Positions 1 through 55,945 of a DNA stretch of 55,945 nt are shown here, piece by piece (position 1 is the first letter of the stretch; each line of letters begins with the position of its first letter). Both the position numbers and the translations under genes were made by a program. The DNA is from a virus (taxonomy: Duplodnaviria; Caudoviricetes). The notes under the pieces are model-generated. The model did not search any database, had not been told where the DNA came from, and saw only the letters and a list, made by a program, of their open reading frames with translations. The stretch lies in the IMG/VR virus record IMGVR_UViG_3300044491_002553, positions 1-55,945 of that record, one strand, 5' to 3'.

Positions 1-161
1 GGAGCAGTAGGAATTTTATGTAATGGAGGATGATAACAACTATTAGTATGACCAGTAGTCAGATGTAAACTTACTTGTTTCCATTTAGCCAAACAGAAAC
101 TATCGCTTATATTTGCTAATTTATCTTTGGCTACAAGTGCATCTTGATAATAATCGCTCAC
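1..161 (-). CDS. N-terminal part of a twitch/SPASM-type radical SAM protein (runs off the window; not in the ORF track)
   Basis: GTG start overlaps the previous TGA (GTGA). Translates MSDYYQDALVAKDKLANISDSFCLAKWKQVSLHLTTGHTNSCYHPP..., whose FC..W....G...SC pattern is typical of N-terminal twitch domains in phage radical SAM proteins. Confidence 0.65.
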   Translation of the reverse strand, partial: MSDYYQDALVAKDKLANISDSFCLAKWKQVSLHLTTGHTNSCYHPPLHKIPTA

Positions 162-1153
162 AAGCCTTCTTTCATATATTCCTGTATTGCATAACTAGTA
201 AAAGGAAGACTATCCCAAATATTAGTATTTTTAATTTTGTCCTGTAATAGTATAAAACTAATAGTATGAGGGAACAACCAACTGCTATCTACTTTTAGTA
301 GTTGTTTTAGATGTGGATTGTTAGGTACATACTTAATACTTTTCTTTAATTCATTAGGCAATACACTCACACAAAGGTGTTGTGGATCTGTTAAAATATT
401 ATAATATAGTGGAAACTTACACCATTCCTCTATTTCTTTCAAATGAAATATATTAAGAACACTTACTGTTGGATTAACATTTATATTTGCAAATTTACTT
501 GCAAAGTATAAATTTTCTTCCCATTTTTCCCATTTAGTACCATATCTTAAGTATTCTCCTAATTTCCCTACTGCATCCATACTTGCATTTACTTCAACAT
601 TTTTAAATCTTGGCCAATATTTTTCTATATTTTTTACAGATGTAAGGTTACTATTATATTGTAATGTTACCTTACTAGGATTTTTTATTTTATCTAACAC
701 TTTCCAATGCATAGGATTAATAAGAGGCTCGCCTCCTGCAAAATAAATGTGTTTAACATCTCGTAAATCTAAATCAAATTCAGTGCTTACAAATTTATTT
801 TCACCCAACCGTTCTGCCCATTTACTACTGTAATAACTACAACATATTGTACATTCTAAGTTACATAAGTTATTATTTCTAACATCTAAGTGGCGAACTT
901 TATATATTTTATGTTTGAAATTGTTAAACGTATCTCTATATGTATGGCCAGCATGATCACATGCACTACAACCCTTGCCGTCTCTTAGATCAGACCAGGG
1001 GTTGTTCAAATCAATATCATGCAAATCTTTATAATATTTTACATCAAAAAGGCAACATGGACTTACTTTTCCATCCGGATGTATAGTCAAACCACTATCA
1101 AATGCTCCACAATCCATTACCATCCTTCTGCTTTCCTTAACATAATCGCTCAT
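158..1153 (-). CDS. Radical SAM protein with N-terminal twitch/SPASM-like Cys cluster
   Basis: CNLECTIC (CxxxCxxC), FAGGEP, YNSN and ASMDA motifs; N-terminal C...PDGKVSPCC...CSAC. Confidence 0.9.
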   Translation of the reverse strand: MSDYVKESRRMVMDCGAFDSGLTIHPDGKVSPCCLFDVKYYKDLHDIDLNNPWSDLRDGKGCSACDHAGHTYRDTFNNFKHKIYKVRHLDVRNNNLCNLECTICCSYYSSKWAERLGENKFVSTEFDLDLRDVKHIYFAGGEPLINPMHWKVLDKIKNPSKVTLQYNSNLTSVKNIEKYWPRFKNVEVNASMDAVGKLGEYLRYGTKWEKWEENLYFASKFANINVNPTVSVLNIFHLKEIEEWCKFPLYYNILTDPQHLCVSVLPNELKKSIKYVPNNPHLKQLLKVDSSWLFPHTISFILLQDKIKNTNIWDSLPFTSYAIQEYMKEGL

Positions 1154-2071
1154 TTACCACCATGGACTTGACATTTTAAGTATTTCTTTTTCTAATGTCA
1201 TAATATCGCTATGAAAATAACTTTGCACATAAAAATGTTTGAACCAAGTGCTTTGTACATCTGTAAATTCTTCTATTTTTAAACCCAATCTTTTTTTAAG
1301 TGTTTGTGTAACATGCTCCATGTGTAGTGGATTGTATTCATTTTTATATATACGTTCTATTTCATCAAAGTCTTGCACTTCTGTGTGATCCCAATCTTCT
1401 ATCATTGTAAGATACGTGCCAAATCTTGCACCCATCATTGCATCCAATCCAAAACTTTCATCTCTACCAATACATTGCCAAATCAACAAATGGTCAAAAT
1501 TTCTGTGGAAAGTCTTTTTCTCAAATTCTTCTAAAGAAGGCTTTGTACCACGTTCTAAACACATTTTTACACCTTCTCTAAATCCTGCTCTCCATGAATG
1601 AAACGCACTACCATTTGGATACGTGTCACTGTAAACATTTTGCATAGCAAGATATTTTGGGTCAAAACAAAATTCTACTTCATTTTCGTCAGCACCATCA
1701 CTGTTTTCGTGTGTTCTCATGTTATAAACAAAGTCTTTCGTCCAACAACTTAATCCACCATTACCATACATCAGTCCATTTATAACATTTCTTGCTTTCC
1801 ATCTAAACACACAATCATTTAATTCATCAGGAATAGCCATTGTTTCATCAAAAAACTTAGCATAAGGTATATTATCACCATCAATTAATACAAATCTATC
1901 AGTATCTGATGCATCTGCGGCGGCTTTGTGTGCGGCATCACTACCTTTTACATCATCTACACGTTTTGCCCATGGAACTAAATTCTGTATCTTTACCCAT
2001 ATTTCTTCTTTTTTAGGTTCATCATAACTTAGATATATACAATCTAAATCTGCAACATCAACTTTGTGCAT
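1154..2071 (-). CDS. Glycosyltransferase-like protein (GT-A fold)
   Basis: LSYDEP...VKGSDAAH...VLIDGDN, containing a DxD motif; sits in a modification-gene neighbourhood. Confidence 0.6.
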   Translation of the reverse strand: MHKVDVADLDCIYLSYDEPKKEEIWVKIQNLVPWAKRVDDVKGSDAAHKAAADASDTDRFVLIDGDNIPYAKFFDETMAIPDELNDCVFRWKARNVINGLMYGNGGLSCWTKDFVYNMRTHENSDGADENEVEFCFDPKYLAMQNVYSDTYPNGSAFHSWRAGFREGVKMCLERGTKPSLEEFEKKTFHRNFDHLLIWQCIGRDESFGLDAMMGARFGTYLTMIEDWDHTEVQDFDEIERIYKNEYNPLHMEHVTQTLKKRLGLKIEEFTDVQSTWFKHFYVQSYFHSDIMTLEKEILKMSSPWW

Positions 2072-2825
2072 TTTCCTTGGCCTTTATTATTTCAATTTTA
2101 TCTTCATCAGTAAGATCAATATCTTTGTTTAAATTTTCTATAGTTGTGTTAAAACTAAAACTCCAACGTTCTCCTGTGCTACGAAAAGGATATACTTCAT
2201 GTAGTAACCAAGCAGGAAAGAAATAAATTGCTCCTACTTCAGGTTTAAATCTAATTGTATGTGTGCTTAAACCATGTGTGCCACCATATAAAAATTGTAT
2301 CATACCTGCACTTGGATCGTGGTCTTCATATTTCCATTCTTTTTCTATGTCATCTGGTAACCGCAAATAACCAACACCGCTGATCATTCCTGTGTGACTG
2401 TGTGTAGGGTTCCAATCTCCACTTACACTAACATTTCCCCAACTTTGATGAATTACACAACTAAGATTCATATTTTGTATCCTACTGTCTACAATCTCTT
2501 TGTGTTTTTCTACTGCGGTTCTTTTGGTATTTTCCCAATGTACAATTTTACTAACCTTATATAATTCTGCACTACCATCGGCAAGCATCTGCACAAAACG
2601 TTGTCCACTATCACCTGGTAAAACTGCATCATTAATAGTAAATTCATTTTGCATATTTCCAGCAAGATTCATACTGTGATCTGGATGTTTGAGATTATTT
2701 TCAAAGGCAGTGATTAAATCTTTTTGTACCTCTTCAGGTATTGTTGCTTTGATAATACACGGGCCAAAAGGTCTAACCACCTCAAAACTATCAACTGCTT
2801 TTTGTACATCTGCTACTGTTTCCAT
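2058..2825 (-). CDS. Putative 2OG-Fe(II) oxygenase
   Basis: W.N...G.WNPTHSH..ISGVGY, FFPAWLLHEVYP and RWSFSFN, giving the HxH...H...RxS pattern. Confidence 0.85.
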   Translation of the reverse strand: METVADVQKAVDSFEVVRPFGPCIIKATIPEEVQKDLITAFENNLKHPDHSMNLAGNMQNEFTINDAVLPGDSGQRFVQMLADGSAELYKVSKIVHWENTKRTAVEKHKEIVDSRIQNMNLSCVIHQSWGNVSVSGDWNPTHSHTGMISGVGYLRLPDDIEKEWKYEDHDPSAGMIQFLYGGTHGLSTHTIRFKPEVGAIYFFPAWLLHEVYPFRSTGERWSFSFNTTIENLNKDIDLTDEDKIEIIKAKENAQS

Positions 2826-2837
2826 ATGTATGCTTCC

Positions 2838-3074
2838 TTAATTTTGTTTTTTAATCCATTCTTTAACTGTTTCTAAATCTTGTTTATCTTGCAGTTGAAC
2901 TCTTATACCTTTGGCATAAACACTGTTATCAACTTCGTAGTCATTTGTTAAATTATTTTCACAAAACATCAATGTATTTGTGTAAAGTTTTTTACCTAAC
3001 TTATAGTGTTTTTCTGGTATAACAGTATCTTGTTTTGCTTCAAATGGATAAGGAACATATATTTCTAAGTTCAT
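2838..3074 (-). CDS. Hypothetical protein
   Basis: 78-aa ORF with upstream GGAG, tightly packed in the operon. Confidence 0.6.
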   Translation of the reverse strand: MNLEIYVPYPFEAKQDTVIPEKHYKLGKKLYTNTLMFCENNLTNDYEVDNSVYAKGIRVQLQDKQDLETVKEWIKKQN

Positions 3075-3376
3075 TTTTTTTCTCCTTGAATAAAATATGG
3101 ATTATACTCGTCAATTTTATCTCGTAAAAACCATAATTTTCTTTTTGGTGCCTGCACAACCAATTTTTTATCTATAACTTTCATATGTGTCGGCTGTAAT
3201 CCATCAAGTTGTTCTTGACTTATTATAATATAGCACAAATCTTCCACAAAGTCAACTTCTACATACTTGGTTGGTGGATCCAACAATGTGCCATTTTCGT
3301 CGTAGTACAACCTAATTTGTTTTTGTTTAGGTGGTGTCCAATCATGTTGTGCAACAGCATCAAAGAAACTAGACAT
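3071..3376 (-). CDS. Hypothetical protein
   Basis: 101-aa ORF overlapping its neighbours by a few bases (translational coupling). Confidence 0.65.
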   Translation of the reverse strand: MSSFFDAVAQHDWTPPKQKQIRLYYDENGTLLDPPTKYVEVDFVEDLCYIIISQEQLDGLQPTHMKVIDKKLVVQAPKRKLWFLRDKIDEYNPYFIQGEKK

Positions 3377-4223
3377 TTAATTCTTTCTCATATCTTTTTA
3401 TAAGTTTAGGTGTACAAAAATCTTTATGATAGTAATGAAATGGATAATATTGTGCATGACCATTTACCAACAGTACAAAATCCTTGCTGAGACTCCAACT
3501 AACAGCATCTCTCCAATCATCACACCTCCAATTATTGATGTATTCTTTCATGTGTGTGAATGTAGGATAACTCAACACATTAGTATAACAAGGTTGTTCC
3601 ATCATATGTGCCGCTATGCCCATTGCTACATCAGTATCTGGTTGTTGATATCTACAATTATCTAGTATTGTATCTCTATACTTGTCAAAATTTTCAAATA
3701 CATCTTTAACTAAACTAAAAAAATCAAATGATTCTTGTGTATGTCTAAAATACATGAATCCATTGTAAACATTTGGTAAATGATTATCGTCAAACAGTTG
3801 TCTATAATGTCTATTGAAAGATATATTTCCCTTGTAGTCTCTTACATTTGTGGTCATACACACTGGATACTTTTGCATTGCTTTCCACCAATGGTCTATA
3901 TTAGTGGATATTATCATGTCGCTTTCAACTTTGAATGTTTCTTTGAATGGTGTAATGCTCCAACTTCGCCATTCGTTGTGCATGGGTTTATCCTCAGGTA
4001 TTTCAATTATATAATCAAATACTTTTGCTTGTTTTGGTGTTATACATTCTTTTGTGTTTTTATCCACTGCTACTGCAAATTTGTTAATTTTACAGTGTAA
4101 TTTTACACTTAAAGCCAAAAGATATGCTTGAGAAAGATAATCAACTTCTGGTGTATTGGTTGCGTATGTTAACCAACCATGTTGATGTTCAAAGTCACTT
4201 ATTCTTCTCATACACTTGTCCAC
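3369..4223 (-). CDS. Glycosyltransferase-like protein (GT8-like, degenerate DxD)
   Basis: YL..AYLLALS, SITPFKETFKVESDM, NGFMYF and TDVAM; paralogous layout to 4208..4981. Confidence 0.6.
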   Translation of the reverse strand: MDKCMRRISDFEHQHGWLTYATNTPEVDYLSQAYLLALSVKLHCKINKFAVAVDKNTKECITPKQAKVFDYIIEIPEDKPMHNEWRSWSITPFKETFKVESDMIISTNIDHWWKAMQKYPVCMTTNVRDYKGNISFNRHYRQLFDDNHLPNVYNGFMYFRHTQESFDFFSLVKDVFENFDKYRDTILDNCRYQQPDTDVAMGIAAHMMEQPCYTNVLSYPTFTHMKEYINNWRCDDWRDAVSWSLSKDFVLLVNGHAQYYPFHYYHKDFCTPKLIKRYEKELNV

Positions 4224-4981
4224 ATTTTATCATAAATTTCTGTTTCTAATAAACATTTTTTATTCATTACGTGTAGATTGCTGTTCCATAATACGCAATC
4301 TTGCTTGTTACCTCTTTGATATTTTGTGATAAAAGTATTTTCTTTGAAATCTATCACTTCGTCCAATGGACTTAAACTAGGAAGAGATCCAATAAATTTA
4401 TTCTCAACACTGTATCCATTCATTAAATGATTTGCTATTGTTATTGCATAATCATTTCTGTAACATTCAAAACTAAAACCAAACAGTTGTCCATAATACA
4501 CAAAATTATCTTGTACACTTTTCCATAATTCAAATATTTTCTGTACATGATCATTTTTTTGAAAATAACATACAGTTGCCCATAACATTTTAAAATTATT
4601 TTTGGTCATATACTTGCAATCATCTAGTTTGTTTTGTTCTGTTATATCATAAGCACTGTCGTACACCAAAAAGTCACACAAACCATCAAAATAATTTAGT
4701 AAATTATTATTTGTTACAAAAAAATCTACATCTAATAACAGTGTTTGATCAAAAGGTGATATTTCAAAAGCATTGCATCTATCTAGGTTATTCCATTCAA
4801 CAGTTTCTTCTTGATTTCCCGCCCAACGGAATGTTCTCACATTGGTTTTTGCTGTTGAAAGTTCTTGAATATGTACAGGCAAGTCTAGATTTTTATGACA
4901 AAACTTCTCACATAGATGTGCTAGTTTTTCATAATCAATCTTGTCACTCTTACTGTATAATAATAGTACACCTTTATTCAT
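4208..4981 (-). CDS. Glycosyltransferase-like protein (GT8-like)
   Basis: SPFDQTLLLDVD (DxD), WATVCYF, RNDYA and LHVMNK. Confidence 0.65.
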   Translation of the reverse strand: MNKGVLLLYSKSDKIDYEKLAHLCEKFCHKNLDLPVHIQELSTAKTNVRTFRWAGNQEETVEWNNLDRCNAFEISPFDQTLLLDVDFFVTNNNLLNYFDGLCDFLVYDSAYDITEQNKLDDCKYMTKNNFKMLWATVCYFQKNDHVQKIFELWKSVQDNFVYYGQLFGFSFECYRNDYAITIANHLMNGYSVENKFIGSLPSLSPLDEVIDFKENTFITKYQRGNKQDCVLWNSNLHVMNKKCLLETEIYDKMWTSV

Positions 4982-5298
4982 TATATGTTTGATATTCGTC
5001 TGTATTTGGAAATTTTACTCCATTGAATATGCCATTCATTCATAACTTCATGCCATTTCTGTCTACAAATTTTTGCAAATTCATTTGGTTTATCAATTTT
5101 GATAGGATTTCCATAACTATCTTCTAAAAACAACACTTCATTTTCTGGCCATGTGTTGACCAATGCCAACAGATGCGAATCTATTTTAAATAATCCGCCT
5201 GCATGTGCTACTACTAAAAGTTCTTCTTGTTGTTCTTTTAATACTCTTCTCTGTCTAGAGATATCAAATCTCTGAAGAGCCCAATCTTCGTTTGTCAT
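4981..5298 (-). CDS. Hypothetical protein
   Basis: 105-aa ORF coupled to the downstream gene; first gene after the fibre genes. Confidence 0.65.
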   Translation of the reverse strand: MTNEDWALQRFDISRQRRVLKEQQEELLVVAHAGGLFKIDSHLLALVNTWPENEVLFLEDSYGNPIKIDKPNEFAKICRQKWHEVMNEWHIQWSKISKYRRISNI

Positions 5299-5337
5299 TC
5301 GTTGAATACTTGCTTGTAATTTAGTTGATATTAATAG

Positions 5338-5351
5338 ACCCTAATTAGGGT
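5338..5351. repeat. Perfect 14-bp palindrome ACCCTAATTAGGGT
   Basis: Self-complementary; lies in the 60-bp gap between the fibre genes and the modification cassette. Confidence 0.7.
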
Positions 5352-5358
5352 TTATCAA

Positions 5359-6276
5359 TTATGCGTGTGAGTTAGTTACTGTGCTAAATGTAATTGTACC
5401 AGCGTTATCAGAAATGTATGTTGTATCATGCTTTTCATATCTGAATGTTGTTCTTTTTGTTCCATCAACGGTATCTCGTACATTGTAAATACTTTTATTA
5501 AATCCTGTTTGTTCTGCCGCATTATCTACCCAAGTGCTTCTAAAATCAACAGTTGCACCTGAAGTTAGTGCTTCAAGTTGTATAAAGTTACTGGTATAAG
5601 CCGCATAACTCGCCGCAAATTGTTTAAAACATACTACAAATGAACCTGTCATGTTTTCCCATCCATTAGAGGTTGAACCACCAATACCATTTGTAGTTGC
5701 GGATCCTGAACCGCCTGATTTGCCTGAAGTACTCCTTGTAACATTAAATGTACCACAGTTATGTCCCAATGACTCCCAATCGTTTGATTTATTGGTGTTA
5801 CTATCACCTGATAAGTTCCAAGTGACTGAAAGTCTGCCACCTAAATTAAAGAAGTGTCTCAAATCAGTGGTTGAAGCCCAGGTAAATCTACCTGTTTGTG
5901 TAAGTGTACCTGTTAAGTTAGTGGTATTGTCAATGTTGTTTGATACTGGAATTTGCCTTTCATGTACATTCAATCTGTTGTTTGTGATTGTTGTGATATT
6001 TCCTGCTAGTGCTGTGAATGCCGCAATGCTATCTCCACCACTTGGTGATGTAATTGCTGTAATGCTTGAACTTTGATGATTGGCCATGCTACTGATTCTG
6101 CTCAACAGTGTTGACCATTGTGTTGCTTGTACTGTTACTCCATCACTTACACTTGCGACTGTGGTTGCATTACCATATCCAGCATCACCTGTACCTTCTC
6201 CCCACAATGCGTTGACTGACGTTGCAAAGTCATTATAGTGTGTATCTAGTATTGTGTCTCCACTTGTGTATGCCAT
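5359..6276 (-). CDS. Virion structural protein (tail/fibre-associated)
   Basis: Ser/Thr/Gly-rich, MAY start, last gene of the structural run. Confidence 0.65.
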   Translation of the reverse strand: MAYTSGDTILDTHYNDFATSVNALWGEGTGDAGYGNATTVASVSDGVTVQATQWSTLLSRISSMANHQSSSITAITSPSGGDSIAAFTALAGNITTITNNRLNVHERQIPVSNNIDNTTNLTGTLTQTGRFTWASTTDLRHFFNLGGRLSVTWNLSGDSNTNKSNDWESLGHNCGTFNVTRSTSGKSGGSGSATTNGIGGSTSNGWENMTGSFVVCFKQFAASYAAYTSNFIQLEALTSGATVDFRSTWVDNAAEQTGFNKSIYNVRDTVDGTKRTTFRYEKHDTTYISDNAGTITFSTVTNSHA

Positions 6277-6290
6277 AGTGTTATTTCCTT

Positions 6291-7745
6291 TTAATTAATT
6301 GTAACAAAGGCTTCTACAGTGCCTTCATCTGTTGTTGTTTTTGTCTGAATACTTCTTCCTATCACGTTAAAACTGTTCAGTGACTCTGTTGCTGTAGCGG
6401 CTCTAGCAAATCCGTTGCCTGCCGATACAAGTCTATCACCTTTATTTACCACACCCTTAACCTTAACTGGTACTCTACCTGTCAAAGCAACTGCGGTTCC
6501 ATTTTCAAGTCCTGCATTCATTAAATATGCTGGATTATTACTGACAACTCCAAACACATTATCACTCATCTCTTCATTTACTTTTGTGATTTCTTTTGCT
6601 CCGCCTAGTGCTACTACTGTACCTGGTTCGTACATAACATCACTGGAAAAATTTTCAGCCAAGTCAGCATATTGTGCCGTTGTTGCTGTTCCATTAAATG
6701 TTGTGGCAAAAATTTCATTTATTCTGCTACTGGTACTACCAAAATCTACTGTACCACTTACTAGTAAATCACCAGTCATTGTACCACCAGTTAATGGCAA
6801 AGCACCTGCACCACTTACTGTGGCATCAACATATGCCTTGGTAGCGGCATGTAAACTACTTGTTGGCGCACCTGCTAGACTGACTCTTGCATCAGCACCA
6901 TTAATTGCTAGTGCAGTAGTTGTGACACCACCGTCATTAACACTTAAATTTATATCACCATCTGAAGTTGTGTTGCTGATTGTTACATCACTGCCACTTA
7001 CTCCAATTGTAAAATCACTGTCTACACCTACAACAAGTCCTGTGTCATTTAAAATACTTAATACACCACTTGTGCTGTCTGAAGCATTACTTCTCAAGTA
7101 GTTTGCCGCGGCTTGTCCGCCTAAAGCATCTGAATCTGTAGATGTTCCTTGAAACTTGGCACTTGTAACTGATGTTGAAAGTTGTACACCTGGTTTAATT
7201 GTTGCAAATCCTGATAATGCACTTTGTGGAGTAAATGTAGAATCTTTTGAAACTGTTGCAACTACTGTGTTGTTGGTGTAAATTTTTACTACTACGTGAT
7301 CTGTTGCACCACTGTCAGTTACTGTTTCAACAATAGCACCTGAAGTTCCTGTACCACTTGTAAAACTTGGACCAATAGTTGTAAATCCTGAACCGTTGAA
7401 AACTTTTAACTGTCCATTGGTTGTGTCCCACCACAAGTCTCCAGTAACACTGTTACTAGGAGTGCTTGAACTAGCAGTACTACTACTTACTGTTTTAAAA
7501 GCAGTACCTGTGTATACTTTCAGTAAACTGTTGTTTGTATCCCACCACATTTGTCCTGCGACTGGTGATCCTGGTGCAGAAGTGTTAGCAAAATTTTCCA
7601 GTAACTTTACATAGTTTTCGTTTAAAAATTCGCCGTATCCTGCATAGTTTTTTCCTATAAGAGTCAGGTCAGTTGTTGTATCAATCGTACCGTCTGCGAC
7701 TGTGGCTAAAACTGTACCCGCTGTATTATTAATTGTATATGCCAT
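6291..7745 (-). CDS. Tail fibre/baseplate-attached protein with a C-terminal peptidase G2/IMC-like chaperone domain
   Basis: N-terminal LIGKNYAGYGEFLNEN...LLENFA and GQMWWD/GDLWWD repeats; AATKAYVD; C-terminal QYADLAE...PGTVV...PAYLMN...GRVPVKV. Confidence 0.75.
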   Translation of the reverse strand: MAYTINNTAGTVLATVADGTIDTTTDLTLIGKNYAGYGEFLNENYVKLLENFANTSAPGSPVAGQMWWDTNNSLLKVYTGTAFKTVSSSTASSSTPSNSVTGDLWWDTTNGQLKVFNGSGFTTIGPSFTSGTGTSGAIVETVTDSGATDHVVVKIYTNNTVVATVSKDSTFTPQSALSGFATIKPGVQLSTSVTSAKFQGTSTDSDALGGQAAANYLRSNASDSTSGVLSILNDTGLVVGVDSDFTIGVSGSDVTISNTTSDGDINLSVNDGGVTTTALAINGADARVSLAGAPTSSLHAATKAYVDATVSGAGALPLTGGTMTGDLLVSGTVDFGSTSSRINEIFATTFNGTATTAQYADLAENFSSDVMYEPGTVVALGGAKEITKVNEEMSDNVFGVVSNNPAYLMNAGLENGTAVALTGRVPVKVKGVVNKGDRLVSAGNGFARAATATESLNSFNVIGRSIQTKTTTDEGTVEAFVTIN

Positions 7746-7801
7746 TTATGTTCTCCACAAACTGTTATATTTTATTTATCAGTTCTATAATGTACGTAGT
7801 T

Positions 7802-8455
7802 TTATATACTACTTAAATTTGTCAGTGTTTGTATTCTCACTGTATAATCTATTTGAATAAGTCTATTCAAACTTTTTTGCACAGGATGAAATACAACATG
7901 TGTTAACAACTTACCTGTATTAACTGTTCCTGTCCAACTTTTTAAGCCTAATTCATCAAATGTGTAAGTGTCATTGAAGTTACTGGTGTTGTCAAATGCG
8001 GCTTGATCATTTGGTTCACCATAATCTAACAAACAACTTACCACAATGTCTGTGTAAACATTGCCACTTACGTGATTAACTGTTAGTTTATTTCTAGCGG
8101 CATCTGTATTCAAACTACTGCTTCCATCAACTACTTTATAATATGTTTGATTGTAAAGTGTTGCATTCTGTCCACTACTATTAGCAGGTAGATATGTAAT
8201 TACGCCTGTAGGGTCTACACTGGTGCCACCATTTCCAAATGCCATTTCGTGTATAAATCCTGTTGTTTTATTGGCAACACTTAATGCCAATGCTTCACTC
8301 ATGTTTTCATAATGAATGGCGTTTCTTTTGTTTACAAAGTCTTCACCTGTCTCTGGATCAAAAATTCTAATATGACCTTCAACATGAACACCACCTTGTT
8401 CATCAGGTAATTTTTTATTTTCTTCTGCCATTTGTTTTTCTTCCTCTGTACTCAT
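7802..8455 (-). CDS. Conserved baseplate/tail structural protein
   Basis: GHIRIFDP...KRNAIH, MAFGNGG, FDELGL and LLTHVVFHPVQKS; located in the baseplate-fibre operon. Confidence 0.6.
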   Translation of the reverse strand: MSTEEEKQMAEENKKLPDEQGGVHVEGHIRIFDPETGEDFVNKRNAIHYENMSEALALSVANKTTGFIHEMAFGNGGTSVDPTGVITYLPANSSGQNATLYNQTYYKVVDGSSSLNTDAARNKLTVNHVSGNVYTDIVVSCLLDYGEPNDQAAFDNTSNFNDTYTFDELGLKSWTGTVNTGKLLTHVVFHPVQKSLNRLIQIDYTVRIQTLTNLSSI

Positions 8456-8459
8456 TATA

Positions 8460-11123
8460 CTATACTTTCAATAAACATTCAACCAGTTTTTCGCCTTCAT
8501 CTGTATTTGTTTCTATTGCAATACCTACCAATTGACCATCACCACTTCTACATGCTCTGCCATTTAAATCAGCAAACACTCTTTCACCTTTATTTACTGG
8601 ACCAAATACTCTTACAGGAACACGCCCTACAAGTGCTATTGGTATACCACCTTCTTGTTTACTGTTCATCAAGTATGCTGGATCTGTTGATACAACACCT
8701 GCAACAAAATCATCTGGTCCACACAGTGTTACTTCTGCACCACCACCTATGGATACCACTGTACCTGGCTCATAAGATGCATCTGGCAAATAATTTTCTG
8801 CCACGTCAGCATACTGTGCCGAAGTAGCAACACCACTAAATGTTGTTGCAGTCACTGTGCCTGAACTTGGGTTGTATGTAAAGCCACTGTCTTGTGTAAC
8901 GGCTGTTAATGAACCTGATGTTGCTGAACCTACATAAATTAATCTTTCTGCATTTGTACTTTCATCATTTGTGACTGTTGTACTTGTAGTGGAAAAACTT
9001 AATGTACCAGATCCGTTAGTTACAAGTGCATCACCAATTGATCCATCAGTACTAGGAAGTGTCCAAGTTATGTTACTGCTTACTGTTGCTGGTGCTTGAA
9101 AGGCAACCCAATTACTACTATCACTATCTGCAAAACGTAAATCACTCTGTGCTTTTAGTTGTACATTGGCGCCAATATCTACAATTCCTGTACCAGAAGT
9201 TTCAATTTCTATATTTTGGTTACTGTTTATGGTTTCTAGTCTACTGCCTCTAATAGCCATACTTGGATTGTCAGTATCACCAATTTCTAAACTGCGTAAT
9301 TGTAAATCTGCAAGTTCGAAGTTTGCATCATCTGTATCTATAGTTGGTTGATCTGGTTCTACTCCATAATCTCCAAAAAGTTTAAATTTACTATCTGTTG
9401 CATCTCTAAAAAAGCCAGCATGTGCTATTCGTACACCATTAAAGTAATGTCCTACAAATCCAATATCTATTACATCACTGCTTTCGTTACCAACAGCCAA
9501 TTGAATTTTACTGTCTGTTACTGCTAAATCATTAGCACTAATAGTTGTTGTTGTACCTTGTACTGTTAAGTTACCAGTAACAGTAAGTGCGTTTCCAACT
9601 GTTAAGTCATTTGATATATTAACATTATTGGGCAACCCAATAGTTATTGTTTGTCCACTTACACTGGTGTTAACTTCGTCTGTTGTACCTGACACTGTTA
9701 GTGTTTGTGAAGTTGAAACTGATCCAGAACCACTATCACCAGCAGTGCTTATTGTTAAGTCAGTTGAACTAATCTGTGCATCAACATAAGATTTTGTTGC
9801 GGCATCTTGGCCACTTGTTGGATCTGTAACATTAACAATTTTACTGTTGTTCATGTCTATGTTACTGCTGACTGAAACAACACCAGTACCATTTGGTACT
9901 AAAACAAGATCGGCATTGCTCACATTTGTTGTAATATTGTTGTCTACTATTGTAATCTCATCTATGACTGCCGTGGTTGCATTAATTTGAGTTGATGTAA
10001 TATTTGTTGCACCTGTGACAACACCAGCATCAACTACTATTGTGCTATCTAAAACAATTTGTTGTCCTGCTAGTGGGGTAATATTTAAATCTGTGCCAGC
10101 AGTACTGCTAATTGTATTCCCATTAATATTAATGTTATCAACTTGTAGTGCAGTTAGTGTTCCTAAACTAGTTACATTTGTTTGTGCCGCAGTTGCTAGT
10201 ATTCCTGTTATATCTCCGGTGGCAGTCAATGCACCGTCAATACTAACTATACCCGTTCCATTTGGTTTGAGAACAATGTTGCTATTTGTAGCAATATTTT
10301 CAATAGTGTTAGCCTCACTGTTTATTTTTAAGTTTCCAAACTCTGGACTGCTCACTGTATTGATTGTAAGTGTATTTGCGGCTTGTGTAATTGTTAAATT
10401 ATCACCATGATCTATTGTTCTAAAATTTAATGCAACACCACTTTTACCAGCAAAAATTTCATTAGCACCACCAAGGTTTGATCCTCTGTTTGCTTCACCA
10501 CCTGCCGCACCAGGTAATTCTGCTAGTTCTATTTTTCCACTGACACTATTGTATACTAGTCCAAAGCCATCAGTTGGACTGTCCATTGTAGTGCTTAATA
10601 CATCGTTAAGTGCCGCAATACTGGTTGCGTTTATTACTGTTGTTACTCTACCATCAGTGTAGTATAAATTTGTTTGTTCTGGAATATCTGCTGTACTAAT
10701 CTGATTTGCACCTGTACCAAAATCTATCATAGTATCTTTTATTTGGTCGTTTCCAACACTTATTACACCACCACTAAAGGTTATACCAGCACCTGCACTT
10801 AGATGTGCCCGTACATCACTTGCACTAGGACCGGTAAAAGTTATTACACCTGTACCACTGTCATAACTTAGACTACCATCACCTCCACTATCAGTTATAC
10901 TAATAGCACTTCTGGCTCTTGCATTAGTAAAATATAAGTTTGTATTTTCTGTAACGTTTGCAGTTGTTACAGTCAATGCATTACTGGTTGCTGTCAAACC
11001 ATTAAAAGTTTTTATATAGTTTGCTTCTACCACATCTAATCGTGTATCTAAATCTGTAAAGTTACCATCCATTTCATTGAATGTTAATGCTGTACTTTTA
11101 CTTGATCTAAGTGTAATTGTCAT
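8460..11123 (-). CDS. Tail fibre-like protein with a C-terminal peptidase G2/IMC-like domain
   Basis: LTFNEMDGNF N-terminus; NLYFT/NLYYT repeats; PNGTG repeats; DAATKSYVD; C-terminal QYADVAE...PAYLMN...GRVPV. Confidence 0.75.
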   Translation of the reverse strand: MTITLRSSKSTALTFNEMDGNFTDLDTRLDVVEANYIKTFNGLTATSNALTVTTANVTENTNLYFTNARARSAISITDSGGDGSLSYDSGTGVITFTGPSASDVRAHLSAGAGITFSGGVISVGNDQIKDTMIDFGTGANQISTADIPEQTNLYYTDGRVTTVINATSIAALNDVLSTTMDSPTDGFGLVYNSVSGKIELAELPGAAGGEANRGSNLGGANEIFAGKSGVALNFRTIDHGDNLTITQAANTLTINTVSSPEFGNLKINSEANTIENIATNSNIVLKPNGTGIVSIDGALTATGDITGILATAAQTNVTSLGTLTALQVDNININGNTISSTAGTDLNITPLAGQQIVLDSTIVVDAGVVTGATNITSTQINATTAVIDEITIVDNNITTNVSNADLVLVPNGTGVVSVSSNIDMNNSKIVNVTDPTSGQDAATKSYVDAQISSTDLTISTAGDSGSGSVSTSQTLTVSGTTDEVNTSVSGQTITIGLPNNVNISNDLTVGNALTVTGNLTVQGTTTTISANDLAVTDSKIQLAVGNESSDVIDIGFVGHYFNGVRIAHAGFFRDATDSKFKLFGDYGVEPDQPTIDTDDANFELADLQLRSLEIGDTDNPSMAIRGSRLETINSNQNIEIETSGTGIVDIGANVQLKAQSDLRFADSDSSNWVAFQAPATVSSNITWTLPSTDGSIGDALVTNGSGTLSFSTTSTTVTNDESTNAERLIYVGSATSGSLTAVTQDSGFTYNPSSGTVTATTFSGVATSAQYADVAENYLPDASYEPGTVVSIGGGAEVTLCGPDDFVAGVVSTDPAYLMNSKQEGGIPIALVGRVPVRVFGPVNKGERVFADLNGRACRSGDGQLVGIAIETNTDEGEKLVECLLKV

Positions 11124-11158
11124 CGTGTATTCCTTATACTATATTTAGTGTAGTTTAA

Positions 11159-14100
11159 TCACTCAACGTATCCAGTTTCAACATAATCATCAACTAGGTA
11201 TCTTCCTTCATTCCCCTCTTTCAAGAAGTTTGGAAGTTCTGCTTTCTTTTCTTTCAAGAAGTTTGCATTTGTTGTTGTTGATTGTTGTAAGCCGTTGCCG
11301 TCTGCCGCATTACCAGTTCCTAGATCGTACCATGTCTTAGTATGTGTATCACTTGCTGGTAGTTCTTGGTCCAATCCGCCATCAACTACTGTTGTTTCTT
11401 TTTCAATAAAGTCTGTGAATGTAGTACCACCAGTACCTCTTCTCAACCCTGTTATGAAATGATCTTCATAACTTATTTCCCAATATGTAATTCTTTCACT
11501 TCCTATAAACACCACACCTGGTGTTGTAGATTCTCTACTTGCAAACGGAAGTGCATTTGCATTATTTACATAAATTTTTGTGTCAGTTGGACTTACATCT
11601 TGTGTGGTAAATGTTGTATTTTCTACTGCTAATCTTCTGTATTGATTAACACCCAACATGTCATAAAATATTCTAAATCCTAGTGTGTCTTGGACTGTAT
11701 TTTGTGTGTACTGTGTTACTATCAACTCAGTACTTCCGGTTGTAATATCTTTGTATGCTTCTGAAAGTATTAAGATATCATCCTCAAGTATAAAATCACC
11801 TGGATGTAATCTTACACCATCATGTGTAACCCAAAGATAAGCGTTGTCTGTCGCTGTTCTGCCAACCAAATATGAGCCGTAACCTCTACCTCCATTGCCT
11901 GTACCTACAAAAACTTGTGTGCGTATGCGTAGTGGATCGTGGTTACTGAAACTTGTAATTTTAAGTGTTTGTCCAGTTGTGAAACTAACTGCACCGTCCA
12001 GTGTGATACTTGTACCATCAGCACTTATTAAGTATTCTGCATTTGCAACATTTCCTACAATAATAATATCACCATTGCTTGGCTGTACCACTGGTGTTAC
12101 CTCTCCAGTTGCACTGTTGTAACTGTAATCATCATTGGCTACAAGATTAGTGGTTACACCTGAAGATATTTTTGCTACTCTTATATCACCTATGCCTGCA
12201 GGTGCACTTTCTCCTGCTGTTGTGCTGATAGCAAAATTTGTTTCACTGCCTGTTGCTGTGTGATATACGGTGTTGCTAGGTCTCAATCTATGACCATCAA
12301 GTTCAACTACAACATTACCTTCCATAGGCTGTGCATATTTTATTGTGTTTGATAAACTGTAAACCAATGTACCAGATGTCAAAGACTTATCTTCAACACT
12401 TAATATGCTCATTGCATCTCTGGTAGACGATTGATTAAATCCAAATATGTGTATGTGAGCACCTTGTGGCGGTGCTGATGAAAAGGATATAGCAGTTCTG
12501 TTGTCAACTCCTGTGAATGATGTGGTTGTTAATACTCCATTTACAAAAACATAAAGTTGTTGTATAGTGCTTGTGCTTTGTCCTAGTGTAAATATACTTG
12601 TGCTTCCATCTGCTATAAAAGTTTTATCAACAGTCATCTTTTCACCAGTACCTGCATGACTGTAGATGTGTACTGTTTGTCCAACTGTAGGAGCAGTGTC
12701 AAAACTTACTGTTTGATCTCTGTAGTCAATATTATAACCTGTACTCTGTCTTGTGGTATCAATGTATACAATATGAAATTCAAAATCAGTTTTTGAACCA
12801 AACTCTTGTCCATAAGCAAAAGTTCTTGTGGTTCCGTCACCTAAGAAACTTTTTACTTGGCTTCTCCAACCATTTCCGTTTGCTTCGTAATCATCACCTG
12901 GATCTGTATACACTTCCATATCTAGTGTATCAAATACTCTACCAGGCACTAGTTCTTCTGGAGCATGGCTGTTGTATGTGTCAACAAATGCTCCACCATC
13001 AATGTCAATATCTTCTGGACGTTGACCTAGACTTAGATCAGTAAACAAACTTTCAATTTTTGTGTCAAGTAAACTTCCACCACCTAGAACAGTTAAGCCA
13101 TCAGTGTCTATTTCAAAACTATCAAACTGCACAGTATCAAAGTTGCCACTATCAAATCCAGGCTCGTCACTAAAACTAGGACCTTCTATTACACTACCTG
13201 GATAAGTTGTACCATTTTGTAACAGTCCAATATCATCACCAAGCATTCCTTCACTTGGATAATAGTAACCTGCTATTCTATCTGCGGCTGTTGAAAAGTC
13301 TTCATCAGCATACACTGTCATTACAGTTGTGCCACTGCTGTTTTCAGTGCTAAATGTATCTCCACTTGTAAATGCTGTTGTCACTGTGTACACTTCTTGT
13401 GTTCTTGTTGTTGTATTTTGATATGCAACAATATCATTGACACTGTAAGAAGTGTTCTTTGCCCAATCTTTAACTGTAGAACTGTATGTGATACGATCAA
13501 ATTTCAGTGTTGTATCAAAATCTCTTGTTGTGTTATTTTCTATTCTAGGCAATAAATCTGCACCAGTGCCAGAACCTTCAACAGTCACAGTTGGTGTTTG
13601 TGTATAACCACTACCATAGTTGGTGATGTTTACTCTGATAATTTTATCACCATTTGTTATTGCTGTTGCTGTTGCAGTTACTCCGCCACTTAGTTGTGGA
13701 GCACTTATAGTAACTGTTGGGTTTACAATATATCCAGTGCCACCTGATTGAATAACAATACTGCTAAGTTTGTATCCATAATTATCGTTCCATGGTTTAT
13801 TCAATCCGTCGCTTAGTTTTGCTGTATCTCCAGTTAGTGAACCGTCTGGCTTTCTAAATCTGCCTTCAACTGTGTCATAATAACTGTGTACATCAAAATC
13901 AGTTACATCACTGCCATATGTATCAAGTTTTGCATAACTAGGCACATACTCTCTTATTTTTGTATGGTATGGTTTTGTTTCATTTATAAAGTCTTCTATA
14001 AAAGTTTGGTTGTCATACTTGAAAGTTGGATATTGATCTAAATTTCTAACCTTGTGTAAAACTTTTAAGAAACTTGTTTTGATCACCCAATCTGGTTGAT

Positions 14101-17100
14101 TATCAGTTTCATGAAGTGCATACTCAATCAATCTAAAAAACAATTTGTTAAAATTAACAGCAAGTTCATTAACAAAAATATCATCTTTCAATGATTTAAT
14201 AATGTAACGTACTTCTTGACTTGTGTTTCTGTCATACTGTCCAAGATCAAATGCTGTGCCAAACACATCAAATGTTCCAACATCTGTGCTGTCATAATCA
14301 AAAAGTTTACTACTGAATTGTATTGTGCCATTTTCAATTATAACTTCAGACCATGTACCATCACTTTTTAGTTCAAAGAAACTAAAATTACCATCATCAT
14401 TTGTTAAAACTTTCGCTGTTTCTCCTGTTACTGCTGATGTAAGTGTCAGTAGATCTGCTTCAGTTTGAATTTGATAATTTGGTACACTTGCATTATTGTA
14501 TCCTGTAGAATAGTAATTTTGATAACTCCAATATCTTGTGGTATCAAAACTCTGTATTTGCACTAGATTCCAAGTTTTTGTAGCATCTAAATTATATATT
14601 GTCCAATAATTGTCGTTATTTTCATCTTCAAGCACAAGTACTTTATACCCTGTGGCTAATATTGCTGTGTTTAGAAAATCTCTCTCTACAATACTTGCAA
14701 CTTGTTTGTTCCATTTACCACTAACACTTGTAGGAATACTTTCTTTTTGCTGTAATCCTGTAATACTAGCACTTCTTGTGATAGGTAGTTTTGCTAATTC
14801 TTTATTTGCATACTGTACCATTACTTTAATAGCATGTCTATTGTTCTTAAATATACTCTGCCTTGGCCTATAACTTACTCCATATTTTTCTGCGTCACTT
14901 AAAAATGGATCTGGAACAGCGTTGCCCAATGAATCTATTCCGGATAAACTGTCAACTAATTTGTCATAAATTACTTTTGGAACAATACCATTTGCATCAT
15001 TTTCTGTTACAAGTTCAAATTCACTGTGTACCACATGATTGTTTTTCACCACATCAAAATCTACACTTAGTATTGTATCTTTACCTGAAAAGAAACTTTC
15101 ACAGTTAAACAAAGCAATTTGGTCTTTTGCAACAACACCACAATAACTAACACCTGCTGACTTTGGATTTTCAATTAATTTTGTAACACTGTCTATGCTG
15201 ATATTTCTAAACGCACTTTCTACTGGCACACTTACTTTGTTTTTAACCCAAAAGTAATATCTTATGTTAACAGTATTAGTTGCGGCATTATATATTTGTG
15301 CTGTGCTAAATTTGGTTATATCAAATGGAGTACCTTCTCCTTGATATTGCTGTGGAGGAGTAATACTTTCTACCCATTCATATACATCTACACTACTGCC
15401 TGGAAACAGTGTATTCCAATATTGTGTTCTATAATCATCACTGCCTTGTTCATAATTTATATAAGTTGCAGTATCTAGATTCCACCAAACTCTTCCTAGT
15501 TTATCACTTACCCAATCACCTTTGGTTGTATTTGATTCTGTGTAATCAGCAGGATCATATGGTGTCATATAGTCTATTTCTGCAAGTGCCTCACCTGCAA
15601 TTTTACCTTTTGCACCATCAATATTATCTAAGAAAATCTCTATCTGTTGAGAATCTTTGTTGTATAACATAATTCTGTTGATACAATCTACATCTACTTT
15701 ACTGTCTTGGCTTCTGTATTTGCTCCAACCATCTAGTCTATTTGTGTTTTTAAATTCGTAAACACTACCACCATCTGATTTTTGTGCATCATCATCTTTT
15801 GCACCAACAAAAAGTACATTATCTTGTAGTGATATTGCACTGCCAAAACTGTCATTTGTATCTATGTATTGACTGCTTAGGTGTTGTACAAAACCATATT
15901 GATTGTGATTTGTTACACTTTCATCCTTTGCACCAAGCAACTGATAAACATATCCAGCACCACTGTTTGGTTTCTTAGTAATAAATTGTGTGCTGTTTTG
16001 ATCAAATGTAGTTGTGTACTGATTGTATGTTGCACTGTTTTGAATGGTGTTTAGATCAAATCTTGTTCTTATCACACTACTTGCTTTGTCACTGCTGACC
16101 ACAAGATTGTAAGTGTAAGTTTTTCCGTTTCTGTTGTCTACATATTTGTCAAATGCAACTGATCTACCAAAGTTTTCATTTTCGGCCTGCAGAGGATGTG
16201 TAATTTTTTGTATAAATGTAAATGGTTTAATTCCTGCTTCTGATAATGTATCACCTACACCTTTAGTAACTGTTAATTTATTATCTACTGCTGTGTTTGT
16301 ACTGATGATTTTAATTTGACCATTTACATTTTCTGCTGTCACATTAGGAATATTTGCGTTAACAATATCTGTAACCAACTTGTTAGGATCTGTGCTTGTG
16401 TCACTGACTGATACTTCTCTGCCATTAACAAAAATACTATCACTGCTTGTGGTAGCATATGTACCATCAATGCTTGTAATCTCTCCATAACGTTTGGCTG
16501 TGTTCACATATACTAAAACACTTCCTGTGTTTGGATTAATTTCATCTTCGCCTGGTGAACCTACAGCAACGTAACTGCCTTGAGTATCAATACCAACACT
16601 AAATCCAAAGTTCTCACTGTCAGTAACTGTTTGTCCTCCAAACCCGTCTTGGTCTATTGTTTGTGTAAGTTCCCATGTACCTGTAAACACTTCAATTACA
16701 TCACCATCACTTGGTGTTGCTCTCATTGTGATTACATTTCCTGCCCTACTGTAAAATCCATCTGAACTTCCATCACCACCTGCTTCACCAGTTGTTAGTG
16801 TTTGTATAATGCCATTTTTCTTAACTGTAATACCAACTGTTGGGAGTGTTGTAGTGGTTGTAAAAGCAGTCGTAACAGCATCACCTATAAAAGTTTCAAT
16901 CACTTGATCAAATACATGAGCCTGTCCTGCGTTTGATACACTATCAACTGTGGCATAAGGAGCACCAGCAACAAATGTATTACCTTCGTATGTTGCGTCT
17001 AAACTGGTACCTAAAGCATCACTACCACCGATTCCAGCAACAGTCACAGAATCTGTCTGTCTAAAATAACTGTTTTGTCTAACAACAACCTTTATGCCAT

Positions 17101-20100
17101 TTGCTGGTGCAGTTGTAAAAGTAATATTACTGCTACTGATTGTAAAATCACTGCCTGGAAAGTATACTTTGCCATTACTATCAAGCACATTCAAAGCACT
17201 GACATGCACAGGAGTAAAACCTAATGCAAATTCAGTGGTACTAGCATCACCAGTGGCTGTGTAGTTTCTCTGCAATGTTGTAGACAATGCTTCATACTGA
17301 TAGGTGTAAATCTTGTTATCACCAGGAGCAGTAATAAACATGTATCTATCATTTCCAGTCACATGAACCTGTGTTCCAAAGTTTTCGCCTGCGGCTCCAA
17401 TAATACTTTGGAAATGTGTTAAAGCACCATCACTTCCAACACTATAAACAAACACCGCACCCTTATCAGTGGCTGTATCAGGAGCACCTATAGCCGCATA
17501 CTGTAGTCCTAGGCCTATTGCGGCTCCAAAACTATCTACACTACTGCTTATATCAGCAACTGTTATACTGTTTGCTTCTTGTAATGCTCCACCTGATGTT
17601 GTTCTGTTATAAGGCACAACTTTACCTGTACTGCTTTGTGGTGCACCAACCAGTGCTTGGCTGGCACCTTGGCTAATTGCTACTGCTTGACCTAAATTGC
17701 CATTTGCTACAACACCTGATGTACTTTTGGTACCTGTGCTACTGAATGGTTCGTTTTTGTAAAAGACTGCCCATTTGTTATTTTCATCACTGTCCACCCA
17801 AACCTTTTCACCTTGGTTCCATCCCATTAAAGGAGTTGCTGTGCTGACATCTTTTAATTGTGTAAATCTACTTGTTGCCACTTTAAACAGAGGTTCTTTT
17901 ATACCTTGAACTCCTACTTCAGTAGTAAACCCTAGCACAATAACACTGGTTGGTGAAGCAACATTTACAACTTTGTGAAAACCTCCCACAGTAAATGTAC
18001 TTTGTATAAAGAACCAATCATTTTTTACTAAATTATGATCACTGTCAAAATTAAATCTAACTTGATTGTCTACAGCACTAACATCAACTGACAGTAAATT
18101 TGCCCTTGTCTCTTGAATACGTCTGACATCCCAAGTTGCACCACTTTTAGCAAACCAAATTTTATCGCCTCTGCCCACTAGTGATTTGTTTGCATCTAGT
18201 TGTTTTAAATTGTCAATGTTGTAACTTGTGTATTCAATATCATCAAGTCTAACATATCCGGCATCTTGTATTTCATTGTTTGTGTGTGTTGTAGTATCCT
18301 GTAATTTAAAAACACTTGCATTATAGTTTGCTGGTACTTTGTATAAATCTTTTTCGCTGTAATGATTATGGTTAGGATTGACAGTTGTTGTGTGTACTTC
18401 ACCATCTTCATGAAAATGTATAACATTTGGATTGGCTTGTGCAGTTGCTTCATCAATTGCAATTTCTATTATTTGGTTACTTCTTGTACTGCCATATTCA
18501 CCTACTCTAAATCCCCATTCTTCATAAAAATTAATACTCTGATCGTAGTTTGTTAGATTTGCATTGATCAATTTATTGATACTACTGGTACTACCTTTTG
18601 CTCCAATAAGTCCTTGATAAAATTTAACTTGACTGATATCATCTAATCCTAAATTTTCTAAATAGTCTCTTTTTCTAAATCCAAGTTGACCTTTTGCTAC
18701 TTGGTCTACTTGATTTTCTAAATTCAAATCGTCTATGTTATAGAAGTTTTCTAATTGGGTACTTCTGTTGTTTAGATTTGGCAGTAATCCAGTTTTTAAA
18801 TCACTTTGTTTCCAATATTCAAAATCAAACTTTGATTGACCTGTATGATCAAGTTTAGCAACATACACAAGATTTCTATAGGTAACTATATCACCTTTTT
18901 TATAATCTTGATTAGCGACCCAGATGTCATAGATATTATCATTTATAATAAATCCTGGAGCATGAATTGTACCATCCCAATCACCACTCTTGAAACCTAT
19001 TAATTTTAATCTATCTTGTCTACTGCCTAGTTCTGGCTGATAGATAACATCACTGAAAATAGTTTTGTTGTTGAACACAACAACATGTTCATACTGAATA
19101 GGATCAACACTTACAGCATAGATGTTTTCTTCATCAGTGTTAACAAATATGTCTGTGGTGTTACCAATTCTACTGACATCATAGTTTTTTGGTCTAATCA
19201 ACTGTCTATTTTCGTTACGTAAATATCCAGTCTTAGAAATATCATCTACAGTGGTGTATTGTCTTTCTACTTGTATTCTATCAAATATAGGACTTAAGGT
19301 AATAACACTGTCTATTGGCCACTGTTGATCGTTCCAAAACACAAACTCTTTTGCCGCTAACACTAAATCCTGTGGCATCCCATTGCCTAAAGCATCAATA
19401 AATTTTATGCCTTTTAACTTTAACCAACGCTGATATGCTATCAAGAAATCAAACATCTGTTGTGGTGTTTGTATAACAGTACCATACGGAATACCAACTA
19501 TTGTGTTTTCAAAATCTTTATATTCAACATAACTTATATTACCCACACTGTGTAAATTACTGTTTGCACTTCTTGTGCTAGGCACAATATTAAAAAATGG
19601 ATAATCTAAATCGTAACCTTGTACTTCAAAACCATTTGCTCTTTTAATAACCTGCACACCACTGTAAGATACTTTTTCCAATGGTGTAGATTTATGTGTT
19701 ATCAATTCATAATCTTCATCAGGTATAAATGTGTTTTGTTGAGTGCTTGTAGGTGTTGCATTTTCTGCCACAACTCTCAAGAAACTTTTGTCTGCATATC
19801 CTGAAAGTTTGTATGCAAGATTTACATTTAAGTTTTGTATTCTTGTTTGTAGGTCTGTAACATTTACACCAAGATATGTACCATACTCACCAACAAATTG
19901 ATTGTATCCTAGCGTCTGTCTAGTTCCACTGTTGATGTAAAATTCTGTGAGAGTAGGTCTGTATGCTTTTGTTTTTTGTAATATCTGTGTCCATCCTGTC
20001 TGATTTGTATCAAACAGATTAGTATCAAACATTAAAGTTCCATACTTAGCAGGCTTTCTCAACATTGCTACAATCTGTACAACATATGGCCATTCACTGC

Positions 20101-23100
20101 TTCTTCTCCATGCAGTTTCAACAGGATCACCATCACCAAAAATAAACTTGTCACTTGTGTTTGCACTTGTGGCATCGACACTTAAAAACTGTGCAGGACT
20201 TTTCAACGCACCTTGTTCATCTACTGGAATAAAATCTAAAAGTGTGCTACGTTTGTATTTTTCTAATACTGTATAAGCAGTGCCACTTGCATCACTGTAT
20301 AATTTTCCATCACGTAGGTCTTCCCAAAGAATACTGTTACCTGATGTATAAGGTGCAGGGCCATATCTGTTGGTCCACCAATTAGGTTTTACACTTAAAC
20401 CCAGCATCTCCCATGGTGTGGTGTTTGGAGTTTCAGTGTCATAAAACCATCTGTAAATGCCTCTCCAATAACCTGGCAATCTACTGCTGTTGGTTTTTTC
20501 TACAGCATTTTTATAGTTCCATGTAAATGGTTGATCTGCATCAAATACAGTAGTGCTGTTGATAGCAATACTGTTTTTATTACTCCATTGTTGGAAATAT
20601 TTGTTGATTATTCTGTTGACTTTACTTAATTCACTAGTGGTGTTTCTAAAATAGCCTGGTAAAACTTCTGCATAATCAATTAAATTTCTATTGTAGTTTG
20701 TTTTTATATTGTTGTAAATTCTTTTTTCAAGTTCTAGTATAATATCATCACGAATGTCTCCATACCCAACCCATCTGCTACCATCATGTCCTATAATAAC
20801 AGTTTGATCAACAACATAACTAGTGTCTGTGATTTTTTGTGGCACAAATTTATTGTACAATCCTAATTTTGTTGGTGTAGGTGGTATAAAGTTTCCATTG
20901 GTGTTGCTGTATTCAACAATTTTTACAACATCGTCAACAGCAAGACTTACTGTGCTTGTAAAAATTACTGCACCTTCACTTGTGTCAAAAGTATAATCAT
21001 TGTCTATACCAAATACTTTCAATTCATTGTTGATGTAAACTAAAACACCTTGTCTGGATTCAGTGTCAAGATCGAACTGACTGTTGAATGTAAAAAATGT
21101 TTCACTTGTGTCATCTACTGTGTGAGTAGTGGTTGTTCCTGTGTTACCCCAAGGCACCATATCACTGTAGAAAAATGGAAATACATCTGTCTTTCCGCCA
21201 ACCATAGATGATAAAATATCGTCAACAGTTTTTGATTTATTTGTCAAGTCTAGATCTAGTGTGTTTAAGTTTTCAATAAATTTATTTTTAAATCTAGTGT
21301 ACTCATTTTTGGTATAATCTATAGCAGGTATTACATTTACATGTGGATTTGTCATCATGTAAATTGGCAAAATTGCACCTGCACTGTGCTGTAAAATTTT
21401 TCCTTTGTATTTGCTATATGGCAGGTCTCTGATGTTACTGAATCCTGGTGTTGAACCACTGAACTCTACAATGTGCTGACTAATAACACTGAGATGATTT
21501 CTCATTTGTCCAAGTGTAAGTGTTGTAAAGTTTGCATTGTTACTGTTATTTTCTAGGTTATCTGGTATTTCGTAGTAACTGTTTTTTCCTTTGATGTCCT
21601 TGTTGTAGATTTTTATTGTAACAATATCACCAACAGTCCTATTGGTTGCAAAATTAACAGTGTAATCACTACCTATAGTATACTCACTGTCTTTGATAAT
21701 TTTTCCATTTACAAATACTTTGATATTTTTTTCTGTGTCTATGGTGTACGGAATTTCATAATCAAATTTTGTAAGATTATTTTCGTTTACTGTGTAGTTG
21801 TACACTTGAAATTGCTTACTTTCTTGTGCAATTTCTGTCCAACCATTGACAATAGTCCTAACATTACTGCTGTCAAACTGATGTGCATGTCCGCTTCGTA
21901 AAATAACATTTACTAATTTTCCATCTTTGGTGTATTGAAATGTATCAGTTTCAAAGTTATTGTCAAAAAGTATGTCGCCTATGTTGTTTAAATTCCTATA
22001 ACTTAGACCAAATCCCAACACAATATCTGCAGATGCACTACTGTTTCTTTTATAACTGAACAGTTTAGATCCTGCAAAAGTACTGCTTGGATATGTTGTT
22101 TCGTCATCAAAATTAACATGATTTTGATCATTTAAATTAAAAAGAGGTTCTTGGTTAAGTGCAGTTTTTTGCTGTGTTTCTTTCCAGACGCCTGTAGATT
22201 GATACACAAAACTTTTGCCTTGATTTGTTGCACCTAGTGTACTAACTACAACGTTATTTGCAACAACTGTGCTTGTTTCTGTTAACTGTATAATTTTATC
22301 TGTACTAGCAACATTATCTTCATCTATTAAACTTATTGTGTATACTTTGTTTCTTACATCTGCATCAGCGTCTTTAGTGAAAATTATTGTCATTCCAGGT
22401 GCAAGTTCTATGCCATCGCTGAAATATCCTATTTTACCATTTACATTAGACAGTGCATCTGTTTGTGTTGTATCTACAATATCTGCAGGTGCAATACCAA
22501 CTTGTCCAAAATTATAAAGTTCAAGTCCAGGCAAAAATTCAATAATAGGTCTTGTTGCTCTTTTATCATCATCTATAATTAGCGTGTAATCGTTGTACAC
22601 CGCGGTTTTCTCTATTACATCTCTGTGGAACCAACGATTTATACGACTCCATGGATTTCTATCATTACTTGCTCTATTAATTACAATGTAATCTTGTTCA
22701 AGAGGTTCTGCTCTACTTCCCTCAAAACCAGTTTCATCATAACCACTCTTGTCATATGGTTCACTGGCAGTTGTAATAAATGTTTCTGGAGATATCAATT
22801 CATCTACTGGCACAAGATCAATTTTTGTTCCTACACCTTCCACATAATATTCTTTGTTTGCATAACTGGTAGGTGTCACACTGCTATCAAATGCCACTTT
22901 TAGTCCATTAGTAAATGTAACTCCGTTTGGACTTGTAAATTCACTTCTTGTTATAATATCATTTATATCTAAATTTGGTTGTGCATCTATTTCAACTAGT
23001 TTTATTGTTCCAAATCTAGTTGAATCTGTTGCATCAGCATAAAAAAATGTGTCTTGTTCAGCAACCAAAGGTGGAACAATTTGATAAAAACCTTCAGCAT

Positions 23101-24253
23101 CACGATAAAACTGTCTGTTGCCATATGCTTTACCATTATTGATTTTTACTCTGTTGAGATTACTTACACTGCTGACTTCTTGTAATTTTATAACATCTAC
23201 ACCACGTATAGATTCTGTTGTAATTTTGTAAACTCTACGTCTTGCGTCAGGAGTAAGTGCTGTTACTGGATCAAAAGTTCCTGTATCACCTTCAAGTGTT
23301 CCGCTATCAAATCCTTCAGCATCATATAAAGCACCAACTTCCCAATCAGTTTCAACCACACTGTTGTTGATGAAAATAATATTTTTTCCAACAATCTCTG
23401 TAAAGGAATCAATTCCATCTGCAAAATTACTCAATAATTGATTGTGAATACTGCTGTATGTTCCATTGTATGCTAAATCAACAGTGGTTGCTACAGGCAT
23501 GTTTGTATAGTACAATTGACTGTCTTTTTGTGGTACTGTCCATGTTATGGTGCCAACGTCATCACCATTGTTGGTCACTCCAGGCACTTCTCTGGTGCTG
23601 ATATTTTTTTGTGCGGCACTGATACCTGTTGTACCTGATTCACTTTGTATCCAAAATGGATGTCCTAGTTGATTTACTTCAAATGTATAACTTCCGCCAC
23701 GTGCAAGATATACTATTGGATTTTCGTCTGATGTTTCATTGTCAAATCTAAAACTTTTTTCATTTGGATCTGTGCTTCTATACACTGTAAAACTTTTGGT
23801 TGTAGGCACAATGTTGGTGTACACTGGCACACTATCTGGTCCACTGGGTAACCAAAAGTACTCACCGTAATTGACCAATTTATCTATGTCAACAAATCCA
23901 CTGTAATTGTAGTATTTTTGTTTGAAAAGACTGTCGTGATTAACAGCATCTTCTCCATAATATTTGATACTGTTCAAATAATCTATGTAAGTTGATACAC
24001 TTTCTACTGTATTACTGCTGTTTTTATATACAACAGAAGGTTCCAGTTGATAGTTTTGTCTTTCTACATCTATTTCGGTCAAATAGGAATCTTTAGCAGT
24101 ACGATTTAATGCATCTCTTCTGCCTATAAATCCACTTAGTCTCTTTTTGCTAGGTTCACTATACAGTTGGTCTGTCGTGGCATTTAAAAACTTTTTGTTT
24201 TTATTTGTTTGAAAGACACCTGGTAATAGTGTACTAGTTTTTCTAATAGCCAT
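11159..24253 (-). CDS. Giant (4364 aa) multidomain baseplate/structural protein
   Basis: Follows the gp6-like gene. Contains FG-GAP-like repeats, F.GDG.T..F repeats, CBM5/12-like W...Y..GD.V motifs, GGTGY/GSGY repeats and INETKPYHTK. Confidence 0.75.
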   Translation of the reverse strand: MAIRKTSTLLPGVFQTNKNKKFLNATTDQLYSEPSKKRLSGFIGRRDALNRTAKDSYLTEIDVERQNYQLEPSVVYKNSSNTVESVSTYIDYLNSIKYYGEDAVNHDSLFKQKYYNYSGFVDIDKLVNYGEYFWLPSGPDSVPVYTNIVPTTKSFTVYRSTDPNEKSFRFDNETSDENPIVYLARGGSYTFEVNQLGHPFWIQSESGTTGISAAQKNISTREVPGVTNNGDDVGTITWTVPQKDSQLYYTNMPVATTVDLAYNGTYSSIHNQLLSNFADGIDSFTEIVGKNIIFINNSVVETDWEVGALYDAEGFDSGTLEGDTGTFDPVTALTPDARRRVYKITTESIRGVDVIKLQEVSSVSNLNRVKINNGKAYGNRQFYRDAEGFYQIVPPLVAEQDTFFYADATDSTRFGTIKLVEIDAQPNLDINDIITRSEFTSPNGVTFTNGLKVAFDSSVTPTSYANKEYYVEGVGTKIDLVPVDELISPETFITTASEPYDKSGYDETGFEGSRAEPLEQDYIVINRASNDRNPWSRINRWFHRDVIEKTAVYNDYTLIIDDDKRATRPIIEFLPGLELYNFGQVGIAPADIVDTTQTDALSNVNGKIGYFSDGIELAPGMTIIFTKDADADVRNKVYTISLIDEDNVASTDKIIQLTETSTVVANNVVVSTLGATNQGKSFVYQSTGVWKETQQKTALNQEPLFNLNDQNHVNFDDETTYPSSTFAGSKLFSYKRNSSASADIVLGFGLSYRNLNNIGDILFDNNFETDTFQYTKDGKLVNVILRSGHAHQFDSSNVRTIVNGWTEIAQESKQFQVYNYTVNENNLTKFDYEIPYTIDTEKNIKVFVNGKIIKDSEYTIGSDYTVNFATNRTVGDIVTIKIYNKDIKGKNSYYEIPDNLENNSNNANFTTLTLGQMRNHLSVISQHIVEFSGSTPGFSNIRDLPYSKYKGKILQHSAGAILPIYMMTNPHVNVIPAIDYTKNEYTRFKNKFIENLNTLDLDLTNKSKTVDDILSSMVGGKTDVFPFFYSDMVPWGNTGTTTTHTVDDTSETFFTFNSQFDLDTESRQGVLVYINNELKVFGIDNDYTFDTSEGAVIFTSTVSLAVDDVVKIVEYSNTNGNFIPPTPTKLGLYNKFVPQKITDTSYVVDQTVIIGHDGSRWVGYGDIRDDIILELEKRIYNNIKTNYNRNLIDYAEVLPGYFRNTTSELSKVNRIINKYFQQWSNKNSIAINSTTVFDADQPFTWNYKNAVEKTNSSRLPGYWRGIYRWFYDTETPNTTPWEMLGLSVKPNWWTNRYGPAPYTSGNSILWEDLRDGKLYSDASGTAYTVLEKYKRSTLLDFIPVDEQGALKSPAQFLSVDATSANTSDKFIFGDGDPVETAWRRSSEWPYVVQIVAMLRKPAKYGTLMFDTNLFDTNQTGWTQILQKTKAYRPTLTEFYINSGTRQTLGYNQFVGEYGTYLGVNVTDLQTRIQNLNVNLAYKLSGYADKSFLRVVAENATPTSTQQNTFIPDEDYELITHKSTPLEKVSYSGVQVIKRANGFEVQGYDLDYPFFNIVPSTRSANSNLHSVGNISYVEYKDFENTIVGIPYGTVIQTPQQMFDFLIAYQRWLKLKGIKFIDALGNGMPQDLVLAAKEFVFWNDQQWPIDSVITLSPIFDRIQVERQYTTVDDISKTGYLRNENRQLIRPKNYDVSRIGNTTDIFVNTDEENIYAVSVDPIQYEHVVVFNNKTIFSDVIYQPELGSRQDRLKLIGFKSGDWDGTIHAPGFIINDNIYDIWVANQDYKKGDIVTYRNLVYVAKLDHTGQSKFDFEYWKQSDLKTGLLPNLNNRSTQLENFYNIDDLNLENQVDQVAKGQLGFRKRDYLENLGLDDISQVKFYQGLIGAKGSTSSINKLINANLTNYDQSINFYEEWGFRVGEYGSTRSNQIIEIAIDEATAQANPNVIHFHEDGEVHTTTVNPNHNHYSEKDLYKVPANYNASVFKLQDTTTHTNNEIQDAGYVRLDDIEYTSYNIDNLKQLDANKSLVGRGDKIWFAKSGATWDVRRIQETRANLLSVDVSAVDNQVRFNFDSDHNLVKNDWFFIQSTFTVGGFHKVVNVASPTSVIVLGFTTEVGVQGIKEPLFKVATSRFTQLKDVSTATPLMGWNQGEKVWVDSDENNKWAVFYKNEPFSSTGTKSTSGVVANGNLGQAVAISQGASQALVGAPQSSTGKVVPYNRTTSGGALQEANSITVADISSSVDSFGAAIGLGLQYAAIGAPDTATDKGAVFVYSVGSDGALTHFQSIIGAAGENFGTQVHVTGNDRYMFITAPGDNKIYTYQYEALSTTLQRNYTATGDASTTEFALGFTPVHVSALNVLDSNGKVYFPGSDFTISSSNITFTTAPANGIKVVVRQNSYFRQTDSVTVAGIGGSDALGTSLDATYEGNTFVAGAPYATVDSVSNAGQAHVFDQVIETFIGDAVTTAFTTTTTLPTVGITVKKNGIIQTLTTGEAGGDGSSDGFYSRAGNVITMRATPSDGDVIEVFTGTWELTQTIDQDGFGGQTVTDSENFGFSVGIDTQGSYVAVGSPGEDEINPNTGSVLVYVNTAKRYGEITSIDGTYATTSSDSIFVNGREVSVSDTSTDPNKLVTDIVNANIPNVTAENVNGQIKIISTNTAVDNKLTVTKGVGDTLSEAGIKPFTFIQKITHPLQAENENFGRSVAFDKYVDNRNGKTYTYNLVVSSDKASSVIRTRFDLNTIQNSATYNQYTTTFDQNSTQFITKKPNSGAGYVYQLLGAKDESVTNHNQYGFVQHLSSQYIDTNDSFGSAISLQDNVLFVGAKDDDAQKSDGGSVYEFKNTNRLDGWSKYRSQDSKVDVDCINRIMLYNKDSQQIEIFLDNIDGAKGKIAGEALAEIDYMTPYDPADYTESNTTKGDWVSDKLGRVWWNLDTATYINYEQGSDDYRTQYWNTLFPGSSVDVYEWVESITPPQQYQGEGTPFDITKFSTAQIYNAATNTVNIRYYFWVKNKVSVPVESAFRNISIDSVTKLIENPKSAGVSYCGVVAKDQIALFNCESFFSGKDTILSVDFDVVKNNHVVHSEFELVTENDANGIVPKVIYDKLVDSLSGIDSLGNAVPDPFLSDAEKYGVSYRPRQSIFKNNRHAIKVMVQYANKELAKLPITRSASITGLQQKESIPTSVSGKWNKQVASIVERDFLNTAILATGYKVLVLEDENNDNYWTIYNLDATKTWNLVQIQSFDTTRYWSYQNYYSTGYNNASVPNYQIQTEADLLTLTSAVTGETAKVLTNDDGNFSFFELKSDGTWSEVIIENGTIQFSSKLFDYDSTDVGTFDVFGTAFDLGQYDRNTSQEVRYIIKSLKDDIFVNELAVNFNKLFFRLIEYALHETDNQPDWVIKTSFLKVLHKVRNLDQYPTFKYDNQTFIEDFINETKPYHTKIREYVPSYAKLDTYGSDVTDFDVHSYYDTVEGRFRKPDGSLTGDTAKLSDGLNKPWNDNYGYKLSSIVIQSGGTGYIVNPTVTISAPQLSGGVTATATAITNGDKIIRVNITNYGSGYTQTPTVTVEGSGTGADLLPRIENNTTRDFDTTLKFDRITYSSTVKDWAKNTSYSVNDIVAYQNTTTRTQEVYTVTTAFTSGDTFSTENSSGTTVMTVYADEDFSTAADRIAGYYYPSEGMLGDDIGLLQNGTTYPGSVIEGPSFSDEPGFDSGNFDTVQFDSFEIDTDGLTVLGGGSLLDTKIESLFTDLSLGQRPEDIDIDGGAFVDTYNSHAPEELVPGRVFDTLDMEVYTDPGDDYEANGNGWRSQVKSFLGDGTTRTFAYGQEFGSKTDFEFHIVYIDTTRQSTGYNIDYRDQTVSFDTAPTVGQTVHIYSHAGTGEKMTVDKTFIADGSTSIFTLGQSTSTIQQLYVFVNGVLTTTSFTGVDNRTAISFSSAPPQGAHIHIFGFNQSSTRDAMSILSVEDKSLTSGTLVYSLSNTIKYAQPMEGNVVVELDGHRLRPSNTVYHTATGSETNFAISTTAGESAPAGIGDIRVAKISSGVTTNLVANDDYSYNSATGEVTPVVQPSNGDIIIVGNVANAEYLISADGTSITLDGAVSFTTGQTLKITSFSNHDPLRIRTQVFVGTGNGGRGYGSYLVGRTATDNAYLWVTHDGVRLHPGDFILEDDILILSEAYKDITTGSTELIVTQYTQNTVQDTLGFRIFYDMLGVNQYRRLAVENTTFTTQDVSPTDTKIYVNNANALPFASRESTTPGVVFIGSERITYWEISYEDHFITGLRRGTGGTTFTDFIEKETTVVDGGLDQELPASDTHTKTWYDLGTGNAADGNGLQQSTTTNANFLKEKKAELPNFLKEGNEGRYLVDDYVETGYVE

Positions 24254-27200
24254 TAGTAACCATAACCTCCGCTACCGCCTCCGCTAGATCCAGAACTACT
24301 TGAACTACTGCTTGAACTACTGCTAGTAGACGTTGTAGTTGTATTACTGCTAGTGTTTATAGATGTACTAGAAGTTGTACCTGCACTTACAGATTCTGTT
24401 GCAATATTACTTGTACTAGCATTGACAACTGTTCCTGTTGCTGTTAATTGTACCGCTGTAATTTTGTCAATTACAGATATATCATTTACTGTTGCACTGT
24501 TGATGAAAATTTCATCTCGTTGTCCTTGTATCTCAAATAAACTTCCAAAAGCACTGGATGAACTTTTTGGAACAATGACAATACTCAAAAGATCCGGACT
24601 TAGTGCAGACACTAGGTATGAACTCATTTCATTGAAATAAAATGTATCTCCAAAATCCCAATTCTCTACTGCGAAGTAATTGTTTATTGCTGTGATAATT
24701 CTTTCTTTTATTTCACTGTCACTGACCAAACTGGATGGATTTTTTACAACTTTAAATTGTGCTTGTAGTTCCTCATCTGCTTTGCTTCCAAATAATGGTC
24801 TGTATTTTACACTGTTGAAAATAATACTGTCGCTAACACTTTTTGTATCTTCTAAACTGCCATAACTGTCTCTGAGTTCAGTTGTTGTAGGAGGCACTGG
24901 TTTCGTAATGCGTCCTGTTATATCCTGTATGTAATTTCTAAAATCTGTGTTGTAACCGTTGGTCAACAAAAATAAATCCACAATGTTTGTTGGTGCAGGA
25001 TCTATTCTTCTGTTGTTTGGACTGTTATGGGTGTATTGGAAAAGTATATCACTTCTTCCTGTTTTAGTAAAATAACTTGTGTCTTCAGCAACTGTTCTTA
25101 CATTAGATGCACTAACAGTTAATTTGTAAAACTTTTTAGGAGTACTTGCATAAAAAATTTGTCCATTACTGTATGTTGTTAACACTTCATTGATTTGTGC
25201 AAGTGTAGGATAAAGACTTTCAACACTTGAATTAGCAATTGGTGTATAGATAGCATACCCATTACTGTCAGTGCTTGTTTGATAGTACACAACTTTTGTT
25301 GCACTGTTTGTATCAGGAGCAACAATTATATCAAATACATCTGGGTCATCAACAGTTGAGTCACTGTCAGTATCACTAAATGTTACTTTGATTCTCTCAC
25401 TAACTGTGTATCCATCTGTTTCAACAATCCTATCATCAATGTTAAGAGGATAATCAACACCTAGATTAACGTTATCATCTGGTTTGCTATTAACTTTTAG
25501 AATGTTAACTTTATCTTTAATGGTTCTTCCTGTACGTGGATCAAATACTTTCAAGTCATTATCGAAATAAAATCTTGTTTCTAGTACACTTTCAAATATA
25601 TAACTTGTTCTGCGATATTTCACTGTGTATGTGGCACCATCATTTGTAAATAGAAAAATCCAACTGTTGTCTAATCCAGTACCTGCTACACTGCCTGTGT
25701 TGATTGTACTAAAAGTCTCTGCTGTGTTTAAATTACTTCCTGTAATGATTGCCCACTCTTGTGTTTCTACATCATAACGCAAACCAAAAGTTCTAAATTC
25801 ACTGATATTTGTGATCATGCTAGATTTTACACTTGAACTTAGTGTTGTATTCCATGGAGCAATGACTTCGCTGATTACAGCATCACTAGGTATAACTTCA
25901 CTGAGTGTTATTGGTCCTAGACCACTTGATAAATTTCCCAATCCTTGATTGGTACCATCATCAACTACTGCACTTACTCCTGCCCATATGTAATCTTTTG
26001 TGTTTACAGTACCACTTGTTCCTGTGATTAAATTGTTATTAACATCAAAAACTTTTCCAGATGGTGCTGTAAATTTAACCAATGCACCAACTTTAACATA
26101 TTTCATATTACTACTGGTAAAGCCACCTACTTGTTGTACACCACCATCACTACCTTTGAAATAACCTGTGGTAGTGCCTGTGCTTTTAGTGGTTTGATTC
26201 CATGAATAATTTAATGCACTGGTGTTAATTCTTGTGAAATTTTTATAATAAAAATGTTTAGTTTCGTTGTTGAGTATTACAGGCTCAATACTTGTACTGA
26301 TTGTGTTACTGATATCACTGCTGGTGACAAAAGTAAAATTAAAACTTTTCAATACTTCTTCTCTGTAAAATATTCCATCTTCAGCAAAAATATTAGTACT
26401 ACTGTATTTGCCTGTGGTATCTCTAACATCTAGATATCTACTGACACCACTTGCAGTTCTGTTGACTGCTTTGCTTTTTAGTACATCACTAAAACTGGTA
26501 AATGGCATAATCTGATAGTCTTCACCAGTCACCATTCTATTCTGTGTGTAATATTGTTGCTGTGCTTTTGTTTTGATGTCTGCTAAATTTTCTCTTGCTG
26601 TTGCATTGTTGATTGTTGTTTGTAAACTAAGACTAATTGTTAGTGTTTCTAACTGATTGGCATGACTGATGTATGGAATGCTTATTTCTACATCATTCAT
26701 TTCTTCAGGAAGTATTTTATATGTTTGTCCTACGCCTGTTCTAAAGTATGCTCTGTAATTTCCTACAGGAATTTGTGTAAACACACCATCACCAAACACA
26801 AGGCTGATTTGATCATTGGCTCTGCTGTTTACACTATACAATGTTCTAGTTGTTTCGCTTAAACTGTTGTAAATTACATTTGTACCAGTTACTGCTGGAA
26901 CTTTTGTCCATTTAACATCTTCATCACCTGCACTGTTAATACTGTATAACCAGACATCGTTATTATCAATATCATTGACATCTACTTCAACGACTCTGTT
27001 GGGTAAACTTTCATCAACATTAAAATCAACACTCTGTAGTACTCCTTGTTTGAAATACATAAAAAAGCCACTGTTGATGCTGTTAAATCCTCTGCCATCA
27101 TTTTTATAAATTAAATTAAATGTATTTCCAGGCTTTGGTGCTTGTTCATACAAAAAGTCTTCACCACTGTATGTACCATTCACAAGTTCAAAGTCTAAAC

Positions 27201-27822
27201 TTCTATTGCTGACTGTTGATGTAAATCCATACACCGGAATAGTGTTAGGAGTTAGATTCAACTGATATTCTTCATTCTTTATACCTGCAACTGTTTTGCT
27301 GTTACTAGGATTTCCAAATTTTTGTGTGCTGACAAAAGCCGCATTCAGTATAGTAGTGTATTGTTCTAAAAAGTCAGGATTAGCAGTGTCTCCCCAAAAC
27401 ACAGGTGTGTTTCTTAAATTAACATTGTTGCTGTCAAGCACACTTTCTGTTGTAGCAACACTTGTAATTTTTAATATACCTCTGGATATCTGTGATCTTT
27501 TTGGGAAGTAAGAAAGCATCCTTGCAAGTTTAAGTACACTGTCTCTTCTTTCTGCAGTTTCTAAAAAGTTTTCTCTGGCATTCAGATCTGTTCTAAAGTT
27601 TGTGCTTTGGGCCAAGAATGCAATTAAATCTACAAGTGCAATATATTCACTGCTTTCGATAAAATCATTAAAGTCTTCTGGATAGTATGTTCTGAGATAG
27701 TCCACCATACTTTTTCTTATGGTTTCAAAATCATAACTCTGGAAGTCTATATCTCTGAAAGATTGATAAACTTTTTTCCAGTCTTCACTTGCGAATAAAT
27801 TGCTTTGTCTTGTAATTGCCAT
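24253..27822 (-). CDS. gp6: Baseplate wedge subunit, T4 gp6-like
   Basis: YDFETIRKSMVDYL, ENFLETAERRDSVLKLARMLSY.P, FGDGVF and QNRMVTGEDY; adjacent to gp25. Confidence 0.85.
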   Translation of the reverse strand: MAITRQSNLFASEDWKKVYQSFRDIDFQSYDFETIRKSMVDYLRTYYPEDFNDFIESSEYIALVDLIAFLAQSTNFRTDLNARENFLETAERRDSVLKLARMLSYFPKRSQISRGILKITSVATTESVLDSNNVNLRNTPVFWGDTANPDFLEQYTTILNAAFVSTQKFGNPSNSKTVAGIKNEEYQLNLTPNTIPVYGFTSTVSNRSLDFELVNGTYSGEDFLYEQAPKPGNTFNLIYKNDGRGFNSINSGFFMYFKQGVLQSVDFNVDESLPNRVVEVDVNDIDNNDVWLYSINSAGDEDVKWTKVPAVTGTNVIYNSLSETTRTLYSVNSRANDQISLVFGDGVFTQIPVGNYRAYFRTGVGQTYKILPEEMNDVEISIPYISHANQLETLTISLSLQTTINNATARENLADIKTKAQQQYYTQNRMVTGEDYQIMPFTSFSDVLKSKAVNRTASGVSRYLDVRDTTGKYSSTNIFAEDGIFYREEVLKSFNFTFVTSSDISNTISTSIEPVILNNETKHFYYKNFTRINTSALNYSWNQTTKSTGTTTGYFKGSDGGVQQVGGFTSSNMKYVKVGALVKFTAPSGKVFDVNNNLITGTSGTVNTKDYIWAGVSAVVDDGTNQGLGNLSSGLGPITLSEVIPSDAVISEVIAPWNTTLSSSVKSSMITNISEFRTFGLRYDVETQEWAIITGSNLNTAETFSTINTGSVAGTGLDNSWIFLFTNDGATYTVKYRRTSYIFESVLETRFYFDNDLKVFDPRTGRTIKDKVNILKVNSKPDDNVNLGVDYPLNIDDRIVETDGYTVSERIKVTFSDTDSDSTVDDPDVFDIIVAPDTNSATKVVYYQTSTDSNGYAIYTPIANSSVESLYPTLAQINEVLTTYSNGQIFYASTPKKFYKLTVSASNVRTVAEDTSYFTKTGRSDILFQYTHNSPNNRRIDPAPTNIVDLFLLTNGYNTDFRNYIQDITGRITKPVPPTTTELRDSYGSLEDTKSVSDSIIFNSVKYRPLFGSKADEELQAQFKVVKNPSSLVSDSEIKERIITAINNYFAVENWDFGDTFYFNEMSSYLVSALSPDLLSIVIVPKSSSSAFGSLFEIQGQRDEIFINSATVNDISVIDKITAVQLTATGTVVNASTSNIATESVSAGTTSSTSINTSSNTTTTSTSSSSSSSSSSSGSSGGGSGGYGY

Positions 27823-27872
27823 CAGTAAATCCTATGCTATTTTATATTTATTATGTAAATTATAACAGTATA

Positions 27873-28244
27873 TTATGAAACAGTGCCATCTTGTTTATTA
27901 AATGAAAACAGCATTGTTTCTGTTTGATCTGTTAATCTATACAATAAATTGACCTGTGCCTGTATACCATTTGCAAATTCATCTATGATTATACCTTGTG
28001 CAACAACTCTAGGATCTGAATTGATTACATTGTTAATTTCATCTGTGATTAAACTTTTAACTTCTTCAGTCAATGGTTCCATGATTAGATCATGTATACT
28101 ACTGCCATAATTTGGATTTTGCAGTTTTTCACCTTTGCGAATGCTGAAATGATTTAATAAATCTCTTTTCACAAGTTCTATATCACTGATAGACACAGCA
28201 CCAAAATCTCTACCTATTGTGTTAAATCCTCTGTATGTTGCCAT
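27873..28244 (-). CDS. gp25: Baseplate wedge/sheath initiator, gp25-like
   Basis: DIELVKRDLLNHF.IRKGEKLQNPNYGS.I..L..EP...DPRV. Confidence 0.9.
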   Translation of the reverse strand: MATYRGFNTIGRDFGAVSISDIELVKRDLLNHFSIRKGEKLQNPNYGSSIHDLIMEPLTEEVKSLITDEINNVINSDPRVVAQGIIIDEFANGIQAQVNLLYRLTDQTETMLFSFNKQDGTVS

Positions 28245-30667
28245 TATGTTCCTCCTGTACCACCAGGATCACCGCCTTGTCCAACGCCACTGTCTGCACT
28301 ACCAAACTCGTTTCCGCCTAAGCCACCACCTTGTTGTCCTGGACCGAAGTCGTTGTCTCCGCCATTGCCACCGCCACCGCCACCGCCACCAGATGTTGTT
28401 CTCCTTGGTCTAATATCTACCACATAAGTTTGTCCATTGATGTTGACAAGTCTCTGTGTTTTTTCATTGTAAGTTCCTGTAAATCTTGTTGCTCCAGGTG
28501 GTACTTCAGTAATTGGGTCAACTTGTGCAATCGCACTCAAACCCTTTTGAAAAAGACTACTTGCTTCTTGGTCAATGTTATCAATAGCAAAACTGGTTGT
28601 ACCTGAGACTAGTGCTTCACTTAGACTGCTGCCTTCTCTGTATTTTTTTGCCGCATTAGCACCAATACCCAATGCAACTGTTAGCATTCCGCCTATAAAA
28701 TCAGTGCTGTCATCTTTTTGTATACTACCATTGTTGTAGCATTCTTGATAAACATCAACTGTTTTTTGCACTATTAAATTTTCTTGTTCAAATGAATTGT
28801 TTAAAAAATCAAACTTGTTGTTGATGCCATTTTTGCCTTTCCATACATGTGGACTATCTAGTTCTTTGTTGTATACAACTTCAGGACTGACATAACCTTT
28901 GCTGATTAAATCTTTGGCTGTAAACGCATATTTGCCTAGTGCGTTTGTAATTGGTTCTACACTGGTGTACTTGAATGCACTGCCAACTTTTTCAGTAAGT
29001 CCTGTTAACACAGCATCCACAGCCTTGTAACCTAGTTTTCCTATTCCAGTGCCAGCAGTAGGTTGTTTAATAAAACTTGTTGGATCAATTTCTTCTGCAT
29101 TAAAAGCCGACAGGGTTTTAATTATTCCATCATCTTTTACGTCAGGCTGTGTACCTTCTCTGATTCCAACATTGTACTGTGAAGTGTTGTTGACCACTGG
29201 ACTTATTACTGCATTTGTTGATTGAGATACTTCTCCATGATATGGAAAAGGTTCATGTGTTGTTAATCTATCAACAGTTGAAGATGTTACTTTGTTTCCT
29301 ATCCAAAAACCTTGACTGTCTTGTTGTGTGTCTTGTAGTGCTTTTTCTGATGCTCTATTCTGTTTGGCTGCCGAGCCAGCACCACTTCCTAAACTTACAC
29401 ACCCACCATCAATATTAACACTGCTTCCACCTTTGACGTTTACAGTTGCAGATCCTTCTAGATTAGCACTACCACCACTTTTTGCATCTATGCCCCTGCC
29501 TCCAAATAAAAATGCATTTCCATCAGAGTACATGTTGAGTAATTTGGAACCTTCCACATGCATGTAGTTTTCTGCAACAAATTGCATTTGATTTTTGGCA
29601 TGAAATTTTATATTGTTGTCTGCGTGAAAATTTATATCTCTACTTCTTACTGTAACACTCTGAGCACTATATACATCTGTCAATCCATTTGGTGCCATTT
29701 CTATCCATGCAGTACCGTTGCTGTTATTAATGTACAAAAATCCAGTTGTATCGTCTAATATTATCTGATGACCTTTACTGGTTTTGAGTTTGATTAGATT
29801 TGATTTTCCATCTACATCACCATCATCAAGCACAAAACTGTGTCCTTTTCTACGATATTTTGGTAATGTTAAAAGTTCAGGGTCACTGATTGTACCTGCG
29901 TCATTTTCTAGTGCAGACTTTACTGTTGGTGAAGAAGTTAAGTCTCTGGTATTACTGTCAACACGTCTACCTTTTGATGTAAGTCCTATTAGTTCACTAG
30001 GAGTTTCCCTGGTGTAAGAACTAGTGGACAAGCCACGTAGTTCATCTTGATCTAATCCTTGAACTTTTAAATGTTGTGCTGTAAAAAAATCTAATGGTCT
30101 TTTTTGTTTCAAAAAATCACCAACTGCATTTTTATTTCCTGACTCAACCAAATCATTGTAGTCAAGAGCAGGTCCTTTTTTTCCTCTGGTTAGTCCAATT
30201 GCGTTGGGTTCTAAATTATCTGATGTTGATGATTCAGGCAATGACTGTAACATATAAGTATCAGGTACAGCGGCAAACCAAAATCCATTATCATCATTAC
30301 CATGTGGAAAAAAGCAAAGTACTGTTGTGCCTATGTCTGGACAAGGGTATACAAAACCTGCTGTATTCTTAACACTCAATGCATTGTTGGCATCACCAAT
30401 AGTTTCTGTTCTACTGTAGAAAGGTGTTGCATACTGCACCTGCCTCCATTGGCTACTGTCTTCTTCTAGTTTCTTACCACCACTAACTCCTGTGGTACCA
30501 AACTCTGGCACAAACACATTTAATATTCCACTTCTACTAGGATGACTGTTGCTCTTTACAATACCTAGTACAATACCATGTTCTTGACGTTGGCCTCGGG
30601 CAGTTCCTTTATGAAAGGTACTGTCACCACCTTTACTGCCAACTGCACTTATGTTTAATTCTGACAT
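28244..30667 (-). CDS. Baseplate central spike, gp5/VgrG-like (OB-fold, beta-helix, C-terminal extension)
   Basis: GIVKSN.HP.RSG.L.VFVP and PDIGTTVLCFF (OB-fold); GHSFVLDD...KGHQIILDD...IEM (gp5-type); beta-helix-like repeats. Confidence 0.75.
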   Translation of the reverse strand: MSELNISAVGSKGGDSTFHKGTARGQRQEHGIVLGIVKSNSHPSRSGILNVFVPEFGTTGVSGGKKLEEDSSQWRQVQYATPFYSRTETIGDANNALSVKNTAGFVYPCPDIGTTVLCFFPHGNDDNGFWFAAVPDTYMLQSLPESSTSDNLEPNAIGLTRGKKGPALDYNDLVESGNKNAVGDFLKQKRPLDFFTAQHLKVQGLDQDELRGLSTSSYTRETPSELIGLTSKGRRVDSNTRDLTSSPTVKSALENDAGTISDPELLTLPKYRRKGHSFVLDDGDVDGKSNLIKLKTSKGHQIILDDTTGFLYINNSNGTAWIEMAPNGLTDVYSAQSVTVRSRDINFHADNNIKFHAKNQMQFVAENYMHVEGSKLLNMYSDGNAFLFGGRGIDAKSGGSANLEGSATVNVKGGSSVNIDGGCVSLGSGAGSAAKQNRASEKALQDTQQDSQGFWIGNKVTSSTVDRLTTHEPFPYHGEVSQSTNAVISPVVNNTSQYNVGIREGTQPDVKDDGIIKTLSAFNAEEIDPTSFIKQPTAGTGIGKLGYKAVDAVLTGLTEKVGSAFKYTSVEPITNALGKYAFTAKDLISKGYVSPEVVYNKELDSPHVWKGKNGINNKFDFLNNSFEQENLIVQKTVDVYQECYNNGSIQKDDSTDFIGGMLTVALGIGANAAKKYREGSSLSEALVSGTTSFAIDNIDQEASSLFQKGLSAIAQVDPITEVPPGATRFTGTYNEKTQRLVNINGQTYVVDIRPRRTTSGGGGGGGGNGGDNDFGPGQQGGGLGGNEFGSADSGVGQGGDPGGTGGT

Positions 30668-30670
30668 ATT

Positions 30671-33268
30671 TTACCCCACTATCCAGTCGATTGGATCTAC
30701 ATCTTTGTTATTGAATCTATCCACATTTTCATTTACTAAAACTTCAGTGTCATCTACAAATACAGTTCTGGTATTAACATTGTTGGACTGGTTTATCTCT
30801 GTTGAATTGTTGTTATTAAGTGTATCAGTGATAATACCTGTGATTGTGTTAACAACATTACTGCCAGTGCTTACACTTGGAGATGTTGGATTATTTTTGA
30901 GAATGTTTCTGAATATAGTACTTAACAAACTGTCTTTGCCTTGTGCATTAAACTGACTGTTGTACTGTGCTGAATACAAATCTCTGGCCACACCCTGCTG
31001 TACAGGTTGCATTCTTGTTCTAAATCCAGTGAGTGTTTGTTCAAACACTCCACCACTGAAAGTACTTTTTATATTAGTGACTTGATACACACCACTGAAT
31101 TCACTGCCTGTATATTTGCCATTATTTCCAGGTACTGCTAATCCAGTTGTTTCATCATAGTCGATAGGAGTTTTCAAATTTACCTGCACATATGGTGGTG
31201 TAAGATCATAATTTATAGTACCGTCTGGCATAAAGGGTGTTGTGTACATTTGATTTTTGTACTCTTTGTCCATCCAAAAACTGTCAGCAGTAGGAAGGTA
31301 TGCAGGATCACCAATTATTGTCAAATCCAAATCTACAAGGTCAACACCTTGATACATCACTGTACTGAAAAGATCTTTTGCTCTTTCCTGTTTGGTATTT
31401 TGTGAACTGTTTATAGCACCTTCTTTAGGTTGTGGAACGTTGTTTATCTGAGGAGCAAATGCACCACCAGGTAGTTTGTTTGCAATGTTACCTGTGCCTA
31501 TTGTCATTGTCTGCAAAAATGCAGTGCTAAATTTAAATCTAAAATCCAACACATCAACATTTAATCCTGTATATATGTAATTGTAAATTTTATGCACACC
31601 TATACCATTTGGTTTACTGTTAGGTGCCCAAGGATAATCGTTATAAAATATAGCCTGTGGGGTAACATCATATCTTGTTTTAAATTTATAACGTCCGGCT
31701 TTTTTGTCAAAACCTTTGATTTCTTCTATTTTTGGTTTAACCTTAAACCATTTTATAGGTTTGTTTCCTTGATTTTGATTGATTTCTTCTGTAATATTAC
31801 TTGGAATATAATCACTGTTTATCAATACACCGTTGACTAATTTACTAATGTCTGTACCGTTGTTAATACGAAATAATTGTGTCTCTTTGTCTATACTAGC
31901 AACTTTTTTGTAGTTGTCTCTGTAACTGTCAAATTGACTTTGTTTGCCTTTTTGCTTTTGTGGACTGTTTTCAGGATTAAATGCATCTCTGTCAAGTTTT
32001 GAATTTGCCAGTTCTTGTGCAAAATTAAATTTGTATTCATCATACAGTTCATGATCACTAGGAACTATTTCTTTACGTAGTTTTCCATCACTGCCTTTTA
32101 CAATTTTTTCTTTTGGTTGTGTTAGACTTTTGTAATGATCTGTAAGTGCATCTCCTAACCCCACATATTCTTTGTTGCTTTTTTGCACTTCACCACCAGC
32201 AATGTTATTTTCTTCTTCTCCAATATCATCTACATTTTCAAACTTACTAAGTTTTCCTTTGAATACATCATTTACATTTGTGGCCTTCACCTGTAGATTG
32301 ATAGGTATTGTATTGGATGCTTTAGTTTGTAAATTTTGATGAAATGGGATACCTTTGATAACATATTGTGCACCTTCATTGTCCACATCAAATGTAAAGT
32401 CAGTTATACGCATCGGAATGTGTATTGGTGGTATAATGTTGTTGCTGGCAGTTCCATTTACATCATAACCCTTGAAAATTATTCTTATCACATAAGGAAC
32501 ATGTATATAATGTTGATCTTTAATATTGCTTCGTCCAGCAATAGTCCTCAATCTTTCTAGTAGTGTTGTACCTCTTGGTTCAACAATACTCATTTTTATA
32601 TCAGTAGAATTGGTGTTTGATGTCAAAACATTTGGACTGGCTGAAACATTTTCAAATGATAAATCCTGTATGTAAAAATCTATGTCTGCGTCAGGAGATG
32701 TATCAGGACCTAATCCACCACTTCTCATCAACAGTGTCTTGGGTAAACTTGAAAATTCACGAGGTGATTTGACCATTCTTACGTATGTGTTCAAATCCAT
32801 CATGTATAATTCAATGTTGTAGGTGTAACTGGCAAAGCCATTCAACACATTGTTGCGAGGATTAATTGTAATGTTGTTAATGTTTTGATTAAATACACCT
32901 TTTTGTGCTGTTGCTGTTTGTGATTTTGTTGCACCGCCATTTGCTTTTATTGTTTTCTTTGCTTGTGATATATTTGGACTTATGTTGTATAAATTAGGTA
33001 AATCACCAAAGTCTGAATAATCATCTATTTGATTGCCAGTGAGATAATTGTTTGTTTGGTATTCTGAGTCATCTACAAAAACTCTATTTGTCGCTGTGGT
33101 TTCTTCAATAGCATTTGCATTAATACCTGGTGTGCGAAAATTACCTCCAAAATCAGTAAAATCTTGTTCAACTATTTTTTGTTTATTATTGATGCTGTTG
33201 TTAGGAATAGGAATTGAGTCAAAGTCTGCACCAAATTGAACTGTGTCCTTGTCGTTTGGATTGGCCAT
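30671..33268 (-). CDS. Probable baseplate hub protein (gp27-like)
   Basis: Lies between the gp53-like and gp5-like genes; C-terminal LTIIGDP...FSGVYQVTNIKSTFSGGVFEQTL matches hub-protein C-termini. Confidence 0.6.
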   Translation of the reverse strand: MANPNDKDTVQFGADFDSIPIPNNSINNKQKIVEQDFTDFGGNFRTPGINANAIEETTATNRVFVDDSEYQTNNYLTGNQIDDYSDFGDLPNLYNISPNISQAKKTIKANGGATKSQTATAQKGVFNQNINNITINPRNNVLNGFASYTYNIELYMMDLNTYVRMVKSPREFSSLPKTLLMRSGGLGPDTSPDADIDFYIQDLSFENVSASPNVLTSNTNSTDIKMSIVEPRGTTLLERLRTIAGRSNIKDQHYIHVPYVIRIIFKGYDVNGTASNNIIPPIHIPMRITDFTFDVDNEGAQYVIKGIPFHQNLQTKASNTIPINLQVKATNVNDVFKGKLSKFENVDDIGEEENNIAGGEVQKSNKEYVGLGDALTDHYKSLTQPKEKIVKGSDGKLRKEIVPSDHELYDEYKFNFAQELANSKLDRDAFNPENSPQKQKGKQSQFDSYRDNYKKVASIDKETQLFRINNGTDISKLVNGVLINSDYIPSNITEEINQNQGNKPIKWFKVKPKIEEIKGFDKKAGRYKFKTRYDVTPQAIFYNDYPWAPNSKPNGIGVHKIYNYIYTGLNVDVLDFRFKFSTAFLQTMTIGTGNIANKLPGGAFAPQINNVPQPKEGAINSSQNTKQERAKDLFSTVMYQGVDLVDLDLTIIGDPAYLPTADSFWMDKEYKNQMYTTPFMPDGTINYDLTPPYVQVNLKTPIDYDETTGLAVPGNNGKYTGSEFSGVYQVTNIKSTFSGGVFEQTLTGFRTRMQPVQQGVARDLYSAQYNSQFNAQGKDSLLSTIFRNILKNNPTSPSVSTGSNVVNTITGIITDTLNNNNSTEINQSNNVNTRTVFVDDTEVLVNENVDRFNNKDVDPIDWIVG

Positions 33269-33269
33269 G

Positions 33270-33584
33270 TTATATTCCTAGACTGTTATTGATTGTTTCA
33301 CGTTTGGGTATGTATATTTTTATTCCAGCAACAAAATCCCAAATAGGATCTACTATTACATTTCTATTTCTTGTGGCAAACACCCACCAAAGATTTGCGT
33401 TATCATACAAGTCAAAAGCCAATAGATCTGGTCTATGTTCATGTACTTTGGTTAGGGTATGAAGTGTATCATCTACAGCAGGCAATATAGGCCTATAGTT
33501 CATAACTCCTAAATATCCGTTAACTGTTGAACCGGACATTTCAGTTTGAAAATAAGGTGAATCTGCTCTGTATTCTATAGCCAT
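33270..33584 (-). CDS. Baseplate wedge subunit, gp53-like (LysM-like)
   Basis: HRPDLLAFDLYDNANLWWVFA..N...G.KIYIP. Confidence 0.8.
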   Translation of the reverse strand: MAIEYRADSPYFQTEMSGSTVNGYLGVMNYRPILPAVDDTLHTLTKVHEHRPDLLAFDLYDNANLWWVFATRNRNVIVDPIWDFVAGIKIYIPKRETINNSLGI

Positions 33585-34462
33585 TATGGTAATGTTCCTA
33601 TTCCGTTTTTGTTTCCAATTAATTCTCCACGTGCATATCTTTGTAGTCCAAAACTCTGTTGTTGTGTTCTGCTTACTATTGGTAGCAGTGTCATATTAAT
33701 TGTCATCAGTGTTGGTACCAATGTTTTATTACTGGCTCCGTTACCACCAACTATGTTTGTTTCAATATAATCTACAGTGCCTTCAAAATCCATTGTGCTG
33801 TTTTGCACCACCACAGGTACACTGTTGAACATAAATGGACCGTTGTAACTGAAACGCAACACTGGAGGAGGTGTACCTCTGTTTGCATCTTGTCCAAAAA
33901 ATGATTTGGTACTGCTTTTGATCATTGTCAACACTGCAAGTACATAATTTGCTTCTGCTGTGTTGTTGGCACTGAATTGACCCACAACATTTATAGCACT
34001 GACATCACTGTTTGCATAAGAATGCTGTGCATAGTTGCTGTGCATAGGATGTGCTCCACCATAGTTTGCACTGTAACTCACGTTCACAGTAGGTGTGTAT
34101 GGAAACACAATACCATTTGTGTCTAACAAAGGTCTCAATAATATATTACTTGAATCTTTATACAGTATGTTAGTGGCACCAGGACTTAAACTTATTTTTG
34201 CTCTGTGGTCATCACCACCAGTAAAAGTTGTTGTGTTGAGAATACTGTTTATTACCTCATCACCACCAGTTGCTTTCAATCCAGCAGAGATTAATCTGTT
34301 GGCGGCACTGCCTAAAAAACTCCTACCTGCTCTTGCCAAACGACTATCGCCAGGAATAACTCTGCTGAGTAATCCATCTGCACTGCTGTTTATATCACCT
34401 GGTAATTGTGTTGTAGCAGAGGTTTTTACATTACCTCTTAAACTGCCCTGATTTATTGCCAT
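33584..34462 (-). CDS. Tail tube initiator / baseplate tube cap (gp48/gp54-like)
   Basis: FPYTPTV, GTPPPVLRFS.NG...VPVVV and PTL..I...L.PI motifs of tube-like proteins. Confidence 0.65.
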   Translation of the reverse strand: MAINQGSLRGNVKTSATTQLPGDINSSADGLLSRVIPGDSRLARAGRSFLGSAANRLISAGLKATGGDEVINSILNTTTFTGGDDHRAKISLSPGATNILYKDSSNILLRPLLDTNGIVFPYTPTVNVSYSANYGGAHPMHSNYAQHSYANSDVSAINVVGQFSANNTAEANYVLAVLTMIKSSTKSFFGQDANRGTPPPVLRFSYNGPFMFNSVPVVVQNSTMDFEGTVDYIETNIVGGNGASNKTLVPTLMTINMTLLPIVSRTQQQSFGLQRYARGELIGNKNGIGTLP

Positions 34463-34479
34463 TTTAATTCACTTTCTGG

Positions 34480-34514
34480 TTGCATAAGTATTTATAGATG
34501 TTATAATGTACGCA
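34480..34514. promoter_or_regulatory. Overlapping divergent promoters: T4-type late TATAAATA (- strand, 34489-34496) inside a sigma70-like TTGCAT-N16-TATAAT (+ strand)
   Basis: Both motifs read directly in the 72-bp divergent gap; the -10 is preceded by TGn. Confidence 0.7.
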
Positions 34515-34534
34515 TATAAAAGGAATCTCCAAAC

Positions 34535-35347
34535 ATGATGAAAAGAAAGAAATATCTTAACAACGAAGACCTTCTGAAGCAAATTCATGCTTCAAAGATG
34601 ACATATTGTAGTTTTCTAGACGAAGATGACTCAACTTATGATATTATTTTACCCAATCTAGAAGCAATAAACAGAAGAACAACAGCACAGGCAAAAAGAA
34701 ACAAAGCAGATAGAATTAACAAAACACAATACAAACAAGCAAAAGAACAAAATAAAAATGTAAAAATGGCAGATTTTAATTTAGATTGGAAAAAAATTAA
34801 AAAAGAAGAAGTAGTATTTAGAATTATGACATATGATCATGTACCGTTACAGCCTGGAAGAAAGAAAAATCCAAAAACTGTAGCAGATCATCACGTGCAG
34901 TGCAACTTTCCTCCATTTCAACACTATAGGTATATTGATGAAGAATTAAAATGTGTAGGCAAAAGTCACTGGATAGGTGGATTAGAAAATGGTTACTTCA
35001 ACAAAGAACACGGAAAAACCACAAACACATTAGCAAGAATGTACATGAAGTTGTGTGAACGTTATGGCACTAGAAGCAATTGGCGTGGATACACTTACAA
35101 CGATGAAATGAGAAGCCAAGCATTGCTACAACTTGCACAAATCGGACTGCAATTTGATGAGAGCAAAAGTCAAAATCCATTTGCTTACTACACTGCGGCT
35201 ATCACAAACAGTTTTACCCGAGTGTTGAATTTAGAAAAAAGAAATCAACACATCAGAGATGATATACTCGAAGAAGCAGGTCTCAATCCAAGTTACACCA
35301 GACAATCAGAGAACGAATCTGCTAAAAGTAGTGAACCAATAAGATAA
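34535..35347 (+). CDS. gp55: Late-transcription sigma factor, T4 gp55-like
   Basis: KYLNNEDLL and NWRGYTYNDEM...QFDESKSQNPFAYYT...F.R....EK; directly upstream of gp47 as in T4-like phages. Confidence 0.85.
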   Translation: MMKRKKYLNNEDLLKQIHASKMTYCSFLDEDDSTYDIILPNLEAINRRTTAQAKRNKADRINKTQYKQAKEQNKNVKMADFNLDWKKIKKEEVVFRIMTYDHVPLQPGRKKNPKTVADHHVQCNFPPFQHYRYIDEELKCVGKSHWIGGLENGYFNKEHGKTTNTLARMYMKLCERYGTRSNWRGYTYNDEMRSQALLQLAQIGLQFDESKSQNPFAYYTAAITNSFTRVLNLEKRNQHIRDDILEEAGLNPSYTRQSENESAKSSEPIR

Positions 35348-35349
35348 AC

Positions 35350-35378
35350 TTGACAACAGATACAAAGGATGTTATAAT
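35350..35378 (+). promoter_or_regulatory. Consensus sigma70 promoter TTGACA-N17-TATAAT
   Basis: Exact consensus with extended -10 TGn; the gp47 ATG follows after 6 intervening nt. Confidence 0.85.
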
Positions 35379-35384
35379 AAACAC

Positions 35385-36395
35385 ATGAGTTTGTTTAAAC
35401 GGGCCGCCATTTTCACGGACATTCACTTTGGCAACAAATCAAACAGCAGAACATTCAATCAAGATTGTTTGGATTTTGTGGATTGGTTTTGTGCTGAAGC
35501 AAAAAAGCAAGGTGCTGATGCCTGTATCTTTATGGGTGATTGGCATCATCAACGTGCTACTATCAATGTTAGTACACTTAATTACAGTCTACAAGCACTG
35601 GATAAATTGAACGAAAGTTTTGATATAGTTCATTTTATTCCAGGCAACCATGATGAATACTACAGAGACAAACGTGATTTAAACAGTGTAGCATTTATTA
35701 AAAAATATGAAAACATACAACTGTACAATGACATCATAACACTGGATGATGTGGGATTTGTTCCGTGGTTGGTAGGTGATGAGCACAAAAAAATTAGAAA
35801 ACTAGATGCAAAATATGTGATTGGACATTTTGAACTGCCACACTTTTACATGAATGCAATGGTGCAGATGCCTGATACAGGTGAACTTAACACCAATGAC
35901 TTTGATCATTTAGGTACTGTGTTTACTGGACACTTCCACAAAAGACAAGAACGTGAAAATGTGGTGTACACAGGAAATGCTTTTGCACACAACTATGCAG
36001 ACGCAGGTGATGATGAACGTGGAATGATGATACTTGACTGGGATGGCACACGTAAATTTATTGCATGGCCTGATCAACCCAAGTACAGAGTGCTACAGAT
36101 CAGTCAACTGCTAGAAGGTCCAGAAAAGTATCTGTCACCAAAAACATATGCAAGAGTAAAACTAGATGTTGACATCAGTTATGAAGAAGCAAACTTTATC
36201 AAAGAAACATTTATTGAAGAATATCAATTGCGAGAGTTAAGTTTGATTCCTATCAAAAACGAAGAACATTCTCAAGATTGGGAAGGTGAGATAAACTTTG
36301 AAAGTGTAGATACTATTGTCACCAGTCAACTGCAACAGATAGACAGTAAACAGTATGACAGTAATCTTATGTTGGACATTTATAGGAATTTATAA
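35385..36395 (+). CDS. gp47: Recombination endonuclease subunit gp47 (Mre11/SbcD-like)
   Basis: Metallophosphoesterase motifs DIHFG, GDWHH, GNHD, GHFE and GHFH. Confidence 0.92.
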   Translation: MSLFKRAAIFTDIHFGNKSNSRTFNQDCLDFVDWFCAEAKKQGADACIFMGDWHHQRATINVSTLNYSLQALDKLNESFDIVHFIPGNHDEYYRDKRDLNSVAFIKKYENIQLYNDIITLDDVGFVPWLVGDEHKKIRKLDAKYVIGHFELPHFYMNAMVQMPDTGELNTNDFDHLGTVFTGHFHKRQERENVVYTGNAFAHNYADAGDDERGMMILDWDGTRKFIAWPDQPKYRVLQISQLLEGPEKYLSPKTYARVKLDVDISYEEANFIKETFIEEYQLRELSLIPIKNEEHSQDWEGEINFESVDTIVTSQLQQIDSKQYDSNLMLDIYRNL

Positions 36396-37520
36396 ATGGA
36401 GTTTGAATTATTTGACGAAACTAAAAGACTGCACAAAGTGATGTTAGGCACTTGGTTTCTGCCTGAATATTTTGATAGTATTAAATCATCCAACATCAAA
36501 CAACAGTTGCAGACCATTGCACATCAAACACATGAAGATTTAGATAACTTTGAAAGTGTGTTGAAAAGTTATGGTGTTGAGGTGTATAGGCCTGTTGCAC
36601 CATCTGAAACATACGATCCTACAATAAAAATAAATCCTGCACTTAATGTACGAGATACGTTTAGAACAATTGGTAATACACTTTATAAATTTAACAGCAA
36701 AGGCAAATACTATGATGATGCTATACAACAAGTTTTGCCTGTGTTCACTGATCTATCAAGTATACTTGAAGATGCTAATCGCTTAGAATATCTTCCCAAA
36801 TACAGTGAACAACATTACAAACTAATTGCAGGATCAAGTTGGCCTTCATTTGTTAGTTTTTGCAATAAAAATTATACTGTTGATCAGCAAATACAAGATG
36901 AAATAGATTCATATGAAGAAAGTTTGCGATATGATGACACAAATCCACCAGAAGGTCCAAATGTTATTATTACAAACGGAGAAATAATTGTTGATCATCA
37001 TGAATATGTTGACTTTGTAAACATACTCAAACAACATGTACCAACAAATTTAAAATGGAAAAGCATATGCACACTTGGTGGTCATACTGATGGAATGTTT
37101 AATTTACTAAACAAAGACACAGTTATAGGTGTTAGAGAAGTAGTAGAAAAATTTATGCCTCACATACCTAATAAAATTATGATAGAACAAGAAAATTATC
37201 AATCACATATTGATGAATTTAACAAACACAAAGCAAATGTTGGTGGCAAATGGTGGGTACCTGGACAAGAGAATAACATAGAATTTACAGATTTTGTAAA
37301 CAATTATCTCACACATTTAGTTGGTTATGTTGAGGAAACACAATTTGATGTCAATGTACTGAGCCTTGATGAAAAAACAGTATTTGTTATGGGTGACAAC
37401 GGTAATTATGTACAAGAACTAGCAAATTATGGTATTGAAGCAATAGTAGTACCATGGCGTCATCGATGGTTCCATGATGGTGGATTACATTGTATAACTT
37501 TAGATTTAGTAAGAAAGTAA
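36396..37520 (+). CDS. Amidinotransferase-family (pentein) protein
   Basis: L.S.GVEVYRP, RD...IG, GHTDG, FDVNVL and C-terminal GGLHCITLD with the catalytic Cys. Confidence 0.8.
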   Translation: MEFELFDETKRLHKVMLGTWFLPEYFDSIKSSNIKQQLQTIAHQTHEDLDNFESVLKSYGVEVYRPVAPSETYDPTIKINPALNVRDTFRTIGNTLYKFNSKGKYYDDAIQQVLPVFTDLSSILEDANRLEYLPKYSEQHYKLIAGSSWPSFVSFCNKNYTVDQQIQDEIDSYEESLRYDDTNPPEGPNVIITNGEIIVDHHEYVDFVNILKQHVPTNLKWKSICTLGGHTDGMFNLLNKDTVIGVREVVEKFMPHIPNKIMIEQENYQSHIDEFNKHKANVGGKWWVPGQENNIEFTDFVNNYLTHLVGYVEETQFDVNVLSLDEKTVFVMGDNGNYVQELANYGIEAIVVPWRHRWFHDGGLHCITLDLVRK

Positions 37521-37523
37521 AGA

Positions 37524-39290
37524 ATGTTTAAAGTAAACACATTAACAGTTAAAAATTTTATGAGTGTTGGCAATCAAACACAAGCCATAGATTTTAATCG
37601 AAACGATCTCACACTAGTGCTAGGTGAAAACTTAGACACTGGTGGAAGTGATGCTGGTAGTAGAAATGGTACAGGTAAAACCACAATAATAAATGCACTA
37701 AGTTATGCTATGTATGGACAAGCACTCACAAAGATCAGACAAAACAATCTAATTAATAAAACAAACGGCAAGAACATGCTGACCACTGTCGAATTTGAGA
37801 AAAATGGTGTGCCTTATAGAATTGAACGTGGGCGTTCTCCTAATGTTTTAAAATTTTACATCAACAACACAGAACAAGAAACACAAGATGGTGAACAACA
37901 AGGTGACAGCAGAGAAACACAAAAAGAAATAGACAAACTGCTTGGTATGAGTCACGACATGTTTAAGCATGTGTTGGCACTCAACACATACAGTGAACCA
38001 TTTTTGAGCATGAGAGTCAATGATCAGCGTGAAATAATCGAACAACTTTTAGGTATAACACTATTGAGTGAAAAAGCAGATACACTAAAAGAACTGTTAC
38101 GATTGACCAAACAGAGTATAACTGACGAAGAAGCAAAAATAAAAGCAACTACAGATGCAAACACCAGGATTAGTGATCAAGTTGACGCACTAAAACGCAG
38201 ACAGAAAATATGGAATGAGAAAAAACAAAAAGATGCTGATCAGTTGAAACAAGAAATCAAAGATCTCAGTCATGTTGACATAGACGAAGAACTTATTCAA
38301 CACACCAAACTGCAAGAATGGTTGGTATTGGAGCAAGAGCAACTAAGCATAAAAAAAGATATAGATGTAATTCAAACGCAACTTTCTCGTGCCAAACGTG
38401 ATGTAGAAAGAACACAAAAAAATCTATCAGCACTACAAAAAGGTGAGTGTGGAAGTTGTGGACAAGATGTAAATCATTTAGAAACACACCAAAAACAGTT
38501 GCAGGATGCAGAAAAAGAACATGTAGAAAACGTAAACTATGAAAAAGAACTTAGTGATGCAGTGGTAAATTTACAAAGCACAGTAAAAGAACTTCCGGAA
38601 AAACCTCAAACTTTTTACAACACCAATGACGAAGCACACAATCACAGAAGTACACTAAGTACACTCAACAGTCAATTGACAACAAAATTAGATGAGACTG
38701 ACCCATACATTGACCAAATAAGTGAAATGGAACAAACTGCACTTATGGAACTTGATTATAAAGAATTAAATAATTTAACAAAAATCAGAGACCATCAAGA
38801 ATTTTTGTTAAAATTACTGACTAACAAAGACAGTTTTATCAGAAAGAAAATAATTGATCAAAATCTAACTTACTTAAATACTAGACTAGACTATTATCTA
38901 AATAGTGTTGGTTTACCACACACTGTGGTATTTCAAAATGATTTAAATGTATTGATACAAGAATTTGGTAGAGATTTAGATTTTGACAATTTAAGCAGAG
39001 GTGAACGTAACAGATTGATATTAAGTTTAAGTTGGGCCTTCCGTGATGTTTGGGAAAGTCTTTACCAACCTATAAATTTATTATTCATTGATGAATTAGT
39101 AGACAGTGGCATGGACAGTGCTGGTGTTGAAAATAGTATGGCAATACTTAAAAAAATGAGCAGAGAACGTAATAAAAGCATATGGCTAGTCAGTCACAAA
39201 GACGAACTGATTGGTCGTGTGAACAACTTATTAAAAGTGGTAAAAGAGAATGGATTTACCAGTTATAATGACGACGTAGAAATTAGATAG
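37524..39290 (+). CDS. gp46: Recombination ATPase gp46 (Rad50/SbcC-like)
   Basis: KNFMS, Walker A NGTGKTT, CGSC zinc hook in a coiled coil, LSRGE signature, Walker B LLFIDE and VSH. Confidence 0.93.
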   Translation: MFKVNTLTVKNFMSVGNQTQAIDFNRNDLTLVLGENLDTGGSDAGSRNGTGKTTIINALSYAMYGQALTKIRQNNLINKTNGKNMLTTVEFEKNGVPYRIERGRSPNVLKFYINNTEQETQDGEQQGDSRETQKEIDKLLGMSHDMFKHVLALNTYSEPFLSMRVNDQREIIEQLLGITLLSEKADTLKELLRLTKQSITDEEAKIKATTDANTRISDQVDALKRRQKIWNEKKQKDADQLKQEIKDLSHVDIDEELIQHTKLQEWLVLEQEQLSIKKDIDVIQTQLSRAKRDVERTQKNLSALQKGECGSCGQDVNHLETHQKQLQDAEKEHVENVNYEKELSDAVVNLQSTVKELPEKPQTFYNTNDEAHNHRSTLSTLNSQLTTKLDETDPYIDQISEMEQTALMELDYKELNNLTKIRDHQEFLLKLLTNKDSFIRKKIIDQNLTYLNTRLDYYLNSVGLPHTVVFQNDLNVLIQEFGRDLDFDNLSRGERNRLILSLSWAFRDVWESLYQPINLLFIDELVDSGMDSAGVENSMAILKKMSRERNKSIWLVSHKDELIGRVNNLLKVVKENGFTSYNDDVEIR

Positions 39291-39300
39291 GAGAATAAAA

Positions 39301-39477
39301 ATGTCTATACACGAACAAATTATACAACAATACGAAACATACATCAAAGAGTCAGAGGCTTTTGAAACTAAAGGTGTAAAAGCCTCGGCCACAAGAGCCA
39401 GAAAAGCACTTGGCGAAATTGGAAAACTTTCTAAGTCAAGACGTGCAGAGATTCAGGAAAAAAAGAACAGCATGTAA
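39301..39477 (+). CDS. Small basic protein resembling the histone H1-like Hc1 family (58 aa; not in the ORF track)
   Basis: AGGAG upstream. Translates MSIHEQIIQQYETYIKESEAFETKGVKASATRARKALGEIGKLSKSRRAEIQEKKNSM; its TAA overlaps the next ATG. Confidence 0.75.
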   Translation: MSIHEQIIQQYETYIKESEAFETKGVKASATRARKALGEIGKLSKSRRAEIQEKKNSM

Positions 39478-40370
39478 TGATTCGTGATTTCACTGAATCT
39501 AAAATTTTACACATTGAGGCAAGTAGCATTTGTAATGCCGCTTGTCCTATGTGTGAAAGAAACGTAAATGGTTTCGGCCAAGCACCAGGATACACCCCTA
39601 AAAACTTGCCTTATGAATGGTTTGTAGAACATAAACAAACTATTTCTGGTGTGGAAAAAATTTATTTTTGTGGTAATTTAGGTGATTCTGCAAGTAATAA
39701 AGACCTTTTAAAAATAATAAAATACATAAAAACTGTTAACTCACAATGCACTGTTGGTCTAAACTCGAATGGCGGTTTAAGGAGCCGTAAATTTTGGCAT
39801 GATCTTGGAAAATTGCTGAATGGTAACTTAGATTATGTTGTTTTTAGCATTGATGGATTAGCCGATACTAATCATTTGTATCGTTGGAATGTACAATGGA
39901 AAAAAGTTATGCAAAATGCACAAGCATATATTGACGCTGGCGGAAGTGCCCATTGGGATATGTTGGTGTTCAAACATAACGAACACCAAGTAGAACAATG
40001 TCTACAACTTGCAACTGACATGGGATTCACATGGTTTAGAAGTAAAGAAACAAATCGTTGGAATCAAAAAAATATTCCTAGTTTACAACCTAGTACACCT
40101 TTTGAATCTATAGATTACAGCAACATAGTTGACATAGACTGTGAAAGAGACAGAGAACGTAGCACCTATATTGATTATCTAGGACGCAGTTGGCCCTGTT
40201 GCTATTTAGGCAACAAGCATTTTTCAGATACTGGCAATAAACACATAGATGTTACAAAAAATTACAGACAAAAGATACAGAATAAAAATGCATACATGAC
40301 CTGTAAAGAAAGTTGCGGCAAATTCACAAGTAAACGCACACAATGGAAAAGAGAAATACAGATTAGATGA
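39477..40370 (+). CDS. Radical SAM protein
   Basis: CNAACPMC, FCGNLGD, NSNG, FSIDG; C-terminal WPCC...C..SC. Confidence 0.9.
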   Translation: MIRDFTESKILHIEASSICNAACPMCERNVNGFGQAPGYTPKNLPYEWFVEHKQTISGVEKIYFCGNLGDSASNKDLLKIIKYIKTVNSQCTVGLNSNGGLRSRKFWHDLGKLLNGNLDYVVFSIDGLADTNHLYRWNVQWKKVMQNAQAYIDAGGSAHWDMLVFKHNEHQVEQCLQLATDMGFTWFRSKETNRWNQKNIPSLQPSTPFESIDYSNIVDIDCERDRERSTYIDYLGRSWPCCYLGNKHFSDTGNKHIDVTKNYRQKIQNKNAYMTCKESCGKFTSKRTQWKREIQIR

Positions 40371-41476
40371 TACCTTTTGCTCACAAACATGGTTACTATC
40401 AACTAGAAGACAAAATTACATACAGCAAACTGGAAGCATTAGAATGGCAAAAACTAACTGGCAAATGGCCAGAATGGAACTTCAATCGAGAAGTGTTTGA
40501 ATGCTATGATTGGACTGTAATGCCTGACTTTGATCTGTCAGGACATTACATGATGAGAGCAAAACAGATCAGAGAAAAGTATGATTACTGTGTGCTTTTT
40601 TACAGTGGAGGCAGTGACAGTCATAACATGCTGAATGCATGGATAAAACAAGATTTAAAAATAGATGAGATTGCAAGTTTTTGGAACTTGGAAGGCACAA
40701 AAGATCCACAGAGTTTTATGTGTGCAGAAATACAAAATGTAGTATTACCTGATATAGATACACTAAAAGCAAAAGGCATAGAGTTTAAGTTTAGACTGAT
40801 AGACATCTGCCAAATGACTGTGGATTATATTGCAAAACACAAGTTTGATTATGGATATTATAGTAATCACAGCATAAGTCCAAATAATGTAATCAAAGGA
40901 ACATTTAGAGAAAGTATAGACGATTACAAAAAATTAATAGACAGTGGCAAAACTGTGTGTTTTGTGTGGGGCAGTGAAAAACCACAAGTACATGTTGATG
41001 AAAACGGAAGATGGTATTTTCAATTTATGGATGTGATAGATAATTGTATAAGTCCATATGTGCAAATGAACCAACACAATGGTTGGTTTGATGAATTATT
41101 TTACTGGACCCCTGATATGCCACAGATGATTATAAAACAGGCACATGTGATAAAACAGTTTTGTGAATTATCTGATGATAGCAGTTACTTTCAAAAAGAA
41201 TACAGTCCATATGGATACAGCAAAAAACTCAACATGTATGTCAGCCATGATGGTGTAAAAAGAATAATTTACCCATGGTGGGATACAAATATATTTTGCA
41301 ATGGCAAAGGTGCTACAAATTATCTAACATTTAGTCCTAGAGATAGTTGGATTTTGCAAGATAGTAAAAGCATGATCTCAAGTATTGTAAAAAATTTACC
41401 CACATACTGGACAATGGAAAATCCAAAAAGCAGTAGCATAAAAGCACACGTACAAAGGCACTATCTATGCAACTAG
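40367..41476 (+). CDS. PP-loop (adenine nucleotide alpha-hydrolase superfamily) protein
   Basis: VLFYSGGSDS (SGGxDS) motif; substrate unknown. Confidence 0.7.
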   Translation: MIPFAHKHGYYQLEDKITYSKLEALEWQKLTGKWPEWNFNREVFECYDWTVMPDFDLSGHYMMRAKQIREKYDYCVLFYSGGSDSHNMLNAWIKQDLKIDEIASFWNLEGTKDPQSFMCAEIQNVVLPDIDTLKAKGIEFKFRLIDICQMTVDYIAKHKFDYGYYSNHSISPNNVIKGTFRESIDDYKKLIDSGKTVCFVWGSEKPQVHVDENGRWYFQFMDVIDNCISPYVQMNQHNGWFDELFYWTPDMPQMIIKQAHVIKQFCELSDDSSYFQKEYSPYGYSKKLNMYVSHDGVKRIIYPWWDTNIFCNGKGATNYLTFSPRDSWILQDSKSMISSIVKNLPTYWTMENPKSSSIKAHVQRHYLCN

Positions 41477-42486
41477 CACTTGATCATTGGCACATAGAAC
41501 CTAGCAGTATCTGTACTTTAGCATGTCCAAGATGTCCAAGAGCAGAAGTGCCAGAAACACTGTTAAACAGACAACTGGATTTACAGTTTTTTGTAAATCA
41601 AATAGGTGCTGATATGATCAAAAAGATAAAAAGAATTACTTTTTGTGGCAACGACGGAGACCCAATATATTGTAAACAATTTTTAGAAATATGTGACTGG
41701 ATAAAAACTGTAAATCCAAACATGCAACTTTTGATAGTTACCAATGGCAGTTACAAAAAATCATCTTGGTGGCAAAAACTTGCTGAAATACTCAACACCA
41801 ATGATGAAATAAATTGGAGCATAGATGGTTGGGACCAAAAAAGTAATGAAATGTATAGACAAAGATGTGACTTTGAAAGTATAATAAATGGTATTGAAGT
41901 TTTTAGCAATCACAACCACACAACTTATAAAACTTGGGCCACTATAGCATTTAAATTCAATCAAAATAATCTAGATGACATAGAAAAACTAGCAAAAACA
42001 CATGGATTTGATTGCTGGCAACTTACTAAAAGCACAAAGTTTGGCAATGTATATCCAACATATGGCGATGATGATCCTCTGCAACCAGTTGATGATCTGA
42101 TTGCAAAAGGACATAGATTTGAAAGAGAACAACACTACATTACATCCAAAGCAAGACCTGGCATCAAACAAATTTTTCAACAAAGAACCAAAAAATTGAG
42201 AAACAGCAACGAATACCCAGCCATATGCTACATAGGAAACAAAGGAGTATTTCTAAATGCTATGGGAGAATTTTATCCATGTTGCTGGACTGCTAACAGA
42301 TATGAACATAACAAACAATGGATTGAACTAGGTAAATCTCGGTTCAATTTATATAATTACACTATAGAACAAATTATCCAAGATGAATTTTGGAACAATG
42401 AATTTTTAAAATTTGACAGTTTTGAATGCAAAACCAAATGCACAAAACACGCATTACAGAGTGATGATCATGCTGTCAACTGGTAA
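41467..42486 (+). CDS. Radical SAM protein
   Basis: CTLACPRC, FCGNDGD, VTNG, SIDG; C-terminal C...YPCC...C..KC. Paralog of 39477..40370. Confidence 0.9.
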   Translation: MQLALDHWHIEPSSICTLACPRCPRAEVPETLLNRQLDLQFFVNQIGADMIKKIKRITFCGNDGDPIYCKQFLEICDWIKTVNPNMQLLIVTNGSYKKSSWWQKLAEILNTNDEINWSIDGWDQKSNEMYRQRCDFESIINGIEVFSNHNHTTYKTWATIAFKFNQNNLDDIEKLAKTHGFDCWQLTKSTKFGNVYPTYGDDDPLQPVDDLIAKGHRFEREQHYITSKARPGIKQIFQQRTKKLRNSNEYPAICYIGNKGVFLNAMGEFYPCCWTANRYEHNKQWIELGKSRFNLYNYTIEQIIQDEFWNNEFLKFDSFECKTKCTKHALQSDDHAVNW

Positions 42487-42530
42487 TAACCAGATCTAGG
42501 TAGCAGAGATTAAGCAAAGACTATATACAA

Positions 42531-42938
42531 ATGAATTGGACATACAAAGGCAAAGAAATAACAGAACTACCAGAAGATTGTGTAGGATTTGTTTATATCA
42601 TTACCAATACCACAAACAATAAAAAGTACATAGGCAAAAAACTAGCAAAGTTTAAAACCACAAAACCACCCCTTAAAGGCAGAAAAAACAAAAGACGAGG
42701 CACAAAAGAAAGTGACTGGAGAGAATACTACGGTTCCAGTGACAGTCTAAATGAAGATATAGAAGAAATTGGCAAAGACAAATTCACCAGAGAAATACTG
42801 TTTTATTGCAGAAACAAATCAGAACTATCATACATAGAAGCAAGAGAACAATTCAACCACAAAGTACTAGAATCCGAAGACTATTATAATGGACACATCC
42901 GAGTAAGAGTCCACGGAAAAGGCATACTCAAAACATAA
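42531..42938 (+). CDS. Minimal GIY-YIG family endonuclease (catalytic domain only, 135 aa)
   Basis: GFVYIITN...KYIGKK, YYGSS, conserved E (YIEAREQ) and YYN; no appended DNA-binding repeats. Confidence 0.8.
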   Translation: MNWTYKGKEITELPEDCVGFVYIITNTTNNKKYIGKKLAKFKTTKPPLKGRKNKRRGTKESDWREYYGSSDSLNEDIEEIGKDKFTREILFYCRNKSELSYIEAREQFNHKVLESEDYYNGHIRVRVHGKGILKT

Positions 42939-42945
42939 AAAATTG

Positions 42946-43331
42946 GCTATATAGCACTCTTTATACAATACTACAATATGCGTTGCAGGCTCGCACAATC
43001 CTGACGTTGAGTGCAAGTAAAGGCTAACTACAGGCTAAAAGATTTGGGCACTGGTAGAAACAGAATCCAACCCAAAACTGATACCATGTCGCTGTTATGG
43101 CATGGATTCGGTTCCGTATCTATTCGTGAAGTCAGAAGTAGGGGGTTGACGGGATACCGCCTCCACACAGCAATGTAATCTTCTATAACAGATGAGAGAT
43201 CTTCTCAGCAGATGACTTTCTTTCATGGTTTCACCCGGCAACGGGTGAAGTATGAGTTCAATTTCTAGCAGATAACGTCTTAAAAAATGTGATTGAACGC
43301 AGTGAAAATCACAGATGAACGTAGTTCATCT
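42946..43331 (+). ncRNA. Putative large structured non-coding element of unknown class
   Basis: No ORF of 60 aa or more; GC-enriched relative to its flanks; many stems with G-U pairs on the + strand, two GCAA tetraloops and long-range complementarities (see findings). Confidence 0.65.
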
Positions 43332-43416
43332 CTACTAAATAGATGCTTGTAACAAATGTGATGTTTTAATGAATTGATTTTAGATATTAACTAATTTTTA
43401 CATCAGGAGTTAATGT

Positions 43417-43602
43417 ATGAAAGACACTAATGCTAAAAAATTATGTACGGAATTTAATAAATTCAAAAGAAAAGTACGTGAATTAGGTTTTGAATTTATT
43501 GGAGATCAGGAACTTGAAGCACACTGCACAGAGGACAGTAAAAACAATCCTCGCAGTTATGTCATACTCAGTGCTACCAAAATGGTTGCCCGGTCTTCTT
43601 AG
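43417..43602 (+). CDS. Hypothetical small protein
   Basis: AGGAG 7 nt upstream and CTAAATA at 43335-43341; its 3' end overlaps the convergent gene by 29 bp. Confidence 0.5.
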   Translation: MKDTNAKKLCTEFNKFKRKVRELGFEFIGDQELEAHCTEDSKNNPRSYVILSATKMVARSS

Positions 43603-43812
43603 CAGTTTCCAAGTTATCCTCAATTACTTTTTGAATAATCGACAGGTCTTTACCTGACATTGAATATAGTTCTGTTAGACTGGCGCCCCCTCGCATATAC
43701 CATGATAATCTTGCTATGTTCTCTTTGATCTTTTGATTGCTTTCATCAAATTGTTCTAGCATCTTGACTATCTCTTCATTGGTTAGGCTGAGGAGGCGAA
43801 TACGAAAAAATT
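43574..43812 (-). CDS. gp51-like / frameshift extension of the tail assembly chaperone
   Basis: The frame is open from the slippery site (FRIRLLSLTNEEIVK-MLEQFDES...WYMRGG...PFW); no clear Shine-Dalgarno before the ATG at 43762. Confidence 0.7.
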
Positions 43813-44670
43813 TGATTGATCAAAAGTAAAAGGTGTTGTGTACTGATGCTGGCATTCAGGACAATTAGCAGGAACACTTTTGTTTGGTATTTGCTTGATT
43901 GCAGTTTCTACATGTGTTTTCAACTGCTGATACAGATTTCTGTCTGCATTTTCCACAAACTCCAGTATGTGTGCTTCATCTGAAATAGAAGCACCACCCG
44001 GAACAACAACACGTTCAATTGCACCGGCCATGCTTCTCACGGTGTATCTGGTCATGATTGCAAATATCTCATTGAATCTGTTCTGCTTTTCCTGTTCACT
44101 CATTGTGCTGTCATTCACAGTCTGCACCAATCTCTGCTGTTCAAATGCTTCTAGATTTGCATCATTCATACTGCGATAGTCATTTGGTTTGATGAATATT
44201 TCTAGTTCTTTGTATCTAAATGGTGCATCAAATAGCGAAACATCTACTTTTTTATCTAACCATTGTCTTAGGTCTATCTCATAGTTGTTTGATTCTTCAC
44301 ACTTAGGACAAGTGCTTTGATATTCCATCATTTCTCCGTAACTGGCAATTCTAATAGCAATGAGTATTGCATCAACATCAACAGTTGGTATATGCCATGC
44401 GTTTTTGATTGCAGGTATACAACTCTGAATGACATCAACAACACCTTGACCATTCATCAGTGCATCAGGAGTGTTCAGCAACAGTTCATCTTTGGTGCTT
44501 AGACTGTACACAGGCAATTCACCATTGATTGGCATCTGTAGTACACCAGGTGGATAATACTTGCCTTCACTGGGAAGTCTCATGTATATCTGTGGTTGTC
44601 TCATATATTGTTGCAGTGGATTGGGCATAGCCTGATTTTCCACATTTGGTGTGTTTGTCGTTTTGTCCAC
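43783..44670 (-). CDS. Baseplate hub / tail assembly chaperone, gp26-like
   Basis: LPSEG..Y, KDELLL, D.DAILIAIRIASYGE, two CxxC motifs and an NFF near the C-terminus; GGAG before the GTG start. Confidence 0.8.
   Translation of the reverse strand: MDKTTNTPNVENQAMPNPLQQYMRQPQIYMRLPSEGKYYPPGVLQMPINGELPVYSLSTKDELLLNTPDALMNGQGVVDVIQSCIPAIKNAWHIPTVDVDAILIAIRIASYGEMMEYQSTCPKCEESNNYEIDLRQWLDKKVDVSLFDAPFRYKELEIFIKPNDYRSMNDANLEAFEQQRLVQTVNDSTMSEQEKQNRFNEIFAIMTRYTVRSMAGAIERVVVPGGASISDEAHILEFVENADRNLYQQLKTHVETAIKQIPNKSVPANCPECQHQYTTPFTFDQSNFFVFASSA
43804..43813 (-). promoter_or_regulatory. Programmed -1 frameshift slippery site (A AAT TTT TTC)
   Basis: Two overlapping in-phase X XXY YYZ heptamers; the -1 frame joins the downstream ORF. 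Confidence 0.75.
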
Positions 44671-44682
44671 GAATTTTCTCCG

Positions 44683-44726
44683 ATAAATAATATATAGATA
44701 TTAACAGTATTTATATACGTATATAA
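44683..44726. promoter_or_regulatory. Face-to-face late promoters plus a 16-bp palindrome
   Basis: ATAAATA on + at 44683-44689, TATAAATA on - at 44708-44715, and TTATATACGTATATAA at 44711-44726. Confidence 0.65.
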
Positions 44727-44740
44727 TGGACAAAATTTAA

Positions 44741-46762
44741 ATGGCAGTCACCGTAGATATTCCTGGAATTGGGCAAGTCGAAGCATTTAATGCCGCTAGT
44801 GAACAAACACTACAGCAGATTGCGGCCCTTTTGAGTGGAACCAGCAGTAGTTTTACACAAGCATCGCTGAATCGTTTGGGTGCGGCCAGTTCTAGAGCAA
44901 CAGCGGCTGAAAACAGAAACACCAGAGCCAAAGACAGAAACACAGCACAGATCACAGATGAAACCAGTTCATTGGCAAAACTAGGCAATGCATACAGACA
45001 AGCAGAAATCACTGCCAATCAAAGAAGTATGAATGTTTCAGGCAAAATAGAAAGCATGACCAGAGCAATACAATCCGGACCATTCAACTTTATACAAACA
45101 GCATTTAAAACATTTGGTGAAAAATTAGCAACCTTAGGCACACTGATAGGCACAGCAGGTGCGTTAACAGGATTGCTAGGAAAAGTAGGTGTTGCTGTAG
45201 GAGCCGCCGTAACAGCAATAGGGGGTTTAGGTGGCTTGATGGCAATGCTGGCCAAAACCATGGGAGACACCAATGAGGCTTTTAGAGCCACAGCAAACTC
45301 AGGTGCAATTCTAGGAGGTAGTGTGCTGGCATTCCGTGAAGCATCACATATGTCGATGTTAACAATGACACAGTTCAGTGCAGTGATGGCAAAAGCCAGT
45401 GCTAGTATGGCAGTGTTTGGTGGTACTACTCTTGAAGGATCTAGAGAATTTGCTAGGGCAAATAGAATACTTGTTGATCAGTACGGTACAGATTTATTGA
45501 GAGCAGGATTGACATTCCAAGATATGGGTGTAGCAACTGCTGATTTTTTAGCCAACTTGAAAGAAAGTGGAGAAGGTTTTAACCAAGTTGCTGTGAGCAG
45601 TAGCAGTATTGCTGATGGAACTGCAAAATTAGCCATGCAACAGAAACAATTGGCGGCATTTAACGGCACAACACTGGAACAAGAACGAGAAAAACAGAGA
45701 GCCGCAAGAAAAGATGCACAACTTAACATGGTGATGATGGGCATGGATGCTAAACAGAGGGTAGCAGTGCAACAATTGACACAAACATTTCCGCAGTTCA
45801 GGCAGTTTATATTAGAAAGCGTTGCATTTGGTGGCCCTATTAGAAAAGAAACTTTGATGCAACAACAATTAATGGGCACAACCACAGGTATTCTCACCAA
45901 CACATTAAAGCAGGTTCAGGCAGGATCTCTAGATGGCAGTGCGGCCATTAAAATGATTCAAGATCTCAGCAAAGATAATCCTAAGATCAGAGCAGAATTA
46001 CAAAATCAAGCACAGATTGGAATATTATCAATTGCAGGCAGTCAAAATTCTCTTGTAGCCACAGCAGGACAAAATTTTCAAGCACAGTTTGAAATTGTTA
46101 CTAAAAGTCTTGCTGATGTGGGTAGATTGATACAACAAGATGTTGAAGCATTTGAGAAACTAAGAAGCAACATGGATCCATTGACTGATGCAATAACAAC
46201 TATCACAAAAGACATGCAGACAGCACAGATCAATTTTAGTAGAGCAGTCACAGGAGCATTTGGAACAGGTGTTGGCAGTATTATTATGGGTATAATGAAA
46301 TTGCCTACACAACTTCTTAATCTACTCAGTGGAGGAATAGTAGCATTAACTGGTGCAAACAGAGGAGCAGGTTATATAGATCAACTGTTGGGTTTTACTA
46401 ACCAAGCAACAGGACCAGGAGGTGGTACACCACCAACTCCACCTGGTGTCATACAAAACAACAATACTATTGCTAGGCCTACAGTAAGAACTGATCCACA
46501 AGGTAATGTTTCAACATTGACTCCTCCTCCAACAGCATTAAATCCAAATGACCCAGATTACGAACGTAAATTTGCTGACCTTCTAGCAAAGGTACAAAAA
46601 GAGATGTTGGAAAAACAACAAAAAATAGCAGAACAGAAAAAACAAGAAAAAGAACAGGATTTTCAAAATTTAACCGCTATGGTAAACAATGCAACCACAG
46701 GATTGGGCAATAAAATTGTTGGTGGTTTGGAAGATGTAAAGAAAGCAGTACAGCACGGTTAA
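44741..46762 (+). CDS. Probable tape measure protein
   Basis: Ala/Gly/Gln-rich, predicted helical, with hydrophobic Gly-rich segments; divergent from the frameshifted chaperone pair. Confidence 0.6.
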   Translation: MAVTVDIPGIGQVEAFNAASEQTLQQIAALLSGTSSSFTQASLNRLGAASSRATAAENRNTRAKDRNTAQITDETSSLAKLGNAYRQAEITANQRSMNVSGKIESMTRAIQSGPFNFIQTAFKTFGEKLATLGTLIGTAGALTGLLGKVGVAVGAAVTAIGGLGGLMAMLAKTMGDTNEAFRATANSGAILGGSVLAFREASHMSMLTMTQFSAVMAKASASMAVFGGTTLEGSREFARANRILVDQYGTDLLRAGLTFQDMGVATADFLANLKESGEGFNQVAVSSSSIADGTAKLAMQQKQLAAFNGTTLEQEREKQRAARKDAQLNMVMMGMDAKQRVAVQQLTQTFPQFRQFILESVAFGGPIRKETLMQQQLMGTTTGILTNTLKQVQAGSLDGSAAIKMIQDLSKDNPKIRAELQNQAQIGILSIAGSQNSLVATAGQNFQAQFEIVTKSLADVGRLIQQDVEAFEKLRSNMDPLTDAITTITKDMQTAQINFSRAVTGAFGTGVGSIIMGIMKLPTQLLNLLSGGIVALTGANRGAGYIDQLLGFTNQATGPGGGTPPTPPGVIQNNNTIARPTVRTDPQGNVSTLTPPPTALNPNDPDYERKFADLLAKVQKEMLEKQQKIAEQKKQEKEQDFQNLTAMVNNATTGLGNKIVGGLEDVKKAVQHG

Positions 46763-46770
46763 TAAAAAAC

Positions 46771-46799
46771 TTGCGTAAATACAGTAAAGGTGTTATAAT
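46771..46799 (+). promoter_or_regulatory. sigma70-like TTGCGT-N17-TATAAT with an embedded late-type TAAATA
   Basis: Read directly upstream of the portal gene; the ATG follows the -10 after 6 intervening nt. Confidence 0.6.
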
Positions 46800-46805
46800 A
46801 ATATT

Positions 46806-48512
46806 ATGAGTTGGAAAAAATTTTTTAAAACAGCGGACCAAACCAGTCCACTAACAAATGTAAGAATGCCAAGTACCAGATCTGACATGAAATATGGTCA
46901 TTATGCCAGTCATCTACCAGATGTATACATTGGGCATCCAAATAGAATAGAACGTTACACACAGTATGAACAGATGGATGCTGACAGTGAAATAAATGCG
47001 GCATTGGACATACTAAGTGAGTTTTGCACACAGTCAAATGTTGAAAATGGTACTGCATTTCAGATAACTTGGAAAGATGATCCCACAGACAATGAAGTAG
47101 AAATTGTTAGGCAACAACTACAAGCATGGAACAACATCAACGAATTTAACAAACGAATTTTTAAAATATTTCGTAATGTAATGAAGTATGGTGATCAGGT
47201 GTTTATCAGAGATCCAGAGACCTATGAATGGTTCTGGGTAGGCATGGACAAAGTTACCAAAGTAATTGTCAACGAAAGTGAAGGCAAAAAACCTGAACAG
47301 TATGTGCTTAAAGATATAAATCCTAATTTTGAGAATCTCACAGCCACAGCCAACACCTATGTGGACCAACAGACAGCAAACAGCAAAAGTGCAGGCTACA
47401 TGCAACCTACAAATGTGTATGGTAACACCGGATCAGGCGGACTTACAGGTGGTAGATTTGATCGACAGGTTAATGAAAAAGCCATTGGTGCTGAACACAT
47501 TATACACACCAGTCTAACAGAAGGGTTGGATGTAAATTGGCCTTTTGGTAACAGTATACTAGAACAGGTATACAAAGTATTCAAACAAAAAGAACTACTT
47601 GAAGATGCAATCATTATATATCGTATACAGAGAGCACCAGAAAGACGTGTGTTTTATGTTGATGTAGGTAATATGCCACAACACATGGCCATGGCTTTTG
47701 TAGAACAGGTGAAAAATGAAATACATCAAAGGCGTATACCAAGTCAAACAGGCGGTGGCGCCAACATCATGGACACCACATACAATCCATTGAGTATAAA
47801 TGAAGATTACTTCTTCCCACAGACAGCAGAAGGCAGAGGAAGTAAAGTTGAAACACTACCAGGTGGTACCAATCTTGGTGAAATTGATGATTTAAAATAC
47901 TTTACCAATAAACTGTTCAGAGGATTACGTATTCCTAGCAGTTATTTGCCAAGTGGACCAGACGAAAGTGCCGCAAGTTACCAAGATGGTAGAGTAGGTA
48001 CTGCACTAATACAAGAATATAGATTTAATGAATACTGCAAAAGACTACAGAGATATGTCAGTCATACCTTTGACAGAGAATTTAAAATATTTCTCAAGTG
48101 GAGAGGTTTTGAAATTGACAATGCTAGTTTTGAAGTACGTTTCAATGAACCACAAAACTTCACCAAATACAGAATGAGCGAAGTTGATGCCGCTAAGATA
48201 TCCACCTTCTCTAACCTAGAACAGTTCCCTTATCTCAGCAAGAGATTTTTGATGGAGAGATTTTTAGGATTAACTGAACAAGAAATGGTGGAAAATGCTA
48301 AACTTTGGAAAGAAGAAAATGATGAAAATGTTTCTTCTGGTGTACCTAACATGAGAAGTGTTGGTGTAACCAAAGGTGGCATAGACACTGATATTGCAAA
48401 TTTTGATACTAGTGATGTTGCAGTTGGTGATGAAACTGTGGATACAGATGAAACACCTGCAGATGAAACTGGAAATGAAAGTCCAGTAGGTTCAGCAACT
48501 CCTGAAACTTAA
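46806..48512 (+). CDS. gp20: Portal protein, T4 gp20-like
   Basis: LLEDAIIIYRIQRAPERRVFYVDVGNMP, EDYFFP...GRGSKVETLPGG.NLGEIDD..YF. Confidence 0.95.
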   Translation: MSWKKFFKTADQTSPLTNVRMPSTRSDMKYGHYASHLPDVYIGHPNRIERYTQYEQMDADSEINAALDILSEFCTQSNVENGTAFQITWKDDPTDNEVEIVRQQLQAWNNINEFNKRIFKIFRNVMKYGDQVFIRDPETYEWFWVGMDKVTKVIVNESEGKKPEQYVLKDINPNFENLTATANTYVDQQTANSKSAGYMQPTNVYGNTGSGGLTGGRFDRQVNEKAIGAEHIIHTSLTEGLDVNWPFGNSILEQVYKVFKQKELLEDAIIIYRIQRAPERRVFYVDVGNMPQHMAMAFVEQVKNEIHQRRIPSQTGGGANIMDTTYNPLSINEDYFFPQTAEGRGSKVETLPGGTNLGEIDDLKYFTNKLFRGLRIPSSYLPSGPDESAASYQDGRVGTALIQEYRFNEYCKRLQRYVSHTFDREFKIFLKWRGFEIDNASFEVRFNEPQNFTKYRMSEVDAAKISTFSNLEQFPYLSKRFLMERFLGLTEQEMVENAKLWKEENDENVSSGVPNMRSVGVTKGGIDTDIANFDTSDVAVGDETVDTDETPADETGNESPVGSATPET

Positions 48513-48534
48513 TAAATAAGTGTAGGAGTTTACT

Positions 48535-48765
48535 ATGTTACTTAAAAATCTATTTGAATATACAGATCCTAGCACAGACACAACAGGTATGCAAGATCTT
48601 CAGCAAGACAACAGTGTTGCAATGAAGACTGACACACGTAAAACACGACTTACCTTAGAACAAATTAATAAACTTAGACAACTTAATGATGTTAAAATGG
48701 TTGAATATCATAAAAAAGTTGAACAAGTTCGAAAGCAGTTCGGTCAACAATCCCAAGAATCTTAA
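48535..48765 (+). CDS. Small head-module protein (prohead core candidate)
   Basis: TAAATA and AGGAG upstream; lies between the portal and protease genes. Confidence 0.65.
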   Translation: MLLKNLFEYTDPSTDTTGMQDLQQDNSVAMKTDTRKTRLTLEQINKLRQLNDVKMVEYHKKVEQVRKQFGQQSQES

Positions 48766-48876
48766 AAAATTATAGTATATGTCTCTTTTTGATTCAAAAA
48801 GTGTATATATTACTGTAACTTTTTTTAACATACTAAATAAAAGCACAACTGCCTTATGAAATAAAGGAGCCTTATA

Positions 48877-49578
48877 ATGAGCAATAATAAATTTGAACAG
48901 TTAATTGAACTATTCATTAACGAAGACGAAAAGAAAGCAAAAGAACTTTTCCACGATATCGTAGTAGAAAAGTCAAGAGATATCTATGCTGATCTTATTA
49001 AAGAAGATGAAGTAGAAGATATTGAAGAGAACACAGAAGAAGAAGAAGCCGTAGAAGAATCAACAGATGAAGAAGTTGAAGAATCAACAGATGAAGAAGT
49101 TGAAGAAGATCTAGGTGGAAACGAAACAGAAGATTTAATCAACGACATTGAATCAGACGAAGAAGGTTTAGCAAACGAAGAAGCAACAGATGAGGAAGTT
49201 GACGAATTATCTGATGCAATTGCAGACTTACAAGCACAGTTTGATGAAATTGTTGCAATGAACGACTTAGAAACTGGCGATGACGATGACGATGAAGGCG
49301 AAGATGAAATGGACATGGAAATGGAAATGGATGCTGAAGACGACATGGAAGAGTCAGTAACAGAAGAAAAAATCGTTGAATATGCAGAGAAGGCACCAGC
49401 ACCAGTATCAAGTGAAGAAGGTAGTGTTAACACTACTGCACAAAAAGTACCAGGTGGAAAGCCAAGTTCAGATGCAAAGCCAGCCATTAGTGCCGGTGGT
49501 GCAGATGAAAAAGGTAGTGCAACTCCAAAATATGACGATGCAAAATCAACTACCAAGCCAGATTTGAAAAAGGTGTAA
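48877..49578 (+). CDS. Highly acidic prohead core/scaffold-like protein
   Basis: Asp/Glu-rich with many V/I/L-x-E sites; CTAAATA and AAGGAG upstream; occupies the position of T4 gp67/68. Confidence 0.65.
   Translation: MSNNKFEQLIELFINEDEKKAKELFHDIVVEKSRDIYADLIKEDEVEDIEENTEEEEAVEESTDEEVEESTDEEVEEDLGGNETEDLINDIESDEEGLANEEATDEEVDELSDAIADLQAQFDEIVAMNDLETGDDDDDEGEDEMDMEMEMDAEDDMEESVTEEKIVEYAEKAPAPVSSEEGSVNTTAQKVPGGKPSSDAKPAISAGGADEKGSATPKYDDAKSTTKPDLKKV
49054..49107 (+). repeat. In-frame 24-bp tandem repeat (EESTDEEV x2)
   Basis: GAAGAATCAACAGATGAAGAAGTT occurs twice, followed by a partial third copy. Confidence 0.85.
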
Positions 49579-49584
49579 TACACT

Positions 49585-50208
49585 ATGGGTTACCTTAGTG
49601 AAGCATTAGATTTCAAAACCGCTCAGATTGTAACAGAACGTACAAATGAGGGTAAAGATCTCTATATGAAAGGCATTTGTATGCAGGGTGGTGTTGAAAA
49701 CGCTAACAAGAGAATATACCCTGTAAATGAAATTACCAATGCCGTTAAGACACTAAATGAACAGATTGAAAAAGGCAATTCTGTTCTAGGAGAAGTAGAT
49801 CATCCAGAAGGTTTAGGAATAAATCTAGACAAAGTATGCCATATGGTAGAAAGTCTTTGGATGGATGGTCCTAATGGCTATGGTAAGTTAAAGATTCTTC
49901 CAACACCAATGGGAAATTTAGTAAAAACCATGTTGGAAGCAGACGTGAGGTTAGGCGTCAGCACTAGAGGAACAGGAGAAGTTGATCCTATTAGTGGTAA
50001 AGTTTCAGGTTTTGAAATTGTTACAGTTGACGTTGTAGCCCAACCAAGTGCACCTAATGCCTATCCAACAGCAATTTACGAAGGACTGTTGAATATGCGA
50101 GGTGGCAACAAACTACTAGAAATTTCTGCAGAAGCACGTGGAAATACTAGAGTACAAAAATACTTGAAAGAGGGAGTAATCCGTCTAATCAAGGAACTAA
50201 AGATCTAG
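49585..50208 (+). CDS. gp21: Prohead protease, gp21-like
   Basis: N.NKRIYP, LGEVDHP, GKLKILPTPMG, LGVSTRG.G and DVVAQPSAP.A. Confidence 0.93.
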   Translation: MGYLSEALDFKTAQIVTERTNEGKDLYMKGICMQGGVENANKRIYPVNEITNAVKTLNEQIEKGNSVLGEVDHPEGLGINLDKVCHMVESLWMDGPNGYGKLKILPTPMGNLVKTMLEADVRLGVSTRGTGEVDPISGKVSGFEIVTVDVVAQPSAPNAYPTAIYEGLLNMRGGNKLLEISAEARGNTRVQKYLKEGVIRLIKELKI

Positions 50209-50211
50209 GAG

Positions 50212-51324
50212 ATGAATATGCTAGATGCTATCAAACCACTATTAGATAGCGACCTTGTTAACGAGGAAACTAAAGTACAGATCGAAGAGGCTTGGGAAAC
50301 CAAGGTGAACGAAACTCGTCAACAGGTTACAGCAGAACTCCGTGAGGAATTCGCTCGTCGCTACGAACACGACAAGTCAGTAATGGTTAAAGCCTTAGAT
50401 CGAATGGTGACAGAGAACTTAACAGCAGAAATTAGTCAAATTGCTGAAGAGAAACAAAAACTAGCAGAAGATAGAGCAAAGTTTGTTACTCAAATGAAGG
50501 AAACTTCAGGTAATTTTGACAAGTTTTTAGTCAAGAAACTTGCTGAAGAAATCAAAGAATTACATTCAGACAGAGCAACACAAACAGATGTAGTTGAAAA
50601 ACTAGAAAAATTTGTTGTAGCACAACTGGCTGAAGAAATTAAAGATTTCCAAGCAGACAGACAAGACGTTGCAGAAACTAAAGTAAAGTTGGTTACTGAA
50701 GCAAAACAAAAATTTGCAGAAATTAAATCAAACTTTATCAAGAATAGTGCAAACGTTGTTAAAGAATCTGTTAACAAACATCTAAAAGGTGAACTATCAC
50801 AATTAAGAGAAGACATCGAGTCAGCCAAAGAGAATACCTTTGGCCGCAAGATTTTTGAAGCATTTGCTACTGAGTTTGGTACTAGTTACCTAAACGAAAA
50901 TCAAACTATTAAAAAGTTAGAGCAGTTAGCGAACGATACAAAAGAACAACTTGCTGAAGCAACTAAGGTAATTGCTGAAAAAGATCAACTTATTGAGAAA
51001 AAGTCAGATGAAGTAAACATCATTACAGAGTCAATGGCTCGTAAAGAAACAATGAATGCTTTGTTAAAACCACTCAATAAGGAAAAGGCGTCAATTATGA
51101 CTGACCTACTAGAAAGCGTTCAAACAGATAAATTAAAATCTGCTTTTGATCGTTATTTGCCTGCAGTATTAAACGGTGAAAAAACTAAATCTGTCAATAA
51201 AGAAGTTATTACAGAAAACAAAACCGTCGAAACAGGTAATAAAAAAATAAAATCAAACTCAACTGTCGAAAAAGATGATAGTAATATCATTGAGTTAAGA
51301 CAACTTGCTGGTTTGAAAAATTAA
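50212..51324 (+). CDS. gp22: Prohead scaffolding protein, gp22-like
   Basis: Coiled-coil, Glu/Lys-rich; lies between the protease and major capsid genes. Confidence 0.8.
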   Translation: MNMLDAIKPLLDSDLVNEETKVQIEEAWETKVNETRQQVTAELREEFARRYEHDKSVMVKALDRMVTENLTAEISQIAEEKQKLAEDRAKFVTQMKETSGNFDKFLVKKLAEEIKELHSDRATQTDVVEKLEKFVVAQLAEEIKDFQADRQDVAETKVKLVTEAKQKFAEIKSNFIKNSANVVKESVNKHLKGELSQLREDIESAKENTFGRKIFEAFATEFGTSYLNENQTIKKLEQLANDTKEQLAEATKVIAEKDQLIEKKSDEVNIITESMARKETMNALLKPLNKEKASIMTDLLESVQTDKLKSAFDRYLPAVLNGEKTKSVNKEVITENKTVETGNKKIKSNSTVEKDDSNIIELRQLAGLKN

Positions 51325-51343
51325 AGTACAAGAGGAGACCGAT

Positions 51344-52528
51344 ATGTCAGACGTACTATTAGAAAGCCGTTGGAAAGACACTAAAGATACTCTTCTAGAA
51401 GGTCTAGAAGGTGCAAGACGTAATTCGATGGCTGTTGTGTTAGAAAACACAAAGAACTACTTAACTGAAGCCGCATCATCAGGTGCAAGTGCTTCAGGTA
51501 ACATTGCAACACTTAACAGAGTAATTTTACCTGTTATCAGACGTGTAATGCCTACAGTTATCGCTAACGAAATCGTTGGTGTTCAACCAATGCAGGGACC
51601 AGTTGGTCAAATTCACACATTAAGAGTAAGATATGCAGATTCAGTAACATCAACTGCTTCTTCTCCGTTTGATACCAACACTACTGCAGGTGATGAAGCA
51701 TTATCACCATTTAAAATTGCAACTGCTTATTCCGGTTCTACATCAACTGGTAGAGCAGATAATACAGCCGCTAAAGAAGGTACTGGTGGAAATAAACTTT
51801 CAATCCAGATCTTAAAGCAACCTGTAGAAGCAAAGACAAGAAAGTTACAAGCAAGATGGACTTTTGAAGCCGCTCAAGATGCTCAGTCAATGCACGGTAT
51901 CGATGTTGAAGCAGAAGTAATGGCCGCTTTAGCACAAGAAATCACAGCAGAGATTGATCAAGAAGTGATCGGTTCATTAAGAAGTTTAGCCGCAACTGAA
52001 GAAACTTTCAACCAAGCCGCTGTTTCAGGTACTGCAACATACGTTGGTGATGAGCATGCCGCTCTTGCTGTTTTAATTAACAGAACTGCTAACAAAATTG
52101 CACAAAGAACAAGAAGAGGCGCTGGTAACTATGCAGTGGTTTCACCACAGGCATTAACTGTACTACAAAGTGCAAGTACTTCAGCATTTGCAAGAACTAC
52201 AGAAGGTTCATTTGAAGCACCAACAAACACTAAGTTTGTAGGTACATTAAATGGTGCAATGAGAGTATATGTAGATTCATATGCCGCTGATTCTACAGCA
52301 GTACTAGTAGGATACAAAGGTTCATCAGAAACTGATGCTCCAGCATTCTACTGCCCATACATTCCATTAATGTCAAGCGGTACTGTACTAGATCCAGATA
52401 CATTTGAGCCAGTAGTAAGTTTCATGACAAGATATGGTTATATCGAGTTATCAAACACTGCAAGTTCATTAGGTAACGCTGGTGACTATGTAGGTGAAGT
52501 TGCAATGAGTAACATTTCATTCTCATAA
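51344..52528 (+). CDS. gp23: Major capsid protein, gp23-like
   Basis: RRVMP..IA.EIVGVQPM.GP.G.I..LR, AKTRKLQARWT.E.AQD...HG.D.E.E and FYCPYIPL...TRYG. Confidence 0.96.
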   Translation: MSDVLLESRWKDTKDTLLEGLEGARRNSMAVVLENTKNYLTEAASSGASASGNIATLNRVILPVIRRVMPTVIANEIVGVQPMQGPVGQIHTLRVRYADSVTSTASSPFDTNTTAGDEALSPFKIATAYSGSTSTGRADNTAAKEGTGGNKLSIQILKQPVEAKTRKLQARWTFEAAQDAQSMHGIDVEAEVMAALAQEITAEIDQEVIGSLRSLAATEETFNQAAVSGTATYVGDEHAALAVLINRTANKIAQRTRRGAGNYAVVSPQALTVLQSASTSAFARTTEGSFEAPTNTKFVGTLNGAMRVYVDSYAADSTAVLVGYKGSSETDAPAFYCPYIPLMSSGTVLDPDTFEPVVSFMTRYGYIELSNTASSLGNAGDYVGEVAMSNISFS

Positions 52529-52552
52529 GTCAAACTTAGAGTACACCAATAC

Positions 52553-52580
52553 AAAACAGGGCTTCGGCCCTGTTTTTCTT
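52553..52580 (+). terminator. Rho-independent terminator with a cUUCGg loop
   Basis: AAAACAGGGC-TTCG-GCCCTGTTTT followed by a T-rich tract, after the capsid gene. Confidence 0.9.
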
Positions 52581-52587
52581 TGGTTCT

Positions 52588-52595
52588 TATAAATA
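52588..52595 (+). promoter_or_regulatory. T4-type late promoter TATAAATA
   Basis: Exact consensus between the terminator and the porin gene. Confidence 0.7.
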
Positions 52596-52689
52596 AAATG
52601 TTACGTTTATAACGAACACAATTAATTTTTAATGTAAAGTTAAGGATTGTAAAATAAAAAAACCCCCAACTTAATAAGGAAAAATAATA

Positions 52690-53679
52690 ATGAAAAAACT
52701 ACTAGCAAGTGGTGTTTTAATAGCATTACTAAGTACGACTGCATTGGCACAAGAACCGGCAGTTGAAAAAGGACCAAAGTTTGCCATTTCAGGTACAAGC
52801 GAGTTCTACTACAAAGACGTTGATTCTCAAATTGCTTCACAAAAAGGTGATAGTATGGGAAACAGTGACAACGAGATTAAATTTACTTTTTCTAATAAAT
52901 CAGATGCTGGTTTAGATTATGGTATGGTTGTTGAAATGACAACAGTTGCAGACTCAAGTGCAACTATTGACGAATCATCAATTTATATTTCAGGATCTGC
53001 AGGAAAACTAATACTAGGTGGTAACGATGCAGTTACTGACAACTTTGGTATTGGTGAGCAGGACATTATGGACGAAGAAGTAACAGGTACATATACAAAT
53101 GCTTCAATTCAATCAAATGCAGGAGAAAAGACATATGGTGACGATCTTGACAAAGTATCATACATTTCTCCAAGTTTTAGTGGAGTACAGGCTGGCATAA
53201 GTTATATGGATTCAGGTGCAACAGGTACGAATGATTCAACTTCATATGGTGCAAGTTACACTCATGAAAACATCAAAATTGGTTACACAAAAGGTATGCA
53301 AGAAGTATCAGGTGCAATTGACAATGAGTCACAGAGCATTGGTGCAAAAGTATCATTTGGTGACATTGCCATTATTGGTGCAATGAGTACTGTAGAAGGT
53401 GCAGACGAAGACATTGAAACAATTGGAGCAGGTGCAAGTTATGCAATTAATAACACTACAACTGTTGCAGTTTCAACTATGGAATCAGAAGATGCATTAG
53501 ACGTATCAGGTACAGAAAAAGAAAACCTAAAGCAAAACATGGTAGAAATCAAACATGCTATTGCACCAGGTTTAACTGGTTATGTGAACTACACAGACTA
53601 TGAGTACAAGAACGGTGGAGAAGCATCAACAGATGACGATGGTTCAGTGTTACAATTTAAAATTGCGGCAAAGTTCTAA
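52690..53679 (+). CDS. Outer-membrane porin (alphaproteobacterial-like Gram-negative porin)
   Basis: Sec signal peptide MKKLL...TALA; EIKF.FS..SD.GL.YG; G.L.LG..D; KVSYISPSFSG; alternating beta-strands; terminal Phe. Confidence 0.85.
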   Translation: MKKLLASGVLIALLSTTALAQEPAVEKGPKFAISGTSEFYYKDVDSQIASQKGDSMGNSDNEIKFTFSNKSDAGLDYGMVVEMTTVADSSATIDESSIYISGSAGKLILGGNDAVTDNFGIGEQDIMDEEVTGTYTNASIQSNAGEKTYGDDLDKVSYISPSFSGVQAGISYMDSGATGTNDSTSYGASYTHENIKIGYTKGMQEVSGAIDNESQSIGAKVSFGDIAIIGAMSTVEGADEDIETIGAGASYAINNTTTVAVSTMESEDALDVSGTEKENLKQNMVEIKHAIAPGLTGYVNYTDYEYKNGGEASTDDDGSVLQFKIAAKF

Positions 53680-53700
53680 TATTAATATAAATTATAGGAG

Positions 53701-53725
53701 TAGCACCTTTGGGTGCTATTTTTTT
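53701..53725 (+). terminator. Rho-independent terminator
   Basis: TAGCACC-TTTG-GGTGCTA followed by T7, between convergent genes. Confidence 0.85.
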
Positions 53726-53729
53726 GACT

Positions 53730-54356
53730 TTAATACCAACCATTTGCATAATCTTCTAGCATAATTTGTTCAATACGCAAACATTGTAGATCATTAGGAC
53801 CAACTCTTATTGTATTATCTTTACGATGATGAATGGTACCTGTCGGCACATCTAAAAGTTCAGCAATTTTATGTACTTCTTTGTAATAAAAAATATGAGT
53901 ATAGATGTTACGATCAGAGCCTAATCTAGCAGTATTTGATTCACAATGATCTCTTACATTCATACTATTTTTGTGATAATATTCATAATTTTTTAAAAAT
54001 TCGTCCAGTGTTTTTTCACCTATCCACAGTTGGTCTTGTGCACCAGTAGGACTAAACATTGTATGGTGGTATCCGCTTACAAATTTATCTACAGGATCAC
54101 GCCAAACTGCTACACGCACATCACATTCTGCAAGTTCTTTTTCATACTCTTGAAAATAATTTTTCTTGATGTAAACCCCTGGAACATTCTGCTCAAATGT
54201 TTTATATGCTTGCACATCATGCACATCTGCATTCCAAAGTACATGGGCCACATAACTTAGTATGCTGGTACTTGCACATTTTTGATTGCGTACTATTCCC
54301 CATGTTTTGTTTTTGTATTGAAATTTTAAAAGTGACATCGATAAATACTTATGCAT
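53730..54356 (-). CDS. Sulfotransferase family 2-like protein (true start may be the Met at 54338)
   Basis: NQKCASTS (5'-PSB-like) and VWRDPVDKFVSGY (3'-PB-like) motifs; C-terminal ED. Confidence 0.7.
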   Translation of the reverse strand: MHKYLSMSLLKFQYKNKTWGIVRNQKCASTSILSYVAHVLWNADVHDVQAYKTFEQNVPGVYIKKNYFQEYEKELAECDVRVAVWRDPVDKFVSGYHHTMFSPTGAQDQLWIGEKTLDEFLKNYEYYHKNSMNVRDHCESNTARLGSDRNIYTHIFYYKEVHKIAELLDVPTGTIHHRKDNTIRVGPNDLQCLRIEQIMLEDYANGWY

Positions 54357-54432
54357 ATAAAATTATGCTTATGGGGAACACCAACCTCGTAGTGAGTGGA
54401 ACTCACATCGGACTTCTGAAAGGAGAAAACAA
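54341..54432 (+). promoter_or_regulatory. Late promoter plus a structured 5' leader
   Basis: ATAAATA at 54341 followed by three or four hairpins; the last one sequesters AGGAG. Confidence 0.55.
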
Positions 54433-54867
54433 ATGGGAAGACCAATTAAATCAGCCGAAACAGTAGGCGGAACATCAAAAGTAGCGGCTGCTAACACAGT
54501 ATTACCAATTGGCTCAAGTGGCCTTAGTGGTAATCAGATGATTATGCAGGCATTTGTAACAAGTGGAAGTGCTAATGCTACCACAAACATCATCCAAAAA
54601 GGTAATAAGAAGTTTCGTGTTACTACTTCAGACGGCACAGAAACTTGTGTATTGACATCAGTTACAAGTGGTTCACTAGCGGCAGGTCAGTGTCAGATCA
54701 CTGGTACAGACAGTGCAGGTGGTACTTATTTTGCAAGTCAAATCACAGGACGTCATTTTGTAGTAGGTGCATTAGGCACAGGCTCACAATTTGCAGTTGG
54801 TGATAAAGCATTACTTGTGGCATCAGGCCCAGTAGAAAACGTAAGTGTTTCCGTACCAAACGGTTAA
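54433..54867 (+). CDS. Small probable virion protein
   Basis: Gly/Ser/Thr/Ala-rich beta-type protein; strong RBS and a late promoter; near the capsid gene. Confidence 0.55.
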   Translation: MGRPIKSAETVGGTSKVAAANTVLPIGSSGLSGNQMIMQAFVTSGSANATTNIIQKGNKKFRVTTSDGTETCVLTSVTSGSLAAGQCQITGTDSAGGTYFASQITGRHFVVGALGTGSQFAVGDKALLVASGPVENVSVSVPNG

Positions 54868-54870
54868 TAC

Positions 54871-54920
54871 TTGACATAATGAAAGGATACAGTTATAATA
54901 CACTGTATCCTTTTTTATTT
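54871..54920 (+). terminator. Terminator hairpin superimposed on a consensus sigma70 promoter
   Basis: TTGACA(54871)-N17-TATAAT(54894); 12-bp stem AAAGGATACAGT/ACTGTATCCTTT followed by a T tract. Confidence 0.75.
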
Positions 54921-54928
54921 TTACATTC

Positions 54929-55513
54929 ATGAAAGAATTTGCATTTATATTAGGTAACGGTATATCTAGACTTGAAGTTGAACTTTCTGGTTTGCAACCA
55001 CGTGGCAAAATTTTTGGTTGTAATCGCTTGTATCAAGAATTTGCTCCTGATATATTGGTAAGCACAGATCCAGGCATGGCAACAGAAATACAAACCTGTG
55101 GTTACAGTGACAACAATACACATTACACCAGACAACATCAAATTTTACCCAACAGTAAAAGTGTTGCTATTCCTGAAAGTTTCAGTGGAATGAGCAGTGG
55201 TCCTGTTGCACTAAGTCTAGCACTACAGGAACACTTTCCATATTGTTTTTTAATAGGTTTTGATCTAAAAGGTGTAAACAATTTAATCAACAACATTTAC
55301 GCAGGTACAGAACACTATAGACCAAAAGGTGTTGATAATACTTTTTTTGGAAATTGGGTAAATCAAATAGAATCTCTGCTACAAAAACACCCAGATCAAA
55401 GAGTCATACATGTCAATCCGTTTGATAACTTTACACCTGACGATTGGAGTAAATATAATAACTTCAGCACAATGAGTTTATCCAGTTTTTATGATATGAT
55501 AAATAATATGTAA
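54929..55513 (+). CDS. DUF115/MptE/sialyltransferase-like Rossmann-fold protein
   Basis: ILGNGISR, FGCN..Y, PD.LV..D, SSG..AL..A and LIGFDL. Confidence 0.6.
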   Translation: MKEFAFILGNGISRLEVELSGLQPRGKIFGCNRLYQEFAPDILVSTDPGMATEIQTCGYSDNNTHYTRQHQILPNSKSVAIPESFSGMSSGPVALSLALQEHFPYCFLIGFDLKGVNNLINNIYAGTEHYRPKGVDNTFFGNWVNQIESLLQKHPDQRVIHVNPFDNFTPDDWSKYNNFSTMSLSSFYDMINNM

Positions 55514-55525
55514 AGAGATAATAGA

Positions 55526-55945
55526 ATGAGCCAAACAAAAAGAATAACTGGAAATTATACCATTAAAGCCACAGGCGGAACTGTTGTTGACAGTGCATTA
55601 GAAGTCACTGGAAACTTAACAGTTACAGGTACAACAACCACAGTAAGCACAACAAATACTGCAATTCAAGACAGAATTGTTGTATACAATAGTGGTGAAA
55701 TTGGTGCAGGCGTAACCGGAAGATACGCAGGTATAGAGGTTGATAGAGGTAGTGTAGGTAATGCACAATTAGTATTTGACGAAAATGATGATAAATTTAA
55801 AATTAGTACTGACGGCGGTAGTAGTTTTAATAGTTTACTTGTTGTTAGTTCTTCAGGATTGACTGAAGTATTAGATGATACAACTCCTCAACTTGGGGGT
55901 GACTTAGATGTAAATGGTAAAAATATTATCAGTGCTAGTACAAAT
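55526..55945 (+). CDS. N-terminal part of a virion structural/fibre-like protein (runs off the window)
   Basis: Open frame MSQTKRITG...GNLTVTGTTTTV...GIEVDRG...DTTPQLGGDLDVNG; ATAAATA upstream at 55499. Confidence 0.7.
   Translation, partial: MSQTKRITGNYTIKATGGTVVDSALEVTGNLTVTGTTTTVSTTNTAIQDRIVVYNSGEIGAGVTGRYAGIEVDRGSVGNAQLVFDENDDKFKISTDGGSSFNSLLVVSSSGLTEVLDDTTPQLGGDLDVNGKNIISASTN

Follow-up and report, generated by a model that had tools for sequence, protein, structure and literature searches.

The locus analysed here raises the question whether a small GIY-YIG nuclease gene and the structured, gene-free DNA behind it form a nuclease-RNA system, as the original prediction had proposed, or whether this DNA encodes something else. 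The window, that is, the whole stretch of 55,945 nucleotides that was analysed (IMG/VR record IMGVR_UViG_3300044491_002553), stems from an uncultured aquatic T4-like phage and is a fragment 16% complete. Two neighbouring features of the window are concerned:

42531-42938, + strand: SegE-type stand-alone GIY-YIG nuclease gene, 135 aa (PF19835, phrog_447)
42939-43335, + strand: GC-enriched stretch devoid of a long ORF and encoding a conserved structured RNA

The nuclease was compared with protein profiles and matched Pfam PF19835 over its full length and above the curated cut-off (E 7.1e-38, 130 bits for a cut-off of 25, residues 3-123 on positions 1-123 of the 123-position profile) as well as phrog_447 (E 3.4e-41). 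It had been described as a minimal enzyme carrying a basic insert; its whole length, basic stretch included, turned out to be the standard PF19835/phrog_447 domain. No sequence relative was found among solved structures at E<=1, and 794 cultured-phage records contained a match to the protein. The free-standing Seg-type GIY-YIG homing endonucleases of T4-like phages resemble it in this SegE-type domain and in its many genomic contexts, which are what a mobile free-standing gene predicts; these varied contexts hint at mobility, with site-specific homing as a putative function.

The description of the DNA 3' of the gene as ORF-free and GC-enriched was confirmed by the list of ORFs and by the GC values. 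No ORF of at least 60 aa overlaps 42939-43416, the longest being of 55 aa on the + strand and of 48 aa and 46 aa on the - strand. The GC content is 0.41-0.46 in the gene-free stretch (0.41-0.455 across 42900-43299) versus 0.30-0.36 in the flanking genes, and 0.255 at 43300-43499, an AT-rich tract behind the terminal hairpin H11 that is not kept among relatives. In the window and in the inspected relatives, the RNA element has the complete nuclease gene on one side and, on the other, ORFs that converge on it or are unrelated, and it ends a + strand operon, always facing - strand genes.

The locus was then compared with known classes of RNA. No Rfam 15 family reached its gathering score there, the only such match in the whole window being freshwater-2 at 54353-54435, and at E<=10 the region 42400-43500 gave three chance-level matches, the best of which scored 19.7 bits where the gathering score is 50. 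HEARO was not matched in Rfam at the locus, nor were group I or group II introns or the self-cleaving ribozyme families at E<=10, and ARAGORN detected 0 tRNA or tmRNA genes in the window, in agreement with the absence of tRNA, tmRNA and intron signatures noted originally. Group I introns with GIY-YIG genes differ in a further respect, since the RNA described here interrupts no gene and sits between converging genes. No description of the RNA was found in the literature searched; PMC10690425 reports more than ten thousand candidates for structured RNAs on viral contigs, and its supplementary tables may list it.

All the pairings originally listed are present in the sequence at their positions. 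The folding energy taken alone was only modestly unusual, and it was so on both strands (z -2.75 on the + strand and -3.74 on the - strand, each equalled by one shuffle in 100). The real evidence for an RNA is comparative. An alignment of 50 non-redundant relatives (A1) was used to evaluate a proposed structure of 84 pairs, which comprises the following parts:

42939-43019, + strand: 5' leader, with the palindrome GCTATATAGC (42949-58) just past the stop codon and a genome-specific putative hairpin, GCACTC (42954-59) with GAGTGC (43009-14)
43022-43036, + strand: H1, small hairpin with a conserved CUAAC-type loop; two-sided changes in 4/4 pairs, 86.7% paired
43044-43075, + strand: H2, UUGGG/CCCAA helix around the conserved loop GCUCUGNGAAAAAG..CAAC; two-sided changes in 4/5 pairs, 85.6% paired
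43078-43111, + strand: H3, long hairpin; two-sided changes in 9/11 pairs
43116-43121 with 43152-43157, + strand: pseudoknot PK1, 5' and 3' strands; two-sided changes in 5/6 pairs, 97.6% paired, up to 6 pair types per position
43134-43184, + strand: three-way junction of H5, H6 and H7
43134-38 with 43180-84, + strand: H5; two-sided changes in 4/5 pairs
43141-45 with 43160-64, + strand: H6, GGGGG with CCUCC, invariant; its loop 43152-57 is the 3' strand of PK1
43166-77, + strand: H7, with a GCAA loop; two-sided changes in 3/4 pairs
43190-43206, + strand: R0, an AGAUGA-type motif, and a small hairpin, 43194-98 with 43202-06, 65.7% paired
43207-43215, + strand: word copy 1, AGCAGAUGA; identical to copy 2 in 44/50 rows, with coordinated changes
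43223-43255, + strand: H9, strong hairpin that separates the words and has a GCAA loop, then a conserved UAUGA; upper stem 89.8% paired, two-sided changes in 6/11 pairs
43267-43275, + strand: word copy 2, AGCAGAUAA, 60 nt past copy 1
43289-43312, + strand: H10, stem that encloses a GA-rich internal loop, which is conserved, plus a small capped helix (of the UGAGCGNNAGCGAAA type in relatives)
43313-43331, + strand: H11, terminal hairpin; two-sided changes in 7/7 pairs

In A1, 77.4% of the cells of the 84 pairs were paired versus 62.5 +/- 0.4 in 500 shuffles, 0 of which reached this value, and the covariation score was 0.384 versus 0.144 after shuffling and 0.07-0.11 when the 3' partners were slid by 1-3 columns. 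Mutual information alone recovered the helices and PK1. The covarying structure looked for downstream of homologues is thus present, above the shuffled and the slid controls. Two-sided changes supported the originally listed TTTGGG/CCCAAA (H2, whose pairs 43045/74 and 43046/73 rank highest in mutual information), the 43078-43111 hairpin, AGAAG/CTTCT (H5) and ACA-GCAA-TGT (H7), together with the upper part of the GNRA hairpin at 43223-55. The GGGGG/CCTCC helix is invariant and 99.6% paired, and hence carries no information for or against that pairing; GUAGGGGG and CCGCCUCC of the three-way junction are also invariant columns. TGAGA/TCTCA was weak (65.7% paired). GAAGTCA/TGACTTT proved unconserved, with 46% of the cells paired across relatives, and the alternative GAATCCA/TGGATTC was rejected with 24%. 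CGG-GATA-CCG showed no covariation, its GATA loop pairing instead with 43117-20 in the pseudoknot. The GCACTC/GAGTGC hairpin of the leader (42954-43014) is found in the sequence of this genome only. The leader differs in relatives, and AGGC(A/T) occurs within 30 nt of the nuclease stop codon in 42 of 89 distinct loci.

At the tertiary level, the covariation firmly supports the predicted PK1 pseudoknot, and a second one, PK2, is tentatively proposed between the H3 loop (43092-98) and 43185-91, which are 43-76% paired in A1 with mutual information at 43095/189 and 43096/188. R0 is complementary to the AAUCU that precedes the second word in relatives and may form a helix with 43259-66, a tentative pairing made up mostly of conserved letters (66.4% paired; one pair is AU in 16 rows and GC in 14). 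The outer stem of H10 has two-sided changes in 6/6 pairs; its inner two pairs were read by eye and are mis-registered in A1 (4.1% paired). The strand could also be assigned. U-G is found at columns 127/140 in 46 of 49 rows and G-U at columns 188/207 in all 50; such conserved G-U pairs are numerous and would turn into A-C on the - strand, so the RNA is read from the + strand, as the G-U pairs had first suggested. The element is thus a genuine and conserved + strand RNA lacking any Rfam, tRNA or tmRNA match, in agreement with an unclassified large phage ncRNA.

The tie between the RNA and the nuclease was investigated from both sides. An RNA-first motif scan of viral contigs yielded 119 stretches, of which 69 contained the RNA (68 distinct). 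On genome contigs, 3 of 41 motif matches were real, all on large or short contigs which also carried a GIY-YIG gene. In the original proposal, the RNA might serve the GIY-YIG enzyme as a guide or scaffold, or be processed by it; omega RNA plays such a part for IscB and TnpB. Adjacency speaks for this idea: in 55 of the 63 assessable RNA-first loci the two are neighbours on the same strand (50 directly adjacent), and the 3' core of the RNA is present at 47 of 62 GIY-first loci. The two nevertheless assort separately. A GIY-YIG homologue leaves no room for the RNA behind it in 3/3 inspected cultured phages (Melnitz, P-SSM2 and S-SRM01), 4 of 11 metagenomic loci that were inspected again have the gene in a different setting and lack the RNA, an unrelated PD-(D/E)XK nuclease (PF24608) replaces the GIY-YIG gene in 8 of the 63 assessable RNA loci, and another ORF separates gene and RNA in 5. 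Strict linkage is therefore absent, and in alignments of 50 and 76 relatives no segment is hypervariable in the manner of a guide; among the conserved parts, only an internal 7-10-nt word, present twice, changes fast. As the enzyme is moreover a complete ordinary PF19835 domain, an OMEGA-type RNA-guided system is not supported and a partnership with the GIY-YIG protein is considered very unlikely. The RNAs of IscB and TnpB (HEARO, OMEGA) are likewise structured RNAs of several hundred nt beside a small nuclease gene of mobile-element type; in contrast, the nuclease here is GIY-YIG or PD-(D/E)XK, gene and RNA are separable, and neither a variable guide end nor transposon ends are present. IscB and TnpB have RuvC/HNH folds. 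Since all 63 assessable loci have a nuclease gene upstream (55 GIY-YIG and 8 PD-(D/E)XK), a functional tie to "a nuclease" is still conceivable. The GIY-YIG gene itself looks like a habitual upstream neighbour rather than a partner. Nor is there an obligate partner in a basic ORF of 70-85 aa found between gp46 and the nuclease in 81 related loci, because it is absent from the window.

Relatives exchange the 5' domain of the RNA and have the 3' core in common, and at least three different 5' domains were seen among the 47 GIY-first loci with the core. In 5 of the 29 related loci scanned, the place of the 5' domain was taken by RF01718 (Polynucleobacter-1, a model of 141 positions), with 99.7 bits in L079, 94.6 bits each in L004, L002 and L003, and 38.7 bits in L141 for a gathering score of 37. 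Polynucleobacter-1 is an orphan structured RNA that occurs in freshwater as well as estuary sequences (Weinberg et al. 2010, PMC2864571). In these five loci it directly follows the GIY-YIG stop codon and is itself followed by the 3' core seen here (PK1-type loop, both words, H9, H10 and H11), which lies outside the Rfam model. RF01718 is not matched in the window even at E<=10 and the 5' domain of the window (H1-H3) is distinct, so that the RNA of the window is related to it through the shared 3' core only. No cultured carrier phage was found among 50,697 GenBank phage records searched by BLASTN with four family variants (the RNA of the window and those of L097, L013 and L079), a sequence-level search with distant copies beyond its reach. 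From these comparisons, the RNA family appears to be modular and, as far as seen, confined to uncultured aquatic T4-like phages.

Contigs from RNA libraries of two studies cover parts of the stretch: 42982-43169 is matched by one X16 contig with 0 differences, and 42831-43046 and 43234-43509 by X15 contigs, the last of which runs through H11 into the next ORF. These contigs are assembled; they can include DNA and cannot show ends, strand or level. Three "joints" in RNA contigs (one contig each, 85% likeness) and the uncovered parts were taken as due to contigs of relatives. The co-transcription of the RNA with the nuclease gene, which had been assumed, is plausible because the contig 42831-43046 crosses the stop codon and no sigma-70-like promoter was predicted on the + strand across 42300-43020. 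H11 is probably the 3' end or a terminator, possibly in both directions; in a consensus scan it was terminator-like on the - strand only, its + strand tail being CUACUAAAUAG, without a U-tract.

The 3' core common to all relatives carries one 7-10-nt word twice. In relatives the spacing between the copies is mostly 49-62 nt (67 at most), and copy 1 lies in the loop of a small hairpin whose closing stem, read by eye, is 68% paired. The two words have the same 5'-to-3' orientation, with H9 as a long rigid linker between them. A small ORF or a ribosome hop between the words was dropped because the distance between them does not keep to multiples of 3 (modulo 3 it gives 0, 1 and 2 in 29, 38 and 24 cases). 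A third word copy upstream of the nuclease, suggested by the look-alike AGCAGAGAU at about 42507-15 of the window, was also discarded, none being found at a consistent place in relatives, and so was, as a rule, a stop-codon-like U-R-A core, which fits most word types but not those of L153 and L137.

The two words change together. The 7-mers of copies 1 and 2 are identical in 44 of the 50 rows of A1, and the three variable word columns agree between copies in 96-100% of the rows. Among 25 disjoint nearest-neighbour pairs of relatives, 12 were unchanged, 10 had the same change in both copies and 3 were unequal, 2 of these being alignment-register problems. Coordinated change of direct copies normally indicates that both are read by one nucleic-acid partner. 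Such a partner was sought in cis among complementary 9-mers (up to one mismatch, G-U allowed) from -600 to +400 nt in 50 relatives, and no consistent site was found. Ranked by mutual information, the word columns partner with one another only, except that word position 2 also has a nearby column among its best partners, the sole case of Watson-Crick covariation with a word column. The UAUCUG behind H11 can wobble-pair with some variants and was rejected (about 8 of 50 rows, absent from most relatives, no covariation). In the 56-kb window, both strands included, the word 9-mer had 4 matches versus 1.2 expected, a number reached in 6 of 100 shuffles, and is thus not enriched; three of the matches are on the sense strand, the two words among them, and the fourth, at 24773-81, is complementary and has no meaningful gene context.

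The words might instead read each other, through parallel like-with-like pairs (A-A, G-G, U-U, C-C) or in a three-strand arrangement with an identical parallel strand. This would explain both the absence of a complementary partner and the copying of every change to the other word. We nonetheless consider it very unlikely; to our knowledge, parallel like-with-like pairing of words is a tertiary motif undescribed in natural RNAs, and would be visible through such "identity covariation". In a second bold option, the RNA might be a bivalent guide clamping two copies of one target.

Another reading takes the words as cleavage sites, used by a ribozyme within the RNA or by a sequence-specific endoribonuclease (RNase E or a type III toxin, for instance), in a self- or host-processed cassette. 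The hairpin unit of about 55 nt would be set free by these cuts and be the active molecule, acting perhaps as an antitoxin-like decoy. The identical sites do bracket a stable hairpin at the fairly constant distance given above, the compact pseudoknotted fold is ribozyme-like and the word fits R-N-A-U, which resembles the preference of RNase E. The lack of a Rfam self-cleaving ribozyme match weighs against it, and at a protein site the unread positions would be free to drift independently, a drift that is not seen. The RNA contigs, which cannot show ends, have no joint or contig end at the words. Processing of this kind is regarded as quite unlikely.

The repeated motifs can also be read at the DNA level, as parts of a replication origin whose transcript would form a persistent R-loop priming DNA synthesis, like ColE1 RNA II and the T4 oriF/oriG transcripts, with the AGAUGA-type repeats iteron-like and the AT-rich tract behind H11 as unwinding element. 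There are four direct YAGAU-type motifs (43190, 43210, 43270 and 43313), but two of them co-change whereas the outer two do not. The low GC content of 43300-43499 fits an unwinding element, yet the stretch behind H11 is unconserved among relatives. The element lies beside recombination genes and a gp26-like hub gene, and T4 oriF is near genes 25, 26 and 51. The known transcripts are thus comparable in being folded, in their replication or recombination genes, in their repeated motifs and in their AT-rich tract; they differ from the present case, for which an R-loop and initiation are hypothetical and the AT-rich tract is unconserved. Since the covariation and the strand-specific G-U pairs favour a fold at the RNA level, and a skew signal is not interpretable in so incomplete a fragment, an origin transcript is held to be quite improbable.

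The position of the element is compatible with a cis-acting 3'-end module, which would shield the early transcript from 3' exonucleases and/or insulate the converging early (+) and late (-) units. H11 would then terminate transcription in both directions, and the words would be recognised by a protein that binds or processes RNA. That the element always ends a + strand operon facing - strand genes, that H11 scores as a terminator on the - strand, that a contig joins the 3' end of the nuclease gene to the 5' part of the RNA and that no separate + strand promoter is predicted are all expected under this reading. It is judged unlikely because a stabiliser or terminator would need far less than about 300 nt of invariant nucleotides in junction and loops, a pseudoknot that covaries and 5' domains that can be swapped, and because protein sites would need no joint change of both words.

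The explanation tentatively preferred, with a rough probability of 0.4, is a phage ncRNA that is independent, folds compactly and is produced from the end of the early recombination operon. The RNA, which measures about 320 nt between H1 and H11 and about 395 nt if the segment back to the nuclease stop codon is included, would be the last part of a rightward early recombination/replication operon (gp47, gp46, ..., nuclease, RNA) running head-on into leftward baseplate genes, and would end at or near H11. Its 5' half folds around the three-way junction, locked by the pseudoknot, and its 3' core displays the purine-rich word of 7-10 nt twice, in or near a small hairpin loop and then single-stranded, on either side of a rigid hairpin. 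We infer that both copies would be read in trans by the same nucleic-acid sequence, a phage or host RNA or DNA, through base pairing, the RNA acting as a two-site adaptor or decoy. The "ornate" GOLLD and ROOL RNAs (PMC12286853) are comparable as large, highly structured and phage-associated RNAs whose biochemical function is open; the present RNA is smaller, belongs to aquatic T4-like phages, carries twin words and has no sequence or structure match to them.

These results correct the idea that GIY-YIG nucleases acquired guide RNAs, which is attractive but unsupported, and they place the orphan Rfam motif Polynucleobacter-1 as just one of the 5' modules that are exchanged within a larger RNA family, whose members have the 3' core in common. 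The corresponding RNA gene, large, pseudoknotted and incompletely catalogued, is widespread in abundant uncultured aquatic T4-like phages. It bears a rare evolutionary signal, two direct copies of a word that mutated jointly, and independently so in at least 10 of 25 contrasts. Identifying the reader of these words would uncover a phage RNA mechanism, or perhaps an RNA structural motif, that is new.

No ORF of at least 60 aa was found between the stop codon of the nuclease gene and position 43416, and the GC content of this non-coding stretch is 0.41-0.455 against 0.30-0.36 in the flanks. All the pairings listed in the original prediction are present in the sequence, and its description of an ORF-free, GC-enriched and pairing-rich stretch behind the nuclease gene is therefore correct. 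Single-sequence folding was mildly better than that of shuffled controls, on both strands alike (z = -2.75 and -3.74), so that folding energy by itself proves little.

Relatives were compared. A protein-first search of viral contigs confirmed 551 nuclease relatives among 599 candidate stretches, and the best 80 of the 551 were retained. When the non-coding stretch of the window was used in profile searches, many of these loci proved to have sequence homologous to it immediately downstream and on the same strand; a profile built from 50 non-redundant sequences detected the RNA, or at least its 3' part, in 47 of the 62 loci having at least 600 nt downstream of the nuclease gene. Re-inspection of 11 of the 15 missed loci showed a longer RNA variant in 5, yet another variant in 2 and, in 4, a nuclease gene in a different context, with the next gene starting directly or nearly directly behind it.

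In an alignment of 50 non-redundant relatives, an 84-pair structure was 77.4% paired, compared with 62.5 ± 0.4% in 500 shuffles, none of which reached it. Cells changed on both sides numbered 631 against 235 in the shuffles, and the covariation score was 0.384, against 0.144 for shuffled alignments and 0.07-0.11 when the partners were slid by 1-3 columns. The same helices were recovered by mutual information alone. These results confirm the presence of a conserved, covarying structure downstream of the nuclease homologues, and the G-U pairs conserved in the relatives assign it to the + strand, as originally proposed. The supported elements are the following.

Structural elements of the RNA (window positions)
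43022-43036, + strand: helix H1, firm
43044-43075, + strand: helix H2, firm
43078-43111, + strand: helix H3, firm
43116-43121 with the H6 loop at 43152-43157, + strand: pseudoknot PK1, 97.6% paired, 5 of 6 pairs changing on both sides
43134-43184, + strand: three-way junction H5/H6/H7, firm
43223-43255, + strand: helix H9, firm
43289-43312, + strand: helix H10, firm
43313-43331, + strand: helix H11, firm

Two of the pairings first put forward did not survive the comparison: the CGG-GATA-CCG hairpin does not covary and its place is taken by PK1, and GAAGTCA/TGACTTT, with 46% of alignment cells paired, is not conserved. A GAATCCA/TGGATTC pairing was also rejected (24% paired). A candidate second pseudoknot between the H3 loop and 43185-43191 has partial support (43-76% paired).

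The 3' core is common to the relatives and the 5' domain differs. Besides the window type, a longer type (e.g. loci L013 and L040) and a further type (L047, L080) were distinguished, and five relatives open with ~140 nt that match Polynucleobacter-1 (RF01718), an orphan motif of Rfam, with 94.6-99.7 bits in L079, L004, L002 and L003 and 38.7 bits in L141. The window itself gave no RF01718 match in the Rfam search; Polynucleobacter-1 thus corresponds to the 5' domain of these five relatives, whereas that of the window is different. The motif is tabulated in its source paper as 'Burkholderiales, fresh water/estuary' (PMC2864571). BLASTN of cultured phages with four family variants of the RNA gave no match. 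No description of the RNA was found in the literature searched; it may figure among the candidates in the supplementary tables of PMC10690425. The RNA is genuine, and its family has been catalogued only in part.

The gene upstream (42531-42938, + strand, as the RNA) encodes a 135-aa SegE_GIY-YIG protein (Pfam E = 7.1e-38). Residues 3-123 align with positions 1-123 of the 123-position Pfam profile, and the protein matches phrog_447 (E = 3.4e-41), a family of stand-alone proteins of ~140 aa; the 'basic insert' of the original prediction is thus part of this family's ordinary domain. Matches occur in 794 cultured-phage records, the best being Methylophilales phage Melnitz records (69.7% identity). 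In the cultured phages Melnitz, P-SSM2 and S-SRM01 the homologue lies in other neighbourhoods, the next annotated gene following after 148, 0 and 87 nt, respectively.

A reciprocal, RNA-first scan for two invariant blocks returned 119 stretches, of which 69 contained the RNA (68 distinct). Upstream of the 68, an adjacent GIY-YIG gene was observed in 50, GIY-YIG plus an inserted ORF in 5 and a PD-(D/E)XK gene in 8, the upstream sequence being too short in 5; a nuclease gene, from two unrelated folds, therefore precedes the RNA in 63/63 assessable loci. The PD-(D/E)XK endonucleases (~170-180 aa; L119:6043-6585 (-), L162:771-1283 (+), L110:9348-9854 (+), and L120, L137, L160, L088 and L175) match Pfam PF24608 (E = 1e-23 to 1e-28) and phrog_244, annotated in PHROG as Holliday junction resolvase, which suggests that one nuclease has been replaced by a non-orthologous one in this slot. 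Among 41 motif matches in prokaryote genomes, 3 were real, all on contigs also carrying a GIY-YIG gene: NZ_JBBAKG010000003.1 and NZ_JBBAKG010000001.1 (L217 and L224; 148 and 183 kb, one MAG filed as Haliscomenobacter) and PBLX01000043.1 (L220; 23 kb, Legionellales MAG). The probable source of these contigs is T4-like phages whose genomes were binned with those of bacteria.

The original prediction regarded the RNA as a possible guide or partner of the adjacent nuclease. Strict gene-RNA linkage was not observed, since GIY-YIG genes occur in other contexts without the RNA and eight RNA loci carry PD-(D/E)XK instead, and such a partnership is extremely unlikely. With two unrelated folds upstream and a GIY-YIG family common without the RNA, the nuclease is taken to be a usual neighbour of the RNA rather than an enzyme guided by it; it would be a mobile gene of the free-standing kind or else the resolvase-type enzyme belonging to the recombination module.

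The window is an uncultured virus fragment of 55,945 bp (estimated completeness 16%) with T4-like gene content. A reading of the sequence alone places genes gp47 and gp46 upstream of the nuclease gene.

Confirmed genes around the RNA
41467-42486: radical SAM/SPASM gene
43783-44670, - strand: gp26-type baseplate hub gene (PF12322, phrog_150)
from 44741, + strand: long ORF

In 81 related loci a conserved lysine/arginine-rich ORF of 69-91 aa, with no Pfam or PHROG match, lies between gp46 and the nuclease gene (e.g. L077:2783-2992, L064:2352-2597); the window lacks this ORF and has the radical SAM and other enzyme genes in that slot instead. Elsewhere, a structured 5' leader noticed earlier is explained by the Rfam freshwater-2 motif (RF02980), matched over its full length at 54353-54435 on the + strand (62.5 bits, gathering score 49.9). 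The match ends at AAGGAGAAAACAAAUG and thereby covers the start codon of a small gene together with its ribosome-binding site.

The RNA closes the rightward gp47-gp46-...-nuclease block, where it meets the leftward baseplate genes. A role in cis as 3'-end stabiliser or insulator is unlikely. H11 has the score of an intrinsic terminator on the - strand only, where GUGAUUUUCA comes after the hairpin; it may also end leftward transcripts from the hub-gene side. Promoter prediction for the + strand gave no sigma-70-like promoter in 42300-43020. A perfect palindrome, GCTATATAGC, is located 11 nt past the nuclease stop codon (42949-42958); of 89 distinct related loci, 42 have AGGC[AT] no more than 30 nt past the stop codon and 10 have ATAGC[AT] no more than 45 nt past it. 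This leader motif could be a promoter, operator or processing signal for the RNA. At the other end, a motif of type GGUAUCUGGCCAAUCUCUAAAC is conserved 20-40 nt past H11 in a subgroup of about 8 of the 50 aligned rows (L090, L093, L139, L142, L160, L166, L177) and in the genome contigs L217 and L224; another subgroup has CAGGAUCNCGUCC in its place (13/94 loci).

Of 24 listed sequencing runs, 20 contain part of the stretch, 6 of them recorded as RNA. Four RNA runs from four studies were compared with it. Metatranscriptome coverage was obtained over parts of the RNA: one contig of run X16 covers 42982-43169 with no difference, and contigs of X15 span 42831-43046, across the nuclease stop codon, and 43234-43509, across H11. 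X18 and X19 cover the nuclease gene only. Being assembled, these contigs indicate presence in RNA libraries and not the termini, strand or abundance of a transcript, and carried-over DNA may contribute to them.

Within the 3' core, one word of 7-10 nt occurs twice in direct orientation, flanking H9.

Twin words of the window
43207-43215, + strand: first copy, AGCAGAUGA
43267-43275, + strand: second copy, AGCAGAUAA

Words of the relatives include AGAUGAU, AGAUAAU, GGAUGAU, GAAUAAU, ACAUGAUG, ACAUGAAGUU and GCAUGAUG. In 44 of 50 rows the two 7-mers of a sequence are identical, and the three variable columns agree between the copies in 96-100% of rows. Among 25 disjoint nearest-neighbour pairs, 12 were unchanged, 10 had changed identically at the two copies and 3 had changed unequally, two of the latter being alignment-register problems. 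Flanking AGAUGA-type motifs take no part in these coordinated changes. The spacing of the words (mostly 49-62 nt, up to 67) is not a multiple of three, so a coding origin was rejected. The first word lies, as read by eye in the relatives, within the loop of a small hairpin whose closing stem is 68% paired; a tentative helix joins the AGAUGA motif at 43190 to AAUCU before the second word (66% paired, mostly conserved letters). UAUCUG within the GGUAUCUGGCCAAUCUCUAAAC-type motif could form wobble pairs with some word variants. No complementary partner of the words was found in cis, upstream of the nuclease gene or in the window.

The most likely mechanism, to which we give a probability of about 0.4, is that of a compactly folded non-coding RNA that would act in trans, both identical words being read by one nucleic-acid sequence elsewhere. 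That the transcript is instead a cassette for processing, with a cut at each word, is quite improbable, and an origin or primer transcript equally so. The boldest reading, highly unlikely in our estimation, involves like-with-like pairing between the two parallel words themselves; if true, it would account both for the identity covariation and for the missing complementary partner.
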